This document shows, piece after piece, positions 1 through 64,000 of a DNA stretch of 64,000 nt (position 1 is the first letter of the stretch; every line of letters begins with the position of its first letter). Both the position numbers and the translations under genes were made by a program. A model generated the notes under the pieces. It was not told where the DNA came from. It did not search any database and worked only from the letters and a program-made list of their open reading frames with translations. The stretch spans positions 160,001-224,000 of the forward strand of contig CAWDKY010000015.1 of the NCBI GenBank assembly GCA_963802945.1. The letters run 5' to 3'. The stretch comes from an uncultured delta proteobacterium. Lineage in GTDB: Bacteria > Desulfobacterota > RBG-13-43-22.

Positions 1-2
1 AT

Positions 3-560
3 GAACCGGATATTCAAGAAAGCCATGCGGCCGATGAACAAATCAAGAAAATAGGCCTGAAGACCTCGGATATCAGCAAGATCATCTTATCCCATATGCA
101 TGCGGATCATACCGGAGGGCTGCAGTACTTCCCCGAGGCCGAGGTCTACGTTCAAAAAGACGAGTATGCTTATGCGAACCATCCAAACTCTTTTCAAGCC
201 TTGGCTTATTTAGCTGATACGTTCAATAGGCCGGGTATAAAATGGAAATTTCTGGAAGGGGATGAGGTCATTCTTCCCGGTCTGACCGTGATTATGGCCG
301 GTGGCCACACACCGGGACTTCAAGCTTTGGTCGTTGAACTCCCTCAAAGCGGTTTTTACATTCTTGGCGGAGATTCAGCCTACCTTAGAAAAAACATAGA
401 AAACAATATTCCACCGGGAAGCGCCTGGAATCCCGTTATAGGTCAGTATTCCATCAAGCGGTTAAAAGCCATTCAGAAGCTTCTGGATGCCCAATTTTTC
501 CCCGGACATGAGTTGGCCTTTTTTAAGGAGAATGTAAAAACCTATGAAGCTTATGTTTGA
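3..560 (+). CDS. N-acyl-homoserine-lactonase-like metallo-beta-lactamase-fold hydrolase (5' partial)
   Basis: Frame is open from the window edge (EPDIQESHAADEQIKKIGLKTSDISKIILSHMHADH). HxHxDH, GHTPG, GD and PGH motifs present. Confidence 0.85.
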   Translation, partial: EPDIQESHAADEQIKKIGLKTSDISKIILSHMHADHTGGLQYFPEAEVYVQKDEYAYANHPNSFQALAYLADTFNRPGIKWKFLEGDEVILPGLTVIMAGGHTPGLQALVVELPQSGFYILGGDSAYLRKNIENNIPPGSAWNPVIGQYSIKRLKAIQKLLDAQFFPGHELAFFKENVKTYEAYV

Positions 561-612
561 GAGGACACAGCGATTTATAAAGAATAACCCCTAATCAGAA
601 AGGAATGAGCTT

Positions 613-1410
613 ATGCGATTAAAGGATAAAGCAGCCGTTGTTACCGGAGGCGGAAACGGTATTGGCCGGGCCATCTGTTTAGCCTTTGCAGACGAGGGCG
701 CGGCCGTGGCGGTAACGGATATTGATGCCCAGGCCGCCAAGCGCGTGGCAGATGAAATTGTTAGGCATGGCGGCAGGGCAATTTCTATAAAAATGGACGT
801 TACGAATACCAGTGATGTGAACCAAGGGGTTGAACGAACCGTACAGGAATTGGGTAAGATTCACATCCTGGTCAACAATGCCGGCATCGAAGGCCACAGG
901 GCCAATATCTGGGAGGCAGACGACGGCGACTGGAGGAGAACGATCGAGGTGCATGTTTTTGGTAATTACAACTGCACAAAAGCCTTTCTTCCCAAGATCA
1001 TGGAGCAGAAATGGGGCAGAATCATTACTATGGCCTCGATTCAAGCCAAACAGGCCAGCGTTCAAAACAGCTCCTATACGGCAGCCAAACATGCGCTGGC
1101 CGGTATAACCAGAACGGTCGCCCATGAGGTGGCCATGGCCGGATATCCCGGGATAACGGTGAACGCCATCTGTCCCGGTATTGTGGCTACGGACCTTGTG
1201 CTGGGGGAGAAAGGCGCGCTGGCTCAAATAGCTGCTCAAATGCAAATACCGATCGAACAGGTCGTGGCCATTGCCAAATCCAAATGCCTCCAGAACCGGC
1301 TCCTTGAGGTTCAGGAAATTGCCGCTATGGCCGTATTTCTGGCCTCAGAAGACGCGAAGGGCATCACCGGCCAAGCCATCAATGTCTGCGGCGGCGCTGT
1401 GTTTCATTGA
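613..1410 (+). CDS. SDR family oxidoreductase
   Basis: TGGGNGIG, NNAG and YxxxK (YTAAK) motifs. Confidence 0.93.
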   Translation: MRLKDKAAVVTGGGNGIGRAICLAFADEGAAVAVTDIDAQAAKRVADEIVRHGGRAISIKMDVTNTSDVNQGVERTVQELGKIHILVNNAGIEGHRANIWEADDGDWRRTIEVHVFGNYNCTKAFLPKIMEQKWGRIITMASIQAKQASVQNSSYTAAKHALAGITRTVAHEVAMAGYPGITVNAICPGIVATDLVLGEKGALAQIAAQMQIPIEQVVAIAKSKCLQNRLLEVQEIAAMAVFLASEDAKGITGQAINVCGGAVFH

Positions 1411-1490
1411 GAAGCTGAGGTGTGTAGCCTGGTTAGAATATAAACCCAAACGTTGCATAAAAAACGTCAAAGATATTCATTGGGACACGC

Positions 1491-1538
1491 ATAAATCCCC
1501 CCTATCCCCCCTTTAGCAAAGGGGGGTAGGGGGGATTT
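1491..1538. repeat. REP-like GC-rich palindrome (possible terminator)
   Basis: aaatcccccctatcccccc...ggggggtagggggattt imperfect inverted repeat in the intergenic region. Confidence 0.6.
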
Positions 1539-1669
1539 GGCGATCGGAGGAAGTAACCTATAGTGATATCCTTCAACATAAACAAAATCACCAAACTAAT
1601 AAGTATAATGACCTGTTCAATGTGTTTTTGAACAAAATATATGCAACTGTGAGGTAAAGGAACTGCAAA

Positions 1670-2545
1670 TTGGATAGTCAACTGACCATAATTCCAATAT
1701 TGCTGCTCCATGGGTTGGTATATGGGATGCTCATATTCCTGGTAGCCTCCGGACTGACTCTGGTGCTGGGCTTGATGGACATACTCAACTTCGCCCATGT
1801 ATCCATTTATATGATCGGCGCCTTCATCTGCTTTCAAATAATTCAATGGACCAACAATTTTTGGCTGGCCCTTATCCTCTCACCGGTAGCCTGTGCCTTC
1901 CTGGGGGTCCTGATGGACCGTTTCCTCATAAGGAAGATACACGGGTCAGGACATCTGAATGAGCTTCTGGCCACCTTCGGACTCGCTATGGTAATCACTG
2001 AAGTCATTAACTGGATATATGGATCAACCCCTCTTTCCGTACAAACCCCTCGGCAATTATCAGGGTCCCTGCAATTGTGGTCAGACGTCCAATACCCCAT
2101 ATACCGTTTATTCATACTATCCTTGGCTGGATTGGTGCTGGCCTTCTTGTTCTATATTCTCAAGAAAACCCGTCTGGGGATTTCGATTAGAGCTTCCGTG
2201 GAGGACAGGGATATGGCCAGCGCTCTGGGGACCAATGTGGCGACCGTATCAACGGTGGTCATGGGAATCGGTGCCTGGCTGGCCGGCATCGCCGGGGTCA
2301 TCATCGCTCCTTACCTGAGTGTATACCCGGGCATGTATGCCGACATGATTACGGACTGCTTTGCGGTCATTGCGGTCGGCGGGCTGGGCAGCCTTGGGGG
2401 TGCCTTTGTCGCCGCTCTCCTCGTCGGACAGATTCAATCTTTGGGGGTCATATTCATCCCGAGGGTATCCATCGTACTCATTTATTTGCTCATGGCAGCC
2501 GTTTTTACATTTAAGCCCAGCGGGCTTTTTGGGAAGAAAGAATGA
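1670..2545 (+). CDS. livH: Branched-chain amino acid-type ABC transporter permease (LivH-like)
   Basis: GLTLVLGLMDILNFAH and GGLGS motifs; hydrophobic; TTG start after an RBS. Confidence 0.9.
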   Translation: MDSQLTIIPILLLHGLVYGMLIFLVASGLTLVLGLMDILNFAHVSIYMIGAFICFQIIQWTNNFWLALILSPVACAFLGVLMDRFLIRKIHGSGHLNELLATFGLAMVITEVINWIYGSTPLSVQTPRQLSGSLQLWSDVQYPIYRLFILSLAGLVLAFLFYILKKTRLGISIRASVEDRDMASALGTNVATVSTVVMGIGAWLAGIAGVIIAPYLSVYPGMYADMITDCFAVIAVGGLGSLGGAFVAALLVGQIQSLGVIFIPRVSIVLIYLLMAAVFTFKPSGLFGKKE

Positions 2546-3519
2546 AACCCTCTATCAATCGCTTGGGTCAACTGCTGTTCGTTGTGACCATAGTCATTTT
2601 TCCCATGATAGGGCCTAAGTTCCACACCTACATGCTCACCGAATGCTTTATCTATTCCATGGTTGCCGTAAGCTACTATATGTTGCTCGGGCATACGGGA
2701 TTGATGTCCTTCGGCCATGCGGCCTTATTTGGGACCGGAGCCTATGCCGCAGCGATCGTCCTTTGTAATTTCCCCGATCTTCCGATTGTCCTGGCGATTC
2801 TCATTGGCGGACTCTTCGGGCTGCTCTGTGGATTTCTGATGGGATCACTGGTTCTCAGACTTAACAAAATTTATTTAGCCTTCGGGACCTTGGCCATAGG
2901 CCAGATGGTCTGGGCTGTCGCCTGGAAGTGGAGGAGTCTCACGGGTGGAGACGATGGCTTGACGGGCTGGTCGGATAGGCAGGTGGCCTTTCCCTGGCTT
3001 GGACAGTTCAACTTGACCAGCATCTCTTTCCTATATTATTTTGTTCTTTTTTTTGCCGTTGTTTCAATTTTATCCTGCTGGTTTCTTACCCGGACGCCTC
3101 TCGGTCAAACACTCTCCAGTATAAGATCAAACCGGAACAGGGCTGACTTCCTCGGCATTAACGTCAATCAGGCCAAACTCTTCGTCTTCGGTTTTTCGGG
3201 GCTGATCGCCGGCCTATCCGGGGCTCTGTTCATCCTGTTCAAAAAGGTGGCCTCCCCCCACTATCTCGATATGTACACTTCTTTCGACATTTTGATCATG
3301 TGCGTTATCGGGGGCTATGCCAAATTTGCCGGCCCAATCGTAGGATCTTTTATCTACGTTTACCTCGTAGAGTATCTCAGCTCTTTTACGGAGAGATGGC
3401 AGTTGATCATGGGCGCTTTCTTCCTGCTGCTTATTCTCTTCTACCCCAAGGGGGTCGTGGGAATGGTGCAGCAGTTTTTAGTAAAAGGGTCTTTTCAGAA
3501 ACCAAAAAGGGGATCCTGA
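2542..3519 (+). CDS. livM: Branched-chain amino acid-type ABC transporter permease (LivM-like)
   Basis: GHTGLMSFGHAALFG, TGGDDG and PKGVVG motifs; ATGA overlap with the upstream gene. Confidence 0.9.
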   Translation: MKPSINRLGQLLFVVTIVIFPMIGPKFHTYMLTECFIYSMVAVSYYMLLGHTGLMSFGHAALFGTGAYAAAIVLCNFPDLPIVLAILIGGLFGLLCGFLMGSLVLRLNKIYLAFGTLAIGQMVWAVAWKWRSLTGGDDGLTGWSDRQVAFPWLGQFNLTSISFLYYFVLFFAVVSILSCWFLTRTPLGQTLSSIRSNRNRADFLGINVNQAKLFVFGFSGLIAGLSGALFILFKKVASPHYLDMYTSFDILIMCVIGGYAKFAGPIVGSFIYVYLVEYLSSFTERWQLIMGAFFLLLILFYPKGVVGMVQQFLVKGSFQKPKRGS

Positions 3520-3524
3520 CCAAC

Positions 3525-4271
3525 ATGTTGACTCTACGTGGTATCTCGAAATATTTTGGTCGCTTAGCGGTGATTCTTAACGTCGACTTGGAAATCGTCA
3601 AAGGAGAAAGGCACGCCCTTATCGGACCCAACGGGGCGGGGAAAAGCACGCTCTTCAATCTGATCACGGGACATTACAAGCCCTCAGGCGGCATCATTCA
3701 ATTCAAAGATAAACGAATAGACAAGTTGGCGCCGTACTCAATTATTCGGATGGGTATTGCCCGGTCCTTCCAGATCATTGATATTTTCAGGGATATGACA
3801 GTTTATGAAAACATTAGGATCGCTGTGGTGGCCAAACACCGTTTGAGTCTCAATTTCACCAGCCGACTCTCGAGCCTGTCAAGCATACGGGAAGAGACCG
3901 AAACCGTTTTAAGTCGGTTTAATCTCTCCGCCTTCCGGGACGAGCCTGCGGGAACACTCGGTTACAGCCAACAGAGAGCCTTGGAAGTCGGTCTCGCTGT
4001 GGCTCTTGATCCAGAACTTCTTCTTCTTGACGAACCGGGAGCAGGGCTCTCGCCGGATGAGACGAGGGACATTGTTAAGCTGGTAAAAGAGGTGACGACG
4101 GGTAGAACCCTTTTTATAGTGGAGCATGACATGGACGTGGTTTTTGGGTTGGCCGATAGAATTAGTGTTCTCAACTACGGTACCATTCTGGCCACAGGAA
4201 CACCCGACGAAATCAGGGGGAACGAGGTGGTGAAAGAAGTCTACTTAGGTGATCTGATGGAAAGAAAATAA
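3525..4271 (+). CDS. livG: ABC transporter ATP-binding protein (LivG-like)
   Basis: Walker A GPNGAGKS, LLLDEP and VEHDM motifs; likely start is ATG 3525. Confidence 0.92.
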   Translation: MLTLRGISKYFGRLAVILNVDLEIVKGERHALIGPNGAGKSTLFNLITGHYKPSGGIIQFKDKRIDKLAPYSIIRMGIARSFQIIDIFRDMTVYENIRIAVVAKHRLSLNFTSRLSSLSSIREETETVLSRFNLSAFRDEPAGTLGYSQQRALEVGLAVALDPELLLLDEPGAGLSPDETRDIVKLVKEVTTGRTLFIVEHDMDVVFGLADRISVLNYGTILATGTPDEIRGNEVVKEVYLGDLMERK

Positions 4272-4287
4272 GCAACCCGAGGATGAG

Positions 4288-5001
4288 ATGATGCTGTTAA
4301 AAGTTAAGGAAATCCATACCTATTACGACAATAGCCACATACTCGACGGGGTCAGTCTGGAGGTAGCAGAGGGAGAAACCGTAGCCATCCTGGGCAGAAA
4401 CGGCGTTGGGAAATCGACCACATTGAAGAGCATTATGGGCCTGGTTCCGCCGCAAAGGGGGTCTATCCTGTTCAAGAACGAAGAGGTGGCCCGTAAAGCG
4501 GCGTTTAGAATCGCCCGGAAGGGGATTGGTTACGTTCCAGAGGAAAGAAGGATATTTCCCGGCCTTACGGTAAGGGAAAACCTTATTATGGGGTTCAAAA
4601 AGGGGATGGGGCAAGATACGAAGAGCAAGGAGGCTATAGACAGAATGTATAGCTGGTTTCCGCAATTGAGGGATAGGGACACCACCCTGGCAGGAAATCT
4701 TTCCGGGGGAGAGCAGCAGATGCTTACTCTCGTAAGAACACTACTGGGGGAACCGGAGTTGGTGTTGATCGATGAGCCATCGGAAGGACTGGCTCCGAAG
4801 GTGACGGAACTTATTTTCGATATGATTAGAGAAATACAGCTCCAAGGGAAATCAGTGATCCTTGTGGACCGGAACTTGACCTATACCTGTGGGATGGCCG
4901 AGCGTGTCTATATCATGATTAAGGGCGCTATAGCTTTCACCGGAACCGGCAAGGAAGTATTGGAAAGTGAAGAGGTTCAGCACAAGTATCTGGCGGTTTA
5001 G
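4288..5001 (+). CDS. livF: ABC transporter ATP-binding protein (LivF-like)
   Basis: GRNGVGKS, LSGGEQQM and DEPSEGLAP motifs. Confidence 0.92.
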   Translation: MMLLKVKEIHTYYDNSHILDGVSLEVAEGETVAILGRNGVGKSTTLKSIMGLVPPQRGSILFKNEEVARKAAFRIARKGIGYVPEERRIFPGLTVRENLIMGFKKGMGQDTKSKEAIDRMYSWFPQLRDRDTTLAGNLSGGEQQMLTLVRTLLGEPELVLIDEPSEGLAPKVTELIFDMIREIQLQGKSVILVDRNLTYTCGMAERVYIMIKGAIAFTGTGKEVLESEEVQHKYLAV

Positions 5002-5122
5002 CCAAAAAGCTGCGGGCGGAAAAATCCACATTAATCCGCAAGGAGTATTGGAAAGTGAAGAGATTCATCATAGGGTTTCCTATGTATCTATCGGCTTAGC
5101 CGAAAATTTCAGGAGGTGTACT

Positions 5123-6331
5123 ATGAAACGTTTTGCAGTAGGGTTTCTGTTTGTTTTTTGTATGGTTATGTTGTTTTCAGCCGTTGTCTGGGCGGGGGAA
5201 GCAAAGCCCATCAGAATCCTTGGCCTCTACCCTCTTTCCGGAGGGACGAAAGCCTTCTCAGAGCAAGTAACCCTTGGTTTAAAACTTGCTATAGAAGAGG
5301 CGAATGCCCAAGGAGGGGTTTTAGGGCGGAAGATAGAGCTTATCCTTGAAGACAATTTACTTAAGCCCGAGGTAGCCTCATCTAAAGCTCAGAAATATCT
5401 GCTTGATGAAAAGGTGGATATACTCGTAGGTGCTGGATCCAACGTAATCAAACCGCTCCAGGACCTCGCCAAACAGTATAATGTGCTCTTAGTTATTTTT
5501 AGCCACGCCGACGAGGAAACCGGGAAGAACTTCAGCTACAATTCAATCAGACCTACCCTAAGTAATTCGATGTTGGCCCGGGCCAATGTGGCCTACGCAG
5601 CAAAATACCTGAAAGCAAAAAAGTTTTACATCCTCAATCAAGATTATATATACGGGCGTGATGCCGGGGCAAACTTCAAAAAGGAACTGGCCCGGCAGAT
5701 ACCCGGATCTCAGATTGTGGGAGAAGACTACCATCCTCTCATGTCGAAGGATCTTTCTCCTTTCCTGACCAAGGTAAAGATGTCGGGTGCTGAAGTTCTT
5801 TACTCGAGTGATTGGGGTCTTGACATTAGTGTCCTCGTTAAGCAACGTCATGAATTGGGGATAACGGCAGTCCTCATAGGACCGTCACTGGCAGATGTAA
5901 CGGTCCTTCGGGAGAGCCCGGAGGGTGCCCTCGGAGCCAATTCCTGCGCAACTTGGTTTGATACGGACCCTGCGAAAGCAAGTGTCGAATTCATCAATAG
6001 CTGGAAAAAATTAATCAAAAGCAATGAATTCCCTATACCAACTGTTATGAGTGCCAGAGAATACATAGGTGCGAAATTTCTTCTTGAGGGCATTAAAAAG
6101 GCCGGTTCTACTGAAGCCAAGAAGCTCATACCGGCGCTTGAAGGCCTTCATATGAAGTCGATCACCGGAGAGGTATTTATGAGGACCTGTGACCACCAGC
6201 TTATTATGCCTATCCAGTGCGTCACGATTGACAAAAAAAATCCGCCCTACTTCGGTGTACCGGTCACCATACCGGCTTCCGTAACCATGATAGATGAACG
6301 GGACGTCGACAACCCGCGATGCAAAAGGTAG
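5123..6331 (+). CDS. ABC transporter substrate-binding protein (LivJ/Peripla_BP_6 type)
   Basis: AGGAGG RBS then ATG 5123; signal peptide; GGVLGRKIEL motif. Confidence 0.9.
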   Translation: MKRFAVGFLFVFCMVMLFSAVVWAGEAKPIRILGLYPLSGGTKAFSEQVTLGLKLAIEEANAQGGVLGRKIELILEDNLLKPEVASSKAQKYLLDEKVDILVGAGSNVIKPLQDLAKQYNVLLVIFSHADEETGKNFSYNSIRPTLSNSMLARANVAYAAKYLKAKKFYILNQDYIYGRDAGANFKKELARQIPGSQIVGEDYHPLMSKDLSPFLTKVKMSGAEVLYSSDWGLDISVLVKQRHELGITAVLIGPSLADVTVLRESPEGALGANSCATWFDTDPAKASVEFINSWKKLIKSNEFPIPTVMSAREYIGAKFLLEGIKKAGSTEAKKLIPALEGLHMKSITGEVFMRTCDHQLIMPIQCVTIDKKNPPYFGVPVTIPASVTMIDERDVDNPRCKR

Positions 6332-6356
6332 GTCAAGACTTAAAAATATTAGGTAA

Positions 6357-6507
6357 TTCTCATCCGGAAAAGACCTTTCCGGATGAGAACACACAGCTGC
6401 CGGCCATCATCTATGGCCAGAAACCCTTTGAAAAAGGGTTTCTGGCGAGAGCTTCATGCGGAAATCCAGGTGTTTCCATCCGGAAATTTGAATTTCCGGA
6501 TGGAAAC
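6357..6507. repeat. Paired CATCCGGAAA...TTTCCGGATG palindromes (REP/MITE-like)
   Basis: Two hairpins at 6357-6389 and 6472-6507; a related pair lies at 54136-54278. Confidence 0.7.
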
Positions 6508-6519
6508 TAGGTAGGACCT

Positions 6520-6941
6520 GCTACACCAGCCGGTGGGTGTCTAATGGCGACATGGCCAAGGTTGTGGAAACCAATCCTGACCGGTTTATGTACCAATGGA
6601 TAATATCGAATATTTTAAGGAGAACGATTTTATGAAACAACCCCTGTGGGTGCCATCCGAGGAAAGAAAAAAGAATTCAAACATGACACGTTTCATGGGG
6701 TATGTGAATAGACGATTCAATAAGGAGTTTACAGGATATTTCGATCTTTATGACTGGTCAGTTAAAAATATTCCCGATTTCTGGACCAGTGTTTGGGATT
6801 TCTTGGAAATCAAGGCATCGAGGAAGTACCATAAGGTAGTGGATGATTTAAGCAAGTTCCCCGGCGCTCAGTGGTTTGTCGGGGCCGAGCTCAACTTTGC
6901 CGAGAACCTCCTGCGATACCGGGATGAAGAGGTTGCCATTG
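6520..6941 (+). repeat. 422-bp direct repeat of 9627-10048
   Basis: Colinear at offset 3107, with roughly a dozen substitutions by eye. Confidence 0.95.
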
Positions 6942-6973
6942 CACGTTTTCTGTACATTACTAAGACCATTTAG
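6632..6973 (+). pseudogene. Truncated 5' copy of acetoacetate-CoA ligase
   Basis: Near-identical to the first ~103 aa of 9739..11691, then an unrelated tail and stop. Confidence 0.9.
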
Positions 6974-6994
6974 AATAAAAAGGAGAATAAGGAC

Positions 6995-7879
6995 ATGCCA
7001 AACCTAAAAGCTAATGGGATTCAGATCGAGTATGATACCTTTGGAGACAAAGCCTCAACACCTCTTTTACTCATTACGGGAGTAGGCTGCCAGATGGTAT
7101 TTTGGAATGAGGAATTTTGTCAAAGACTGGCGGACCATGGTCTTTATGTTATCCGTTTCGATAATAGAGATGTTGGGCTCTCTACTAAATTTGAGGAGGC
7201 TGGTATGCCTGATGTTGTGGCTACACTAACGGCTTCCCTTCAGGATCAGAAAGTCAAGGTCCCATACAGTCTCGACGACATGGCAGATGACGCCGTTGGT
7301 TTACTGGATGTTTTGGGGATTGATAAAGCCCACATCTGTGGAGCCTCAATGGGTGCAGCCATCGCGCAAATAATCGGCTACAGACACCCTTCCAGGGTTT
7401 TGAGTTTGATTTCAATAATGGGATCTACGAACAATCCTGACCTTCCTCAAGCCAAACCAGAGCTCATAAAATTACTTCTTGCCCCTGCCCCCGAGGAAAG
7501 AGAGGAACATATTAATAGTGTTTTAAATGGGTTACATTTTTTATGGGGTTCTCTGGCTTTTGATGAAGAAGACATGCGAAAAAGGGCCGAGCTTGAGTTC
7601 GATAGAGCGTTCTACCCACAAGGGATGGCGCGACAGATGGTCGCTATTTTATCCCACGGTAATCGTAAACCCAGACTGAATTCAGTAGCTGCTCCAACTC
7701 TTGTCATACATGGTGCTGAAGATCCGCTTGTACCTTTGGAAGCAGGCAAAGATACTGCCGAGGCCATACCTGGGGCAGAGTTATTAATTATTGATAGGAT
7801 GGGCCATTGCTTGCCAAGAGAGGCCTGGCCCCAAATTATTAAAGCTATTGTAGAACATATCCAAAAAGTGGCTTACTAA
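6995..7879 (+). CDS. Alpha/beta-fold hydrolase
   Basis: GASMG nucleophile elbow; FDNRDVG, HGAEDPL and MGH motifs. Confidence 0.92.
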   Translation: MPNLKANGIQIEYDTFGDKASTPLLLITGVGCQMVFWNEEFCQRLADHGLYVIRFDNRDVGLSTKFEEAGMPDVVATLTASLQDQKVKVPYSLDDMADDAVGLLDVLGIDKAHICGASMGAAIAQIIGYRHPSRVLSLISIMGSTNNPDLPQAKPELIKLLLAPAPEEREEHINSVLNGLHFLWGSLAFDEEDMRKRAELEFDRAFYPQGMARQMVAILSHGNRKPRLNSVAAPTLVIHGAEDPLVPLEAGKDTAEAIPGAELLIIDRMGHCLPREAWPQIIKAIVEHIQKVAY

Positions 7880-8143
7880 TAAAAAGAGCTAGATACTGTA
7901 AAAAGAATAGGTTGACGATTCAAATAAAAAATTATTTTGATGTATTATTTTTTCCCCTTCGCGAGCGCCGGTTCTTTTGTTGCGGATCTTTTCAGCCTTC
8001 TGCTGAAGAGGATTTTTTCCATTTTGGAAGGCCTCCACCTTCTCAGCCAAAAGACGCCAGGCCAGGAAACGGTTTAAGGCCTGGGATCGCTCCTGGCTAA
8101 AAAGGCTAAACCACACAACAACCAAGTACTAAAAGGGGGATCT

Positions 8144-9397
8144 ATGAAGAGTAATGTGAAAAGTTCAGGGACAGGAATCAATCGAAGGGACTTTTTGAAA
8201 GGCACTGCCGCGGCCGCGGCTGCAGCTGCCGTCTCGGGACCTTTTTCCCTGGTCCGGGCCGCCGGCCCTGAGATTCGGATCGGTATGACCCTTACTTATT
8301 CAGGGGTTTATGCCATGATTGGGAAACGGGTGGAGAATGGCATCAGACTGGCTTTTGCCTTATCCAAGTACAAGGACCAGGTCAAGTTTTTTGCCGAGGA
8401 TACCCAAGGGAAACCTAATGTGGCCATTGAAAAGGCCCAGAAGCTTTTCGAGAAAGAAAATATACATATGCTGGCCGGACCTATCGCCGGACATGAATCT
8501 CTGGCGGTCAGCGAGATGCTCAAGCCGAAAAAGAAGCTCATGCTGCTGCCTTACGGGGCCAATCTCAAATTGTGCGGGGAGTCCTGCAGCCGCTACACCT
8601 TCCTTTGTGGCCACACCCCCTGGAATCAGAGCTACCCGGCCGTGGATTGGTTCCTGAAGACGCTGGGCAAAAAAGTCTATTTGATCGGGGCCGATTATTC
8701 CACCGGCCACGAAATCGTTAAATTCTTCAAGGAACCCTTTGAGAAAAAAGGCGGTCAGGTGGTCGGGTCATTCTTCGCACCCTTGGGAACAACCGAGTTT
8801 GCCCCTTATCTGACCAAAATCAAGAGTGCCAGTCCCAAACCGGATGGTATCTTTGGTTTTCTCGGTGGAAATGATCTGATCAATTTTGTCAAACAATATG
8901 CCGAATTCGGCCTCCAGAAAGAAAAAATTCCCATCATAGTTGGTATAGGCGGTTTCAGCCCGGTTATAGTTCCGGCCATGGCCGAAGCCGCCATTGGGAA
9001 CTACCATGTTTTTCATTACAGCATCTTTTTGGAAAACAAAGAAAATGAGGCCTTTAAAGCCGCTTATACCAAAATGTTCCCCGGTGAAATTCCGGATGAA
9101 GCCGTGCTTCTGGGCTACGAAGCAGGAACTATGATGGTCAAAGGATTGGAGGCCTCAGGAGGCAATCCGGAAGACACGGAAAAAATCATCAATGGGATTG
9201 AAAAAGTGAATTACCGAAGTCCGAGGGGTCACATCAAGATGGATCCCAACCATGTGGCCAACGTCCCCATATATATCTTCCAGGTGGTCAAACAGGACGG
9301 GAAGTATATTCTCAAAACCGCGGCCTATACGGGTAATTTCGGCACCCCCTATTCAGGACCGGATGCCCCCGGCGGGGAATGCAAAATGGGTAAGTAG
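8144..9397 (+). CDS. Tat-exported ABC substrate-binding protein (LivJ-like, aromatic/organic-acid type)
   Basis: Twin-arginine signal NRRDFLKG; Peripla_BP_6-like motifs (DYSTG, SPRG). Confidence 0.88.
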   Translation: MKSNVKSSGTGINRRDFLKGTAAAAAAAAVSGPFSLVRAAGPEIRIGMTLTYSGVYAMIGKRVENGIRLAFALSKYKDQVKFFAEDTQGKPNVAIEKAQKLFEKENIHMLAGPIAGHESLAVSEMLKPKKKLMLLPYGANLKLCGESCSRYTFLCGHTPWNQSYPAVDWFLKTLGKKVYLIGADYSTGHEIVKFFKEPFEKKGGQVVGSFFAPLGTTEFAPYLTKIKSASPKPDGIFGFLGGNDLINFVKQYAEFGLQKEKIPIIVGIGGFSPVIVPAMAEAAIGNYHVFHYSIFLENKENEAFKAAYTKMFPGEIPDEAVLLGYEAGTMMVKGLEASGGNPEDTEKIINGIEKVNYRSPRGHIKMDPNHVANVPIYIFQVVKQDGKYILKTAAYTGNFGTPYSGPDAPGGECKMGK

Positions 9398-9565
9398 GCT
9401 TTGTGCAAAAATAAGTTCGGAGTTTAGAGACTTCGGCGAGCCCGTCGACAAGACCATCGGCGAGCTTAGGTCGAGTCCGCTTAGGGCCTTGAGTTAATCG
9501 AAAAGGCTCAGTCGAGTCGTTCGGAGTTCGGAAAAAACCTTTTTCATGATTCATGGCGCCCTGCG

Positions 9566-9742
9566 ATGGATAAATATGGCGTGGATATCGCCTGTCTCCT
9601 GCCGGAGGCCATGATGGATACGACGGGCTACACCAGCCGGTGGGTGTCTAATGGCGACAGGGCCAAGGTTGTGGAAACCAATCCCGATCGGTTTATGTAC
9701 CCATTGATAATATCGAATATTTTAAGGAGAACGATTTCATGA
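9566..9742 (+). pseudogene. Amidohydrolase-2 family internal fragment
   Basis: Translates MDKYGVDIACLLPEAMMDTTGYTSRWVSNGDRAKVVETNPDRFMY, resembling the MDxxGVD...N...PDRF segment of that family. Confidence 0.6.
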
Positions 9743-11691
9743 AACAACCTCTGTGGGTGCCATCCGAGGAAAGAAAAAAAAATTCAAACATGACACGTTT
9801 CATGGGGTATGTGAATAGACGATTTAATAAGGAGTTTACAGGATATTTCGATCTTTATGACTGGTCAGTTAATAATATTCCCGATTTCTGGACCAGTGTT
9901 TGGGATTTCTTGGAAATCAAGGCATCGAGGAAGTACGATAAGGTAGTGGATGATTTAAGCAAGTTCCCAGGCGCTCAGTGGTTTGTCGGGGCCGAGCTCA
10001 ACTTTGCCGAGAACCTCCTGCGATACCGGGATGAAGAGGTTGCCATTGTCTTCAAATGTGAAACAAAGCCCTCGGTCTCCAAAACCTACGAAGAACTGTA
10101 TAGGACTGTGGGACGTCTGGCGACTTCCTTAAAAGAAGAGGGTGTGACCAAGGAAGACAGGGTAGTGGCCTACATGCCGAATATGGCCGAGACGGCAATG
10201 GCTATGCTCGCCGCTACAAGCATCGGCGCCATCTGGGCCAGTTGCGGTTCAGAGCTGGGTAGGCAGGCGGTGATAGACCGTTTCAGCCAGATAGAACCAA
10301 AGGTTCTCTTCACTGTCGATGGGTACCTTTACAAGAATAAGCCATTCAACATGCTCAACGATGTGAAGGCGGTTGTGGAAGCGGTCCCCTCCATAGAAAA
10401 AGTGGTTATTGTCTCCTACGTCAGTGAAAAGCCTGACATCAGCTCCATACCTCATGCCGTGCCATATGATGAATTCATTTCTGGAGAAGACACAGAGATT
10501 GTTTTCGAGCAGGTCCCAGCCAACCACCCCGTTTATATCATGTTTTCTTCCGGCACCACAGGAAAGCCAAAATGCATGGTCCAAAGCGTGGCCGGCGTAC
10601 TGCTAAACCAGATGAAGGAGCTTATCATCCACTCCGATCTAAAACGGGAAGATACAGTGCTCTATATGACCGCTCCCTCCTGGATGATGTGGAACTGGCT
10701 CATGGGCACTCTTGCGGTAGGTGCTAAAATGGTCCTCTTCGACGGGAACCCCGGTTATCCCGATGCAGGTGCCATGTGGCGGCTTATAGATGAGGAGAAA
10801 ATCACCTTTTTTGGGACAAGCGCGACTTATATCAATATGCTGAAGAGCCAGAATTTCAAGCCTAAAGATCTCTTTAGCCTTGCTACCCTTAAATCCATAG
10901 GCCAAACCGGCTCCCCCCTCTCTGTTGAAGGATTTGAGTATGTATACCAGTCCATCAAAAAGGAGGTCCATTTCAACTCCCTTGCGGGAGGTACCGACAT
11001 TAACGGTTGCTTTGCCATCGGGACCCCGATGCTTCCAGTATATGCAGGACAGCTCCAGTGCCCTGCGCTGGGTATGAAGGTAAAGGCGTACGATGAAAAA
11101 GGGAATCCTGTCTATGACAAACAGGCAGAACTCGTCTGTGAATCCCCGGCCCCTTCCATGCCGCTTCGTTTCTGGAATGACCCGGAATTTAAAAAATATT
11201 ACGATGCATACTTCACCGTATACCCAGGGATATGGCGACATGGTGATTACGTAGAGTTCTATTTCGATACCCGTGGAATCACCTTCTTCGGTCGCTCCGA
11301 CGCCTTATTAAAACCCTCCGGTGTCCGCATAGGTACTGCCGAGATCTATAATATCGTAGACGAGTTTATTGAAGTAGCGGACAGTGTGGCCATCGGACAG
11401 AACTGGGAGGGCGATCAGCGGGTCCTCCTCTTCGTGAGGCTCGCTCCCGGTGCGAGCCTAACCGACGATCTGAAGTCCAGAATTAAGACAGCCCTTAGAG
11501 ACAAGGCGTCTCCCCGCCATGTACCGGCCTTGATCATCGAAGTGCCTGACATACCTTACACATTCAGCTCCAAGAAAGTGGAGAGCGCCATCACGAATAT
11601 CGTGAACGGCAAGCCGGTTACCAACAAAGATGCCCTAATCAATCCGGAGGCCTTAGAGTTCTTCCGGAATCTCCCGGAGCTACAAAAATAA
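9739..11691 (+). CDS. Acetoacetate--CoA ligase
   Basis: N-terminal PLWxPS; FSSGTTGKPKCMV; WMMWNWL; GRSD; GVRIGTAEIY. Confidence 0.93.
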   Translation: MKQPLWVPSEERKKNSNMTRFMGYVNRRFNKEFTGYFDLYDWSVNNIPDFWTSVWDFLEIKASRKYDKVVDDLSKFPGAQWFVGAELNFAENLLRYRDEEVAIVFKCETKPSVSKTYEELYRTVGRLATSLKEEGVTKEDRVVAYMPNMAETAMAMLAATSIGAIWASCGSELGRQAVIDRFSQIEPKVLFTVDGYLYKNKPFNMLNDVKAVVEAVPSIEKVVIVSYVSEKPDISSIPHAVPYDEFISGEDTEIVFEQVPANHPVYIMFSSGTTGKPKCMVQSVAGVLLNQMKELIIHSDLKREDTVLYMTAPSWMMWNWLMGTLAVGAKMVLFDGNPGYPDAGAMWRLIDEEKITFFGTSATYINMLKSQNFKPKDLFSLATLKSIGQTGSPLSVEGFEYVYQSIKKEVHFNSLAGGTDINGCFAIGTPMLPVYAGQLQCPALGMKVKAYDEKGNPVYDKQAELVCESPAPSMPLRFWNDPEFKKYYDAYFTVYPGIWRHGDYVEFYFDTRGITFFGRSDALLKPSGVRIGTAEIYNIVDEFIEVADSVAIGQNWEGDQRVLLFVRLAPGASLTDDLKSRIKTALRDKASPRHVPALIIEVPDIPYTFSSKKVESAITNIVNGKPVTNKDALINPEALEFFRNLPELQK

Positions 11692-11831
11692 AGTTACACA
11701 TAACAAGATCGTAAGATGAAAATAAAATGAAGAAGTCTAAACCCTCATGTCAAACCTGCCTAACCCTGATGAATCAGGCAGGGCATGCTCCCCAATATCA
11801 ACACCGACAATCTTCAATATATTGCTAAAAC

Positions 11832-12689
11832 ATGACACCGGAATCTGAAAAAATAAAAAGTAAACCCCTTTCCGGGAAGGTAGCCTTGGTGACCGGCGCT
11901 TCGCGTGGTCTGGGAAGGGCGATTGCCCTTGCCCTTGGTAAGGCCGGGGCTGATGTCGCAGTAACGGATCTTCTCATCGAAGATGCCGAATATGATGCCC
12001 AAGCATTAAGTGCATACAGCCCTCTGGCCGGACATTTCTCCCATGCCGGTGAAGTCAAAACCTTGGAAACGGCAAGGGAAATCCAGGCAATGGGTTCAAT
12101 GAGTCGTGCATGGAGAATGGATGTTACCGAACCTGAAGCAGTAAAGAGGGTGGTACAAGCAGTTGAAGCAGAACTCGGCCAGGTCGACATCCTCGTGAAC
12201 AATGCTGCGGTCATGGACAATTTCGGAAAATTTGAAGAGCAAAAGTACGAGCGGTGGCAACGCGACCTTAACGTCAATCTCACCGGTGCCTACAACTGTA
12301 TCAAGGCTGTGTGGAGGGGTATGGTGCGAAAGCATGGTGGGCGAATCATCAATATCTCTTCGGTGACAGCCCTCATGGGGGCTTCCCTACAACCGTCCTA
12401 CGGGGTAACCAAGGCCGGGTTGATCGGCCTGTCCAAGTCATTGGCTATAGAGGCCGGCCAACACGGTATCACGGTTAATGCTGTCTGCCCGGGTTTCATC
12501 GACACTGAAGCAGTACAACTATACGATGAACGAATGAAGGAACGGATCGAGAAAAAAATTGTCCTCAGGCGCATGGGCCGTCCAGATGAGGTTGCTCAGG
12601 TAGTGGCTTTCCTTGCCTCGGATGGTGCTTCATATATTACTGGGGCGATAATCCCTATAACTGGGGGAATTGATCTACTCGCGCTATAA
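11832..12689 (+). CDS. SDR family oxidoreductase (FabG-like)
   Basis: TGASRGLG, NNAA and YGVTK motifs. Confidence 0.92.
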   Translation: MTPESEKIKSKPLSGKVALVTGASRGLGRAIALALGKAGADVAVTDLLIEDAEYDAQALSAYSPLAGHFSHAGEVKTLETAREIQAMGSMSRAWRMDVTEPEAVKRVVQAVEAELGQVDILVNNAAVMDNFGKFEEQKYERWQRDLNVNLTGAYNCIKAVWRGMVRKHGGRIINISSVTALMGASLQPSYGVTKAGLIGLSKSLAIEAGQHGITVNAVCPGFIDTEAVQLYDERMKERIEKKIVLRRMGRPDEVAQVVAFLASDGASYITGAIIPITGGIDLLAL

Positions 12690-13099
12690 AACACGGCGAA
12701 AAGAATTCAAGAGCAAACAAAGTTCAGAAATACAGAAATCTACTCTTAGTATTTTAGGTTTATCTCCTGGCAAAATATTCGGATTTAAAATTTATTCCAA
12801 GGAATTCTGTTTTTTTTAACAGGCACTTTTTTTGTTTGCGAATCTTTTTCCTCTCTCGTTAATGAAGAATTTTTCCAGTCTGGTATCCTTGTGTTTCTTC
12901 GACATTCCATCTCTATTACCATTTGAACTCTTGTCTTTTTATAAAATAGAAATTTGAACATTACAGTACTACTCATTTTCTTGAAAATTTGCCCCACTGC
13001 ACCGAATTCAAATGTTACACCTACAAGTCCACGAAAAACATAGCCCCAAAATTTAACGATTACAGAATGAAAATCCTATTTTCTTGGTGGATTACCTAA

Positions 13100-13171
13100 G
13101 TCTAACGATTGGCATCCCTTGACGTAAAAAGCTGCAGGTTATTTTCGTTCAGTTGAGTGTCCTTGTTCGAT
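13100..13171 (-). mobile_element. attC-like integron cassette recombination site
   Basis: Minus strand reads ATCGAAC aaggac actcaac tgaacgaaaa...ttttacgtca agggatgc caatc GTTAGAC. It is 72 bp, an imperfect hairpin, and overlaps the patatin 3' end. Confidence 0.7.
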
Positions 13172-13990
13172 AGCCATATTTTTCAGTTGCTTTCTTAGCA
13201 AGTCAACGGCCGGGGCTGCTTGCAGGAAGACTTCCTCGGCTTTGCCAAAATCGAGCATCCGCACACCTTGGATCTCCGGCTGGACATAGATGTCAGGTTT
13301 CCGATGTTTCATCTTTTCAGCGAGGGCAGAAGCCTGCATGATATCGAAAGCCCCAAGAACGGATTCAAGAGCACCAGGAATTTCATGTTTGCCAGGATTG
13401 CGTGTCTTGCTCACATCTACTGCTATGGTGACATCGGCTCGTTCTAAAAGGTGGTCGTAAGGCACCAGGTTTACGACGCCTCCATCGACAAGAACTTTGC
13501 CTGCAATAGACACTGGGGCAAAAACCCCCGGAACAGCCATGCTGGCCTGTAGAGCAGGAAGCAAGTCATCTGTTTCAAACACGATTTCCTCCGCAGTCCA
13601 ATAGTCTGCGGCAATTACTAAAAGAGGGACCTCAAGCTCTTCGAAAGTTCGCATCTTAATCTCGCAAAAGAGGTACTCGAAGAATCCCTGAGTGTTAATA
13701 AACCCACCGCGTGGAAATTCCGCGGAAAACGCCGTGACCAATTTCAATAAATCGCTTTTCTTGGCGATGATGTCCCGCCAAGTATCATCTTTCAGGATGA
13801 GATGTCTGTTGATGCGTTCCCTGATCTCCTTTCCAGACATCCCAGAGGCATAGAGAGCCCCAATGATTGCACCCATACTGGTTCCTGTAATGATACTCGG
13901 CTTGATACCAAAATCATCAAGAGTCTCAAGGATAGGAATATGCGCCAAACCCCGAACACCCCCACCTCCCAAAGCCAAGCCTATTTTCAT
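13139..13990 (-). CDS. Patatin-like phospholipase (RssA/NTE family)
   Basis: GGGGVRG, GTSMG and DGG motifs. Confidence 0.93.
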   Translation of the reverse strand: MKIGLALGGGGVRGLAHIPILETLDDFGIKPSIITGTSMGAIIGALYASGMSGKEIRERINRHLILKDDTWRDIIAKKSDLLKLVTAFSAEFPRGGFINTQGFFEYLFCEIKMRTFEELEVPLLVIAADYWTAEEIVFETDDLLPALQASMAVPGVFAPVSIAGKVLVDGGVVNLVPYDHLLERADVTIAVDVSKTRNPGKHEIPGALESVLGAFDIMQASALAEKMKHRKPDIYVQPEIQGVRMLDFGKAEEVFLQAAPAVDLLRKQLKNMAIEQGHSTERK

Positions 13991-14009
13991 AGCCCTCCCT
14001 TTTCAGTAT

Positions 14010-14068
14010 ATCGAACAAGTTATTCTAAAGAAATGCATATCTCCTTATTTTGCCTGATATGCAGAAAA
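14010..14068 (-). mobile_element. attI-like site / cassette 5' boundary
   Basis: Minus strand reads tgcatatc..gatatgca ttt ctttagaataactt GTTCGAT. GTTCGAT is the exact complement of R'' ATCGAAC in the downstream attC. Confidence 0.5.
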
Positions 14069-14112
14069 GTGATCTTTAGTTTTTATCCGATTTCATTTTT
14101 ATGGACATGAAA

Positions 14113-14248
14113 TACCCTTTTGTAAAACTATTAACTTCAAATAGTTGACCCTTAGCTCATTAAAACAAAAACCCCCCTCTCGTTTGAGAAATGGGGTTTC
14201 CTTAATTCCTCCATATGCTTGCCTCCCTTTAGGGTAAAGGGGCGTTGC
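14113..14248 (-). repeat. Diverged repeat A with terminator-like hairpin (paralog of 15031-15163)
   Basis: Shared minus-strand core accccattt(c/t)tcaa..gagag..gggg.ttttgtttt and ctttacc..aagggag. Confidence 0.55.
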
Positions 14249-14413
14249 TGTGGGAACGAACATCAATGCGATAATAATCAAGGCAATGTGTTTCATTGAA
14301 ACCTCGTCTCTTTTCTTTGATGAAGTCCAGCGACACAGAGGACTCCATCGCGGTCAGTCTTTCGCTCGGGAAAGCTGTATCGCTGGCATGGTCGAACCAG
14401 GCGTACAGATTTT

Positions 14414-14986
14414 TCACGAGCGAGCGGCTTGGCCACCGAACGTTCGCATCTTAAACGACAGCAGCACGAGGAGAAGGCCAAACAAGAAGGCATAAGTAGC
14501 GATCAGCCAAAGAAGGGCGAGAGCACCCACGATTGGCTGCGCCATGAGGATAACACCGAACACGACCGATACGAGACCGCCGAAAACGAGCAGCCACTCA
14601 TTCTTTATCTCTTTGCGCAGACGTATCGCGGCCACGATTTCAAGAACGCCCGTGGCAATCGCCCAGATTGAGATGTAGAACAGAAGTGCCAGCGCGGTGA
14701 TACCGGGCACCAGTAAAGTCAGGATTCCAACGCCAATGCCGATTAGTCCCCACAGGAGCAGTACCCCCCAGTGTTCGTGCTCCTTGCGTCCCGTAATGGC
14801 GGTCCAGACCCCGAGGCTGCCGTCCACCAGGATGTATGCACCGAAGAGTAACACCAACGTAGCGAGCGAGATCCCAGGCAGAAGCCATGTCAGGATACCG
14901 AATGCGATGGCAGCAAGACCACGAAGCAGCAGCACCCACCAGTTGCGGGAAAGAATAGTGGAAAGTTGCTTCTCTATAATGTTCAT
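14414..14986 (-). CDS. HdeD/DUF308 family membrane protein
   Basis: NWWVLLLRG start, repeated hydrophobic units, AIRLRKEI motif. Confidence 0.9.
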   Translation of the reverse strand: MNIIEKQLSTILSRNWWVLLLRGLAAIAFGILTWLLPGISLATLVLLFGAYILVDGSLGVWTAITGRKEHEHWGVLLLWGLIGIGVGILTLLVPGITALALLFYISIWAIATGVLEIVAAIRLRKEIKNEWLLVFGGLVSVVFGVILMAQPIVGALALLWLIATYAFLFGLLLVLLSFKMRTFGGQAARS

Positions 14987-15030
14987 GATTGATCTCCTCC
15001 TTTCAATTAATGGTTAACAGCAAATTAATA

Positions 15031-15163
15031 CAACCCTTTTATCACTTTGGGTAAATCTTTTTCAAATTCACTCATTCTCTTTAAAAAAACAAAATCCCCA
15101 CCTCTCTCTTGAAAAATGGGGTCTATCATTTTTACATCGACACTCCCTTGGTAAAAGGTTGCC
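15031..15163 (-). repeat. Diverged repeat B with terminator-like hairpin
   Basis: Paralog of 14113-14248; ends caacccttttatc / ggtaaaaggttg are inverted. Confidence 0.55.
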
Positions 15164-15395
15164 AACAAGAAACTTTTTTAAATTGCTTTAGATTTCCTAC
15201 CCCTTAATCGGTAAAAAGTCAATGAAACTTGACTCATTTTCGTTGATTACCGTTTGCACTCTTCTGATTTTTTCAAAATCGAATTTTGAGGATTTCACGA
15301 AGTAATGACCTATAGTCGTCTTTACACCTATTGTCAAGAAAACGCTGTCCAAGGGCAAAAAAAATTCTGTCTAAATAGCTTATTCCAGTTTAAGG

Positions 15396-15576
15396 TTGAT
15401 GATGTCTTAGTAAGTCATCAAATAGGACGGCAAAGGAAAAAGCTCTCCCGCCAAAGGCGGGACTAGGCGCGCAAGCCCTTAGGAATGAGAGGTACATAGA
15501 AGTACGCCGCAATGACAAAAGGTGCAGCGCAATCCCGCGAAACGCGGGACTGATGGACTTTTTACGAAGGCGTCAA
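15396..15576. mobile_element. MITE-like intergenic element
   Basis: Imperfect terminal IRs ttga(t/c)g..aagtc; internal aggaatgag..gtacatagaagta shared with 31120-31319; provides the stop codon of the DUF4301 gene. Confidence 0.7.
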
Positions 15577-17144
15577 GGTCGATGCTCTGGTCTCAACAGA
15601 TCATTGATGGTCTTGACCGGACTAAAAGTCTGGATGGGCACCTCCACAAAGATGGTAATCCATTTGGCCATAGCGCCGTTCCACAGCCCAGGCAATTCCA
15701 GGGCCTTAAGGTCTCGCCCATTTTGGGATTTCCGAGAAATAAAAACGGCCTCTGGATCTACATACCGGTTTAGATCAAAGGGCCGGCCTTCATAATCTCG
15801 AACGGAACAGACCAGATCAACCGGATTGAAATGAGTGGAAGCCGCCCATCGGGCCTTTTGTTCGGGGGATTCGGGATCGAGCTGAGCCTTTTCCACAATC
15901 TGCAGGGAAAGGGATCCCTCCTTTCCTTCCACCCAGAATGGTCCACCACCGGGTTCTCCTTCGTTCTTGACCATGCCGCAGACCCGAATAGGTCGGTTTA
16001 ATAAATTGAACAGATAAGTGTTTTGTTCTTTAAGGGACCAATTGGCAAACCCTGGGGGTTCAGAAAACCAAAGCCAGTCCCGGCAAAAACTAACGGATTC
16101 TTTAAGAAGCTCTGGAGTACCCATTCCTTCGGCCAATTTCCTCGTGAGGGGATGAATCATTTGCTCAATTTTAACCAGGTAGCCGCCCAGAATTTTTTTC
16201 CAGACAATCGTCGCTTCTTTCAGCCGATCGGGCTGGACATTATCGATATTTTTAATATAGATCAGATCGCCCTGAAGATCGTTCAGGTTTTTAATCAGGG
16301 CCCCGTGACCACCGGGCCTAAAAAGAAGTGCTCCGGAATCGTCTCGAAAAGGCCTGTTGTTTAAATCTACGGCCAGAGTATCGGTGGAACGGCTCTGGAA
16401 AGAAAAGGAGACTTTAAAACGGCAGCGGTATCGCTTCTCATAGGCCGGTTGCAGGGTTTTAAAAAAATTATTAAAGGTGTCTCCATGTTCTGGTGAGATC
16501 GTGATATGAAGATGGCATTGTCCGGTTCGATCACAAATCGTATGAACAGCCTCAACCAGGTGTTCTTCAAAGGCCGTTCGATTGTGATCCGGGTAAGTAT
16601 GGAATTGATGTAATCCCTTAGGTCGATTCAGGTAATTCAAACCGCGGTCAGTGAGGAGATAGTCTAAAATCTCTCCCCATTGATTTTGCCGGATGGCCTT
16701 TATGATGTTCAGTCCGTCTTGGGCCATCGATCCTTTCAAATCTTCAAAAAAAGCAAACTGATCGATTCTCCGGATAAACCTGGCCAATTCTCCGGCTTGT
16801 GGATCATTTTCGCTTAATTCCGTTTGACTTCCATCAAGGTTAAATTTAGATCGAATCAGAGAAAAGGATAGGATATCCTGAAACATCCGCGTGGCTGCGC
16901 CTGAAGCGGGGACGAATTTTATAAATCGACCTTGCCGGGCCGCTCCCTCCTGCAATGAAATCAAGGCTTCTGTTTCTGAGGAAGGGACCTCATGAATTCC
17001 GTCACCCAGAGTACACGGACGGTGAAGGCGAAGATACCCGGAAGTCCTTTGAAATAGCGCCATCTGTGCCCTCACTTGATTTTCGGAAACCCCCAGCTTG
17101 GACATCAACTGCAGATCATCCTGATTGAATGCCCAGTCCTTCAT
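15573..17144 (-). CDS. DUF4301 family protein
   Basis: KFVPASGAATRMF, FRPGGHGAL, GEPGGGPFW and LELPGLWNGAMA motifs. Confidence 0.9.
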   Translation of the reverse strand: MKDWAFNQDDLQLMSKLGVSENQVRAQMALFQRTSGYLRLHRPCTLGDGIHEVPSSETEALISLQEGAARQGRFIKFVPASGAATRMFQDILSFSLIRSKFNLDGSQTELSENDPQAGELARFIRRIDQFAFFEDLKGSMAQDGLNIIKAIRQNQWGEILDYLLTDRGLNYLNRPKGLHQFHTYPDHNRTAFEEHLVEAVHTICDRTGQCHLHITISPEHGDTFNNFFKTLQPAYEKRYRCRFKVSFSFQSRSTDTLAVDLNNRPFRDDSGALLFRPGGHGALIKNLNDLQGDLIYIKNIDNVQPDRLKEATIVWKKILGGYLVKIEQMIHPLTRKLAEGMGTPELLKESVSFCRDWLWFSEPPGFANWSLKEQNTYLFNLLNRPIRVCGMVKNEGEPGGGPFWVEGKEGSLSLQIVEKAQLDPESPEQKARWAASTHFNPVDLVCSVRDYEGRPFDLNRYVDPEAVFISRKSQNGRDLKALELPGLWNGAMAKWITIFVEVPIQTFSPVKTINDLLRPEHRP

Positions 17145-17159
17145 GAGTTTTTTGCCTTA

Positions 17160-17360
17160 ACAGGTTACTGAAAAAGTCCCTTCACTCCCGCCGCTGGCGG
17201 GATTGCCCGTATTCTTCGGGATTTCTTCGCGTCAAAGACGACGCTCAGTCCCACCCCTACGGGGTGGTTCCCGGTTTCGGGACGCCTTGTAGTCGGTCGG
17301 CTTTGCCGACCTATATAAAGGCCTCCAAGGAGACCGAAAGAACCTTTTTGTGCAACCTGT
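17160..17360. mobile_element. MITE-like element (~200 bp)
   Basis: TIRs acaggttactgaaaaag / ctttttgtgcaacctgt; a ~70-bp core is the inverted copy of the core in 31120-31319. Confidence 0.8.
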
Positions 17361-17514
17361 AAAAAAGAGTTTTTCCGCAATAGAATTTTTCTCGGTGGTC
17401 AACACCCAAACCTATTGATGTTTTTCCCCTTGACTCCCTTTTGGCTTCCATTTTATATTCTTTCTGTCGGATTTTTCCAATCAAATATTTATCATCTGAA
17501 AAAAAGGAGCGACC

Positions 17515-18177
17515 ATGGAAACAAGCGATCTGGAAACATTAATCAAAAGCCGCCGTTCCATCCGTTTGTGGCAGGACAAGCCTGTTTCGGAAGATCAACT
17601 GCTTAAAGCCATAGAATTGGCTACTTATGCTTCTAACGCCGGGAATCAGCAAAACTGGCATTTTTACCTCATCCTTAACAGAGAGGTCATAAAGACCATT
17701 GCCGATGCCGTACAAGACAGCGCCAATTACGTGGCTTCTTTACCTGAGGCCGCTGGTTTCAGCGAATTTGCCGTTAGGATGTTGAAAGGCGCAGGGTTCT
17801 TTCGTCAGGCCCCTGCCGGCATTGCTGTGACCAGTAGCCAATATCAGTCGCCAGTGGATAAGATTCTGGAGGCCAGAGAAAAATCGAATCCTGAAGACAG
17901 CAAGGCCGCTCAAATCCGCCGTTGGCGTAACATCGCCAACTCACGAACTCAGTCCGCAGCCGCAGCTATTGCTTATCTACTTTTAATTTTACATCAAATG
18001 GGTTTAGGGGCGGTCTGGATGACCGGCCCGATGCAGGCTAAGGGTGACATAGAAAAGGTCCTCAAGGTTCCCGCTGGCCAGGATCTTATCGCTTACATTC
18101 CGGTTGGCTACCCATCTGAAACGCCGGCCCTAAGACCCAGAAAACCAATCCAAGAGGTTTGCGAAATCATAAGGTAA
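17515..18177 (+). CDS. Nitroreductase family protein
   Basis: RRSIR, NAGNQQNW, GLGAVW and GYP motifs. Confidence 0.92.
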   Translation: METSDLETLIKSRRSIRLWQDKPVSEDQLLKAIELATYASNAGNQQNWHFYLILNREVIKTIADAVQDSANYVASLPEAAGFSEFAVRMLKGAGFFRQAPAGIAVTSSQYQSPVDKILEAREKSNPEDSKAAQIRRWRNIANSRTQSAAAAIAYLLLILHQMGLGAVWMTGPMQAKGDIEKVLKVPAGQDLIAYIPVGYPSETPALRPRKPIQEVCEIIR

Positions 18178-18213
18178 CGATCATCTTAACCTTCAACCAC
18201 TCGAACCCTATTT

Positions 18214-20118
18214 TCAGGTTAAAGAACCGTCCTTGCCCTGATTCGTCGGTCCGCCATCTCCCGGCTTGACCAAATTGGTGAAAGGAATGATCAGATTATA
18301 AACGCCGGAATCCAGGGCGGTGGTAAAAGGGTAAGGGCCTTTCTTAAACACCCGGAGCATCCCTTTATTAGAAGGCAGGACGGAAGCCGTAAAGCCCTCG
18401 ATCCCGTTTTTTTTGGCTACATTAATGAGCATTTGATATAGATAAGAGGCGATCCCCTTGCCTTGATATTCTTCATCCACAATAAAGGCCACATCGGCAG
18501 ATGGACTTTCCTGCTCACGGACATACCTGGCCTCGGCCACGAGCCGGCTGTCACCCTTCGGACCCACCAGCCCGACGATAGATACGATATTCCGGTAATC
18601 CACGTTGACATAGGACTGCATTTTGGTATGCGGCATAGTCCGGACAGGGCTGAAATAACGGTAGTAGACGTCCTCTTCGGAAAAACGATAGAACAACTTT
18701 CGCATTTGATCTTCGTCCGAGGGCCTGATGGCCCGGAAACGAAGGTTTAGCTTATCCTTGAACGTATAGGAATGCTCCAAATCCGCTGGGTAGTAATGAC
18801 CGGCCTCGGTAAGATAGATCTGGTCCGGATAGATCATATTGGCCTCTTTGGCCTGGCGGACCAGTTCGGCCCTGTCATCCGGATGGGCGATATCTATCAG
18901 GGCCAGGGCCCTTTCACGGATGCTTATGCCCTTAAGGTAGGCAATGCCATACTCGGTGACGACCATATCCAGGGCCTCACGGATATTGACCTGATTCGGA
19001 TACTCTTCAATCGAGATCTTGATATTCGATTGATTCCGCAAATTACGGCTGGGCAGGGCACAGATGGCCCGGCCGTTCCGGGACAGCCCCACGCCAGCCA
19101 GCAATTCCAAGGCTTCCCCCATGCCGTAAGCCACATTGCTCATCCCCACATGCATGGCGACCTCCCCGGTCAAATCTACCTTGCGGACAGGGATGATCAC
19201 GGTAAAGAAATCATTGGAGCCGATGATTTTGGGATCCCCGACGACATCGATGCCCTGAAACTCAATCAATGGATTTTGATCCAGCCATTGCATGAGCTCA
19301 GCCGTGCCCAGGGCATAAGAAACCACACTTTTTCCGCGGTAGTAGGTCTTGTCCCGGTTGGTGACTACACCGCATTTGATAAGGTCCATAAGAGGATCGG
19401 TGATAAAAGCTGATTGGACGCATAAATTTTTCTTATGTCTCAGATGGGGACCAAGGGCCTCAAACAGGCTGCCGGTGAAAAAAGGGAGGCAACATCCGTT
19501 ATCAACTAATATGGACACATTGGCCGCCACTTTATCCAGAACAGGGTCTATCGGCCAACGGTCAAAGGTGATGGGCGGCAACTCGGCTTGAACCAGACAG
19601 TCAAACTCTTCTATATTGACCAGGGTATCCCCGAGGGTTCGAGGCACCTGGAGGTTGATCTCCCCGACCACCAAGGCGGCTTGTTTCATGGCCGCCCTGG
19701 CCGCATCTATGGAAACCCCAAGACTGGCCCAACCCGATTCGTCCGGGGGGGTTATTTGAATAAAAGCCACATCGATCCGAAGCGACCTGGATTCAATCAG
19801 CCCAGGGATTCTGGAGAACCGGCAGGGAACCATGTCCACCCGGCCTGACCGCACGGCCTGATCAGCCATCCAGCCCGAGTAAAAGGTTTTCAGCCGGAAT
19901 TTGGTTTGTTGTTGATCCTCCAAAAGGATGGTATCTCCCAGACTGATAAGCTGAATCACCTCGAGGTCTCTAAGATTAGGTAAAGTCGAAGCAAGCAGAT
20001 GCTTGACCAGGGTTCGAGGTTCAGCCGGGCCGGTCCCTACGAAGATGCTCATACCCGGTTCGATTTTTTCCAGAACCTTTTCTGGAGAAAGAATCTTTTT
20101 TTGCCAGGTATCATTCAT
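18214..20118 (-). CDS. Acetyl-CoA hydrolase/transferase fused to a C-terminal GNAT acetyltransferase
   Basis: AEP, SLGVS, VDLTG, VTEYG and IAHPD motifs, followed by a YYRYF...YQGKGIAS GNAT domain. Start taken at ATG 20118. Confidence 0.88.
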   Translation of the reverse strand: MNDTWQKKILSPEKVLEKIEPGMSIFVGTGPAEPRTLVKHLLASTLPNLRDLEVIQLISLGDTILLEDQQQTKFRLKTFYSGWMADQAVRSGRVDMVPCRFSRIPGLIESRSLRIDVAFIQITPPDESGWASLGVSIDAARAAMKQAALVVGEINLQVPRTLGDTLVNIEEFDCLVQAELPPITFDRWPIDPVLDKVAANVSILVDNGCCLPFFTGSLFEALGPHLRHKKNLCVQSAFITDPLMDLIKCGVVTNRDKTYYRGKSVVSYALGTAELMQWLDQNPLIEFQGIDVVGDPKIIGSNDFFTVIIPVRKVDLTGEVAMHVGMSNVAYGMGEALELLAGVGLSRNGRAICALPSRNLRNQSNIKISIEEYPNQVNIREALDMVVTEYGIAYLKGISIRERALALIDIAHPDDRAELVRQAKEANMIYPDQIYLTEAGHYYPADLEHSYTFKDKLNLRFRAIRPSDEDQMRKLFYRFSEEDVYYRYFSPVRTMPHTKMQSYVNVDYRNIVSIVGLVGPKGDSRLVAEARYVREQESPSADVAFIVDEEYQGKGIASYLYQMLINVAKKNGIEGFTASVLPSNKGMLRVFKKGPYPFTTALDSGVYNLIIPFTNLVKPGDGGPTNQGKDGSLT

Positions 20119-20333
20119 GCCTTTGCCTTTGTAATGGCCTGACTCTTTAATGGATCGATCTTCAGTCCATTGGAAAAGAGAATTTGAGGAAATAGTTATT
20201 AGTTCGGAGTAAAAAGAATGAACACCATATGATGAATTTTCAACTCTCAACTCCGAACTATTATCTCTTAATCTTTTACGGCCTATTAAACCTTTATATC
20301 CCTATGACCTTTTTTTGCAGATGGTCTAAAGGG

Positions 20334-22004
20334 TCAATGTACCCTTCGCTTTTTACGACTCAGATAATCCACCAGCAGATATTTGCCTAACTGATTCGGG
20401 GCCGTGAAAAAGGCGCGGCCTTTATTGATTTTAGTTACCTCGTTGACGAAGCTCACCAACAGGGGTGAACGATCGAGCATAAAGGTGTTGATGGTTGCAC
20501 CTGTGCGGGTGAAGGCCCGGACCTCTTTGAGGGTTTCCCGCACCGCAGTGGGACTGATTCCTAAGGTGGGCCATTCAATATGCAATTGTCCGTTCAGGGT
20601 AAAGGCCGTAGGTTGGCCGTCGGTGATGAGGATCACCTGTTGCCGGGCGTCCGGGTGTTGACCGAGCAACCGATGGGCCAGACGCAAGCCGTCCTGGATG
20701 TTGGTGAACACGTCGTCTCCGAAACTGCCCATGGCTTCCAATAGCTCTTTACGGTTGAGCCGACGCGCTTGGGTGGCAAACCCGACCATATAGAACTTGT
20801 CGCGTGGATAGTGGGTGCGGATCAAGTGCTCGAGGGCCAGGGCCACCTTTTTCGCCGCGGTGAAGCGGTCATTCTGGAACATGCTGAAGCTCATATCCAG
20901 CATCAGGACAGTGGCGGTGGCGGCCTGCAGCTCATTCTTCAGGACTTCGAAGTCATCGACTTTAAGCCGGAGCCTGGTCTTTCCCGAACGCATGTCCTCC
21001 GCCTTAAGGCCGCTGCTCACCTCCCGAAATACCGCATTGGACAAAGTGCGGGGTAAATGCAAATGGAAAGGGTCGCCGAAAGCAAAAGGCCGGCTCTCAT
21101 CAGGCAGGACTTCTCCTGGACCGCGAAAGGCCGTGGTATGGGCGCCGAAGGCACCGCGGCCGACCAGGGCGTAGATATCGCGGAGGGCCTTTTGGGCAAT
21201 CAGCCTCATGGCCTTGGGCGTGAGCACTAACCGTCCTTGCTCTGCAGCCACGAATCCGGACTCACGCAGGAAATCCATGAACTGAAGAAAGGTTTGGATT
21301 GAACGACTAGCTTCTTCACCCAGATATTGGGCCAGGTCTTCGAGGTTCATGCCCTGCAGGTCCCCGCGTTCGAGGGCCTCGATCAGCTCGTTTAATCGGC
21401 GCATTTGTTCGGCCATCTCGGCAGCCTGTTCCATGCTCATGGGCTGGTTCCCTTGAAAAAAGTTTTGGGCAGCCAACTGTTGTAGCTGAGACAAGGTTTG
21501 GAGAAACTCCTGAAATTCTGCTGCAGCCTCTGGACTCAGGAAATCGTAGTTTTGAAGCTGCCGCACCGCCTCACCGAGATTCTGCGACAGCCCGTGTAAT
21601 TGTCCCTCGCGCTGGAATAATTCCTCAAGCTTTTTTCGCGCCTGTTCCGATCCGGTGACTGAAAGTTCCTGACTGGCTTCTTCCTCCGCCTTCTGTATGG
21701 CCTTCAACTCCTTTTGTACGATCTGGTCGAGTCGGCGCCGCAACTCTTCACTCAAGCCTTTGGTATTGAACTGCCGGAGCATTTGTTGGCGCTGCTCGCT
21801 CAGCCGGTTGGCCAGGCGGTCCAGACCTTCGAGGCGGAAGTTCTGGAAATCGAAAGAGAGTCCCTCCCGCAGCATCCATTCCAAGGCATAAGCTGCGTCT
21901 CCGGTCTCGAGGAACTTTTCGAGGAAGTCATTGGTCATGGCCTTGAACTCAAGGTCGATGACCTGGTTGCCGTCCCACCGGCTGTAACGATAAATTTTAG
22001 GCAT
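20334..22004 (-). CDS. vWA domain-containing protein
   Basis: YRYSRWDG N-terminus; MIDAS motif DMSFSM; TN and ITDGQPT motifs. Confidence 0.9.
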   Translation of the reverse strand: MPKIYRYSRWDGNQVIDLEFKAMTNDFLEKFLETGDAAYALEWMLREGLSFDFQNFRLEGLDRLANRLSEQRQQMLRQFNTKGLSEELRRRLDQIVQKELKAIQKAEEEASQELSVTGSEQARKKLEELFQREGQLHGLSQNLGEAVRQLQNYDFLSPEAAAEFQEFLQTLSQLQQLAAQNFFQGNQPMSMEQAAEMAEQMRRLNELIEALERGDLQGMNLEDLAQYLGEEASRSIQTFLQFMDFLRESGFVAAEQGRLVLTPKAMRLIAQKALRDIYALVGRGAFGAHTTAFRGPGEVLPDESRPFAFGDPFHLHLPRTLSNAVFREVSSGLKAEDMRSGKTRLRLKVDDFEVLKNELQAATATVLMLDMSFSMFQNDRFTAAKKVALALEHLIRTHYPRDKFYMVGFATQARRLNRKELLEAMGSFGDDVFTNIQDGLRLAHRLLGQHPDARQQVILITDGQPTAFTLNGQLHIEWPTLGISPTAVRETLKEVRAFTRTGATINTFMLDRSPLLVSFVNEVTKINKGRAFFTAPNQLGKYLLVDYLSRKKRRVH

Positions 22005-22120
22005 GATCTTACTTCTGTTAAAAAGGATCCAAGGGTTCTAGGATTCGAGGGTTCAAGGGTTTTTATTTCCAAGCATTTCACTTGAATCCTTGACCCCTGG
22101 AATCCTTGAATCCTAATTTT

Positions 22121-23602
22121 TTAATGAAATCCTTCTCCTCGTTCTCTCCGCAAGACCGGCTTGGGCTTGGGTGCAGCAGGCGGCGCGGTTTTATAGACCG
22201 CTTTGTCCTTGCGCAGTTCCTTATTTAGTTTCTGGTTAAGATGAAGACCTTCCAGGATAAACTCTGCGGCCGAGGCCAGTTGTGCCGGTGAATCCGTTAA
22301 GCCCAGGTTTTTCAGCGGCTCTTGCATTGCCGGTATCTTTTGAAAAAATTCGCGATATTGTGCGGCGGGTGAGTCGGCCGAGACCTCGACCACAGCCCCA
22401 GCGTTAAAGACCTGGATGACCGGCTCCAAATCCTCGACCTGGAAATGGAGGTCAAAAACGCCCTTGACGGATCGTCGAAGCAGGCGATCAACCACCTCGA
22501 CTTCGGTCTGATCTTCACCGGCATACTCGATCTCGATCTTGCCCCGAGAACTGGCAAAAACCGCCGGCAAATCGGAAATACGCGGCACCACTTCCGGTTC
22601 ACCCAAGCGAATCGCACGCTTTTGAGCGCTGGCCATCACACTTTCAAAATTGGAAATGCTCATACGTACCGAGACACCGGAAGACTGATTGATTTCCGGG
22701 CACTGGCGGGCCTCAAAGGTCAGACCGGTGATAATTTCTTTAATATACTCCGGCACAAAAATCTTTTTTTTAGGTACAACTCGAACCAGGGCCTCCTGCT
22801 CGACAATGGCCGTCTCGATCTCGCGTTTGGTTGGATAGTGGGTGCGTACTTGGGAGGCGTATCGATCCTTGAGAGGTGTAATGATGCGGCCGCGATGGGT
22901 ATAATCCTCCGGGTTAGCCGTGGCCACGATCAACATGTCAAGCGGCAAACGCACCTTGAAGCCTTTGACCTGCACATCGCCTTCCTCGAGGATGTTGAAC
23001 AAACTGACCTGCACCTTCTCGGAAAGGTCGGGCAGCTCATTAATGGCAAAGATGCCCCGGTTGGTTCGGGGCAACAGCCCGAAATGGATAACCCGTTCGT
23101 CCGAGAGGTAACGTCCCTCGGCCACTTTGATCGGGTCCACATCACCGATCAGGTCCGACACCGAGACATCGGGGGTGGCCAGTTTCTCTCCGAAACGGTC
23201 CTGACGCGGGACCCAAACGATGGGCAGTCGGTCTCCCAGTTCGACGGCCCGAATCCGGCAGTCGTTACAAACTGGGGCAAAAGGGTTGTCCAGGATCTCG
23301 CAGCCGGCCACTGCCGGCATCCACTCGTCAAGGAGCAGGACCAAGGTCCGGATCAAGCGACTCTTGGCCTGGCCGCGTTCGCCCAGGATCAGGATGTCAT
23401 GTCCTGAGAGGATGGCATTCTCTATCTCCGGGATCACGGTCTCATCATAACCGAGGATCCGGGGAAAAAGCGCCTCACCCGCTGTCATCTTGGCCACCAT
23501 GTTTTCCATTAATTCCTCTTTGACCGAGCGATGGCGCCAGCCGGAGGCGCGTAATTCACCTAAGGTTTGACTCTTATTCACTTTCTTTCTCCCTTCAATC
23601 AT
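22121..23602 (-). CDS. AAA+ ATPase (Mg-chelatase ChlI/MoxR-like), partner of the vWA protein
   Basis: GERGQAKS, INELPDL and ANPEDYT.RGRIITPLKDR motifs. Confidence 0.9.
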   Translation of the reverse strand: MIEGRKKVNKSQTLGELRASGWRHRSVKEELMENMVAKMTAGEALFPRILGYDETVIPEIENAILSGHDILILGERGQAKSRLIRTLVLLLDEWMPAVAGCEILDNPFAPVCNDCRIRAVELGDRLPIVWVPRQDRFGEKLATPDVSVSDLIGDVDPIKVAEGRYLSDERVIHFGLLPRTNRGIFAINELPDLSEKVQVSLFNILEEGDVQVKGFKVRLPLDMLIVATANPEDYTHRGRIITPLKDRYASQVRTHYPTKREIETAIVEQEALVRVVPKKKIFVPEYIKEIITGLTFEARQCPEINQSSGVSVRMSISNFESVMASAQKRAIRLGEPEVVPRISDLPAVFASSRGKIEIEYAGEDQTEVEVVDRLLRRSVKGVFDLHFQVEDLEPVIQVFNAGAVVEVSADSPAAQYREFFQKIPAMQEPLKNLGLTDSPAQLASAAEFILEGLHLNQKLNKELRKDKAVYKTAPPAAPKPKPVLRRERGEGFH

Positions 23603-24184
23603 TCAAGGCTCTTTTTCAATTCCCTGACCAGAGGCAAAATCACCCAAGATCATTTCCCTCTGTCGGGTTTATCTCCGGCCGATGGGTTTTAGCAGCAGAG
23701 CCTTCCGCCTTAGCGGAGTTAATATAGTAACGTTTCCCGTAGCATTCGTCAAAAAGAAAATTGCGATGCCTTAACCTGAACAAGTCGGAACGAAAAGGTC
23801 TTTCATCTATTTTCTTTTCCTGCAATACACAATAACGGTCGATAAAAAATTATTAACAATCCGGAATCAATTTTTTAAAGATCTCAATCGGTTTAATTAC
23901 TGAAACTATTTGGAGGGATTGTTTCGATAACCTTCTTTAAATAAGATAAGAAATTAATAGAGATTGTCAATAAAAAAGAAAGGGGCCGTGACGTTTCGGG
24001 TAACATTTAATCTGATTCAATGAGCCCACAACGTATTCATTTGCAAATTGAATAACAAAATAAGATAATATTGACCCAACAGAAGATGAAAAGAAGAGGC
24101 CAATTGGACGGCCATTCGGGAATAGGTTCCCGTCATCGAAGCGCAAAGTTGTGGCTTTAATATTAAGGGTCTCAAAATAATAGC

Positions 24185-24412
24185 AACATGAGAGGACCGT
24201 GGGGGTCTTTTTTGGGGGATTGTCCAAAGGGTGCCTTATCGCCCTATCCCGGCCCGTCCAGCAAAGTTTGATTCGAGGCAGGGCATTCCCTTTAGCCCGT
24301 TTCCAGGACAGGTGAAGGCCTGCTTCTGATTTAGTTAAATCATTGGCCCGGCAAAGAAGCTTCCAGGTTAAAGGTGGACAACCCCCAAAAAAGACCCCCA
24401 TGGTCCTATGTT
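24185..24412. repeat. ~40-bp inverted repeats enclosing ~150 bp
   Basis: aacat(gag)aggaccgtgggggtcttttttgggggattgtcca versus tggacaacccccaaaaaagacccccatggtcctatgtt. Confidence 0.85.
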
Positions 24413-24494
24413 AGGCAAGCCCATCCATTTCATGTCAAGATAAGTATGAGACCCTTAATATTATCCTTAATATTATCCTTTTGGAGGTGCCCAT

Positions 24495-25370
24495 ATGAAT
24501 CAGCGTCGAGCCTATCGTTCTTTTGTCAGTTATATTGATCGCAGTCGGGAGTACTACGCTGCCCAAGGCTACTCCCAACCATACTCCTGGGCCCACTACC
24601 AGGATGTTCCCTTTTCCCCTCTTAAAAAACCGCTCTCCGAAAGCCGGGTAGGACTGGTGACGACTGCCGGCCGTACAGAGGTGGAGGGTGCAAGTCACGG
24701 GCTGTCCAGGGAGTATTACGCCCTGCCGGCAAATCCCGCACCGACCCGCTTGTACACTGACCACCTCTTTTGGGACAAAAAGGCTACTCATACGGACGAC
24801 ATCGAAAGTTTTTTGCCGCTGAATCGTTTGGCTGAGTTTGCCGCTGAAGGTCGTATCGGATCAATTTCACCTCGCTTCTATGGAGTGCCCACCGATTACA
24901 GTCAGAACAGAACGATACTTCAGGCCGCCCCACAGATTCTCAAATGGTGTCGGGAGGATGAAGTGGAAGCCGTTCTCCTTTCGGCACTCTGACCGGTTTG
25001 TCACCAGACCGTCAGTCTGACGGCACGACATCTTGAAGAAAACGGCCTGTCCACTGTGGTCATAGGGTCAGCCCGCGACATTGTAGAGGAATTGGGTGTT
25101 GCCCGATTCGTGTTCACCGACTTTCCCTTGGGAAACCCCTGTGGGAAACCCTGGGACAAGGAAATGCAACACGCCATTGTAGGTATTGCACTTGACTTGC
25201 TGGAAAGAGCCTGGATTCCTCGTACCACGGTCCAGACCCCGTTCTCTTGGGGCAATGATGAATGGCGGGATGCATTCATGCGGGTGGATGACAACAACCG
25301 TGAAGCCCTGGCCCGAGAAGGAGAGGAACGCCGCCGTTTTCAAGCCGAAGTTATGAAGAAAAGCGACTGA
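24495..25370 (+). CDS. Selenoprotein of the GrdB/PrdB (glycine/D-proline reductase B) family, Sec at codon 166
   Basis: In-frame TGA at 24990-24992 within LLSAL-U-PVCHQTVSL joins track ORFs 24495..24992 and 25056..25370, giving a UxxC motif. SECIS-like hairpin follows. Confidence 0.85.
24993..25030 (+). promoter_or_regulatory. Bacterial SECIS-like hairpin
   Basis: ccgtca-gtc-tgacgg (25009-25023) with lower tgtc/gaca pairing, starting 16 nt after the UGA. Confidence 0.65.
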
Positions 25371-25647
25371 TTATTTACGACCTCAAGAAAAAATAATTGA
25401 ATTCATCTTGATTGCCCTTTATAGTTAGTTCGAAAAGAGAGTTCGAGGATTCGAGGATTCCAGGGTTCAAGTAGTTTTAACTTCCACGCCTTTCACTCCG
25501 CGTGCGGTCCTTGACCCCTTCCTGCCTGCCCGCAGGCCTTGAATCCTTGGATTAATTTTCTTATTTCCTGGTGACCGAAGAGGAATCATGATGACGATAA
25601 AATTGAAGACCACCCGCCAATGAATGGTCTGAAAGAAGGAGAAACCT

Positions 25648-27315
25648 ATGCGAAGTGACGTTATGAAAAAAGGGATTGAAAAAAGTCCCCATCGCTCTCT
25701 GTTTAAGGCCATGGGCTATACCGATGAGGAAATCGCCCAGCCCTTGATCGGAATCGCCAACTCGGCCAACGAAATCATCCCCGGCCATCTCCATTTGAAC
25801 CAGATCGCTCAGGCCGTCAAGGCCGGGGTCCGGATGAATGGGGGAACCCCTATTGAGTTTTCCACCATCGGGGTTTGCGACGGGATTGCCATGAATCATG
25901 AAGGCATGAAATATTCCCTGGCCAGCCGGGAACTGATCGCCGATTCTGTGGAAGTCATGGCCCGGGCCCATCCCTTTGATGCCCTGGTCATGATCCCCAA
26001 CTGCGATAAAATTATTCCCGGTATGCTCATGGCCATGCTTCGCTTGAATATTCCAGCCATCATGATCAGCGGAGGTCCGATGCTCACCGGTAGATGGCGG
26101 AAGAAAGATGTTCACCTGATCAGTATGTTCGAAGGGGTCGGTGAAGTCAAATCGGGAAGGATGAAGGCCAGGGATCTGCTGGAAATGGAAGATGTCGCCT
26201 GCCCGGGATGCGGTTCCTGCGCCGGCATGTTTACGGCCAACTCCATGAACTGCTTGACCGAGGCCATCGGTCTGGGACTTCCGGGAAACGGGACTATCCC
26301 GGCCGTGGCCGCAGCGCGGATTCGTTTGGCCAAACAGACCGGTATGAAGGTGATGGAGCTGTTGGAAAAAAATATCCGTCCTCGGGACATTGCCACCATG
26401 TCCGCCTTTCGCAACGCCATCGCCGTGGATGTGGCTTTGGGGTGTTCGACCAATACGGTGCTTCATGTTCCGGCCATGGCCCATGAGGCCCATCTGGAAC
26501 TGCCTTTGGATTTGTTTAATGCCATCAGTCAACGAACCCCCCATTTGTGCAGTCTGGTTCCCGGAGGGGTTAACAGCGTGCAGGAATTGGATGAAGCCGG
26601 AGGGATTCCAGCGGTCATGGCCGAGTTAACCAAGATCAAGGCCATCAATCTCCGGGTGATGACCGTCACCGGTGCCCGTCTGGAAGAGAATCTGAGAGGA
26701 AAAAAGATTCTAGATAAGGCCATTATTCGTCCGCTGTCTAATCCCTACCATGCCGAAGGCGGGATCGCCATCCTCTATGGAAACCTGGCCCCGGAAGGAG
26801 CGGTGGTCAAACAATCGGCCGTGGCCCCGGAAATGATGGTTCACAGCGGACCGGCTAGGGTTTTTAATTCGGAGCAAGAGGCCCAGAAGGCCATCCTCGG
26901 CAAAAAAATTAAAAAAGCCGACGTGGTGGTCATTCGCTACGAAGGCCCCAAAGGCGGACCGGGCATGCAGGAAATGCTGTCGCCCACCGCAGCCATCATC
27001 GGCATGGGCTTGGGCAAGGACGTGGCCTTGATAACCGACGGCCGATTCAGCGGGGGCACTCAAGGGGCGGCTATCGGTCATGTCTCTCCGGAAGCGGCTG
27101 CGGGAGGAACGATTGGTCTGGTCAAAGAAGGCGACCGGATTGAAATCAATATTCCGAAAAAGAAGCTGACTCTTCTGGTTTCCAGGGATGAACTCAAAAA
27201 AAGGCGGAAAGGTTGGGTTCCTCTTCCACCCAAGATCCAATCAGGATTCGCCTTCCGTTATGCCCAAATGGTCACCTCAGGGAGCACCGGAGCGATTTTG
27301 AAAGATAAACTGTAG
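25648..27315 (+). CDS. ilvD: Dihydroxy-acid dehydratase
   Basis: [35 protein letters not shown] and TDGRFSG motifs. Confidence 0.97.
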
Positions 27316-27522
27316 GTTTTTGTACCTTGGGATATGAGAATTAATTTTTTTTTGAAAAAAGTGTGCTCTGTATCGCGACACTAAGAATCCAGGAGTCAGA
27401 ATTCAGAATCCAGAATAGAAACATCAACTCTCCCCTTCCGGTACCTTCTGAATTCTGGCTTCTGGTCCTTGAATTCGAAAATGTTACCTGTGGTTAATAA
27501 TCAATTGGGAAAGAAGTCTTCC

Positions 27523-28535
27523 ATGATTGAAGCCCGGCTGTATGAAAAAGAAAAAGAGCAACGGGTTCGCTGCCGTGCCTGTCATCACCTTTGTCTGATC
27601 AAAGAGGGACAGCGGGGGATTTGCGGGGTCCGGGAGAATCGTCAAGGGACCCTTTATTCTTTGGTCTATGGAAAACCTATTGCTGCTCATGTTGACCCGA
27701 TCGAAAAGAAACCGCTCTTCCACTTTCTGCCCGGATCCGCTTCTTTTTCCCTGGCTACTGCCGGATGTAATTTCCGCTGCTCTTTTTGTCAGAACGCCGA
27801 CATTTCTCAGGCTCGAGAATCTAAAAAAGATTCCCGGGGAAGAGATTTCTCCTGAAGAAGTGATCGCCACTGCCATTCAAGCCAAGTGTCTGTCCATTGC
27901 TTATACCTATACCGAACCCACCATCTTTTTTGAATACGCCCAGGACATCGCCCTTCTGGCCGACGGGAAAGGTTTGAAAAATGTCTTCGTCACCAACGGC
28001 TATATGACCAAGGACGTGCTTGAAGCCCTTCATCCTCATCTTCACGCCGCCAATGTCGATCTGAAAGCCTTTCGAGAGGATTTTTACAAGACCCAATGCG
28101 GGGCAAAACTGTCTCCGGTTTTAGAAACCTTAAAAATCATGAAAAGGCTGGGAGATCTGGGTTGAAGTCACGACATTGATCATTCCGACTCTTAACGATT
28201 CCAGAGAAGAGTTAAAAGAATTGGCTCGGTTCATTGCCGATGATTTGGGCCCGGAGACGCCCTGGCATATCAGCCGATTCCATCCCACCTTTAAGCTTAC
28301 CCAATTGCCGGCGACTCCGGTCAAGACCTTACAGCAAGCTTGGGAAATCGGGAAAGAAGCGGGGTTGCGTTATGTTTACACCGGCAATGTTCCTGGAGAC
28401 GCGGCAGAAAAAACTTACTGCCATCATTGCGGCTATCTACTCTTGGATCGTTTTGGATTTTCCATTTTGAAAAATAATCTGCAAGAAGGAAAGTGTCCTC
28501 GCTGTCAGACTTCGATGGATGGATTCGGATTCTGA
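27523..28535 (+). CDS. amrS: AmmeMemoRadiSam system radical SAM enzyme (two frameshifts, probably assembly errors)
   Basis: DPIEKKPLFHF, CNFRCSFC, YTYTEP, WHISRFHP and YVYTGNV motifs spread over three frames; shifts near 27820 and 28150. Confidence 0.85.
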
Positions 28536-28619
28536 AAAATTTTCAAAGCAAAGGCAAGGGAGAAAATTTCACGACTTTTAAAAAAAATTATTTTTTTTTA
28601 AAAAAAATGCATTTTTTTC

Positions 28620-28648
28620 TTGACATACTATATATAGTTGTTTAGAAT
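28620..28648 (+). promoter_or_regulatory. Sigma70-type promoter
   Basis: TTGACA-17 bp-TAGAAT. Confidence 0.8.
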
Positions 28649-28672
28649 TTCCCCAAATACAATATATAGGAA
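28625..28672. promoter_or_regulatory. Tandem NrdR-box-like operators
   Basis: ataCTATATATAGttg (28625) and ataCAATATATAGgaa (28657), 32 bp apart; consensus is acaCwAtATaTwGtg. Confidence 0.65.
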
Positions 28673-28685
28673 AGGAGGAACTATC

Positions 28686-28867
28686 ATGGCAGCAACCAAA
28701 AAAGCAAAGGCTCCGGCAAAAAAGACTGTGAAAGGCCGCTCCCAAGAAAGCGCAAAACAGCAAAGAGCCCAAGCAAAAAGGCAATAGCCAAGAAGCCGGC
28801 TAAAAAAGCCCCGGCCAAAAAGGCTCCTGCCAAAAAGGCCAAGAAAGCCCCGGCCAAAAAGAAATAA
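28686..28867 (+). CDS. Histone H1-like Lys/Ala/Pro-rich small protein (frame disrupted in the middle)
   Basis: AAAGGAGG RBS; N-terminus MAATKKAKAPAKKTVK; C-terminus AKKPAKKAPAKKAPAKKAKKAPAKKK* in another frame. Not in the ORF track. Confidence 0.75.
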
Positions 28868-28918
28868 CCTTCTGGTTGTTGTGCTGTTGGGTAGTTAAAT
28901 AGTTACTTAACCTCTTAA

Positions 28919-28975
28919 AGGGAAGGAGGGAATTTCTTCCGTTGGAAGAAATTTCGATTTACCTTCCTTTTTTTT
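28919..28975. terminator. Likely bidirectional intrinsic terminator
   Basis: aagggaagg..gaatttcttcc gtt ggaagaaattt..ccttccttttttt between convergent genes. Confidence 0.65.
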
Positions 28976-31070
28976 ATTTTATGGGCGGGCATTTTTCGAT
29001 TCGACAGGGAAAGGCCCGCAGATTGGGAGTTCCCATGGCCGGATCGAACGGTTCACCGGCTGTCAGGATATTGAGATTGGACCTGTCCCAGTCAAAAAGG
29101 GTCGAAAGCCCCTCTTCAGGAAACCACCAACCGTAATCCAGAAAAACAACCCGCGGATCCAACTTTCGGACAGATGGACTTTTTGCTCTATCCGTCCTTT
29201 AGGGGTTATGATGCGGGCCCAGTCCCCTTCGATCAAATCGAGAATCCTTGCCGCCGCCGGGTGGATCTCCACGATCGGTTCCGGATGTTTCTTGCGTAAA
29301 CTGGAAATCTGGCGATGGGCCGAATGAAAAAAATTGGAGTTTTTGCAGCTGGTAGCCAACAAAGGATATTCCAGAGAAACCCCGGGAAGTTCTGAAAAAG
29401 CCGGCAGAGGATCAAATCCCCAATTTTTAAGTTGTGTCTGAAAAAAGTTCCACTTTTTTTGAAGGCGTCTTAAATCCATCGGCTTCATATTTTTTGTAGC
29501 CCCCTTTTCCTTTAAGCACTCCCATTTCCTTAAACTGTTCATACTTCATCCCTGCAGGGGCCAAAACTTCATCCAAGGCCTCATGGTAGTCTTCCCAAAA
29601 ATGTTCACCATGACCCAAGGCCTTGCCCAACTCCATCAAGATCTTAATGTCCGGCCAGCTTTCTCCCGGAGGTTCGACAATCTTGGGACGAGCTGAAATC
29701 CAGCCCTGGGCCAGACCATAATGACCGATATCATCGAATTCAAAACCGGTGGCCGCCGGCAGGACGATATCCGCCAGGGCGGCGGTAGGGGTCATAAAGA
29801 TTTCCGAAACCACCAGAAGGTCGAGCTGCATCAAGGCCTCATAGGTTCGATGGGCATCACTGTTGGTGATCAGGGGATTGGTTGCCTGGGCCACCATAGC
29901 TCGGACAGGATAAGGGTGATGGGTCAGGATGGCTTGAACAACTATCGGTGGGGGAACAACCATAAAATTCGGAACAAGGTTGAAGGCCCGGTTCAACATC
30001 TTTTGGGCTTTGTCCGGCAGCAGATCGGCTTTGACAAAATCAGCCAGCCGGGCGACCGGAGGCATGGAAGGCATTATATTTCCACCCGGCACATCCAGGT
30101 TGCCGGTAATGGCCATCAAACAAAGCAGCGCCCGGCAGGTCTGCAGACTGTTGACGGTTTGCTCGATGGCATTGCCCCATTGGATGACAGCCGGTTGAGA
30201 GGTGGCGTAAATCCAGGCCGTTTGTATAATCTCTTCCGGCGTCAGCCAGGTGAGGTCGGCTACACGTTCCGGAGTAAATTCCGCAACCCGCTCTTTCAAT
30301 TCCTGAAAGCCCAAGGTCCATTGATTTACGAACTCCCGATCAAATAATCCTTCGCGAATAATAATATGAATCAGGCCCAGGGCCAGGGCAATGTCGCTTC
30401 CCGGTTTTATTTGAAGGTGGCTTTGAGCAATGGAAGCCAGATGGGTTTGCCTGGGATCAATGACGATCAGGTCGGCCCCTTTTTTTATTGACTGAAGCAG
30501 ATGCAGTGCAATGATCCCTTCCTCGTTGCTTTTAAGAAGATTGCTGCCCCAGTTTAAAATAAGACTGGTGGGAACCTCATAATCCGGAATCGGGAAAAAA
30601 CCCACGGTCAACAAGCCGGCGATTTCTCTGGGCAGGTGATAGACGTGTTGAGGACCACAGACATTGGGAGAACCGAAGACATTGGCTAACCGGATCAGGA
30701 CGAAATGCTCCAATCCTTTAGGGGCTCCTTGGGCAAAGACCACGGCTTCAGGACCATGTTCCCGTCGGATGTGGTTCAGCCGTTCGGCAACAAATTGAAG
30801 GGCCTCGGTCCAGGATATCGGTTTCCATCGGCCTTCACCGCGAGCCCCCTGTCGGAGTAACGGTCTGGTCAGACGATCGGGGTGTCTTGTTCGTTCAGCC
30901 GAGGCCAAGCCCTTGGGACATATATAGCCGTGGGAGATAGAACATTGAGGGTCTCCCTTGATGCTGACAATCCGGCCTTCTTGGACCTCGACCAATAGTC
31001 CACAACCCCCATGATCCATCCGTGAACAGTGGGTTTTAAAGATGCGAGAATTTTGGTTTCCATGTTTCAT
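28974..31070 (-). CDS. Molybdopterin (bis-MGD) oxidoreductase, acetylene-hydratase-like clade (two frameshifts)
   Basis: N-terminal Fe-S segment C..MDHGGC...CPKG; HPDRL, GSPN and TPTAALADIVLP motifs; C-terminal molybdopterin-dinucleotide domain continues in shifted frames (near 29428 and 29160). Confidence 0.85.
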
Positions 31071-31119
31071 CGGGGTTCCCTTTTAATTTAATTAAAGGCA
31101 TGCGGAAAAATTCATTATT

Positions 31120-31319
31120 ACAGGTTGCTCAAAAAGGTCCAGATATAAGGCGCCCGAAACCGGGAACCCGCCCCGAAGGGGTGGGACTGAGCGTTGCCCT
31201 TGACGCGAAGAAGTCCCGAGGAATGAGTCGTACATAGAAGTATGTCGCATAGCCTGCCCCGCTGAAAGGTGGGGAGGGATGAGGGCAACACAGGAGATGG
31301 GCCTTTTTCAGCAACCTGT
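31120..31319. mobile_element. MITE-like element (~200 bp)
   Basis: TIRs acaggttgctcaaaaagg / cctttttcagcaacctgt; same family as 17160-17360. Confidence 0.8.
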
Positions 31320-31513
31320 TAAATTGAATCAATAATATTAGAATCCTTTCCTATCACAGAGTCAAGTTGTTTTAAAAAAGACATGATCAAAAATTTGAAG
31401 GAAAAAGAACCTAACTCTTGACAACAACATATCTATTATATTAGATTTTTTGAACCAAGTTTGAACAGTATCCGCTAGAACCTTAAAAATCGTGGCGGTC
31501 TCGTTATTGAGAG

Positions 31514-32275
31514 GTGAAGGTGTTGGATTTAGGAATCTTGGGTCAAATTCATTTTAACTTGGATTTTATAGTTGGCTTTTTTAGTATTATCCTTATCAAT
31601 CTCATGCTGTCCGGGGATAACGCCGTAGTTATTGCCCTGGCAGTTAGATCCCTGCCCAGAAAGCAACGCATAAGGGGCATTGCTTTTGGCAGCGCTTTGG
31701 CGGTCGTTTTAAGAGTGATTCTCACCTTTTTCGCCGTCAGACTTCTGGAAATTCAGTTTGTTAAATTCATCGGCGGCGCGTTAATTATCTGGATCTCCAT
31801 TAAATTATTTGTCGAAGGGACTGGAGAAAAAGATCCTCATAAAGAAGCTAAAACCATTTGGCAGGCCATCTGGGTGATTATTGTCGCCGATCTTACCATG
31901 TCCTTGGAAAACATTCTGGGTGTAGCCGCAGCTTCCAAAGGCAATCTGTTTCTGCTAATCTTCGGGCTCGGGTTGAGTATCCCTTTTGTCGTCTTCACCA
32001 GTAACCTCCTGTCCATGTTGCTGGATAAATATCCCTTCCTGGTTTATATCGGGGCTGCTGTTCTGGGCTGGGTGGGCGGAGAGATGCTGATCACTGATCC
32101 ATTTATCATTAAACTCATCCAACCTTCAAACTTTTTCCAATACAGTGTGGAAATCTTTTTTACCATCGGCGTTTTGGTGGCTGGGAAAATCTATAGAAAA
32201 TGGAAAACATCCCGGGAAGAACAATCGCTCGAATCCCCATCCTCTACGGAAACCCTTAATTTATTCGAGGAATAA
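31514..32275 (+). CDS. TerC family (YjbE-like) membrane protein
   Basis: LSGDNAVVIA and ADLTMSLENILGVA motifs. Confidence 0.9.
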   Translation: MKVLDLGILGQIHFNLDFIVGFFSIILINLMLSGDNAVVIALAVRSLPRKQRIRGIAFGSALAVVLRVILTFFAVRLLEIQFVKFIGGALIIWISIKLFVEGTGEKDPHKEAKTIWQAIWVIIVADLTMSLENILGVAAASKGNLFLLIFGLGLSIPFVVFTSNLLSMLLDKYPFLVYIGAAVLGWVGGEMLITDPFIIKLIQPSNFFQYSVEIFFTIGVLVAGKIYRKWKTSREEQSLESPSSTETLNLFEE

Positions 32276-32281
32276 ACATTT

Positions 32282-32383
32282 ATGGCCATATTATCTATTT
32301 CCAGAGAATATCAAAACGGTTCTCCTGAAACTGCACGGGCAGTTGCTATCAGGCTGAGGGTCGCTGGAAAGAAAATAAGGTAA
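32282..32383 (+). pseudogene. N-terminal stub of a cytidylate-kinase-like protein
   Basis: MAILSISREYQNGSPETARAVAIRL resembles the IxISRExGSGG start of that family; stops after 33 aa. Confidence 0.5.
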
Positions 32384-32392
32384 AGGTTCCAA

Positions 32393-33509
32393 ATGGGTTC
32401 ATCCGTCTATTTTCTGGATTTGAAGGCTACGTTTAGAGAGAATCGGCTGCAACGAATCAGCCGTTTACTGGACCAGGTCCCTTTTTCTAAACCCTTGGTC
32501 AAAAAAAATCTGGTGGCTGTTAAGATCCATTTCGGCGAAAAAGGGAACACGGCCTATGTAAAACCCGTTTATGTCCGCCCCATAACCGACAAGATCCGGG
32601 ACTGGGGCGGAAAGCCTTTTCTGACCGATGCCAATACCCTTTATATAGGCACCCGCAGTGAAAGCGTTTCCCACCTCCAGACCGCTCTGGAAAACGGTTT
32701 TTCTTTCACCACTGTCGGGGCCCCCTTGATAATCGCCGACGGCATCAAAGGGAAATCGGCCGTCCAAGTCCCTATCCATCAAAAACATTTTGAGTCGGTT
32801 TCTATTGCCGCCGACATCGTCGATGCTGATGCCCTGGTCAGCGTGGCCCATTTCAAGGGACATGAATTGTCCGGTTTTGGGGGAACCCTCAAAAACTTGG
32901 GCGTGGGCTGCGCTTCAAGGGAGGGCAAGCTGAGTCAGCATTCCGATACGGCGCCCAAAGTCACCCGAAAAAAATGCACCACCTGCCTGGAATGCATCAG
33001 CCATTGTGTTCCAAAGGCCATTGACCTTCATGAAAATAAGGCCCGCATTAACCCGGAGAAATGTGTCGGCTGTGGTGAATGCATCCTGGTCTGCCCGCAA
33101 GAGGCCATCCAAATCCGTTGGAATCCATCCACTACAATTTTCCAGCAGAAAATGGTCGAATATGTCTTTGGGGTCTTGAAAGGCAAAGAAGGCCGGGTCA
33201 TCTTTTTGAATTTTTTAACCGACATCTCTCCGGCCTGTGATTGTTATGATCACAGTGACCGACCGATTGTCAGGGATATTGGGATCCTGGCCTCCAACTG
33301 ATCCGGTGGCCATAGATCAGGCCTCAGTGGATCTGGTCAATAACGAGCCGGGCAATAAGGATTCGGCCTTAATAAAAAATTATAAGTCCGGAGAAGATAA
33401 ATTCCGCGGGATCTACCCCAAGGTCAATTGGGAAATTCAGCTTCAATACGCCGAAGAAATCGGACTGGGGAACCGGAAGTATGAATTAGTCATCTTGAAG
33501 GAAACCTGA
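32393..33509 (+). CDS. DUF362 domain Fe-S protein with 2x[4Fe-4S] ferredoxin (frameshift near 33297)
   Basis: KIHFGEKGN, HFKGH, two CxxCxxCxxxCP motifs, CDC; continues DPVAIDQAS in a shifted frame. Confidence 0.88.
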
Positions 33510-33618
33510 ATTTAAGCAAATAGTTCCCGTCAAAAAAAATTAAGCTTCTGGCCTTGATCCGGGAAGGGATAGAAACCCAGAGCATCGTTCCCTATTCTAT
33601 TGAAAACGATTTGTCTCT

Positions 33619-35070
33619 TTGAATATAAGGAAAAAAATCGTGGCCGTCCATGAACAGTTAAATGTCTTTCTCAACCCCAAATCAGTGGCCGTCATCGGAG
33701 CGACCGAGCGGCCTGGATCGTGGGGTTCTTTCATTATGCAAGGGCTGCTCTCCGGACCGTTCCCCGGGCGGATCTACCCCGTCAATCCCCAGGCCGAACA
33801 GATCTTCGGGGTGCCGGCCTTCAGGAATGTAAAGGAGATCCCCGATGCGCCGGAATTGGCCGTCTTTACCATTCCCGAACCCACTGTGGAACAAACCATC
33901 AGGGAATGCGGCGAAAAAGGTGTGAAAGGGATCAGTATCATCACGGCCGGTTTTGGCGAGGCCGTGGAGAGCGGCAAGCAAAGGGAAAGGGAACTGGTGC
34001 GACTGGCCCGGTCCTTCGGCATGCGTCTGCTGGGTCCCAATGTGAGCGGCACCTTCAATCTGCACGCCAAGTTCAATGCCTCCGCAGCGCCGGTGGGGTA
34101 TCTTATCAAAAGCCCCATAGCCGGCATTTGCCAGGGCAGTTATGCTATTTACGATCTGCTGGCTCACGGTTTTTCCAAAAGGATGGGTTTGGGCATGTTC
34201 GTCCAAACCGGTAATGAGGCCGATCTGACGATCACCGATTTTCTGGAGTATGTCGGGGCTGATCCCCATGTGCAGGGCGTCATGATGTATATCGAAGGCG
34301 TTAAGGATGGAAGACGGTTTGCCGATGTGGTCCGCAAGGTGGCCAAGACCAAACCGGTCATCGTTTATAAGGCGGGGAAGACGCCGAATGCGGGCCGGGC
34401 CGCTCAAAGCCATACCGGGGCCCTGGCCGGCTCTTACCAGGTTTATGAGGGGGTTTTTGAACAGTCCAACATCATCGACTGTCCCACCATGGAGCTTTTG
34501 CTTCCACTGAGCCACGCCCTGGTGGAACGGCCGGCCATGCACGGAAAACGGGTGGCCATTGTGACCATGGGCGGGTCCTGGGGTGTGGCTTTAACGGATG
34601 CCCTTGAGGCCGAAGGACTGAGCGTGCCGATATTGAGCGACAGGCTGCAATCTAGACTGAGGGAATTGGGTATGCCCGTCCGGGCCTCGGTTCGTAATCC
34701 GGTGGACATCGGAGCCTCCGGACTCTTTCTGGCTGTAGATGCTCTGACGGCCCTGGGCCGGGAAGTCCTGGCCTCCGGTGAGGTGGATGCCCTGATCCTG
34801 CATGGAATGGGTCGGCCGGGTCTGATCGCCGAAAAGGAGGCTGACCCTTTAAGATTTTTCCTGGAGATCAACAAGACCGTCGTGCGTGACTACGCAGAAA
34901 TGGAGAAGACCTTCGGCATTCCAGTAATGATCGGTAGTGTCTATTCCCCCGGTGAGAGCCAGATGGTTTATGACCTGAATCAGGAGGGCATCCGCATCTT
35001 TGACCGCCTGGATGAAACCGCCCAAATATTATCCCGTATGGCCCGCTATTGGGATCGTCGGGGCGCTTAA
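33619..35070 (+). CDS. NDP-forming acyl-CoA synthetase alpha-subunit-like CoA-binding protein
   Basis: PKSVAVIGA, GPN, phospho-His motif SHTGALAG, NPVD; no ATP-grasp domain. Confidence 0.88.
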   Translation: MNIRKKIVAVHEQLNVFLNPKSVAVIGATERPGSWGSFIMQGLLSGPFPGRIYPVNPQAEQIFGVPAFRNVKEIPDAPELAVFTIPEPTVEQTIRECGEKGVKGISIITAGFGEAVESGKQRERELVRLARSFGMRLLGPNVSGTFNLHAKFNASAAPVGYLIKSPIAGICQGSYAIYDLLAHGFSKRMGLGMFVQTGNEADLTITDFLEYVGADPHVQGVMMYIEGVKDGRRFADVVRKVAKTKPVIVYKAGKTPNAGRAAQSHTGALAGSYQVYEGVFEQSNIIDCPTMELLLPLSHALVERPAMHGKRVAIVTMGGSWGVALTDALEAEGLSVPILSDRLQSRLRELGMPVRASVRNPVDIGASGLFLAVDALTALGREVLASGEVDALILHGMGRPGLIAEKEADPLRFFLEINKTVVRDYAEMEKTFGIPVMIGSVYSPGESQMVYDLNQEGIRIFDRLDETAQILSRMARYWDRRGA

Positions 35071-35093
35071 ATGGATAAGGAAGTGAAGCAAGG

Positions 35094-36299
35094 ATGAACG
35101 AGCGACGATACGATATCGATTGGCTGAGGGTTATCGCCATGCTGGCCATCTTCGTTTTCCACTCCACCCGCTTTTTCGATCCGGAAGGCTGGCATCTGAA
35201 GAACCCGGAGCAAAGCGTTATTCTGTTTGTGGCGGTGCGCGGCTTGATCTGGCCCTGGGTCATGGAGCTCTTCTTCCTGCTATCAGGAGTGGCTTCCTGG
35301 TACGTGCTAAAATCCAGGCCCGCGGGGGCGTATCTTTGGGAGCGGATCAAGCGGCTTCTCATCCCTCTTTATACGGTGGGTCTCTTTATCCTGCTGCCGC
35401 CTCAGTTCTACTTCGAACTCCTTACCAACGCGGGGTATAGAGGCACCTTCTGGGATATGATTCCGCGCTACTTCGACCGCTTCGGAATACCTCGATTAAC
35501 GCCGTGGCCTGAATCTTTATTGCCCATTCCCTTTTCCGGTCATTTGTGGTTTCTCCAGTATCTCTTTTTGATTTCACTCATCACCTTGCCCTTGCTGTTA
35601 TATCTGAAATCGGACCGGGGACAGCGCTGGATCACGACCTTCGCCGGATGGTGTGAACGCCCGGGCGGTATATTCCTGTTTGTGATACCGCTGGCCCTGG
35701 CGCTCACCGGACTCAGAGGGCTTTTCGCAACCCAGAGAAGCTGGGCTGACTTCCTCTGGTACGCGATCTACTTTGTCATCGGCTATATCATTGCGGCCGA
35801 CCGACGTTTCTCCGAAGCTTTCAAGAAATATGGGGGGATCTGCCTCGCTCTATGGCTCGTAGGCTTCGGTGGAATAGGTCTTCTCAAGTCGGTATTTGGC
35901 TACGGAACAATAGATCACCAGCCCTTTTCGGTGGTGTACGTTCTGTATCAGATTATATGGGGTATTGCCAGTTGGAGTGCGGTCGTTTACATTCTGAGTC
36001 TTGGGGCCAGGTACCTGAACTTTAACCACAAAGTGCTGGCCTACGGCAATGAGGCAGTTCTTCCGTTTTATCTATTCCATCAGACAATAATCCTGGTCGT
36101 CGGTTTCTTCGTCATTCGCTGGAACTTGGGTATTTTTCCCAAACTCCTGATCGTTGCCGTAATTTCCTTCCCCCTAATCCTGGCCTTGTACGAACTGCTG
36201 GTCAGGCGGTTCAACGTCATACGATTCTTCTTTGGCATGAGGTCGAAAAAGAAGCTGCCCACAGCTCTCGAAGCTTCCCCGGACGGGGCAGCCGGTTAG
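35094..36299 (+). CDS. Acyltransferase family 3 (OpgC/MdoC-like) membrane protein
   Basis: RRYDIDWLR, FFLLSG, HLWFL and PFYLFHQ motifs. Confidence 0.9.
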   Translation: MNERRYDIDWLRVIAMLAIFVFHSTRFFDPEGWHLKNPEQSVILFVAVRGLIWPWVMELFFLLSGVASWYVLKSRPAGAYLWERIKRLLIPLYTVGLFILLPPQFYFELLTNAGYRGTFWDMIPRYFDRFGIPRLTPWPESLLPIPFSGHLWFLQYLFLISLITLPLLLYLKSDRGQRWITTFAGWCERPGGIFLFVIPLALALTGLRGLFATQRSWADFLWYAIYFVIGYIIAADRRFSEAFKKYGGICLALWLVGFGGIGLLKSVFGYGTIDHQPFSVVYVLYQIIWGIASWSAVVYILSLGARYLNFNHKVLAYGNEAVLPFYLFHQTIILVVGFFVIRWNLGIFPKLLIVAVISFPLILALYELLVRRFNVIRFFFGMRSKKKLPTALEASPDGAAG

Positions 36300-36315
36300 C
36301 ATAAGCCTTATCAGC

Positions 36316-36648
36316 TCAGGTCAGGTCTTTCTTTTTGATTTCAAATTCCTCTTTATTGATCTCACCCCGAGCATACCGTTTTTTAAGGATCTCCAGGGCC
36401 GAGTCTTCCTGAGGAGGACTGGCCATTCCGGTGGGGCCGACAGAAAGAAGCCGGCGGATTAAAAGGACGATCAATACAACGATTATTACCCAGAAAACCC
36501 ACATACACACCAGACCGAACCAGCCCCAGCCCATCATGCCCGGGCCCCAGCCGCAATAATTTCCATAGCCGGCCAAGGCTTCCTTGGCCACCAGAAAAAA
36601 GGCCATGAAACCGCTCATCAAAGATAATGGCATTCTTGAAAGTTTCAC
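36316..36648 (-). CDS. SHOCT domain membrane protein
   Basis: GMMGWGW transmembrane segment plus ALEILKKRYARGEINKEEF. Confidence 0.88.
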   Translation of the reverse strand: MKLSRMPLSLMSGFMAFFLVAKEALAGYGNYCGWGPGMMGWGWFGLVCMWVFWVIIVVLIVLLIRRLLSVGPTGMASPPQEDSALEILKKRYARGEINKEEFEIKKKDLT

Positions 36649-36935
36649 TATCGTTCTCCTTTTTGTTTTTAACCGTTTAAATTATTTTTTAAAGTTAAAC
36701 ATGCCGTTAAGGGTAGTCAAGGGGACTGCAAGATAAACCTGTCATTTACCAACATACTCCCTCTCCGAAGGCTGAGATGTTTTTATCTTCCGCCCCTCTC
36801 AACGTCAGTAAAAAAAATATGTTCTAAGGAAACTTTGTGAACTCAATTGAAAAAAATGAACAGGCGAAATATAGCCTTTTAATAATCCCGGTAATCAAAA
36901 GAGGTACGAACGGACGGTTTCAAAATTCTTGAGCC

Positions 36936-37259
36936 TTAAAAACGCTCAATTCTTTTGGAACCTATTTTCCTTTTGGAGAACTTCGGTGGTATCAAGGCAA
37001 TCAAAGATCGTAGGGCCTGGTTAACTTTTTCAGAATTAGAAAAATATTCACGGACATCAGGTTCGAGCATAACAGCACCATCTTCCAACGTGAAATACCT
37101 AATATCTGTTGTTCCGTCTTCTTTAAGTATTTTGACGGTATGTCCTTCCCGGTATTGGCGGTAATACTTCCCCCGAGTCCCTTTCTTTCCTGTAAAATCG
37201 TACGCGGGAAGCAAATCTATTTCGCGCTCTTTTTTTAAGTTAGTTTTATTCTTCTTCAT
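36936..37259 (-). CDS. Putative antitoxin (BrnA-like)
   Basis: YDF.G..RGKY and LEPDVREYF...VNQALRSL motifs; start overlaps a BrnT-like tail. Confidence 0.7.
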   Translation of the reverse strand: MKKNKTNLKKEREIDLLPAYDFTGKKGTRGKYYRQYREGHTVKILKEDGTTDIRYFTLEDGAVMLEPDVREYFSNSEKVNQALRSLIALIPPKFSKRKIGSKRIERF

Positions 37260-37296
37260 ACCTTCTACGCTCCAATGGGGTGGCCTTACTGATCAT
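37246..37296 (-). pseudogene. BrnT toxin C-terminal remnant
   Basis: MISKATPLERRRYEEE* resembles the BrnT C-terminus IISARKAT..ER..YE; the upstream part is missing. Confidence 0.6.
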
Positions 37297-37385
37297 AAGA
37301 TAAGATTCCTGATTTTTTATTTCCGTAATAAAGATAATCAATCCGCCTCGTTTTATCAATAAATTTTTCGTGAGTAATAAATTTA

Positions 37386-37415
37386 TTGACAAATTAGTTA
37401 GTTATATTCCATAAT
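37386..37415 (+). promoter_or_regulatory. Sigma70-like promoter upstream of the R-M locus
   Basis: TTGACA-18 bp-CATAAT. Confidence 0.5.
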
Positions 37416-37672
37416 CCCGAACAATCAATTCTGACAACCCGCTCTCTTATGATCTAAAGGAGATCCATGGCCCAGATCCAAATCTCAAAAAATCCCCCCA
37501 ATAAAACACTTGTTGCTTTTGCATATGCGCCTTTAATCGGATATATTGTATTGGAAAAGTCTAGACTCGAGAGTAAAAATAATTCGTTCTGGTATAATAA
37601 TCTAAACCAACACTGCAGGTTGTGGCGTTAAACGGAACCAATAGAAAAACTTCTTAATCTCGGGGAAATAAT

Positions 37673-38323
37673 ATGCAAAAACTTACGGTCCACCTTCTGA
37701 AAACCGAAGCAAAAGCTTTCGCTGAAAAGGAATCAGGCCACAAAGAGAAATCTCTTTTCGGTGTGACAGACGGCAAAGCCGTTGGGACTTATCTGGAACA
37801 CAAGTTCCAGGAAGCGCTACAGAAAAAATACGAGTACACACGAGGTTCCTCCGCGAAAGGAATAGACTTCCCCAAACTGGATATAGACATAAAGGTGACC
37901 AGTATCCGGCAACCTCAATCCTCCTGCCCTTTTAAATCCGCCCGGCAGAAGATATATGGACTCGGTTATTCTCTCTTGGTTTTCGTTTATGACAAGAAAG
38001 ACGAGCGGAAAACACGCACTGCTACTTTGGATATCAAACATGTCATCTTCATCGAAAGCGATCAAACAGGGGACTTTCAAACAACGACAGGACTCCTTAA
38101 CATATTGGATAATAATGGTAACGCTGATGACCTTGTCGCTTTCATGACGGATCGTTTTTTACCGGTGGACGAGATTCAGGCTGCAGAATTGGCGAAGGAA
38201 ATCCTTAAAACCAAACCCCAAATAGGCTATCTGACTATTTCAAACGCACTTCAGTGGCGGCTTCAGTACGCCCGGGTAATTGAACAGGCAGGAAAAGTCA
38301 CCGGCGTACAACGCATCGTATGA
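37673..38323 (+). CDS. Type II restriction endonuclease, NspV-like
   Basis: GVTDGKAVGTY, GIDFP..DIKVTS.RQPQSSCPFKSARQK and ISNALQWRLQY match R.NspV as recalled from memory; adjacent to a methyltransferase. Confidence 0.8.
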   Translation: MQKLTVHLLKTEAKAFAEKESGHKEKSLFGVTDGKAVGTYLEHKFQEALQKKYEYTRGSSAKGIDFPKLDIDIKVTSIRQPQSSCPFKSARQKIYGLGYSLLVFVYDKKDERKTRTATLDIKHVIFIESDQTGDFQTTTGLLNILDNNGNADDLVAFMTDRFLPVDEIQAAELAKEILKTKPQIGYLTISNALQWRLQYARVIEQAGKVTGVQRIV

Positions 38324-39891
38324 CAATTAAAAAGACTAAAATAGAATTCGGAGATTTTCAGACTCCCCCAGATTTAGCTGGCGCTGTTACATTATTCCTC
38401 CGCGATGCGGGTATCTCACCATCCGTTATCGTAGAACCGACATGTGGCCATGGTAGTTTTGCGCTTGCGGCAGGTGATGTTTTTTCAAAACCTTGTCAGA
38501 TATTTGCTTTCGACATTAATGATGCCTATATTTCAGCTTTTCGTAAAAAAATCCATGATGCAAGTGGTGTTTGTTGGCATGTGGCACGGCAGAATTTTTT
38601 CACTTACAATTGGAAGGAGTTCTTCGCTGAGTTTCACGATGAAATTCTTGTACTTGGAAATCCACCTTGGGTTACCAATGCCGCACTTGGGGCCTTAGGC
38701 AGCGGCAACCTTCCCGAGAAATCAAATTTCCAAAATCACATTGGTTTTGCCGCTAAAACAGGGAAGGCCAACTTCGATATTTCAGAATGGATGTTGATTA
38801 AATTACTTGAAGCCCTTAATGGCCGGAATGGCAGTCTAGCCATGCTCTGTAAGACTTCAACTGCAAGGAAAGTGCTCCGGCACAGTTGGCAAAATCGGTT
38901 TAATATCGGTAGGGCAAGCCTTCATTTGATAGATGCGGCGAAGTACTTTGGCGTTTCGGTTGATGCCTGTTTGCTTATTGTTCACACAGGAGTTCCAGAT
39001 CTGTTTTCTACAGCGGGGGTTTATTCGGACCTTTCTTTTGATCATAAAATGACGACATTTGGCCTCGTCGGTAGAGACCTAGTCGCGGATGTGGATGAAT
39101 ATCATCGGCTGCGTGGTCTTGACGGAGTATCCTATTATACTTGGCGTTCCGGTGTGAAACATGATGCGGCTGCCGTCATGGAATTTAATAAGTCCGGCGA
39201 TACGTTAGTCAACGGTTTTGATGAAGAGGTGAAACTTGAACCGACCTACCTCTATCCATTGTTAAAATCTTCCGATCTCGCTAATGACAGGCTAATACCT
39301 CAACGTTTTGTCCTTGTTACTCAACGCAAGCCTGGCGATGATACGAAGTCTATTGCGAGAGCCGCCCCAAAGACGTGGGCTTACCTGCTGCGTCATGCGG
39401 AGGTTCTGGATCGACGTCAGAGTATAATCTATCAGAAACGGCCAAGATTTTCGGTCTTCGGTGTCGGAGACTATACTTTTTCTCCATGGAAAATAGCAAT
39501 CTCTGGCCTCTACAAAAATTGCCGGTTTGTTGTTGTCGGAAAGCATAAGAACAAACCGGTTGTTTTAGACGATACCTGTTACTCCATCCCTTGCGGATCC
39601 GAGGAGGAAGCAAATTTCACTTGCCAACTGCTCAAATCCGATATCTCCAAGCGGTTCTTTCATTCTCTTATATTTTTTGATTCAAAAAGACCGGTTACCA
39701 TCGACGTGCTTAACCGAATTGATTTGAAACGAGTAGCAGAAAGGCTTGGTTTGGAAAGGGAAGCCCGCACATACTTCAGGGATGCTGCTATGTTTGAGAA
39801 CAAGCAAACCCTGCTCGTCTTTGAAAAACAAGCCCAGTATCTAAACAATCGCTCAAGAGGAAAGCGGTTAAAAAGCCGTCGCATCCCTTAG
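38320..39891 (+). CDS. N6-adenine DNA methyltransferase (gamma type)
   Basis: GDFQTP, motif I EPTCGHGSF, motif IV GNPPW. Confidence 0.9.
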   Translation: MTIKKTKIEFGDFQTPPDLAGAVTLFLRDAGISPSVIVEPTCGHGSFALAAGDVFSKPCQIFAFDINDAYISAFRKKIHDASGVCWHVARQNFFTYNWKEFFAEFHDEILVLGNPPWVTNAALGALGSGNLPEKSNFQNHIGFAAKTGKANFDISEWMLIKLLEALNGRNGSLAMLCKTSTARKVLRHSWQNRFNIGRASLHLIDAAKYFGVSVDACLLIVHTGVPDLFSTAGVYSDLSFDHKMTTFGLVGRDLVADVDEYHRLRGLDGVSYYTWRSGVKHDAAAVMEFNKSGDTLVNGFDEEVKLEPTYLYPLLKSSDLANDRLIPQRFVLVTQRKPGDDTKSIARAAPKTWAYLLRHAEVLDRRQSIIYQKRPRFSVFGVGDYTFSPWKIAISGLYKNCRFVVVGKHKNKPVVLDDTCYSIPCGSEEEANFTCQLLKSDISKRFFHSLIFFDSKRPVTIDVLNRIDLKRVAERLGLEREARTYFRDAAMFENKQTLLVFEKQAQYLNNRSRGKRLKSRRIP

Positions 39892-39898
39892 CTCATTG
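39840..39898 (+). mobile_element. Degenerate attC-like site
   Basis: tctaAAC aatc gctcaag...cttagctc attG hairpin; similarity ends at the G of the G/TT crossover point. Confidence 0.55.
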
Positions 39899-39908
39899 AG
39901 AGTGGTAT

Positions 39909-40015
39909 GGGTCAAATCTTTTTTCTTTACAATTCATGCCGTTTCTTTGAGAAAAAGAAAATTTTTCTATGAGGAGTGTGAGCCGGCCGAAAGGCAATGA
40001 TAAAGATCAGACTCT
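39909..40015 (+). repeat. 107-bp element, copy 1
   Basis: gggtcaaatc...tgccgtttctttgagaaaaagaa...ctatgaggagt...gccgaaagg...gatcagactc. Confidence 0.9.
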
Positions 40016-40038
40016 ATTTTTTGGGGGAGGATTTTCTT

Positions 40039-41820
40039 ATGCACAAAAATATTTTTCTTGGCATCTTGGTCATTCTGATTGTTGGACTGGCTGGGATATG
40101 GTTTTATTCCGAACGAGCCCTAAAAAAATCGTCTCCTCCCATAACGGTTGGAACCAACAAGGCCCTGGCCGAGCATAGCAAAATATTCAAAAAGGGTGTC
40201 GAAAAGGTCGGAGACAATATCTTCGCGGCCATCGGTTACGGTATCGCCAATTCCATCATGATCGAGGGTGATGAAGGCGTGATTATTGTGGACACCATGA
40301 CCAACATGGAAGAAGCCGCCGAGGTACTGGCTGAATTCCGGAAGATAACAGCCAAACCGATCAAGGCCATCATCTACACCCATTCCCACCCCGACCATGT
40401 CTTCGGCGCCCAGGTCTTCACAGCCGGCGGCCGGCCCGAGATCTACGCCCACCAAACCACCGAATATTATGTCAACCGGTTGTTCACCGAGATCGGGCCG
40501 ATCATCGGTTCCCGGTCCGCGCGGATGTACGGCAATTTTCTGGCGCCCGGACAGGTGCTCAATGTGGGCATCGGGCCCAAGATGGGGATGAAGCCGGACA
40601 GCAAACTTGGCTTTGTGCGTCCAACCAAAACCTTTTCCGAAACCCTGGAGGCGGAAGCAGCCGGTATTCCCTTCAAACTGATCTTCGCCCCTGGTGAGAC
40701 TGAAGATCAAATTGCGGTCTGGCTGCCCAAACAAAAGGCCTTGATTCCGGCTGATGACTTCTACTGGGCCTTTCCCAATCTCTACACCATTCGCGGGACC
40801 AGCTTCCGCGACTTGAAGCAGTGGTACCAAAGCCTGGATAAGATGCGGGGTTTGAAGCCGGAATACCTGGTGCCCTGTCATACCCGGCCCATCGTCGGCG
40901 CCGACAAGATACAAGAAATCCTAACCAATTACCGGGATGCCATCCAGTATGTCCACGACCAGTCCATCCGGGGCATCAACGCCGGATGGACGCCGGATGA
41001 ATTGGCCGAGCAGATTCAACTTCCTCCGCACCTGGCTGAAGCGCCCTATCTGCAGCCTTTTTACGGCAAAGTATCCTGGTCGGTACGATCCATGTTTGCG
41101 GGTAACCTTGGCTGGTTTGACGGTGATGCGGCAACCCTCCAGCCCCTGTCCCGCAAGGACCAGGCCCGCCTGATGGCCAGGGTGGCCGGAGGAGAGAAAA
41201 ATTTGGTCCGTCAGGCTAAGGAGCTTCTGGAAGAGAAGAACTTCCAGGCGGCCCTGGAGCTCACCAGGCACCTGATTCAATTGAATCCTGAAAATGCCGA
41301 GGTTAAAAACATCAGGATCAAGGCCCTTGTTGCCCTGGGGGAAAAAGAGCAGAATCCCAATGCCCGGCACTATTATCTTACCGAGGCCCTGGAAATCCGG
41401 GACGGTTTTGTCTCCTTATCCCAGGCCAAGCCTTCTCCAGAGGCCGTACATGAGATTCCCCTGCAGAGCTTTTTCGACTCGATGAAGGTGAACCTGGACC
41501 CCAAGGCCAGTGCTAAGGTGAACCAAGTGGTGGGGATGATCTTTCCCGACACCAAGGAAGCCTTCTCCATTCATGTACGTTATGGTGTGGCTGAAATCAG
41601 GCCGCGGTCTCTCCAAGAACTGGAGGGGCTGAACCTGGATCTCAAGATCAGGGCCGATTCCAAGGCCTGGAAGGAGATGCTGGCAAGAACTCGCAATTCG
41701 CTGCTGACCTTGGCCGGGTTTCAATACGAGAAAGGCAACGCCATAGCTTTTGGAAAATTTCTTAAACTATTTGAACAGCCCAAGATGAAACGGCCCTTTG
41801 AGCCGATACCGATTTCTTAA
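40039..41820 (+). CDS. Alkyl/aryl-sulfatase (BDS1/SdsA-like MBL fold with dimerisation and SCP2-like domains)
   Basis: HSHPDH, PGET, PNLYTIRG, YGKVSW and GWFDG motifs; N-terminal anchor; GGAGG RBS before ATG 40039. Confidence 0.9.
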   Translation: MHKNIFLGILVILIVGLAGIWFYSERALKKSSPPITVGTNKALAEHSKIFKKGVEKVGDNIFAAIGYGIANSIMIEGDEGVIIVDTMTNMEEAAEVLAEFRKITAKPIKAIIYTHSHPDHVFGAQVFTAGGRPEIYAHQTTEYYVNRLFTEIGPIIGSRSARMYGNFLAPGQVLNVGIGPKMGMKPDSKLGFVRPTKTFSETLEAEAAGIPFKLIFAPGETEDQIAVWLPKQKALIPADDFYWAFPNLYTIRGTSFRDLKQWYQSLDKMRGLKPEYLVPCHTRPIVGADKIQEILTNYRDAIQYVHDQSIRGINAGWTPDELAEQIQLPPHLAEAPYLQPFYGKVSWSVRSMFAGNLGWFDGDAATLQPLSRKDQARLMARVAGGEKNLVRQAKELLEEKNFQAALELTRHLIQLNPENAEVKNIRIKALVALGEKEQNPNARHYYLTEALEIRDGFVSLSQAKPSPEAVHEIPLQSFFDSMKVNLDPKASAKVNQVVGMIFPDTKEAFSIHVRYGVAEIRPRSLQELEGLNLDLKIRADSKAWKEMLARTRNSLLTLAGFQYEKGNAIAFGKFLKLFEQPKMKRPFEPIPIS

Positions 41821-41861
41821 GGCAAAATGCGAGCCGTCAGAAGACATAGGACGACTAAGGT

Positions 41862-41968
41862 GGGGCAAATCTTTTTTCTTTACAATTCATGCCGTTTCTT
41901 TGAGAAAAAGAAGATTCTTTTATGAGGAGTATACGCCAGCCGAAAGGCAAGGAGAACAATCTGATCTC
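41862..41968 (+). repeat. 107-bp element, copy 2
   Basis: Near-identical to copy 1 over the first ~70 bp. Confidence 0.9.
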
Positions 41969-42003
41969 GTTTTTTCCTGAAAATTCAAAGGAGGACTTAT
42001 TCT

Positions 42004-42387
42004 ATGGCATCGTGGTTGACTTTCGTAGTAATTGGGCTCGCAGGTGGAGTCACCGCTGGTTTCTTCGGAATCGGCGGCGGCATTGTCATCGTGCCCATGC
42101 TGATCTACTGGGCGGGCTTCTCCCAACATAAGGCAACGGGGACAAGTCTCGCAGTTCTACTTCCGCCGATCGGCTTGGCGGCTGCTTTCGAATACTACAG
42201 GCACGGCAACGTTGATCTTCGGGCTGCACTGATTGTGGCAAGTACGATGTTTGTTGGTTTATGGCTGGGCGCATATATCGCCAACAAGATAAAGGGGCCG
42301 TATCTGCGCCTAGCGTTCGGGGTGTTCGTGATCGGTCTGGGCATTTATCTGGTTCACGGGGCCTGCAAGCGTTTGGGTTGGATTTGA
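42004..42387 (+). CDS. TauE/SafE (TSUP) family transporter, half-size
   Basis: GFFGIGGGIVIVP and ATGTSLA motifs. Confidence 0.88.
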   Translation: MASWLTFVVIGLAGGVTAGFFGIGGGIVIVPMLIYWAGFSQHKATGTSLAVLLPPIGLAAAFEYYRHGNVDLRAALIVASTMFVGLWLGAYIANKIKGPYLRLAFGVFVIGLGIYLVHGACKRLGWI

Positions 42388-42497
42388 CCGGTGGGTGTAT
42401 AGTCATTGGGATCATTTCTTTTATATTGACAAAAATAATTTCAAGAACCTAGGAAAACAATAACATATTAATTCAGAAGAATTTATTAACAAGTGCA

Positions 42498-42605
42498 GGG
42501 GCCAAATTCGTATTCTTGATAATACCTGCCGTTTCTTTAAGAAAAAGAAGATATTTCTATGAGGAGTTTGCGCTAGCCGAAAGTTAAGAATAAATTTTTG
42601 TCCCC
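42498..42605 (+). repeat. 107-bp element, copy 3 (more diverged)
   Basis: ggggccaaattc...tgccgtttctttaagaaaaagaagatatttctatgaggagt...gccgaaag...tttttgtcccc. Confidence 0.85.
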
Positions 42606-42617
42606 TTTTTTTAACAA

Positions 42618-42691
42618 GATTTGAGATTATGAAAATCCCGGGCAGGGCAGATAACATGGGATTTTTTGTACAGACCCAAAGTAATCATTTG
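42618..42691 (+). repeat. ~75-bp direct repeat, left of the NUDIX gene
   Basis: gagattatgaaaatccc.ggca.ggcaga.aa.atg...tacagacc..aag.aa.catttg; second copy at 43181-43257. Confidence 0.85.
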
Positions 42692-42753
42692 TGTTGTGGA
42701 TTTGGCTGAAATTTTGGAACAAGTGGAAATCTGATCAAGATTTTGGAATGCTA

Positions 42754-43170
42754 ATGAAAAAAAAGGAAGGGGCCAGCATTATTTTCATAAATTCAAAAAG
42801 GGAAGTTCTGCTTTTATTGCGGGACAAGAAAAAGGATATTCCCTATCCAAACCACTGGGATGTATTGGGTGGCAATGTCGAAGAAGATGAAGCTCCAAAA
42901 GAATGCATTCTGCGGGAGATGAAAGAGGAAATCGAGTTAAACTTAAGGAACCCGGAGTTATTTAAGGTATATGATATGGAAGATCGAACCGAATATACAT
43001 TTTGGCAAAAAAAAGATCTTGATATCAGCCAAATCAGATTACATGAGGGGCAGAGACTTCAGTGGTTCTCTGAAAATGACGTCAAGAAAATGAAGAAAAA
43101 AGAAATAGCCTTTGGATTTAAAACCATCCTGTTGGATTTCTTTAAAGAAAAGTTGCCTGAATTGCCTTAG
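42754..43170 (+). CDS. NUDIX hydrolase
   Basis: Nudix box GGNVEEDEAPKECILREMKEEI; HEGQ motif. Confidence 0.9.
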   Translation: MKKKEGASIIFINSKREVLLLLRDKKKDIPYPNHWDVLGGNVEEDEAPKECILREMKEEIELNLRNPELFKVYDMEDRTEYTFWQKKDLDISQIRLHEGQRLQWFSENDVKKMKKKEIAFGFKTILLDFFKEKLPELP

Positions 43171-43180
43171 TCGGGTAATG

Positions 43181-43257
43181 GATATGAGATTATGAAAATC
43201 CCAGGCAAGGCAGACAATATGAAATTCCTTTTTATACAGACCTGAAGGAACCATTTG
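43181..43257 (+). repeat. ~75-bp direct repeat, right of the NUDIX gene
   Basis: Diverged copy of 42618-42691. Confidence 0.85.
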
Positions 43258-43307
43258 GGGAATAAGGTTAGGCAGAAACTTTAAAATAATTTGTTATAAG
43301 AAAAAAG

Positions 43308-44024
43308 ATGAAAAAAGCCATTGTGATTGGGGCCAGTTCCGGGATAGGGCGTGAGTTGAGTAAAATCTTATCCAGGAATCAGTACACTGTTGGTGTCATG
43401 GCCAGGCGAGTTCATCTGCTGAATGAACTTCGCAACGAACTGGGCAATGATGTGCTTGTTGAGCGGATAGATGTGTCGGACTCCGACTCGGCGAAGGAAG
43501 CGCTCACAAAGCTCATAGGCAGAATGGGTGGCGTGGAGCTTGTGGTAATCAGCGCCGGAACAGGACACTTAAACGATAAACTGGATTGGACGCTCGAAAA
43601 TGAAGCCATTAAGACCAACGTTACCGGCTTTGCCGCTATCGCCAATGTTGCCTTCAAGCACTTCATAGAAAAAGGCTCCGGGCACCTTGTGGGGATTTCG
43701 TCCATTGCAGCCTTACGTGGTGGCCGGGAGTCTCCAGCCTATAACGCATCAAAGGCTTTTGAGTCCAATTATCTGGAAGGGCTTAGGCAGAAGGTCAGGA
43801 GATTGAGGCTGCCGATAACAGTCACTGACATAAAACCGGGATTTGTCAAGACTGCCATGGCCAAAGGAGATGGCATCTTCTGGGCCGCCGATGCGGACAA
43901 AGCTGCCAGGCAGATATTCGAGACCATCAAACGGAAAAAGTCCAAGGCCTATATCACACGGCGTTGGAGACTAATGGCCTGGCTAATAAAGTTGATACCC
44001 GGATTCATCTATGAAAGATTATAA
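43308..44024 (+). CDS. SDR family oxidoreductase
   Basis: GASSGIG, YNASK and PGFVKT motifs. Confidence 0.92.
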   Translation: MKKAIVIGASSGIGRELSKILSRNQYTVGVMARRVHLLNELRNELGNDVLVERIDVSDSDSAKEALTKLIGRMGGVELVVISAGTGHLNDKLDWTLENEAIKTNVTGFAAIANVAFKHFIEKGSGHLVGISSIAALRGGRESPAYNASKAFESNYLEGLRQKVRRLRLPITVTDIKPGFVKTAMAKGDGIFWAADADKAARQIFETIKRKKSKAYITRRWRLMAWLIKLIPGFIYERL

Positions 44025-44166
44025 TATTTCAACCAGGCCAAGGCAGCCGCATTATAAACCAGAGAGCAAATTATTATTCTTGACTCGGCATTACATCCAA
44101 TGAGTACCGGCAAATCATTCGACCCAACCGGAATCGGATTTTGCATAAAGGTTGATGGAGGGAATC

Positions 44167-45138
44167 ATGGCTCTACCTATGGAAAAGGTTCTGTTTGTCA
44201 CCTCGTTTTTCCCTGTGGCCGCCTTTAAGATCATAGCCCGGGTGGGCCAGGCCACCTGGGGCCAGGCCAAGGCGGCTGTTTTGATCGGTTTAATACTGGC
44301 TCTGATTCAATACATGGCCGCCAGGAGAATCCTCAAAACCAACACCTATTTGGAAAAGGCCTTTTTGGGTTTCCTTTTGGTCGGGACGGTTTGGGTCTTT
44401 CTCCTTCCAGTCAAGCCGGCCCATCTTTTCGTGGATCATTCGGTATCCATTCTTTATTTCACCCTTTTTCTGATGACCCTCCTGCCCCAGCTTCTTGGAT
44501 ACGATCCTTTCACCTATGTCATGGCTAAACTATGGAACCCTCCATCGGTCTGGGGAACGGACGATTTTCGCCTAATTAATTTTCGCATCACTTATTTGTG
44601 GAGCGGGGTCTTTTTGGCCTGTTTCCTATCCAGCGCCTGGGGACAGGAGAAACCCTTTTATGCGATCATTATCCCTTTTGCCCTCTGTCTCGGGATTGGG
44701 TTGGTTTTTTCCAAGAAATATCCTGATTATTATCTGAAGAGGAAATATCGGATTGATCCAAAGAAGGCTGCCGCAGTTCCTGATTCCGCCGCGGAAATGA
44801 TTGAGGGAATGCCCGGCGCCTTCGATCCTGAGGCTGCCGGAGACTTGCAGGCTTCTATTCAATTTCTAATATCCGGTAACGATGAAGGGCAATGGACGCT
44901 TTCCATTTCTGGAGGGAAATGTGAAGTCAGGCAGGGACGGATTCCAAACCCCTCTTTGACCATTGAGTCTTCAGGAGAAGTCTGGGTCAAAATGGCCCGT
45001 GGGGAAATTGACCGGCCGAAAGCTTTGACGCAGGGTTTGTATAAAGCCCAGGGTGACTTTTCCTTGTTGTCACGGATGCCTCAGCTCTTCGGGGCAGGAA
45101 GGCAATCGGGAAAAAAGGACTGGATTTCTCTTGCCTAA
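44167..45138 (+). CDS. Membrane protein with C-terminal SCP2 sterol-binding domain
   Basis: About six hydrophobic segments, then an SCP2-like domain (FDPEAAGDLQASIQF...GLYKAQGD). Confidence 0.8.
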   Translation: MALPMEKVLFVTSFFPVAAFKIIARVGQATWGQAKAAVLIGLILALIQYMAARRILKTNTYLEKAFLGFLLVGTVWVFLLPVKPAHLFVDHSVSILYFTLFLMTLLPQLLGYDPFTYVMAKLWNPPSVWGTDDFRLINFRITYLWSGVFLACFLSSAWGQEKPFYAIIIPFALCLGIGLVFSKKYPDYYLKRKYRIDPKKAAAVPDSAAEMIEGMPGAFDPEAAGDLQASIQFLISGNDEGQWTLSISGGKCEVRQGRIPNPSLTIESSGEVWVKMARGEIDRPKALTQGLYKAQGDFSLLSRMPQLFGAGRQSGKKDWISLA

Positions 45139-45277
45139 CAGGGCATTGTCGGCATTGGGTCAGTCCAAGTGAACCATTCTATATGGCAAGAGCCAGACGA
45201 CATTTCATTTCAGGGTTTAGATGGGGACAGCTGTCCTTAATACGCTGTAATGGTATAAGAATGCAAAAGGAGGGGTT

Positions 45278-45748
45278 ATGAGAAAATTAATTCAGCCAGG
45301 TGAAAAAGCAAAACCGTTTTTACTTAAGGATAACCGGGATAACGAAGTTCGCTTGTCGGACTTTAAAGGGAAGAAGGTGCTCCTTTCTTTTCACCCCCTG
45401 GCCTGGACCAGTGTCTGCGCCCAGCAGATGAAGGCTCTTGAAGAAAATAAGGAGAAATTTGATCTTCTCAATACCGTTGCCCTGGGTTTCAGTATAGACT
45501 CTGTGCCGTCTAAGAATGCCTGGGCAAAAACACTTGGTATTCAAAATACCCGGCTTTTGTGCGACTTCTGGCCCCACGGCCAGATCGCCAAGTCCTATGG
45601 CCTTTTCAGGCCAGCCAATGGCTTCTCGGAGCGGGCCAATATCATCCTTGACGAAAAACATCGGGCTGTACTCATTAAGGTGTATCCTATTGCTCAGTTA
45701 CCTGACTTAGAGGAAATATTTAAGGTCCTTTCGTCAAGCAAGGGATAA
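45278..45748 (+). CDS. Peroxiredoxin (AhpE-like, AhpC/TSA family)
   Basis: FHPLAWTSVC, DFWPHG and ERA motifs. Confidence 0.9.
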   Translation: MRKLIQPGEKAKPFLLKDNRDNEVRLSDFKGKKVLLSFHPLAWTSVCAQQMKALEENKEKFDLLNTVALGFSIDSVPSKNAWAKTLGIQNTRLLCDFWPHGQIAKSYGLFRPANGFSERANIILDEKHRAVLIKVYPIAQLPDLEEIFKVLSSSKG

Positions 45749-45816
45749 TTTTCCCTTAACGATCGTCGACTAAATACCAAATAATAAAATACTTCCTCAA
45801 GCCTTTGTCATTTGGA

Positions 45817-46464
45817 TTATTTTTTATTGACCATCCTCATGAGCGAATAGACGACCAGGCCGGAAAGGACGGCGATATCCTCGGCCGACAGATACTTTGA
45901 GATGCTGGCATCAAAAAGGAGGTTGCCGTCGGGCGGGAATTCATCGTCTCCGGCCCAGAGGATCAGACAGACCGGGACATGGGGGAAGGTCTGAAAGCAT
46001 AAGGCAACATCCCCTTCAACACCTTTGGTCCCGCCCATTTTCGTCCCCAGCTCAATCAGAAGCCCCGGCTGTGCGCCAAAGGTCCGGACCAGGGGTTCCT
46101 TGGCCCTTTTGGTAAAGGCGGGATAATAAAATTCACCGGAAGGGATTTCACGAAAGGTGATCCAGGAATTGGTCAGAGGAGTCCCTGTGGCCTGAATCAG
46201 ATAATGCATGATCAGCCCCTGTTCCTGGGGAGAGAGATCCTTGGTACCTTCAAGAGAAATCACCTCACCTTCCGGCCAGGTGATCTTGATCTTCCGGTAG
46301 AAAAACGGCAAGTGAAGGACGGCACCTTTTGATTCGGCCTGATAAACAGCCCCGCTGTTTCGGGCCACGATTTGCGGGTCTTTTTTTCTGAATTCACCCC
46401 TGGCGATATCCAGGGCGTTTATATAACCGTCTATTCTGGGCACTGAGGTTCTTTTTGGCTGCAC
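45817..46464 (-). CDS. DUF3786 domain protein
   Basis: WITFREIPSG..Y and LWAGDDEFPP...LLFD motifs. Confidence 0.85.
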   Translation of the reverse strand: MQPKRTSVPRIDGYINALDIARGEFRKKDPQIVARNSGAVYQAESKGAVLHLPFFYRKIKITWPEGEVISLEGTKDLSPQEQGLIMHYLIQATGTPLTNSWITFREIPSGEFYYPAFTKRAKEPLVRTFGAQPGLLIELGTKMGGTKGVEGDVALCFQTFPHVPVCLILWAGDDEFPPDGNLLFDASISKYLSAEDIAVLSGLVVYSLMRMVNKK

Positions 46465-48771
46465 TGGGTGCAGATGGTTTTGTCTTTGAGATCAATCAGA
46501 CGATATCCCCGGGCGCAGATCTGATCACGAAGCCGATCGGCCTCGGCAAATTCCTTGCGTTGGCGGGCCATATCCCTACGGCTCAACAGGGTTTGCACCT
46601 CTATTGGCAAACCCGTTTCCGTGAAATCCATAATTTGTAATACCGAGTTCACCTTTCGCAGAACCTGATCGATTTCCGTGAATTCCGAGCTGGAGATCCT
46701 TTTTTCCACCAGGATGGGATTGATGGTCCGAACTAGTGTAAATAAAGCCGACAGGGCCAGGGAGATGTTCAGGTCGTCATCCATGGCCTCTTTAAAATGC
46801 GTCTTAAAGAGAAAAAGGGCTTCGGCCACTTCGGCGGTTTCTACCGAACCGGGCTGAACACTATAAAGCTTCTGCATGAATTCATCTAACCGTTTTAAGG
46901 TCTTTCGAGAAGCCTCCAAGGCCTTCAGATTAAAGGAAAGGGGTTTCCGGTAGTGGGTTGACATGAGCCAGTAACGGATCTCACGCCCGGTAAATCCCTG
47001 TTCCAGAAGGTCACGCAAGGTTCGGGCATTGCCGGCGGCCCTGGACATTTTCTTGCCGTCCACCATGACCAATTCGCTGTGGAGCCAGTAATTGACGAAT
47101 TTCTTTCCGCTGGCCGCTTCACTGATAGCGATTTCATTTTCATGATGGGGGAAAATCAGGTCCACCCCGCTGGTATGAATATCAAAGGTTTCGCCCAGGT
47201 ACTTCTGGGCCATGGCCGAACACTCGATATGCCACCCCGGACGCACATTTCCCCATTCGGTGGCCGTAAAAATCCCTTTCTTCAATTCCGCCAAATTCGA
47301 CCGCTTAAACAGGGTGAAATCCCTGGGATTGTCCTTTTCATATTCATCCAGGTCAACGGTTTTCCCGACCTGGATCTGCTTTAAATCCACCCGCGAAAGA
47401 CGGCCGTAATCTTTAAACCGGGAGATGTCAAAATACAGGGATCGCAGTTTTTCATAGGCAAAACCTTTGTTAAGGAGTGTCCGGGTCAGGGCGAGCATAT
47501 CCTCCACATGTTCACTGGCCTTGGGATAATGGGCGGCCCGTTTGATCCGCAGGGTATCAATGTCTTTCAAAAATTCTTCCGTATAATGCCCGGTAAACTC
47601 GTTTAACGATTGCTGGGCGGCCTCGGCCCCCTGAATGGTCCGATCGTGCAAATCAGTGATGTTCATGATGTGTAAGACTTCCAGACCTTTGAATTCCAGA
47701 TAACGGCGTAACAGATCAGCCACCACAAACCTCCGGCAAGGGCCCGAGAGGAATCAGGTCATTGACCGTTGGACCGCAGGAATAGATGGAAACTTTTCCT
47801 TCCTTGATCGGCACAAAAGATTCTTTTTTACGGGTCAGGGTATTATAAAAGATCAGGCCGGCCTTTTCTTTTTCCGCAAACAGGGTGGTACTTAGATATC
47901 GTTCCCCGCCATCAGGACAAATGACCACGATCATCCCTTTTTTCAGCGGCTGGGCTTTATGCAGAGCTGCAGCCACGGCCGCCCCGGAACTCATTCCAAC
48001 CAGGAGCCCTTCTTCCCGGGCCATTTTCCGGGCGGTTTCAAAGGCCTCCTCATCTTCTACATGAACCACTTCGTCCAGGATATTTTTATCATAGATCCCC
48101 GGCTTGTAAGATTCCTTCATGTTTTTGAGCCCCTGTATCTTATGGCCCAGATAAGGCTCCACCCCGATGATTTTAATGGCCGGATTGAATTCTTTTAGGC
48201 GACGGGTCATACCCATCAGGGTACCGGTGGTACCCATGGTAGCTACGACCATGGTCACCTTGCCTTTGGTCTGCTCCCAAATTTCCCGGCCTGTCCCCTG
48301 ATAGTGAGCGGCGGCATTGTCTTCATTATTAAACTGATCGAGAAGACAGTATTTGTCCGGTTTCTCCCGGGCCATCTGATAGACGGTCTCGATGGATCCG
48401 TCAGTACCTTGACGAGCCGGGGTTAAAAGGAGCTTAGCCCCGTAGGCCTTGAGGATCTTTTGCCGTTCAATACTGGCCGATTCGGGCATGGCCAGCAGCA
48501 ATGGATAACCTTTGACAGCCGCAACCATGGCCAGACCGATTCCGGTATTGCCCGACGTGGCTTCGATGATGGTCTTGTCTTTGGTCAGAGACCCATTTTT
48601 TTCAGCGGCCTCAATCATGGACAAGGCGATGCGGTCCTTGACCGATCCTCCAGGATTAAAGGATTCGAGTTTGGCCCAGATGGTTACCTTTTTGTTAGTA
48701 TTCAATCGGTTCAAACGTACCAGGGGGGTATTGCCGATCAGATTTAATATGTCGGGATAGGCATGCTTCAT
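46431..48771 (-). CDS. cysS: Cysteine synthase (CysK/M)--cysteinyl-tRNA synthetase fusion; one frameshift near 47740
   Basis: PLP lysine motif SVKDRIA and DGGERYLST run directly into [17 protein letters not shown]; after the shift come [23 protein letters not shown] and KMSR. Confidence 0.88.
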
Positions 48772-48775
48772 GGAA

Positions 48776-48985
48776 TTATTTCTTCCTTCTGATTTTTGTT
48801 TTATTGATTCGTTCATACAAGGCAATTTGTTCGGCCATCGAAAGCTTTTTATGGGCCGCTTTTTGTGGGGATCGGCAAAGACGACAGCGATCCTGGGAGC
48901 AGCCTTGACAATAATAACAATCCGGACAACGACGGCGGCGCCTTCCATTTGCCGGAAAGTTCAGGTTACATTCTTTTCTTGGCAT
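48776..48985 (-). CDS. Small Cys-rich basic protein
   Basis: [18 protein letters not shown]; ends 4 nt before the cysK-cysS start. Confidence 0.65.
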
Positions 48986-49097
48986 AAGGAGTAACCCCAC
49001 AGATCGAGGTTCGAGGACCGGAGTAAAAGAGGAGAAATTTTTCTAATCCTTTTTCCTTTCACCTTTTCCCTTTCGCCTTGTGCCTCTCTACTCATGC

Positions 49098-50928
49098 CTA
49101 TTCCACCACCACGCTCTTGGCCAGATTGCGCGGCTGATCCACATCAGTACCTCGTAAAACGGCGATATGATAAGCCAGCAGTTGTAAGGGAACAGCAAAT
49201 AAAATAGGGGACAACCCCCAGCCGGCCTTAGGTAGTTGTATTAAATCATTGGCCTTGGGTCCGACCTTCCCACCTTTTTTTTCATCGGTCAGGGCGATGA
49301 TAATCCCGCCCCTGGCCCGAACCTCTTCAATATTGCTGAACACCTTTTCCTGAATTTCGTTTTGAGGGGCCAAAAAAACCGTAGGCATCTTTTCGTCAAT
49401 CAGGGCGATGGGGCCGTGTTTCATTTCACCGGCCGGGTAGCCTTCGGCGTGAATATAGGAGATTTCTTTTAATTTCAAGGCCCCTTCCAGGGCAATGGGG
49501 TAATGGATGCCCCGGCCCAGGAATAAAAAGTCCTGAGCTTGGAAATATTTATGAGCGACAGATTGAATTTGTCCTTCTTCCTCCAAGATCTGCTCTATCC
49601 CGTGAGGGATACGCAAAAGTTCCTGAATCATTTCCAACCGGTTTTTTTTAGAGATCCTTTTTAAGACCTGTCCGATGTGTAAGGTCATCAGATAAAGTGC
49701 CGTCAGTTGGGTAGTAAAGGCCTTGGTCGAGGCCACCCCGATTTCCGGACCGGCATGGGTATAGATCACCCCGTCGGCTTCGCGGGCGATGCTGCTGCCA
49801 ACGACATTACAGATGGCTAAAATCCTGGCCTTTTTCTTTTTGCCTTCTCGAAAGGCGGCTAGGGTATCGGCCGTCTCCCCGGATTGGGATATCAAAATCA
49901 GCAGAGTCTTGGAATTGACGATGGGATTTCGGTAGCGGTATTCCGAGGCATAATCAACGGTCGTGGGGATACGGCAATATTCTTCCAAAAGAAACTTGCC
50001 GACCAGGGCCGCATGCCAGGAGGTCCCGCAGGCAATAATATTGATCTGATCGATCTCCTTCAACTCTTCGGCGGAAAGTTTGATTTCCGGCAGGATGACC
50101 TTTCCTTTTTCCGGTGAAATCCGTCCGCGGAAGGTGTCGATGACCGCCTGAGGTTGTTCAAAGATTTCTTTCTGCATGAAATGCTTATACCCGGCCTTCT
50201 CGGCCATGACGGGGCTCCAGGAGATCTTTTGGACCTCCTTTTTTATTTTCTCATTTTTCAATGACAAAACCCGGGGAAAGGGTTTTTCAATCACGACCAT
50301 TTCCCCATCTTCCAGATAAATAACCCGGTTGGTGTGGTGGAGGAAAGCCATCACATCGGAAGCAATAAAGAATTCCTCTTCTCCGATCCCGACGATCAAA
50401 GGACATTCCTTGCGAACGGCCACGATGCGATCCGGATCCTGACTGTCCATGATGACCAGGGCATAAGAGCCTCTTATCTTTTCCAGGGCCAATTGAACCG
50501 CCTTCACCACATCCCGGCCTTTCAAATATTTGTTGATCAGGTGGGCGACAATCTCTGAATCGGTTTCCGATGAAAATTGACAACCTTCGTCCGCGAGTTG
50601 TTTTTTGAGATCCAGATAATTTTCGATGATCCCATTATGGACTAGAGCGATCCGGCCGGCTACATGGGGATGGGCATTGGTTTCCGAAGGACGGCCGTGG
50701 GTGGCCCAGCGGGTGTGCCCTATCCCGATTCGGCCGGAAATGGGGTTCTGGGAAAGAAGCCGGCCCAATTCACTCAGTTTTCCCTGACTCCGGCGCACCT
50801 CAAAGCGTTGATCCTGAATCACGGCAATTCCGGCTGAATCGTAGCCCCGGTATTCCAATTTTTTTAATCCCTCAAAAATGACCTCTACGGGATTTTTGAG
50901 AACCAAGGTATCCTATAATGCCGCACAT
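49098..50928 (-). CDS. glmS: Glutamine--fructose-6-phosphate transaminase (one extra base near the 5' end)
   Basis: MCGIIGYLG at 50928; [18 protein letters not shown] and PRNLAKSV motifs. Confidence 0.96.
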
Positions 50929-50940
50929 AGGTCTTCTCCT

Positions 50941-51766
50941 TTAGATTTTCACATCTTGGATTTGAAGAATTAAGTCACCTTTTAAGATGCTAACATCATT
51001 CAGTATGGTTACTCCGTCCTTTTAGGAGCCTTTGCCGAAGTATTTGGTCCGAGCGGTTCAGGTCAGATCGGTTATTGACCCCCAGGACCTCTTCCGAACT
51101 GGGGTGTAAAAAGACCGAAACAGGTAAATCTTTTTCCCGGGCCATTTGAACCAGATCGGTCAGATAATATTCCTTTTGGCTGTTTTTTCGGGTCAATCTG
51201 GGAAGGGATGAAAAAAGGAACGCGGAATCGAAACAATAAATCCCGCTGTTGATTTCCTGAATCTTCCTTTCCTTCGTTGTGGCATCTTTTTCTTCAACAA
51301 TCTTAAGCACCTTCCCCCGTGGGTCCCTTATTATCCGACCATATCCTTTTGGATCAGCAACGTTAGTGCTGACAAGGGTTAAAACCGCCTTCTCCCGTCT
51401 ATGAACCTTAAGCATTTTTTTCAGGGTTTCTTTCTCGATCAAGGGTACATCGCCATAAAGGACCAGCACCGTGCCCCGAAACGTTTTCATTTCCTTTTGG
51501 GCAAGTTGAAGGGCATGTCCGGTTCCTAATTGTGGAACCTGCTTGACAAAAACCCCTGGCCAATTTTTAAAGACCGCCATAACGTTTTCCGATTGATAAC
51601 CCACAACCAAGAGACCTTTTTGGGGCCTTAAACTTTTAGCCGCGTCCAATACATAACCCAGCATCGGTTTCCCCGCCAAGGGGTGGAGCACCTTCGGAAG
51701 GTCCGATTTCATCCGTGTCCCTTTTCCGGCGGCCAGGATAACCACGGCTAATGGTTTTTTAGTCAT
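50941..51766 (-). CDS. glmU: GlmU N-terminal uridyltransferase only (no acetyltransferase domain)
   Basis: LAAGKGTRMKS, QLGTGHA, EYYLTD and GVN motifs; stop at 50996, or at 50941 via a shifted frame DGVTILND...; glmS follows immediately. Confidence 0.85.
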
Positions 51767-51965
51767 TGAGATTCAAACCCCTTCTTCTACTCAATTTTAA
51801 CTGGCTATTGGAGAAAAAGGCAAGTTAAAAGACTAAAACCATTTAGAAATAAAGCACATAACCCCGGCTGACTCAACATCCAAGATGACATTATAAACAA
51901 AAAATGATATATGAACTTCAAAGCAGCTTCAAATTTTTATCCTAAGGGTTAGAAAGGAGAACGTC

Positions 51966-52727
51966 ATGGGACGAAAGAATTTAATTAAAAAAAAGAAAAC
52001 TGGATATTTAATCCTTTTCTCAATAATCTTTTGTTTTTCGGCTGTTGTCTGGACTTCTGGGTCACTTGGGGCGACTGAAATTGATTTCAAAAAGATGACT
52101 TCCAACATCCATTGGCTGGGGCATGACAGCTTCCGGATTGATGCCGATGGAGTAGTCATCTATTTTGATCCTTTTCAACTCAAAGAAGGGCCTAAGGCCG
52201 ATCTGATCCTGATTACCCATGATCATTTTGATCATTGTTCGCCGGCCGATGTGGCTAAGATTCAGAAACCCGAAACCGTTATTATTACTGTGGCCCAAGC
52301 CGCGGCCAAACTCAAGGGCCATATCAAGACCGTAAAACCGGGGGAAGCATTAACCGTTAAAGGTATCTCCATAAAAACAATACCGGCCTACAATGTTAAT
52401 AAATTTAGCAGTCCCGGCGTGGCCTTCCATCCCAAAGAATCCGGTTATGTGGGTTTTATCATCACGGTGAAGGGCCAGCGCATTTACCATGCTGGAGATA
52501 CGGACTTCATTCCGGAAATGAAAGGTCTTGGGCCGGACATCGCCCTTCTGCCCGTAAGCGGTATCTATGTCATGACCGCTGAAGAAGCAGCCGAAGCCGC
52601 CACAGCCATTAAGCCTAAACTGGCCATTCCCATGCATGTGGGCGGTCCCATAGGTTCTTTATCCGCTGCCGAACGTTTCAAAGAAAAGGCAAGGGTTCCG
52701 GTGATGGTGATGCCCATAGAAAAATAA
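51966..52727 (+). CDS. MBL-fold metallo-hydrolase (Lactamase_B_3/UlaG-like)
   Basis: WLGH, THDHFDH, HAGDT and IPMH motifs; N-terminal signal. Confidence 0.88.
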   Translation: MGRKNLIKKKKTGYLILFSIIFCFSAVVWTSGSLGATEIDFKKMTSNIHWLGHDSFRIDADGVVIYFDPFQLKEGPKADLILITHDHFDHCSPADVAKIQKPETVIITVAQAAAKLKGHIKTVKPGEALTVKGISIKTIPAYNVNKFSSPGVAFHPKESGYVGFIITVKGQRIYHAGDTDFIPEMKGLGPDIALLPVSGIYVMTAEEAAEAATAIKPKLAIPMHVGGPIGSLSAAERFKEKARVPVMVMPIEK

Positions 52728-52896
52728 CTTTTTTATAATTTTAAATAGATTTCAATTCGCCGCAGATCTATTGCAGGTAAAATTGAGGTATGAGGGGCAA
52801 CAGGCAAAATGCAATGGGTAATAGATTACAAGATATTCCTAATTCTCCATGGCCTAAAGCCTGATTTTCCCTTGAATGCATGATCCCTTCCCTGAC

Positions 52897-54111
52897 TTAA
52901 TAAATCACTTCTTCTTTTTCAAGTTCCTCTATTTCTCTCTGGGACAGACCCAGCATTTGACCAAAGACCTCTTCGTTGTGCTCCCCAAGAAGCGGAGAAT
53001 GGCGGTGTATCCGGGCCGGTGTTTCCGAAAGTCGCCAGGGGGGCGTGACCACCCAATCTTTTCCCATCACGGGGTGATCCAAGTGGGAATACACCCCCCT
53101 CTCCTTCAGGTGAGGATCCAGAAAAAGCCCTTTCGAGCTCAAGGAAGGGGCAGAGGCCACACCGGCCTCCTGCAATTTTTGGGTGACTTCATAGTAATCC
53201 TTGTCTTGGGTCCATTGATTGATAATCGTATCCAGTTCCTCCTGGTTCTTAAGGCGGACGTAAAAATTTTTGAATCTCGCATCCTCAATCAATTCCGGCT
53301 TTCCTATAACTCGGCATAAGGCCTGCCATTCCTGATCGGTGGCTACGGCAATACTGACCCAATGATCATCCCCTTGACACCGGTAACAATTATGAGGAGC
53401 CATCCAGTCGTCCTTATTCCCCTTTCGCCCGGGCACCCTGTGGTTCATGAAATAATCCAGCAGCACATCGCCGGCCAAAACCGCAATAGTTTCCTGAGAG
53501 GCCAGGTCGATATATTGCCCCTCACCGGTCCTGTGCCGATAGATCAGTGCGGCCAGGATGGCAAAGGCCGAGGTGGTTGCGCTTCGAAGATCCATGGATC
53601 CCATAAAATTGCTGGGCGGCCAGTCCTCATAACCGGTAATATGACAAAAACCTCCCAGGGCGGCAAAAGTCGGTGCATAACCTACATACTCTCTCTCCGG
53701 CCCGGTTTGTCCGCAAGAGGATGAGGAGATGTAGATCAGATCGGGTTTAATATTCATAAGCACATCATATCCTAATCCGAGCCTGGGAATAACACCGGGC
53801 CTCATGTTTTCCATAACTACATCACTTAAGCCCACCAGCCGTTTGGCGACTTCAATCGCTTTGGGTTTGGACAAGTTCAGTGTGACGCTTTTTTTGTTAA
53901 GATTAAGATTATTAAAAACGGTAGATTCATTCGGGCCTGAAAATCTCGTACCGGTACTGAAGGAAAGATTCCTGGAGTGATCCAGCCTTCTCCGGCTTTC
54001 CACTTTAATGACCTCTGCCCCCAGAAATCCCAGCAAACAGGTGGCATAAGGTCCGGCCCAGGCCGAGGTGAATTCCGTAACCCTAACTCCTTTTAACGGT
54101 CCATGGTTCAT
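52897..54111 (-). CDS. Family III CoA-transferase (CaiB/BaiF), catalytic-type subunit
   Basis: WAGP, GAEVIKVE, NLNKKS and ENMRPG motifs; conserved Asp in GSMD; PLLGEHN. Confidence 0.92.
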   Translation of the reverse strand: MNHGPLKGVRVTEFTSAWAGPYATCLLGFLGAEVIKVESRRRLDHSRNLSFSTGTRFSGPNESTVFNNLNLNKKSVTLNLSKPKAIEVAKRLVGLSDVVMENMRPGVIPRLGLGYDVLMNIKPDLIYISSSSCGQTGPEREYVGYAPTFAALGGFCHITGYEDWPPSNFMGSMDLRSATTSAFAILAALIYRHRTGEGQYIDLASQETIAVLAGDVLLDYFMNHRVPGRKGNKDDWMAPHNCYRCQGDDHWVSIAVATDQEWQALCRVIGKPELIEDARFKNFYVRLKNQEELDTIINQWTQDKDYYEVTQKLQEAGVASAPSLSSKGLFLDPHLKERGVYSHLDHPVMGKDWVVTPPWRLSETPARIHRHSPLLGEHNEEVFGQMLGLSQREIEELEKEEVIY

Positions 54112-54135
54112 CGATACATACTCCTTATTTAAACC

Positions 54136-54278
54136 CCATCCGGAAATCAAATATCACCGGATGGAACGGTTAGCTGTCAAAACTCATCAATCACCTAAAA
54201 GGTTATCTTGGAGACGGGCTTCCTTCCATCAGAAGGCTGATGGCTGAGTGCACTCATCCGAAAAAATTTCCGGATGAG
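54136..54278. repeat. Paired CATCCG...CGGATG palindromes (same family as 6357-6507)
   Basis: Hairpins at 54136-54164 and 54253-54278. Confidence 0.65.
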
Positions 54279-54284
54279 AACGGT

Positions 54285-55499
54285 TTAGATGACACCTTGG
54301 TTTCTCAGGTTGGAGAGCTCTTCTTTTGAATATCCTAAGCGATCACTATAAATGGCCTCATTGTGCTCACCCAGAAGGGGTGCGGCTTGCACCAGCTTCC
54401 AAGGTGTTTTTGAAAATCGAAATGAAGATGAAGGAAAGGGCATCTTTCCAACCGCAGGGTGCTCCATCTCCACAAAAAAATTCCTGGCCTTAAATTGTTC
54501 CGAATGATAAATATCCTCGGCTGTGTTTACCGGAGCGATGGGGCAACTTAAGGCCTGTCCTTGTCGGAATATCTCTTCCTTGGTATGTTTCATGGTCCAG
54601 GCTATGACCAACGCATTTATTTTTTCGGCGTTCTCTGCTCTGATTAGGGGATCCCGGCACCAATCCTCTTTGGCCCACTCTGGATCGCCGATCAGTTTGA
54701 GCAGAGAATGCCATTGATGTTCTTCGGGGGTGACTACGACCACAAAGCCGTCCTTACAGGGCAAGATACCACCAGGTGTTCGTCTTACCCTCTCACCGCC
54801 CCGGGTCAGGACCACCTGGTCATTGGCAAAGGTAACGCTTTCAACCCGCTGCATGGACATCAGGGCTTCTTGTTTTGAAACTTCGATAAACTGACCTTGT
54901 CCCGTCAGGATCTTCCAATAAAAAGCGGCGGTAACGGCCACCACAGCCACCAGTCCAACGTCAAATCCGCTGCTGTGACCGCCGACCTTGACCGGCGGCC
55001 GCTCCATGTCCAGGGCAGGAATGGGCAGCATATATCCCTGTCCGCTGACATGAACCGTATTGAGCTGATAGGCCTTAAAATCCTTAAATGGACCGCTCCT
55101 TCCGAAGGGAGTAATGGAGATCATAATCAGGCCGGGATTAACGGCCTTCAATTTTTCATAATCCAGACCCAATGCTTCCATCTCCCCCGGCGGCCGGTCC
55201 TCAATAAGCACATCTGTTTTTTCAATCAATTTTTTGAATATTTTTTCCCCTGCAGATTTTTTAGCATCCAGTGTTAGGCCTTTCTTGTTGCTGTTCAGAT
55301 AAAGAAAAAGGCCGCTCTTTTCCTGATGAGGGATGTCGTCCGGAAAAGGACCGCGTCTTCTCGAATCATCGCCGGTGTTGGGCTGTTCGATTTTAAGAAC
55401 ATCGGCACCCATATCGGCTAACAGTTTGGAACAATAAGGTCCGCTGACCATATTGCAATATTCAACAATCTTCATGCCCTCCAGGGCTCTTGGGGTCAT
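54285..55499 (-). CDS. Family III CoA-transferase (CaiB/BaiF), BbsE-like subunit
   Basis: SGPYC, GADVLKIE, NSNKK and PLLGEHN motifs. Confidence 0.92.
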   Translation of the reverse strand: MTPRALEGMKIVEYCNMVSGPYCSKLLADMGADVLKIEQPNTGDDSRRRGPFPDDIPHQEKSGLFLYLNSNKKGLTLDAKKSAGEKIFKKLIEKTDVLIEDRPPGEMEALGLDYEKLKAVNPGLIMISITPFGRSGPFKDFKAYQLNTVHVSGQGYMLPIPALDMERPPVKVGGHSSGFDVGLVAVVAVTAAFYWKILTGQGQFIEVSKQEALMSMQRVESVTFANDQVVLTRGGERVRRTPGGILPCKDGFVVVVTPEEHQWHSLLKLIGDPEWAKEDWCRDPLIRAENAEKINALVIAWTMKHTKEEIFRQGQALSCPIAPVNTAEDIYHSEQFKARNFFVEMEHPAVGKMPFPSSSFRFSKTPWKLVQAAPLLGEHNEAIYSDRLGYSKEELSNLRNQGVI

Positions 55500-55759
55500 T
55501 AACTTCCTCCTTCAAATAAAATGATTTTCAATCATCATCCATTTTATTTCGATCAAGTCTATCCAAGGGATGAGGAGATGATCTTAACAAAAAATGGGAT
55601 TGAAAGGCAATGGGCATCTTTATTTTTTCATTGACTCCTGTCGGCTATCCGTTTTAACTTATAAACTTCTTAAAATAGTCGTGATCCATCATTTCAGGAT
55701 ACGCCTCAAAGGATACCCTTCGATTTCCGAGAAAATTAGTCCATAAAGGGGTGGTTTTA

Positions 55760-57196
55760 ATGTCTGACAGTATCTTAAAGGATTTGCATTATTTATTTCA
55801 TCCTAAAAATATCGCTGTGGTCGGTGCATCACCCAAACCCGACCCCATGATGATGAGTCAAGGGAACAACTATATCAAAGGTTCTATCGATCAAAATTAT
55901 TCAGGAAAAATATTTCCGGTTCATCCCAAGGCCGAGGCGATTCTTGGATTTCCGGCCTATGCTCGGGTTAGGGACATTCCTGATCCAGTGGATCTGGTCA
56001 TCTTTACGATCCCGGCGGAAGCGGCCCTGGAGGTCATGGAGGATTGTGCGGCCAAGGGAGTGAAGTTCGTCCATCTTTATACGGCTGGATTCGGCGAAAC
56101 CGCCCGGATGGACTACGCGGAATTGGAAAAGAAGCTGGTTCAATTGGCCAAACAAAACGGGATCCGTATTGTCGGACCAAACTGTATGGGGATTTACTGT
56201 CCGGAAGGCGGCTTGGCCTTTCAGCCCTTTTTTCCAACGACCACCGGACCCATTGGTTTCTTTTCCCAGAGTGGTCAAATGGCCGGGATGTTTGTCATGA
56301 AATCAGCGGCCCATGGGCTGAGATTCAGCAAGGTGGTCAGCTTTGGAAATGCTCGGGATTTAAAGGCCCACGACTTTTTAAATTATCTGGCCCAGGATGA
56401 AAAGACAAAAATCATCGGATCTTATCTGGAAGGGCTTGATGACGGGAAACCCTTCGTGGAAGCTGCTAAAACAATAACCCGTAAAAAACCTCTGGTCATT
56501 TTTAAAGGGGGGTTGTCCGAAGGGGGAACCAGGGCGGCCATGTCCCACACGGCAGCGATTGCCGGTTCATCTCAAATCTGGCAAGCCCTATGCAGGCAGA
56601 CCGGAATCATTTCCGTATTCTCCTTAGATGAACTGATTTTCACACTCTCCGCCTTACAGAGGCTTCCTTTGCCCATGGGAAAAAACGTGGTCATATTAGG
56701 AGGTGCTGGAGGGGGCAGTGTCACCATGACCGATATTGCCGAGGCTGAAGGTCTGAAGGTTCCGGAGCTTTCCCCCAAGACTATCCGTCAGCTTAAAGAG
56801 ATTGTGCCGCCCGAGGGTACAAGTGTCAAAAACCCTCTCGATGTCGGACGACGTTTTTTCGCTGAGGGAAATTTCACCAAATTTCTGGAATTGTTGAGGG
56901 ACGATCCCTTGGTCGATGCCCTCATTTTCTCCCAGCCGATTGGCATGTTCGTGCGATTTTTAGGCCGGTCTGGATCTAATATGCTTCTGGAAATGACCCT
57001 GGCCGCTCAAAAGACGTTAAAAAAACCGATGCTCCTGGTTATAGAAAAAGATGCCGGATTCGGGGGAGAATCTGTTATTGATGAAGTGATTGAGCGATAT
57101 CATGATGCCAATCTGGCTACCTTCCCGGATTTTCGGTTGGCCGTCAGGATAGCGGGGTATTTGGCTGATTATCAGAATTTTTTAGATCGGCATTAA
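55760..57196 (+). CDS. NDP-forming acyl-CoA synthetase alpha-like CoA-binding protein
   Basis: PKNIAVVGAS, GPNCMG, SHTAAIAG and NPLD motifs. Confidence 0.9.
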   Translation: MSDSILKDLHYLFHPKNIAVVGASPKPDPMMMSQGNNYIKGSIDQNYSGKIFPVHPKAEAILGFPAYARVRDIPDPVDLVIFTIPAEAALEVMEDCAAKGVKFVHLYTAGFGETARMDYAELEKKLVQLAKQNGIRIVGPNCMGIYCPEGGLAFQPFFPTTTGPIGFFSQSGQMAGMFVMKSAAHGLRFSKVVSFGNARDLKAHDFLNYLAQDEKTKIIGSYLEGLDDGKPFVEAAKTITRKKPLVIFKGGLSEGGTRAAMSHTAAIAGSSQIWQALCRQTGIISVFSLDELIFTLSALQRLPLPMGKNVVILGGAGGGSVTMTDIAEAEGLKVPELSPKTIRQLKEIVPPEGTSVKNPLDVGRRFFAEGNFTKFLELLRDDPLVDALIFSQPIGMFVRFLGRSGSNMLLEMTLAAQKTLKKPMLLVIEKDAGFGGESVIDEVIERYHDANLATFPDFRLAVRIAGYLADYQNFLDRH

Positions 57197-57206
57197 GGAA
57201 ACAGCT

Positions 57207-58642
57207 ATGTCTTTTCAAGAACTGGAAACTATTTTGCACCCGCGTTCAGTGGCCGTTGTCGGCGCTTCTAATAATGCCTTTTCTTTCGGATTCAGCTATT
57301 CTCATCATATGGTGGAATACGGGTTTAAAGGACCGATCTACCTGGTCAATCCCAATCATCCGGAAATTATGGGATTAAAAACCTATCCTAGTGTTAAAGC
57401 GATTCCAGGTACAGTCGACTTCGCCATTTCCTGTGTCAATGCCTCCCAGGTACCTGCTATGCTGGAAGATCTGGCAGAAAAAAACATAAAATGCGTTCAT
57501 TTGTACACCGCCCGTTTCAGTGAAACGGGTCGCCCTGAGGCAGCAGAACTCGAACAAACCGTTCTGAAGCTGGCCCGCAGCAAAGGCATCCGCCTCATCG
57601 GTCCGAATTGCATGGGTGTCTATCACCCCAAGATAGGGCTCTCTTTCGGTTTTAATCTGCCCAAGGATTCCGGGCCCGTCGGCATGATCTCCCAGACCGG
57701 AGGCGGGGCATCGGGATTTGTGCACCTGGCGTCTTTGCGTGGGATAAGATTCAGTAAGGTCATCAGCTATGGCAATGCCCTGGATTTAACCGAATGTGAT
57801 TACCTGGATTATTTTATTGAGGATCCGGAAACCAAAATCATCCTTCTTTATGTCGAGGGTGTTAAAGACGGCCGGCGGTTTTTTGATACCTTGAGACGCG
57901 CCGCCAAAGTCAAACCGGTGATTGTGATGAAAGGCGGCCGGGGGCAGGCTGGATCCCGGATGACCTTTTCTCACACCGCATCTTTGGCCGGTTCATTCCC
58001 AGTGTGGGATGCTATGGTCAAACAAACCGGGGCCGTTTCGGTGGATGACTTTGATGAGCTGATCGACCTGACGGTGGCCTTTAATTTTTTACCGCCCGTA
58101 CGAGGCAAACGGGTAGGCCTGATCGGCGGGGGGGAGGTCCCAGCGTCATTGCCGCCGAAGAGTGCGAAGGATCGGGACTGGAAGTGATCCCTATCCCACA
58201 GGACATGCGTGAAGAACTTAAAGCAAGGGGAGTCACCATCTGGGACTGGATCAGCAATCCGGTGGATCTCTCGATTGTGGGAGGATCAGGGATTACGGAT
58301 ATCGATATGCTTCATCTGATGGCCCAGCACCCGGCATTCGATGTGCTTTTCGCCAATGTCAATGAATGGGTAATCATTACCCTGGCCTCGGATGAAAGAT
58401 TCCTCACCCTAAAGGATATAGTAAAAAATCATATCATCCTGAGAGACTCCTACCCTAAACCATTCGCAGTTATCTTTGGCGAGCGTGGGGTGATCACCAA
58501 GGAATATGATGATTGGCACTGGAAGGTGATTGCCGAATCCCGGGCCGAGCTGATCCAGGCTGGTATGGCCACTTTCCCGACCTTTAGACGGGCGGCAAAG
58601 GCCATTCGCAAGGTCCAGGAGTACTACACCAGGTTAGGTTAA
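57207..58642 (+). CDS. NDP-forming acyl-CoA synthetase alpha-like CoA-binding protein (frameshift in G-run near 58130)
   Basis: PRSVAVVGAS, GPNCMG and SHTASLAG motifs; continues NPVD in a shifted frame. Confidence 0.88.
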
Positions 58643-58782
58643 TTGTGAATGCTTTCCGTTCGAAAGCTATTTGAAAGGTCGCATAAGAATGAATGCCTGA
58701 CTTGGGGCCTCTCCCTGAAGAGCAGATCTCTTTAATGGTAATCCCAATATTTAGGTCTGTCAGCTAAACATCACTAGGGAAA

Positions 58783-58919
58783 ATGATGATTGGCACTGGA
58801 AGGTGATTGCCGAATCCCGCGCTGAGTTGATCAAGGCCGGGATGGCCACCTTCCCGACCTTTAGACGGGCGGCGATGGCCATTCGCAAGGCCCGGGAGTA
58901 CTATTCCAGATTGGTTTAA
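58783..58919 (+). pseudogene. Diverged copy of the last 137 bp of the upstream ligase gene
   Basis: Colinear with 58506-58642 including the stop codon. Confidence 0.9.
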
Positions 58920-59218
58920 TAACTACCCTTCAGCCTTCGGCAAAATTAATTTTTACCACCAAGGAGAAAATGTACTATCAAAAAGGAAATTCTTATCAAA
59001 AATCAGCCTAATGACATGGTGGAATACAATATGGTTGGAATCAAATTGGGAGTTAAGGAATGAAGTTCTTTGAGTCAAAAATACATACCAAAAAAATGGC
59101 CTTTACCCCAAATTTATCCTTGCCACACCAGTTGAAATTTTCTATACTCCATTTAGAAAAAAAGGGTTTTTTTATAACTTTCTTATAATCTTACCTTTTT
59201 TAAAATAAGGAAAAAGTA

Positions 59219-59848
59219 ATGAAATTCAGTCTACTTCCAAAAGAATACCAGTTTTTTGACCTGTTCGACCGGATGTCTATTGATGCAGTCGAAGCGGCCC
59301 GATGCTTTAAGGAATTTGTGACGATCAGGCACCTTTGACGATAAGGCGAACGAGAAAATGCATAGTATTGAAGAGCGTTGTGATGAAACAACCCATGAAA
59401 TCATTGACAAACTGAATAGGACATTTATTACACCCTTTGACCGGGAAGACATCTACTCTTGGCTCATGAATTTGACAGTGTCGTGGACATCATACACGCC
59501 ATGAACAATCGTTTACGCCTCTACAACCTTAACAATACCATCAATGAAGACCTAATCCAATTTGCGGAGCTTATAGAAAAATCGGTTGACTGTCTTTCAA
59601 ACGCGGTAAGAGGTTTGCGTGATCTCAAACAGACCAGTCATATTTCAACCTGCTGCATCGAGGTCAATACCTTAGAAAATCAGGGCGATCAACTGAGGGA
59701 TGCGGTTCTCAGCAAACTTTTTCATAATAGCCTCGACCCTCTTGAAGTCATTAAATGGAAGGATATTTTCATGGATGCGGAAACCGTGCTGGATAAGTGC
59801 GAGGATGTGGCTAATATTGTTGCAGCTATTATGATTAAACAAGGGTAA
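59219..59848 (+). CDS. DUF47 phosphate-transport regulator (frameshifted)
   Basis: MKFSLLPKEYQFFDLF, TFITPFDREDI and LENQGD...DKCEDVA spread over several frames. Confidence 0.85.
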
Positions 59849-59850
59849 TA

Positions 59851-60836
59851 ATGGAGTGGAGCTTAATATTTCTGATCGTCCTGGCGCTGGCCTTTGATTT
59901 TCTTAACGGCTTTCATGATTCGCAAACTCAATAGCCACTGTTGTCTCGACCAGGGTCCTGACGCCTCGGCAGGCCGTCATCTGGGCTGCGTTTTTTAATT
60001 TTATTGCTGTTTTTTTCTTTCAATTTGCATGTGGCCGGCACGGTCGGTAAGGGAATTATCGATATCTCGGTTATCGATTCCCATATCATTTTTGCGACCC
60101 TTATCGGCGCCTGCCTCTGGGACCTGATGACCTGGTATGTGGGGCTCCCGACAAGTTCTTCCCATGCGCTCATGGGAGGAATGATAGGAGCGGCATTGGT
60201 GAAGGCAGGCACCTCTCCCCTTATCTGGAAGGGCATTCTAACTATAGTAGCCTTTATATTTATCTCTCCGGTTATGGGGCTATTGCTTGGTCTTATATTT
60301 GGTACAGTTGTATATAGGATATTTCAAAAAAAATCTCCGGCCCAAGTTGATCACTGGTTCAGGAAAGGGCAGCTTGTTTCCGCTGCACTCTATAGCCTTG
60401 GACATGGCGGAAATGACGCCCAGAAAACCATGGGCATTATTGCCGGACTTCTTTACAGCGCCGGGAGGCTTGGTCTCAATTTTATATCCCTATCTGGGTT
60501 AGGGTGGCCTGTAACACGGCCATAGCATTCGGTGTCATGGGCGGGGGATGGCGGATTGTAAAAACCATGGGACACAAAGTTACCAAGCTCAAGCCGGTTG
60601 ATGGTTTTTGCGCAGAATCCGCAGCAGCCATCAGCCTGTATTTTGCTTCCTTTATGGGAATCCCGGTCAGCACTACCCATACCATAACCGGATCGATCAT
60701 GGGCGTAGGATCTTTAAGACGATTGACCGCAGTACGCTGGGGATTGGCTGGCAAGATCGCCTGGTCTTGGATTTTGACTATTCCATTCGCGGCCGCGATA
60801 TCGGCGCTGACCTACGCCATAAGTATACGCTTCTAA
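59851..60836 (+). CDS. PiT family inorganic phosphate transporter (frameshifted)
   Basis: NGFHD, GLPTSSSHA, HGGNDAQKTMG and GIPVSTTH motifs. Confidence 0.88.
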
Positions 60837-61049
60837 AAGCCTATCGAGGCCTCTCGTCCTATTTTTATCCTTGACCGTGCCTTTTTCATTCCTTATAAAT
60901 CTTTCCATCAAAAAACAAGTTCTTGCTATCGAAATCCTTTTTCCCCTTAGAGTCCTTGCCAAAGTTATCCACAGGAACAACACTTAAAGAAGACCTCTTG
61001 CTGTCCTACGAATATTATCAAAATCCGGCTAAACTATAGGTGCATTAAA

Positions 61050-61505
61050 TTAATTAAAGGCCCAGAGCTTACTGCCCAGGAAGTTGCTCAAGGTGGTTAT
61101 AGCAATGGCTACCAATTGGGCCAGGACCTTGTGCCAAGTCCAGAAATCGACCAGGATCCACAGAACAACGATGTTAATGATATAACTCATCAAGGTGACC
61201 AGGGCATATTTCAGATACTGATCGCGGACGGCCTTGATTCCCTGGTTGTGAGTTTTAAAAGTCCAGCGGAGGTTCAGGAAAAAATTGCTGGACATGGCAA
61301 TTAGAAAAGAAAAGGTGGCTGAAAGCAGGTAGTGGACATGAAGCAAATAAATAGAACCCGAATAAACAGCCAGATTAACCAATACCCCGCTGCTGCCCAC
61401 CAGAGCGAAACGGATAAACTGATTTCCGGTGTGGCCGCTGGTCATCAGGCTGTTGACCATATAGGTCCAATTGAGTTTCGCCAAGTGTCCCTTGAATCGA
61501 TTCAC
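61050..61505 (-). CDS. GtrA family protein
   Basis: QFIRFALVG, NF.LN..WTF and NF..SKLW motifs. Confidence 0.88.
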   Translation of the reverse strand: MNRFKGHLAKLNWTYMVNSLMTSGHTGNQFIRFALVGSSGVLVNLAVYSGSIYLLHVHYLLSATFSFLIAMSSNFFLNLRWTFKTHNQGIKAVRDQYLKYALVTLMSYIINIVVLWILVDFWTWHKVLAQLVAIAITTLSNFLGSKLWAFN

Positions 61506-63820
61506 CGGCCCTCCAAAAACGGCGCCAGATGGGCCTGCAGCCGTTCCTTGTTTTTTTCCAGGGAAAGATCTTTAAGCCTTTCCTTTTGACGGGCAATAAT
61601 ATTTTCTCGAAGGTCCTGATCCTCCAGGACCAGGGCCATCAGTTCAGCAATGGCTTCGAAGTTTTTATCGGCAATGCCCAAGCCGGCTCTCCCCAAAGTT
61701 TCCGGGATACCGCCGGTTAAATAAGCAATCACCGGCAAACCAAAAAACATGCTTTCCACCAGAGGGACACAAAACCCTTCGTGCTCACTCAAACAAAGAT
61801 AGAGATGAGAGGCCGCATAATAGGTGATGAGTTCCCGAAAAGAGGCGAATCCGGCAAACAGGACTTTTTCAGTTAACTCCAACTCTTCAACCATCCTCTT
61901 GACAGCCCCGCTGTAATTGCGAACTCCGCTGTCCGTGCCGACTAAAATCAAACGGCTTTCGGGAAAAAGGCGTTTCTGAAACAGGTAAAAAACCTTGATC
62001 AGGTCTTCGATCTTTTTCTGAGGAACCAGCCGGCCGACATGAAGGATGTTGACCTTGCCATCCTGAAGACTTTTTTTAAGGGCTACCTCTTGGGCCAGAT
62101 GATAATTTTTGAAATCCAAAAAAATGGGCAAAACACCGGTCTTCCGAAATCCCGCCCGTTCCAGGTCCTGACGGTTAAAATCGGACACCCCTAAACCCAG
62201 GTCAAAATAAGGAGCCAGTTTTTTTAATTCTTCATAGCCCCAAGCGCAGCGCCTTTCCACTTCGGCATTGATCCCTTTGAAGAAGTGCGGAGGGGTGATA
62301 TTGTGATAAATCAGGATTTTTCGATCCGGAAGTCGTTTGACAAACTCCGAGAGTTCGGAACCGATGGAGAAATGAAAGATCAAGATTTTTTTAGGAGAGC
62401 CGATTTGTTGATATTCTTGAAAAGGACGGGCTATGCCGGCTAATCTGGAATGGACGTGTTGGGCGTAAATTTCAGAATCATAACCCCAATCTTTCAGGAC
62501 CTTCTGGATGCCCAAGACATCGTTGCCAATAGCATCACCGTAACTGAAATCGGGAAGCATCTGGTGAATAGAGATTTCTGACAGCCTTTGATGGCTTTTC
62601 ATGGGTTTCTCCTTCTGCTCGGATTCCCCGCTGCCTTCCAGGTCCTGCCAGGTTTTTCTGATCAATTGGATATACCGCCCGCTGATCAAACCCCAATGAA
62701 AATGGGAGAGGACATATTCCTTCCCGTTTCGGGCCATGGCCTTGGCCAAATCAGGGTTGTCTCTCATCTCCTGTAGGCATCCTTCAAATTCCAGGTAATC
62801 TTTAAAAAACAATCCTCCCTGACTGTTCTGGCAGTGTTCTACGGTTACCGGACAATGGGCGTTGACCAGGACCGGGGTCCCGCACAGCCAGGCTTCCATG
62901 ATGACAATGGAAAAACTTTCCATCACCGAAGGTTGGCAAAAAACCTCGGCCCCGCCATAGGCATCATATTTATCCTGTCTGGAGACAAAGCCCAGATCTA
63001 ATATGTCTTCCTGACTGTCGATGGGAATTTGTACCGGAAGATTCCCGATTAAAAGAAGCTTTAGGTTGGAAGGGTTGCGTTTTTTAAACAGGGCGAAATA
63101 ATTCATCAACAAAGGGGTGTTTTTCCCAGCATCCCTTCTGCCGGCATAAAGCAGGTAAGGATCTTTGATTTGAAATTTTTGGCGAAATCTTTCAGGATCG
63201 GAGCTTACTTCCGTATCAATCCCTTCGCCGAAAAGATGGGTTTGCGTCTCAGTTAAGCCATATAAACGCCGACCCAGATCCCGCTCAAACTGGGTATGAA
63301 AAACCATTCCCCGCACCCGGTGGAACAACTCACCCAGGATTTCGAGATGAGCATAACCTTCATCATGAAGGCAGGGGATAATGAAAGAATGATTCGGGTA
63401 TATCCCTGCCCCATAATAAGTGGTACTGAAAAGGTAAGGGATAAAAAATAAAAGAGTTCCCAGGCCATGAAGTCGGATGTGCTGATAAAGCAAGGGGCTA
63501 TTGATCATGTGCTGGAAAAAGAGGTCTTCCTCCTGGTAGGAAAGTTTCTCTCCGGTCATGATGCGGCGATTCAGGGCACTGAAAAGTTCCCCGTTTCGCG
63601 GGCTGACCGGGAACCTTGTGACCGGTACGCCGTTGGCTTGGGTCTCTCCGGCCGGATAATAATTTCGCGACCAGTTCCCTTCAAAGTCCTTAACACAGGT
63701 CGTCCAGACCTCCACCGAAATTCCCCGCTGATGGAGGTTCTCTATGGTTCTCCGGGCCTCGGCTTCAGCCCCTCCAGGGATATCCAGCCCATACCAGGGG
63801 CAGATAAAGGCAATTTTCAT
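61502..63820 (-). CDS. Tandem-domain family 4 (GT-B) glycosyltransferase
   Basis: Two catalytic signatures: ESFSIVIMEAW and HEGFCVPLVESM. Confidence 0.9.
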   Translation of the reverse strand: MKIAFICPWYGLDIPGGAEAEARRTIENLHQRGISVEVWTTCVKDFEGNWSRNYYPAGETQANGVPVTRFPVSPRNGELFSALNRRIMTGEKLSYQEEDLFFQHMINSPLLYQHIRLHGLGTLLFFIPYLFSTTYYGAGIYPNHSFIIPCLHDEGYAHLEILGELFHRVRGMVFHTQFERDLGRRLYGLTETQTHLFGEGIDTEVSSDPERFRQKFQIKDPYLLYAGRRDAGKNTPLLMNYFALFKKRNPSNLKLLLIGNLPVQIPIDSQEDILDLGFVSRQDKYDAYGGAEVFCQPSVMESFSIVIMEAWLCGTPVLVNAHCPVTVEHCQNSQGGLFFKDYLEFEGCLQEMRDNPDLAKAMARNGKEYVLSHFHWGLISGRYIQLIRKTWQDLEGSGESEQKEKPMKSHQRLSEISIHQMLPDFSYGDAIGNDVLGIQKVLKDWGYDSEIYAQHVHSRLAGIARPFQEYQQIGSPKKILIFHFSIGSELSEFVKRLPDRKILIYHNITPPHFFKGINAEVERRCAWGYEELKKLAPYFDLGLGVSDFNRQDLERAGFRKTGVLPIFLDFKNYHLAQEVALKKSLQDGKVNILHVGRLVPQKKIEDLIKVFYLFQKRLFPESRLILVGTDSGVRNYSGAVKRMVEELELTEKVLFAGFASFRELITYYAASHLYLCLSEHEGFCVPLVESMFFGLPVIAYLTGGIPETLGRAGLGIADKNFEAIAELMALVLEDQDLRENIIARQKERLKDLSLEKNKERLQAHLAPFLEGR

Positions 63821-64000
63821 TTCGATTCTTCTGGTCTGTTTGGTCTATTTTGATTGTTTTGTTAATGTGAGGTGGGAGTCACTGGCCCTAAGTATTTTTT
63901 TTGCACCTATGGCCTAAAACCTTTTGCCTTATGCCTCCTGCCTATTTATATCCCAACACCGCATAATCCTGAAATCCATACAACAGGACATTGAGACCCC

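Follow-up and report, generated by a model that had tools for sequence, protein, structure and literature searches.

We propose that a small gene of an uncultured delta proteobacterium encodes a polycation resembling the tail of histone H1, which is probably associated with the nucleoid. It is predicted to be repressed by NrdR loaded with dATP and ATP, and would be made together with ribonucleotide reductase (RNR) and the SMC condensin. On the strength of sequence comparisons, we give this reading a probability of about 0.68. The gene occupies positions 28686..28867 on the plus strand of the window, the stretch of 64,000 nucleotides that was analysed, and its promoter contains a pair of boxes of the type found at the genome's own RNR genes.

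A conserved small gene downstream of amrS

As assembled, the gene, which begins with an ATG at 28686 and ends with a TAA at 28865-28867, carries two extra single bases near 28733 and 28752. Its Lys/Ala/Pro-rich frame is scattered across three frames, and no frame is free of stops from 28686 to 28867. Upstream lies amrS, whose fragments match successive portions of TIGR04337. With the C-terminal amrS fragment as an anchor, 15 orthologous loci were retrieved from the same bacterial family, spread over four genera and showing 71-93% AmrS identity; five further genomes of the family gave no orthologous amrS match with this anchor. Directly downstream of amrS, all 15 loci contain an intact ORF of 57-73 aa, accompanied in every case by the same promoter, boxes and terminator. 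The initial annotation of this DNA had read a Lys/Ala/Pro gene of ~58 aa at this position and had pointed to the region behind amrS in related genomes as the place where the same peptide and boxes should recur, and both expectations are borne out across the four genera. The relatives' ORF has an invariant start, MAATKKAKAP, followed by a conserved non-repeat core, with PAKK repeats and KKK at its end. Among 59 well-populated codon columns, the variable sites at codon positions 1, 2 and 3 number 4, 7 and 46, and a synonymous-only change is seen in 37 columns against an amino-acid change in 9. The third-position excess (4/7/46) therefore places the plus frame under purifying selection. An antisense ORF at 28684-28857 was considered as a gene and rejected: it is open in the relatives through composition, and the codon-position pattern fits the plus frame. 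We are left with very little doubt that the small H1-like gene is real. In one relative a second, partial pair of amrS and the H1-like gene is present on another contig (G014:C46:9044-9872), where the amrS copy has an internal stop.

Why, then, is the frame broken in the window? Both breaks are single extra G residues beside A runs, at ~28733 and ~28752. The initial annotation had attributed the broken ORF to indels in A runs; two one-base indels are indeed present, but they are extra Gs next to the runs, whose length is unchanged. The interval 27400-29600 was compared with contigs from four independent metagenome runs, which represent related strains sharing at most 0.28 of sampled words with the window. 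The related contigs are one base shorter at 28733 (X3) and at 28752 (X2 and X3). Further single-base differences, all coincident with frame breaks, lie at 27821, 27857 and 28153 in amrS and at 29161 and 29438 in a molybdopterin oxidoreductase gene, and at these positions the indels differ from contigs of three or four of the independent runs. The difference at 29161 is a missing T in the window, the other four are extra bases. In the assembled sequence amrS appears as three ORFs and the oxidoreductase gene as two (window 27469-28535 and 29063-31070). Among the orthologous loci, amrS is one open frame of 336-384 aa in 13 of 15, the other two having 254 and 187 aa. Because seven single-base indels fall within 2.2 kb and each of them breaks a conserved gene, the pattern argues for assembly error, not decay, and the frame breaks in the window are most likely of this origin. 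A true pseudogene, functional in the relatives and inactivated in this genome by two frameshifts, would explain the stops found in every frame, and the compared contigs are of related strains, not of the same strain. Such a pseudogene would nevertheless leave at least five more single-base indels in the same 2.2 kb to be accounted for, where the frames of amrS and of the molybdopterin oxidoreductase gene are interrupted; the relatives have an intact amrS, and scattered one-base indels have the look of assembly error. A pseudogene is thus highly improbable in our judgement. A frame that was really broken had been named at the outset as fatal to the proposal; what was found is a frame intact in all 15 relatives and related-strain contigs without the extra bases.

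The promoter and its pair of NrdR-type boxes

The gene is preceded by a sigma-70-type promoter at 28620..28648 on the plus strand, in which TTGACA (28620-28625) and TAGAAT (28643-28648) are separated by a 17-nt spacer and together match the consensus at 11 of 12 positions; no second promoter-like site is present within 28400-29100. The -35 element is unchanged in 16/16 loci, and the -10 element is mostly TAAAAT among relatives. Upstream of the -35 element, on the same strand, a region of alternating A and T tracts (28577..28619) is partly kept in the 16-locus promoter alignment and may represent a UP element or curved DNA. The ribosome-binding site AAGGAGG (28672..28678, plus strand) has its GGAGG at 28674-28678, and 7 nt separate this GGAGG from the ATG at 28686; in the promoter alignment GAAAGGAGG at the ribosome site is invariant in 16/16 loci.

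Into this arrangement two NrdR-type boxes are fitted, neither assigned to a strand. Box 1 (ATACTATATATAGTTG) lies at 28625..28640, inside the -35/-10 spacer, with its core CTATATATAG at 28628-28637; box 2 (ATACAATATATAGGAA) lies at 28657..28672, at the transcript start, predicted near 28655-28657, and in the 5' UTR, with its core CAATATATAG at 28660-28669. The cores are 32 bp apart and the full boxes are separated by a 16-bp spacer, which is invariant in 16/16 loci, as is the distance of 13 nt between box 2 and the ATG. The motif CWATATATWG occurs three times in the window against 0.10 expected, a count reached by none of 100 shuffles, and 23 times in the 4.37-Mb genome. Its occurrence at 11815, where a short-chain dehydrogenase gene begins, has no partner box and was treated as chance. 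In the available text of PMC13584703 and PMC12051234, an NrdR box is described as requiring C4 and G13, both critical, as well as A6 and T11, at least 63% AT in between and a 15-16 bp spacer. The window pair has all of these features: C4, A6, T11 and G13 are present in both boxes, and the sequence between C4 and G13 is 100% AT (75-100% in the relatives' boxes). Across the 16 loci box 1 keeps C4, A6, T11 and G13 throughout. Box 2 keeps C4, A6 and T11 throughout and G13 in 7/16, the other nine having G at position 14; a mutational study reports, in the part of PMC13584703 at our disposal, that a G shifted from 13 to 14 is tolerated in one box of a pair. An alignment of the 16 promoters gives a footprint with little or no change in the -35 element, in box 1, in the left half of box 2 and in the ribosome site, and with free variation before the promoter and from the -10 element to box 2. 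The two 16-mers 32 bp apart that had been noticed by the initial annotation, one in the -35/-10 spacer and one before the ribosome site, are therefore located as described, and their spacing is conserved in 16/16 loci, where a lack of conservation had been expected to count against them. The sigma-70 promoter, the ribosome-binding site and the separate terminator that it had read at this locus are likewise all found.

The transcript has features of its own at the 3' end. A conserved 3' UTR of ~50 nt (28868..28915, plus strand) can base-pair with a segment of the same transcript that holds the ribosome site, the start codon and codons 2-4. For the duplex between 28665-28709 and 28868-28915 the predicted energy is ~-25 kcal/mol; z lies at -2.5 to -3.9 in the genus and is weaker in two other genera, and pairing of both mRNA ends is also predicted in the full mRNA fold of one relative. 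Going by folding predictions of this kind, the pairing may influence how the mRNA is translated or how long it lasts; covariation cannot settle the matter, as the two partner segments hardly vary. The 3' UTR is followed by an intrinsic terminator (28916..28984, plus strand), a two-part hairpin and then a U run. The hairpin at 28916-28976 (-26.2 kcal/mol, z -3.2) recurs in the mRNA fold of a relative, and its arms vary among relatives, with changes that were assessed for compensation by eye, without counting. A search of Rfam returned nothing near threshold at the locus.

What would act on these boxes? The absence of nrdR had been named as another finding that would speak against the proposal; the genome has one nrdR, recognised by TIGR00244 with 188.6 bits against a cut-off of 124.65. 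The ORF of 154 aa has a CxxC...CxxC Zn ribbon and an ATP cone, and is matched to solved NrdR structures at E 1e-38 (1.3e-38 to PDB 9fvr). Asp15 and Arg17 are present, the residues reported to contact C4 and G13 in the available part of PMC13584703. The genome's own RNR genes carry comparable boxes. At the class III gene (nrdD type, PF13597) a TTGACA is followed by box 1 in the spacer and by a second box 31 bp on, and this is the layout of the H1-like gene's promoter; at the class II gene (nrdJ, PF02867) two boxes 31 bp apart overlap the -10 element. A weight matrix was trained on the family's nrdD and nrdJ upstream boxes only (72 sites, 49 unique, excluding one indel locus, paralogues and loci that lacked the anchor motif) and was used to scan both strands of the genome, 4,368,275 positions, with the H1-like locus outside the training set. 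Scoring both sites with an NrdR matrix had been suggested by the initial annotation, and the outcome favours it: box 2 scores 18.3 and ranks 4, box 1 scores 15.2 and ranks 21, in figures that are not independent of the conservation seen in relatives, as matrix and relatives all come from one family. Pairs above threshold and 30-33 bp apart number 14 genome-wide, and the pair at the H1-like locus comes third with 33.4, after nrdJ (37.7) and nrdD (37.4), both of which belonged to the training set. In a spacing control covering 16-69 bp, 8 of 14 strong pairs lie at 30-32 bp.

The protein and the genes that share the box pair

The H1-like protein is ~59 aa long in the window genome and 57-73 aa in relatives, whose proteins consist of 35-44% Lys, 33-42% Ala and 11-13% Pro, contain at most one acidic residue and 4-6 PAKK units, and reach a pI of 11.0-11.4. 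An Atlas model of one relative's protein has a mean pLDDT of 0.26, and disorder is predicted throughout. By sequence, the protein is similar to the C-terminal tail of histone H1 and stands outside the curated H1-like families. With HC2 (Pfam PF07382) one relative scored 15.4 bits, where the gathering threshold is 40, and two others had no match; among NCBIfam models, run with two relatives, NF038053 (hist_H1_lk_Burk) reached 19 bits against 80 and NF050153 (Rv3852_fam) 22.8 against 100. Membership in these Pfam and NCBIfam families was rejected, the matches being sub-threshold and driven by composition. No Pfam match to the globular winged-helix domain of linker histones was obtained at E up to 1 with three relatives' proteins. 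A homologous-protein search returned three weak matches among 1011 candidates, all of them proteins with PF07382, and did not recover the H1-like family itself; an Atlas search returned only unnamed small clusters of hypothetical proteins. With the family's own profile, 6 of 201 sampled genomes of the phylum were detected, all in one family (f1), and 0 of 195 genomes elsewhere. Because no curated family cut-off is reached, composition is what the protein itself offers in favour of a DNA-binding role, and such a role is further suggested by the genes that accompany it in the NrdR-type box set. We rate the odds that the product is a nucleoid protein as somewhat better than even.

The most prominent of these accompanying genes is smc. 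Tandem boxes are found upstream of smc in 21/21 genomes of the family, directly before a TTTACA -35 element (G000:C28:179330-179375, equivalent to L091:1031-1076, with a copy at G000:C15:272-317; relatives L094-L114 and L148-L175). In other families of the phylum, a survey of sampled loci with enough upstream sequence found a pair with a summed score of at least 18 at 16 of 27 smc loci; for scale, the same threshold yields 14 pairs over all 4.37 Mb of the genome. Requiring a score of 6 or more from each single box as well lowers the number to 14 of 27, and at seven loci nothing comparable is present. On the basis of sequence comparison, NrdR may be connected with condensin in much of the phylum. 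When the presence of nrdR is set beside that of the smc boxes, G038 has neither and G065 has boxes without a detected nrdR, in a comparison that includes only two loci from genomes without a detected nrdR. The start of contig C15 (G000:C15:153-600) repeats the smc-upstream region G000:C28:179211-179660 almost exactly, which probably reflects assembly redundancy or a second strain; the estimated contamination of the assembly is 6.7%.

Other box pairs extend the set. A 61-aa Cys-rich ORF without a Pfam or NCBIfam match (G000:C32:42636-42895, L090:237-496; relatives L132-L147) has the same promoter-box layout in 16/16 loci, that is, a -35 element, box 1 in the spacer and box 2 at the transcript start. 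Two boxes 31 bp apart also lie ~120 bp upstream of a pilM-like gene (G000:C17:358784-358830, L093:785-831; L176 and L177), and this pair is kept in 3/3 genomes of the same genus; the gene was not found with the same query in three genomes of other genera. Fumarate hydratase was rejected as a conserved regulon member, with a box pair in 1 of 17 family loci only, that of the window genome. The promoter of its alpha-subunit gene (G000:C39:33474-33565, L089) closely resembles the box-bearing promoter of the Cys-rich ORF, and it looks as if the promoter module had been copied to the fumarate hydratase gene. The family regulon that we infer would therefore comprise nrdJ, nrdD, smc, the H1-like gene and a small number of further genes, with two chromosome-packaging genes among its members. 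It is not purely DNA-related, because the Cys-rich ORF and the pilM-like gene also carry pairs.

How far can the boxes and the protein be explained otherwise? The boxes are AT-rich and overlap promoter elements, which is a point against the operator reading, and some of the conservation of box 2 could have other causes because it covers the transcript start and borders on the ribosome site. The box-like sequences might belong to a strong constitutive promoter, kept as AT-rich parts of the promoter and leader, with NrdR inactive or acting on box 1 only. Such an explanation gains from the coincidence of both boxes with core promoter or leader positions, from the drift of the right half of box 2 among relatives and from the view, taken in the available part of the 2025 preprint 10.1101/2025.03.28.645925, that most isolated NrdR-box hits in E. 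coli and P. aeruginosa are false positives. It does not fit easily with the recurrence of the same C4/G13 palindrome at nrdJ, nrdD and smc at differing positions relative to the promoter, nor with a pair that comes third genome-wide under a matrix that never saw the locus, nor with a 32-bp spacing that is invariant in 16/16 loci when the region between the -10 element and box 2 is free to vary. We consider it decidedly unlikely and conclude that the window boxes are probably a functional NrdR operator. It is a separate question whether NrdR might control the gene while the product acts as a general polycation on RNA, ribosomes or polyphosphate, or as a counter-ion, instead of as a nucleoid protein. 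Similar polycations can bind RNA or polyphosphate. The fully disordered protein reaches the cut-off of no curated DNA-binding family, and the inferred regulon has members without a DNA link, namely the Cys-rich mini-ORF and the pilM-like gene. Working against a general polycation are the box pairs at smc in the family and in much of the phylum, which point to a chromosome-related theme, and the best weak family matches, all of which are to DNA-binding H1-like proteins (HC2, the Rv3852 family and hist_H1_lk_Burk). This possibility appears to us rather unlikely, and a nucleoid-associated product under NrdR control is the reading that we retain.

Proposed control and comparison with known systems

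The H1-like gene would form a single-gene transcription unit whose strong sigma-70 promoter appears to be built into a standard NrdR operator. For characterised NrdR, tetramers loaded with dATP and ATP bind both boxes and ATP-only forms do not, as described in the available part of PMC12051234. By analogy, an NrdR tetramer with dATP and ATP would be bound to both boxes and would block RNA polymerase; as box 1 lies between the -35 and -10 elements and box 2 on the transcript start, bound NrdR should exclude the polymerase. A drop in dATP relative to ATP would free the DNA of NrdR, and the H1-like gene would be transcribed along with nrdJ, nrdD and smc. The H1-tail-like protein most likely coats DNA. 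What are the implications of such an arrangement? If it is true, the dATP/ATP ratio can govern how much of a nucleoid protein is supplied, and throughout a lineage of uncultured anaerobes genes of chromosome architecture have come under a nucleotide-sensing repressor. A broader version of the model is put forward tentatively, at slightly less than even odds. In it, NrdR in this phylum would be more than a repressor of reductases: it would sense dNTPs and regulate chromosome packaging, with RNR, the SMC condensin and, in this family, the H1-tail-like polycation under common control. Packaging proteins would then be produced while DNA is being synthesised, in a bacterial counterpart of the S-phase coupling of histones and RNR. 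The idea is directly testable with short DNA fragments and recombinant NrdR. Apart from this, the finding adds a conserved, easily missed small gene and flags single-base indel errors in the assembly.

The operator resembles those of RNR operons (E. coli nrdHIEF, nrdDG and nrdAB, S. coelicolor nrdRJ, L. monocytogenes nrdDG), which likewise have two 16-bp partly palindromic boxes. The shared features, as far as the available text of PMC12051234 and PMC13584703 describes them, include C4/A6/T11/G13, an AT-rich centre, a 15-16 bp spacer and overlap with the RNA polymerase site. A cognate nrdR with Zn ribbon and ATP cone is also encoded in the window genome. Unlike in these systems, the gene predicted to be controlled here is not a reductase gene. 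In the part of 10.1101/2025.03.28.645925 available to us, box pairs in E. coli and P. aeruginosa are placed at RNR operons only, and no non-RNR gene of P. aeruginosa is given more than one NrdR box. P. aeruginosa topA has been described as the first non-RNR target of NrdR (PMC4409342, in the portion available). As with topA and with Shewanella dnaA, the gene beside the box here would be one of DNA topology or replication type; unlike topA and dnaA, each of which is credited with a single box in the accessible text of PMC4409342 and 10.1101/2025.03.28.645925, the H1-like locus has a full pair at standard spacing. According to the accessible portions of the same two sources, one study reported that topA is activated and subsequent RNA-seq work reported it unchanged; at the H1-like locus a full pair overlaps the core promoter, and repression is therefore predicted. 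In the supplement of the proteobacterial regulon reconstruction PMC5343134, the NrdR figure, within the part available, gives nrd genes, yfaE, trxA, topA and a few locus tags; anywhere in the file, smc is no more than part of an unrelated locus tag, and the word histone is absent. In the literature accessible to us, partly as excerpts, no paper was found that links NrdR with histone-like, SMC or nucleoid-associated proteins, and a prediction of this kind may exist in Rodionov and Gelfand 2005 or in RegPrecise. NrdR is currently described as RNR-specific in these partially available sources, and conserved pairs at the H1-like gene and smc would depart from that description.

On the side of the protein, the closest comparisons are with Chlamydia Hc2 (PF07382), the Burkholderiales proteins of NF038053 and the mycobacterial Rv3852 family, all with PAKKA-type Lys/Ala/Pro repeats and a very high pI. 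The tails of AlgP and HupB are further bacterial H1-like polycations with repeats of this type. In common with such polycations, the protein has predicted disorder and would presumably bind DNA electrostatically. Unlike them, it is much shorter (57-73 aa), falls far below the family cut-offs, has a conserved non-repeat core and was detected with its own profile in one family only. It differs also from eukaryotic-type linker histone H1, of which only the tail is resembled, no globular winged-helix domain having been found. Eukaryotes couple the expression of histones and of ribonucleotide reductase to S phase. The system proposed here would be similar in that a basic, DNA-coating protein would rise with the supply of dNTPs, and different in that the coupling is predicted to run through a nucleotide-sensing repressor, whereas the eukaryotic one employs cell-cycle transcription and mRNA processing.
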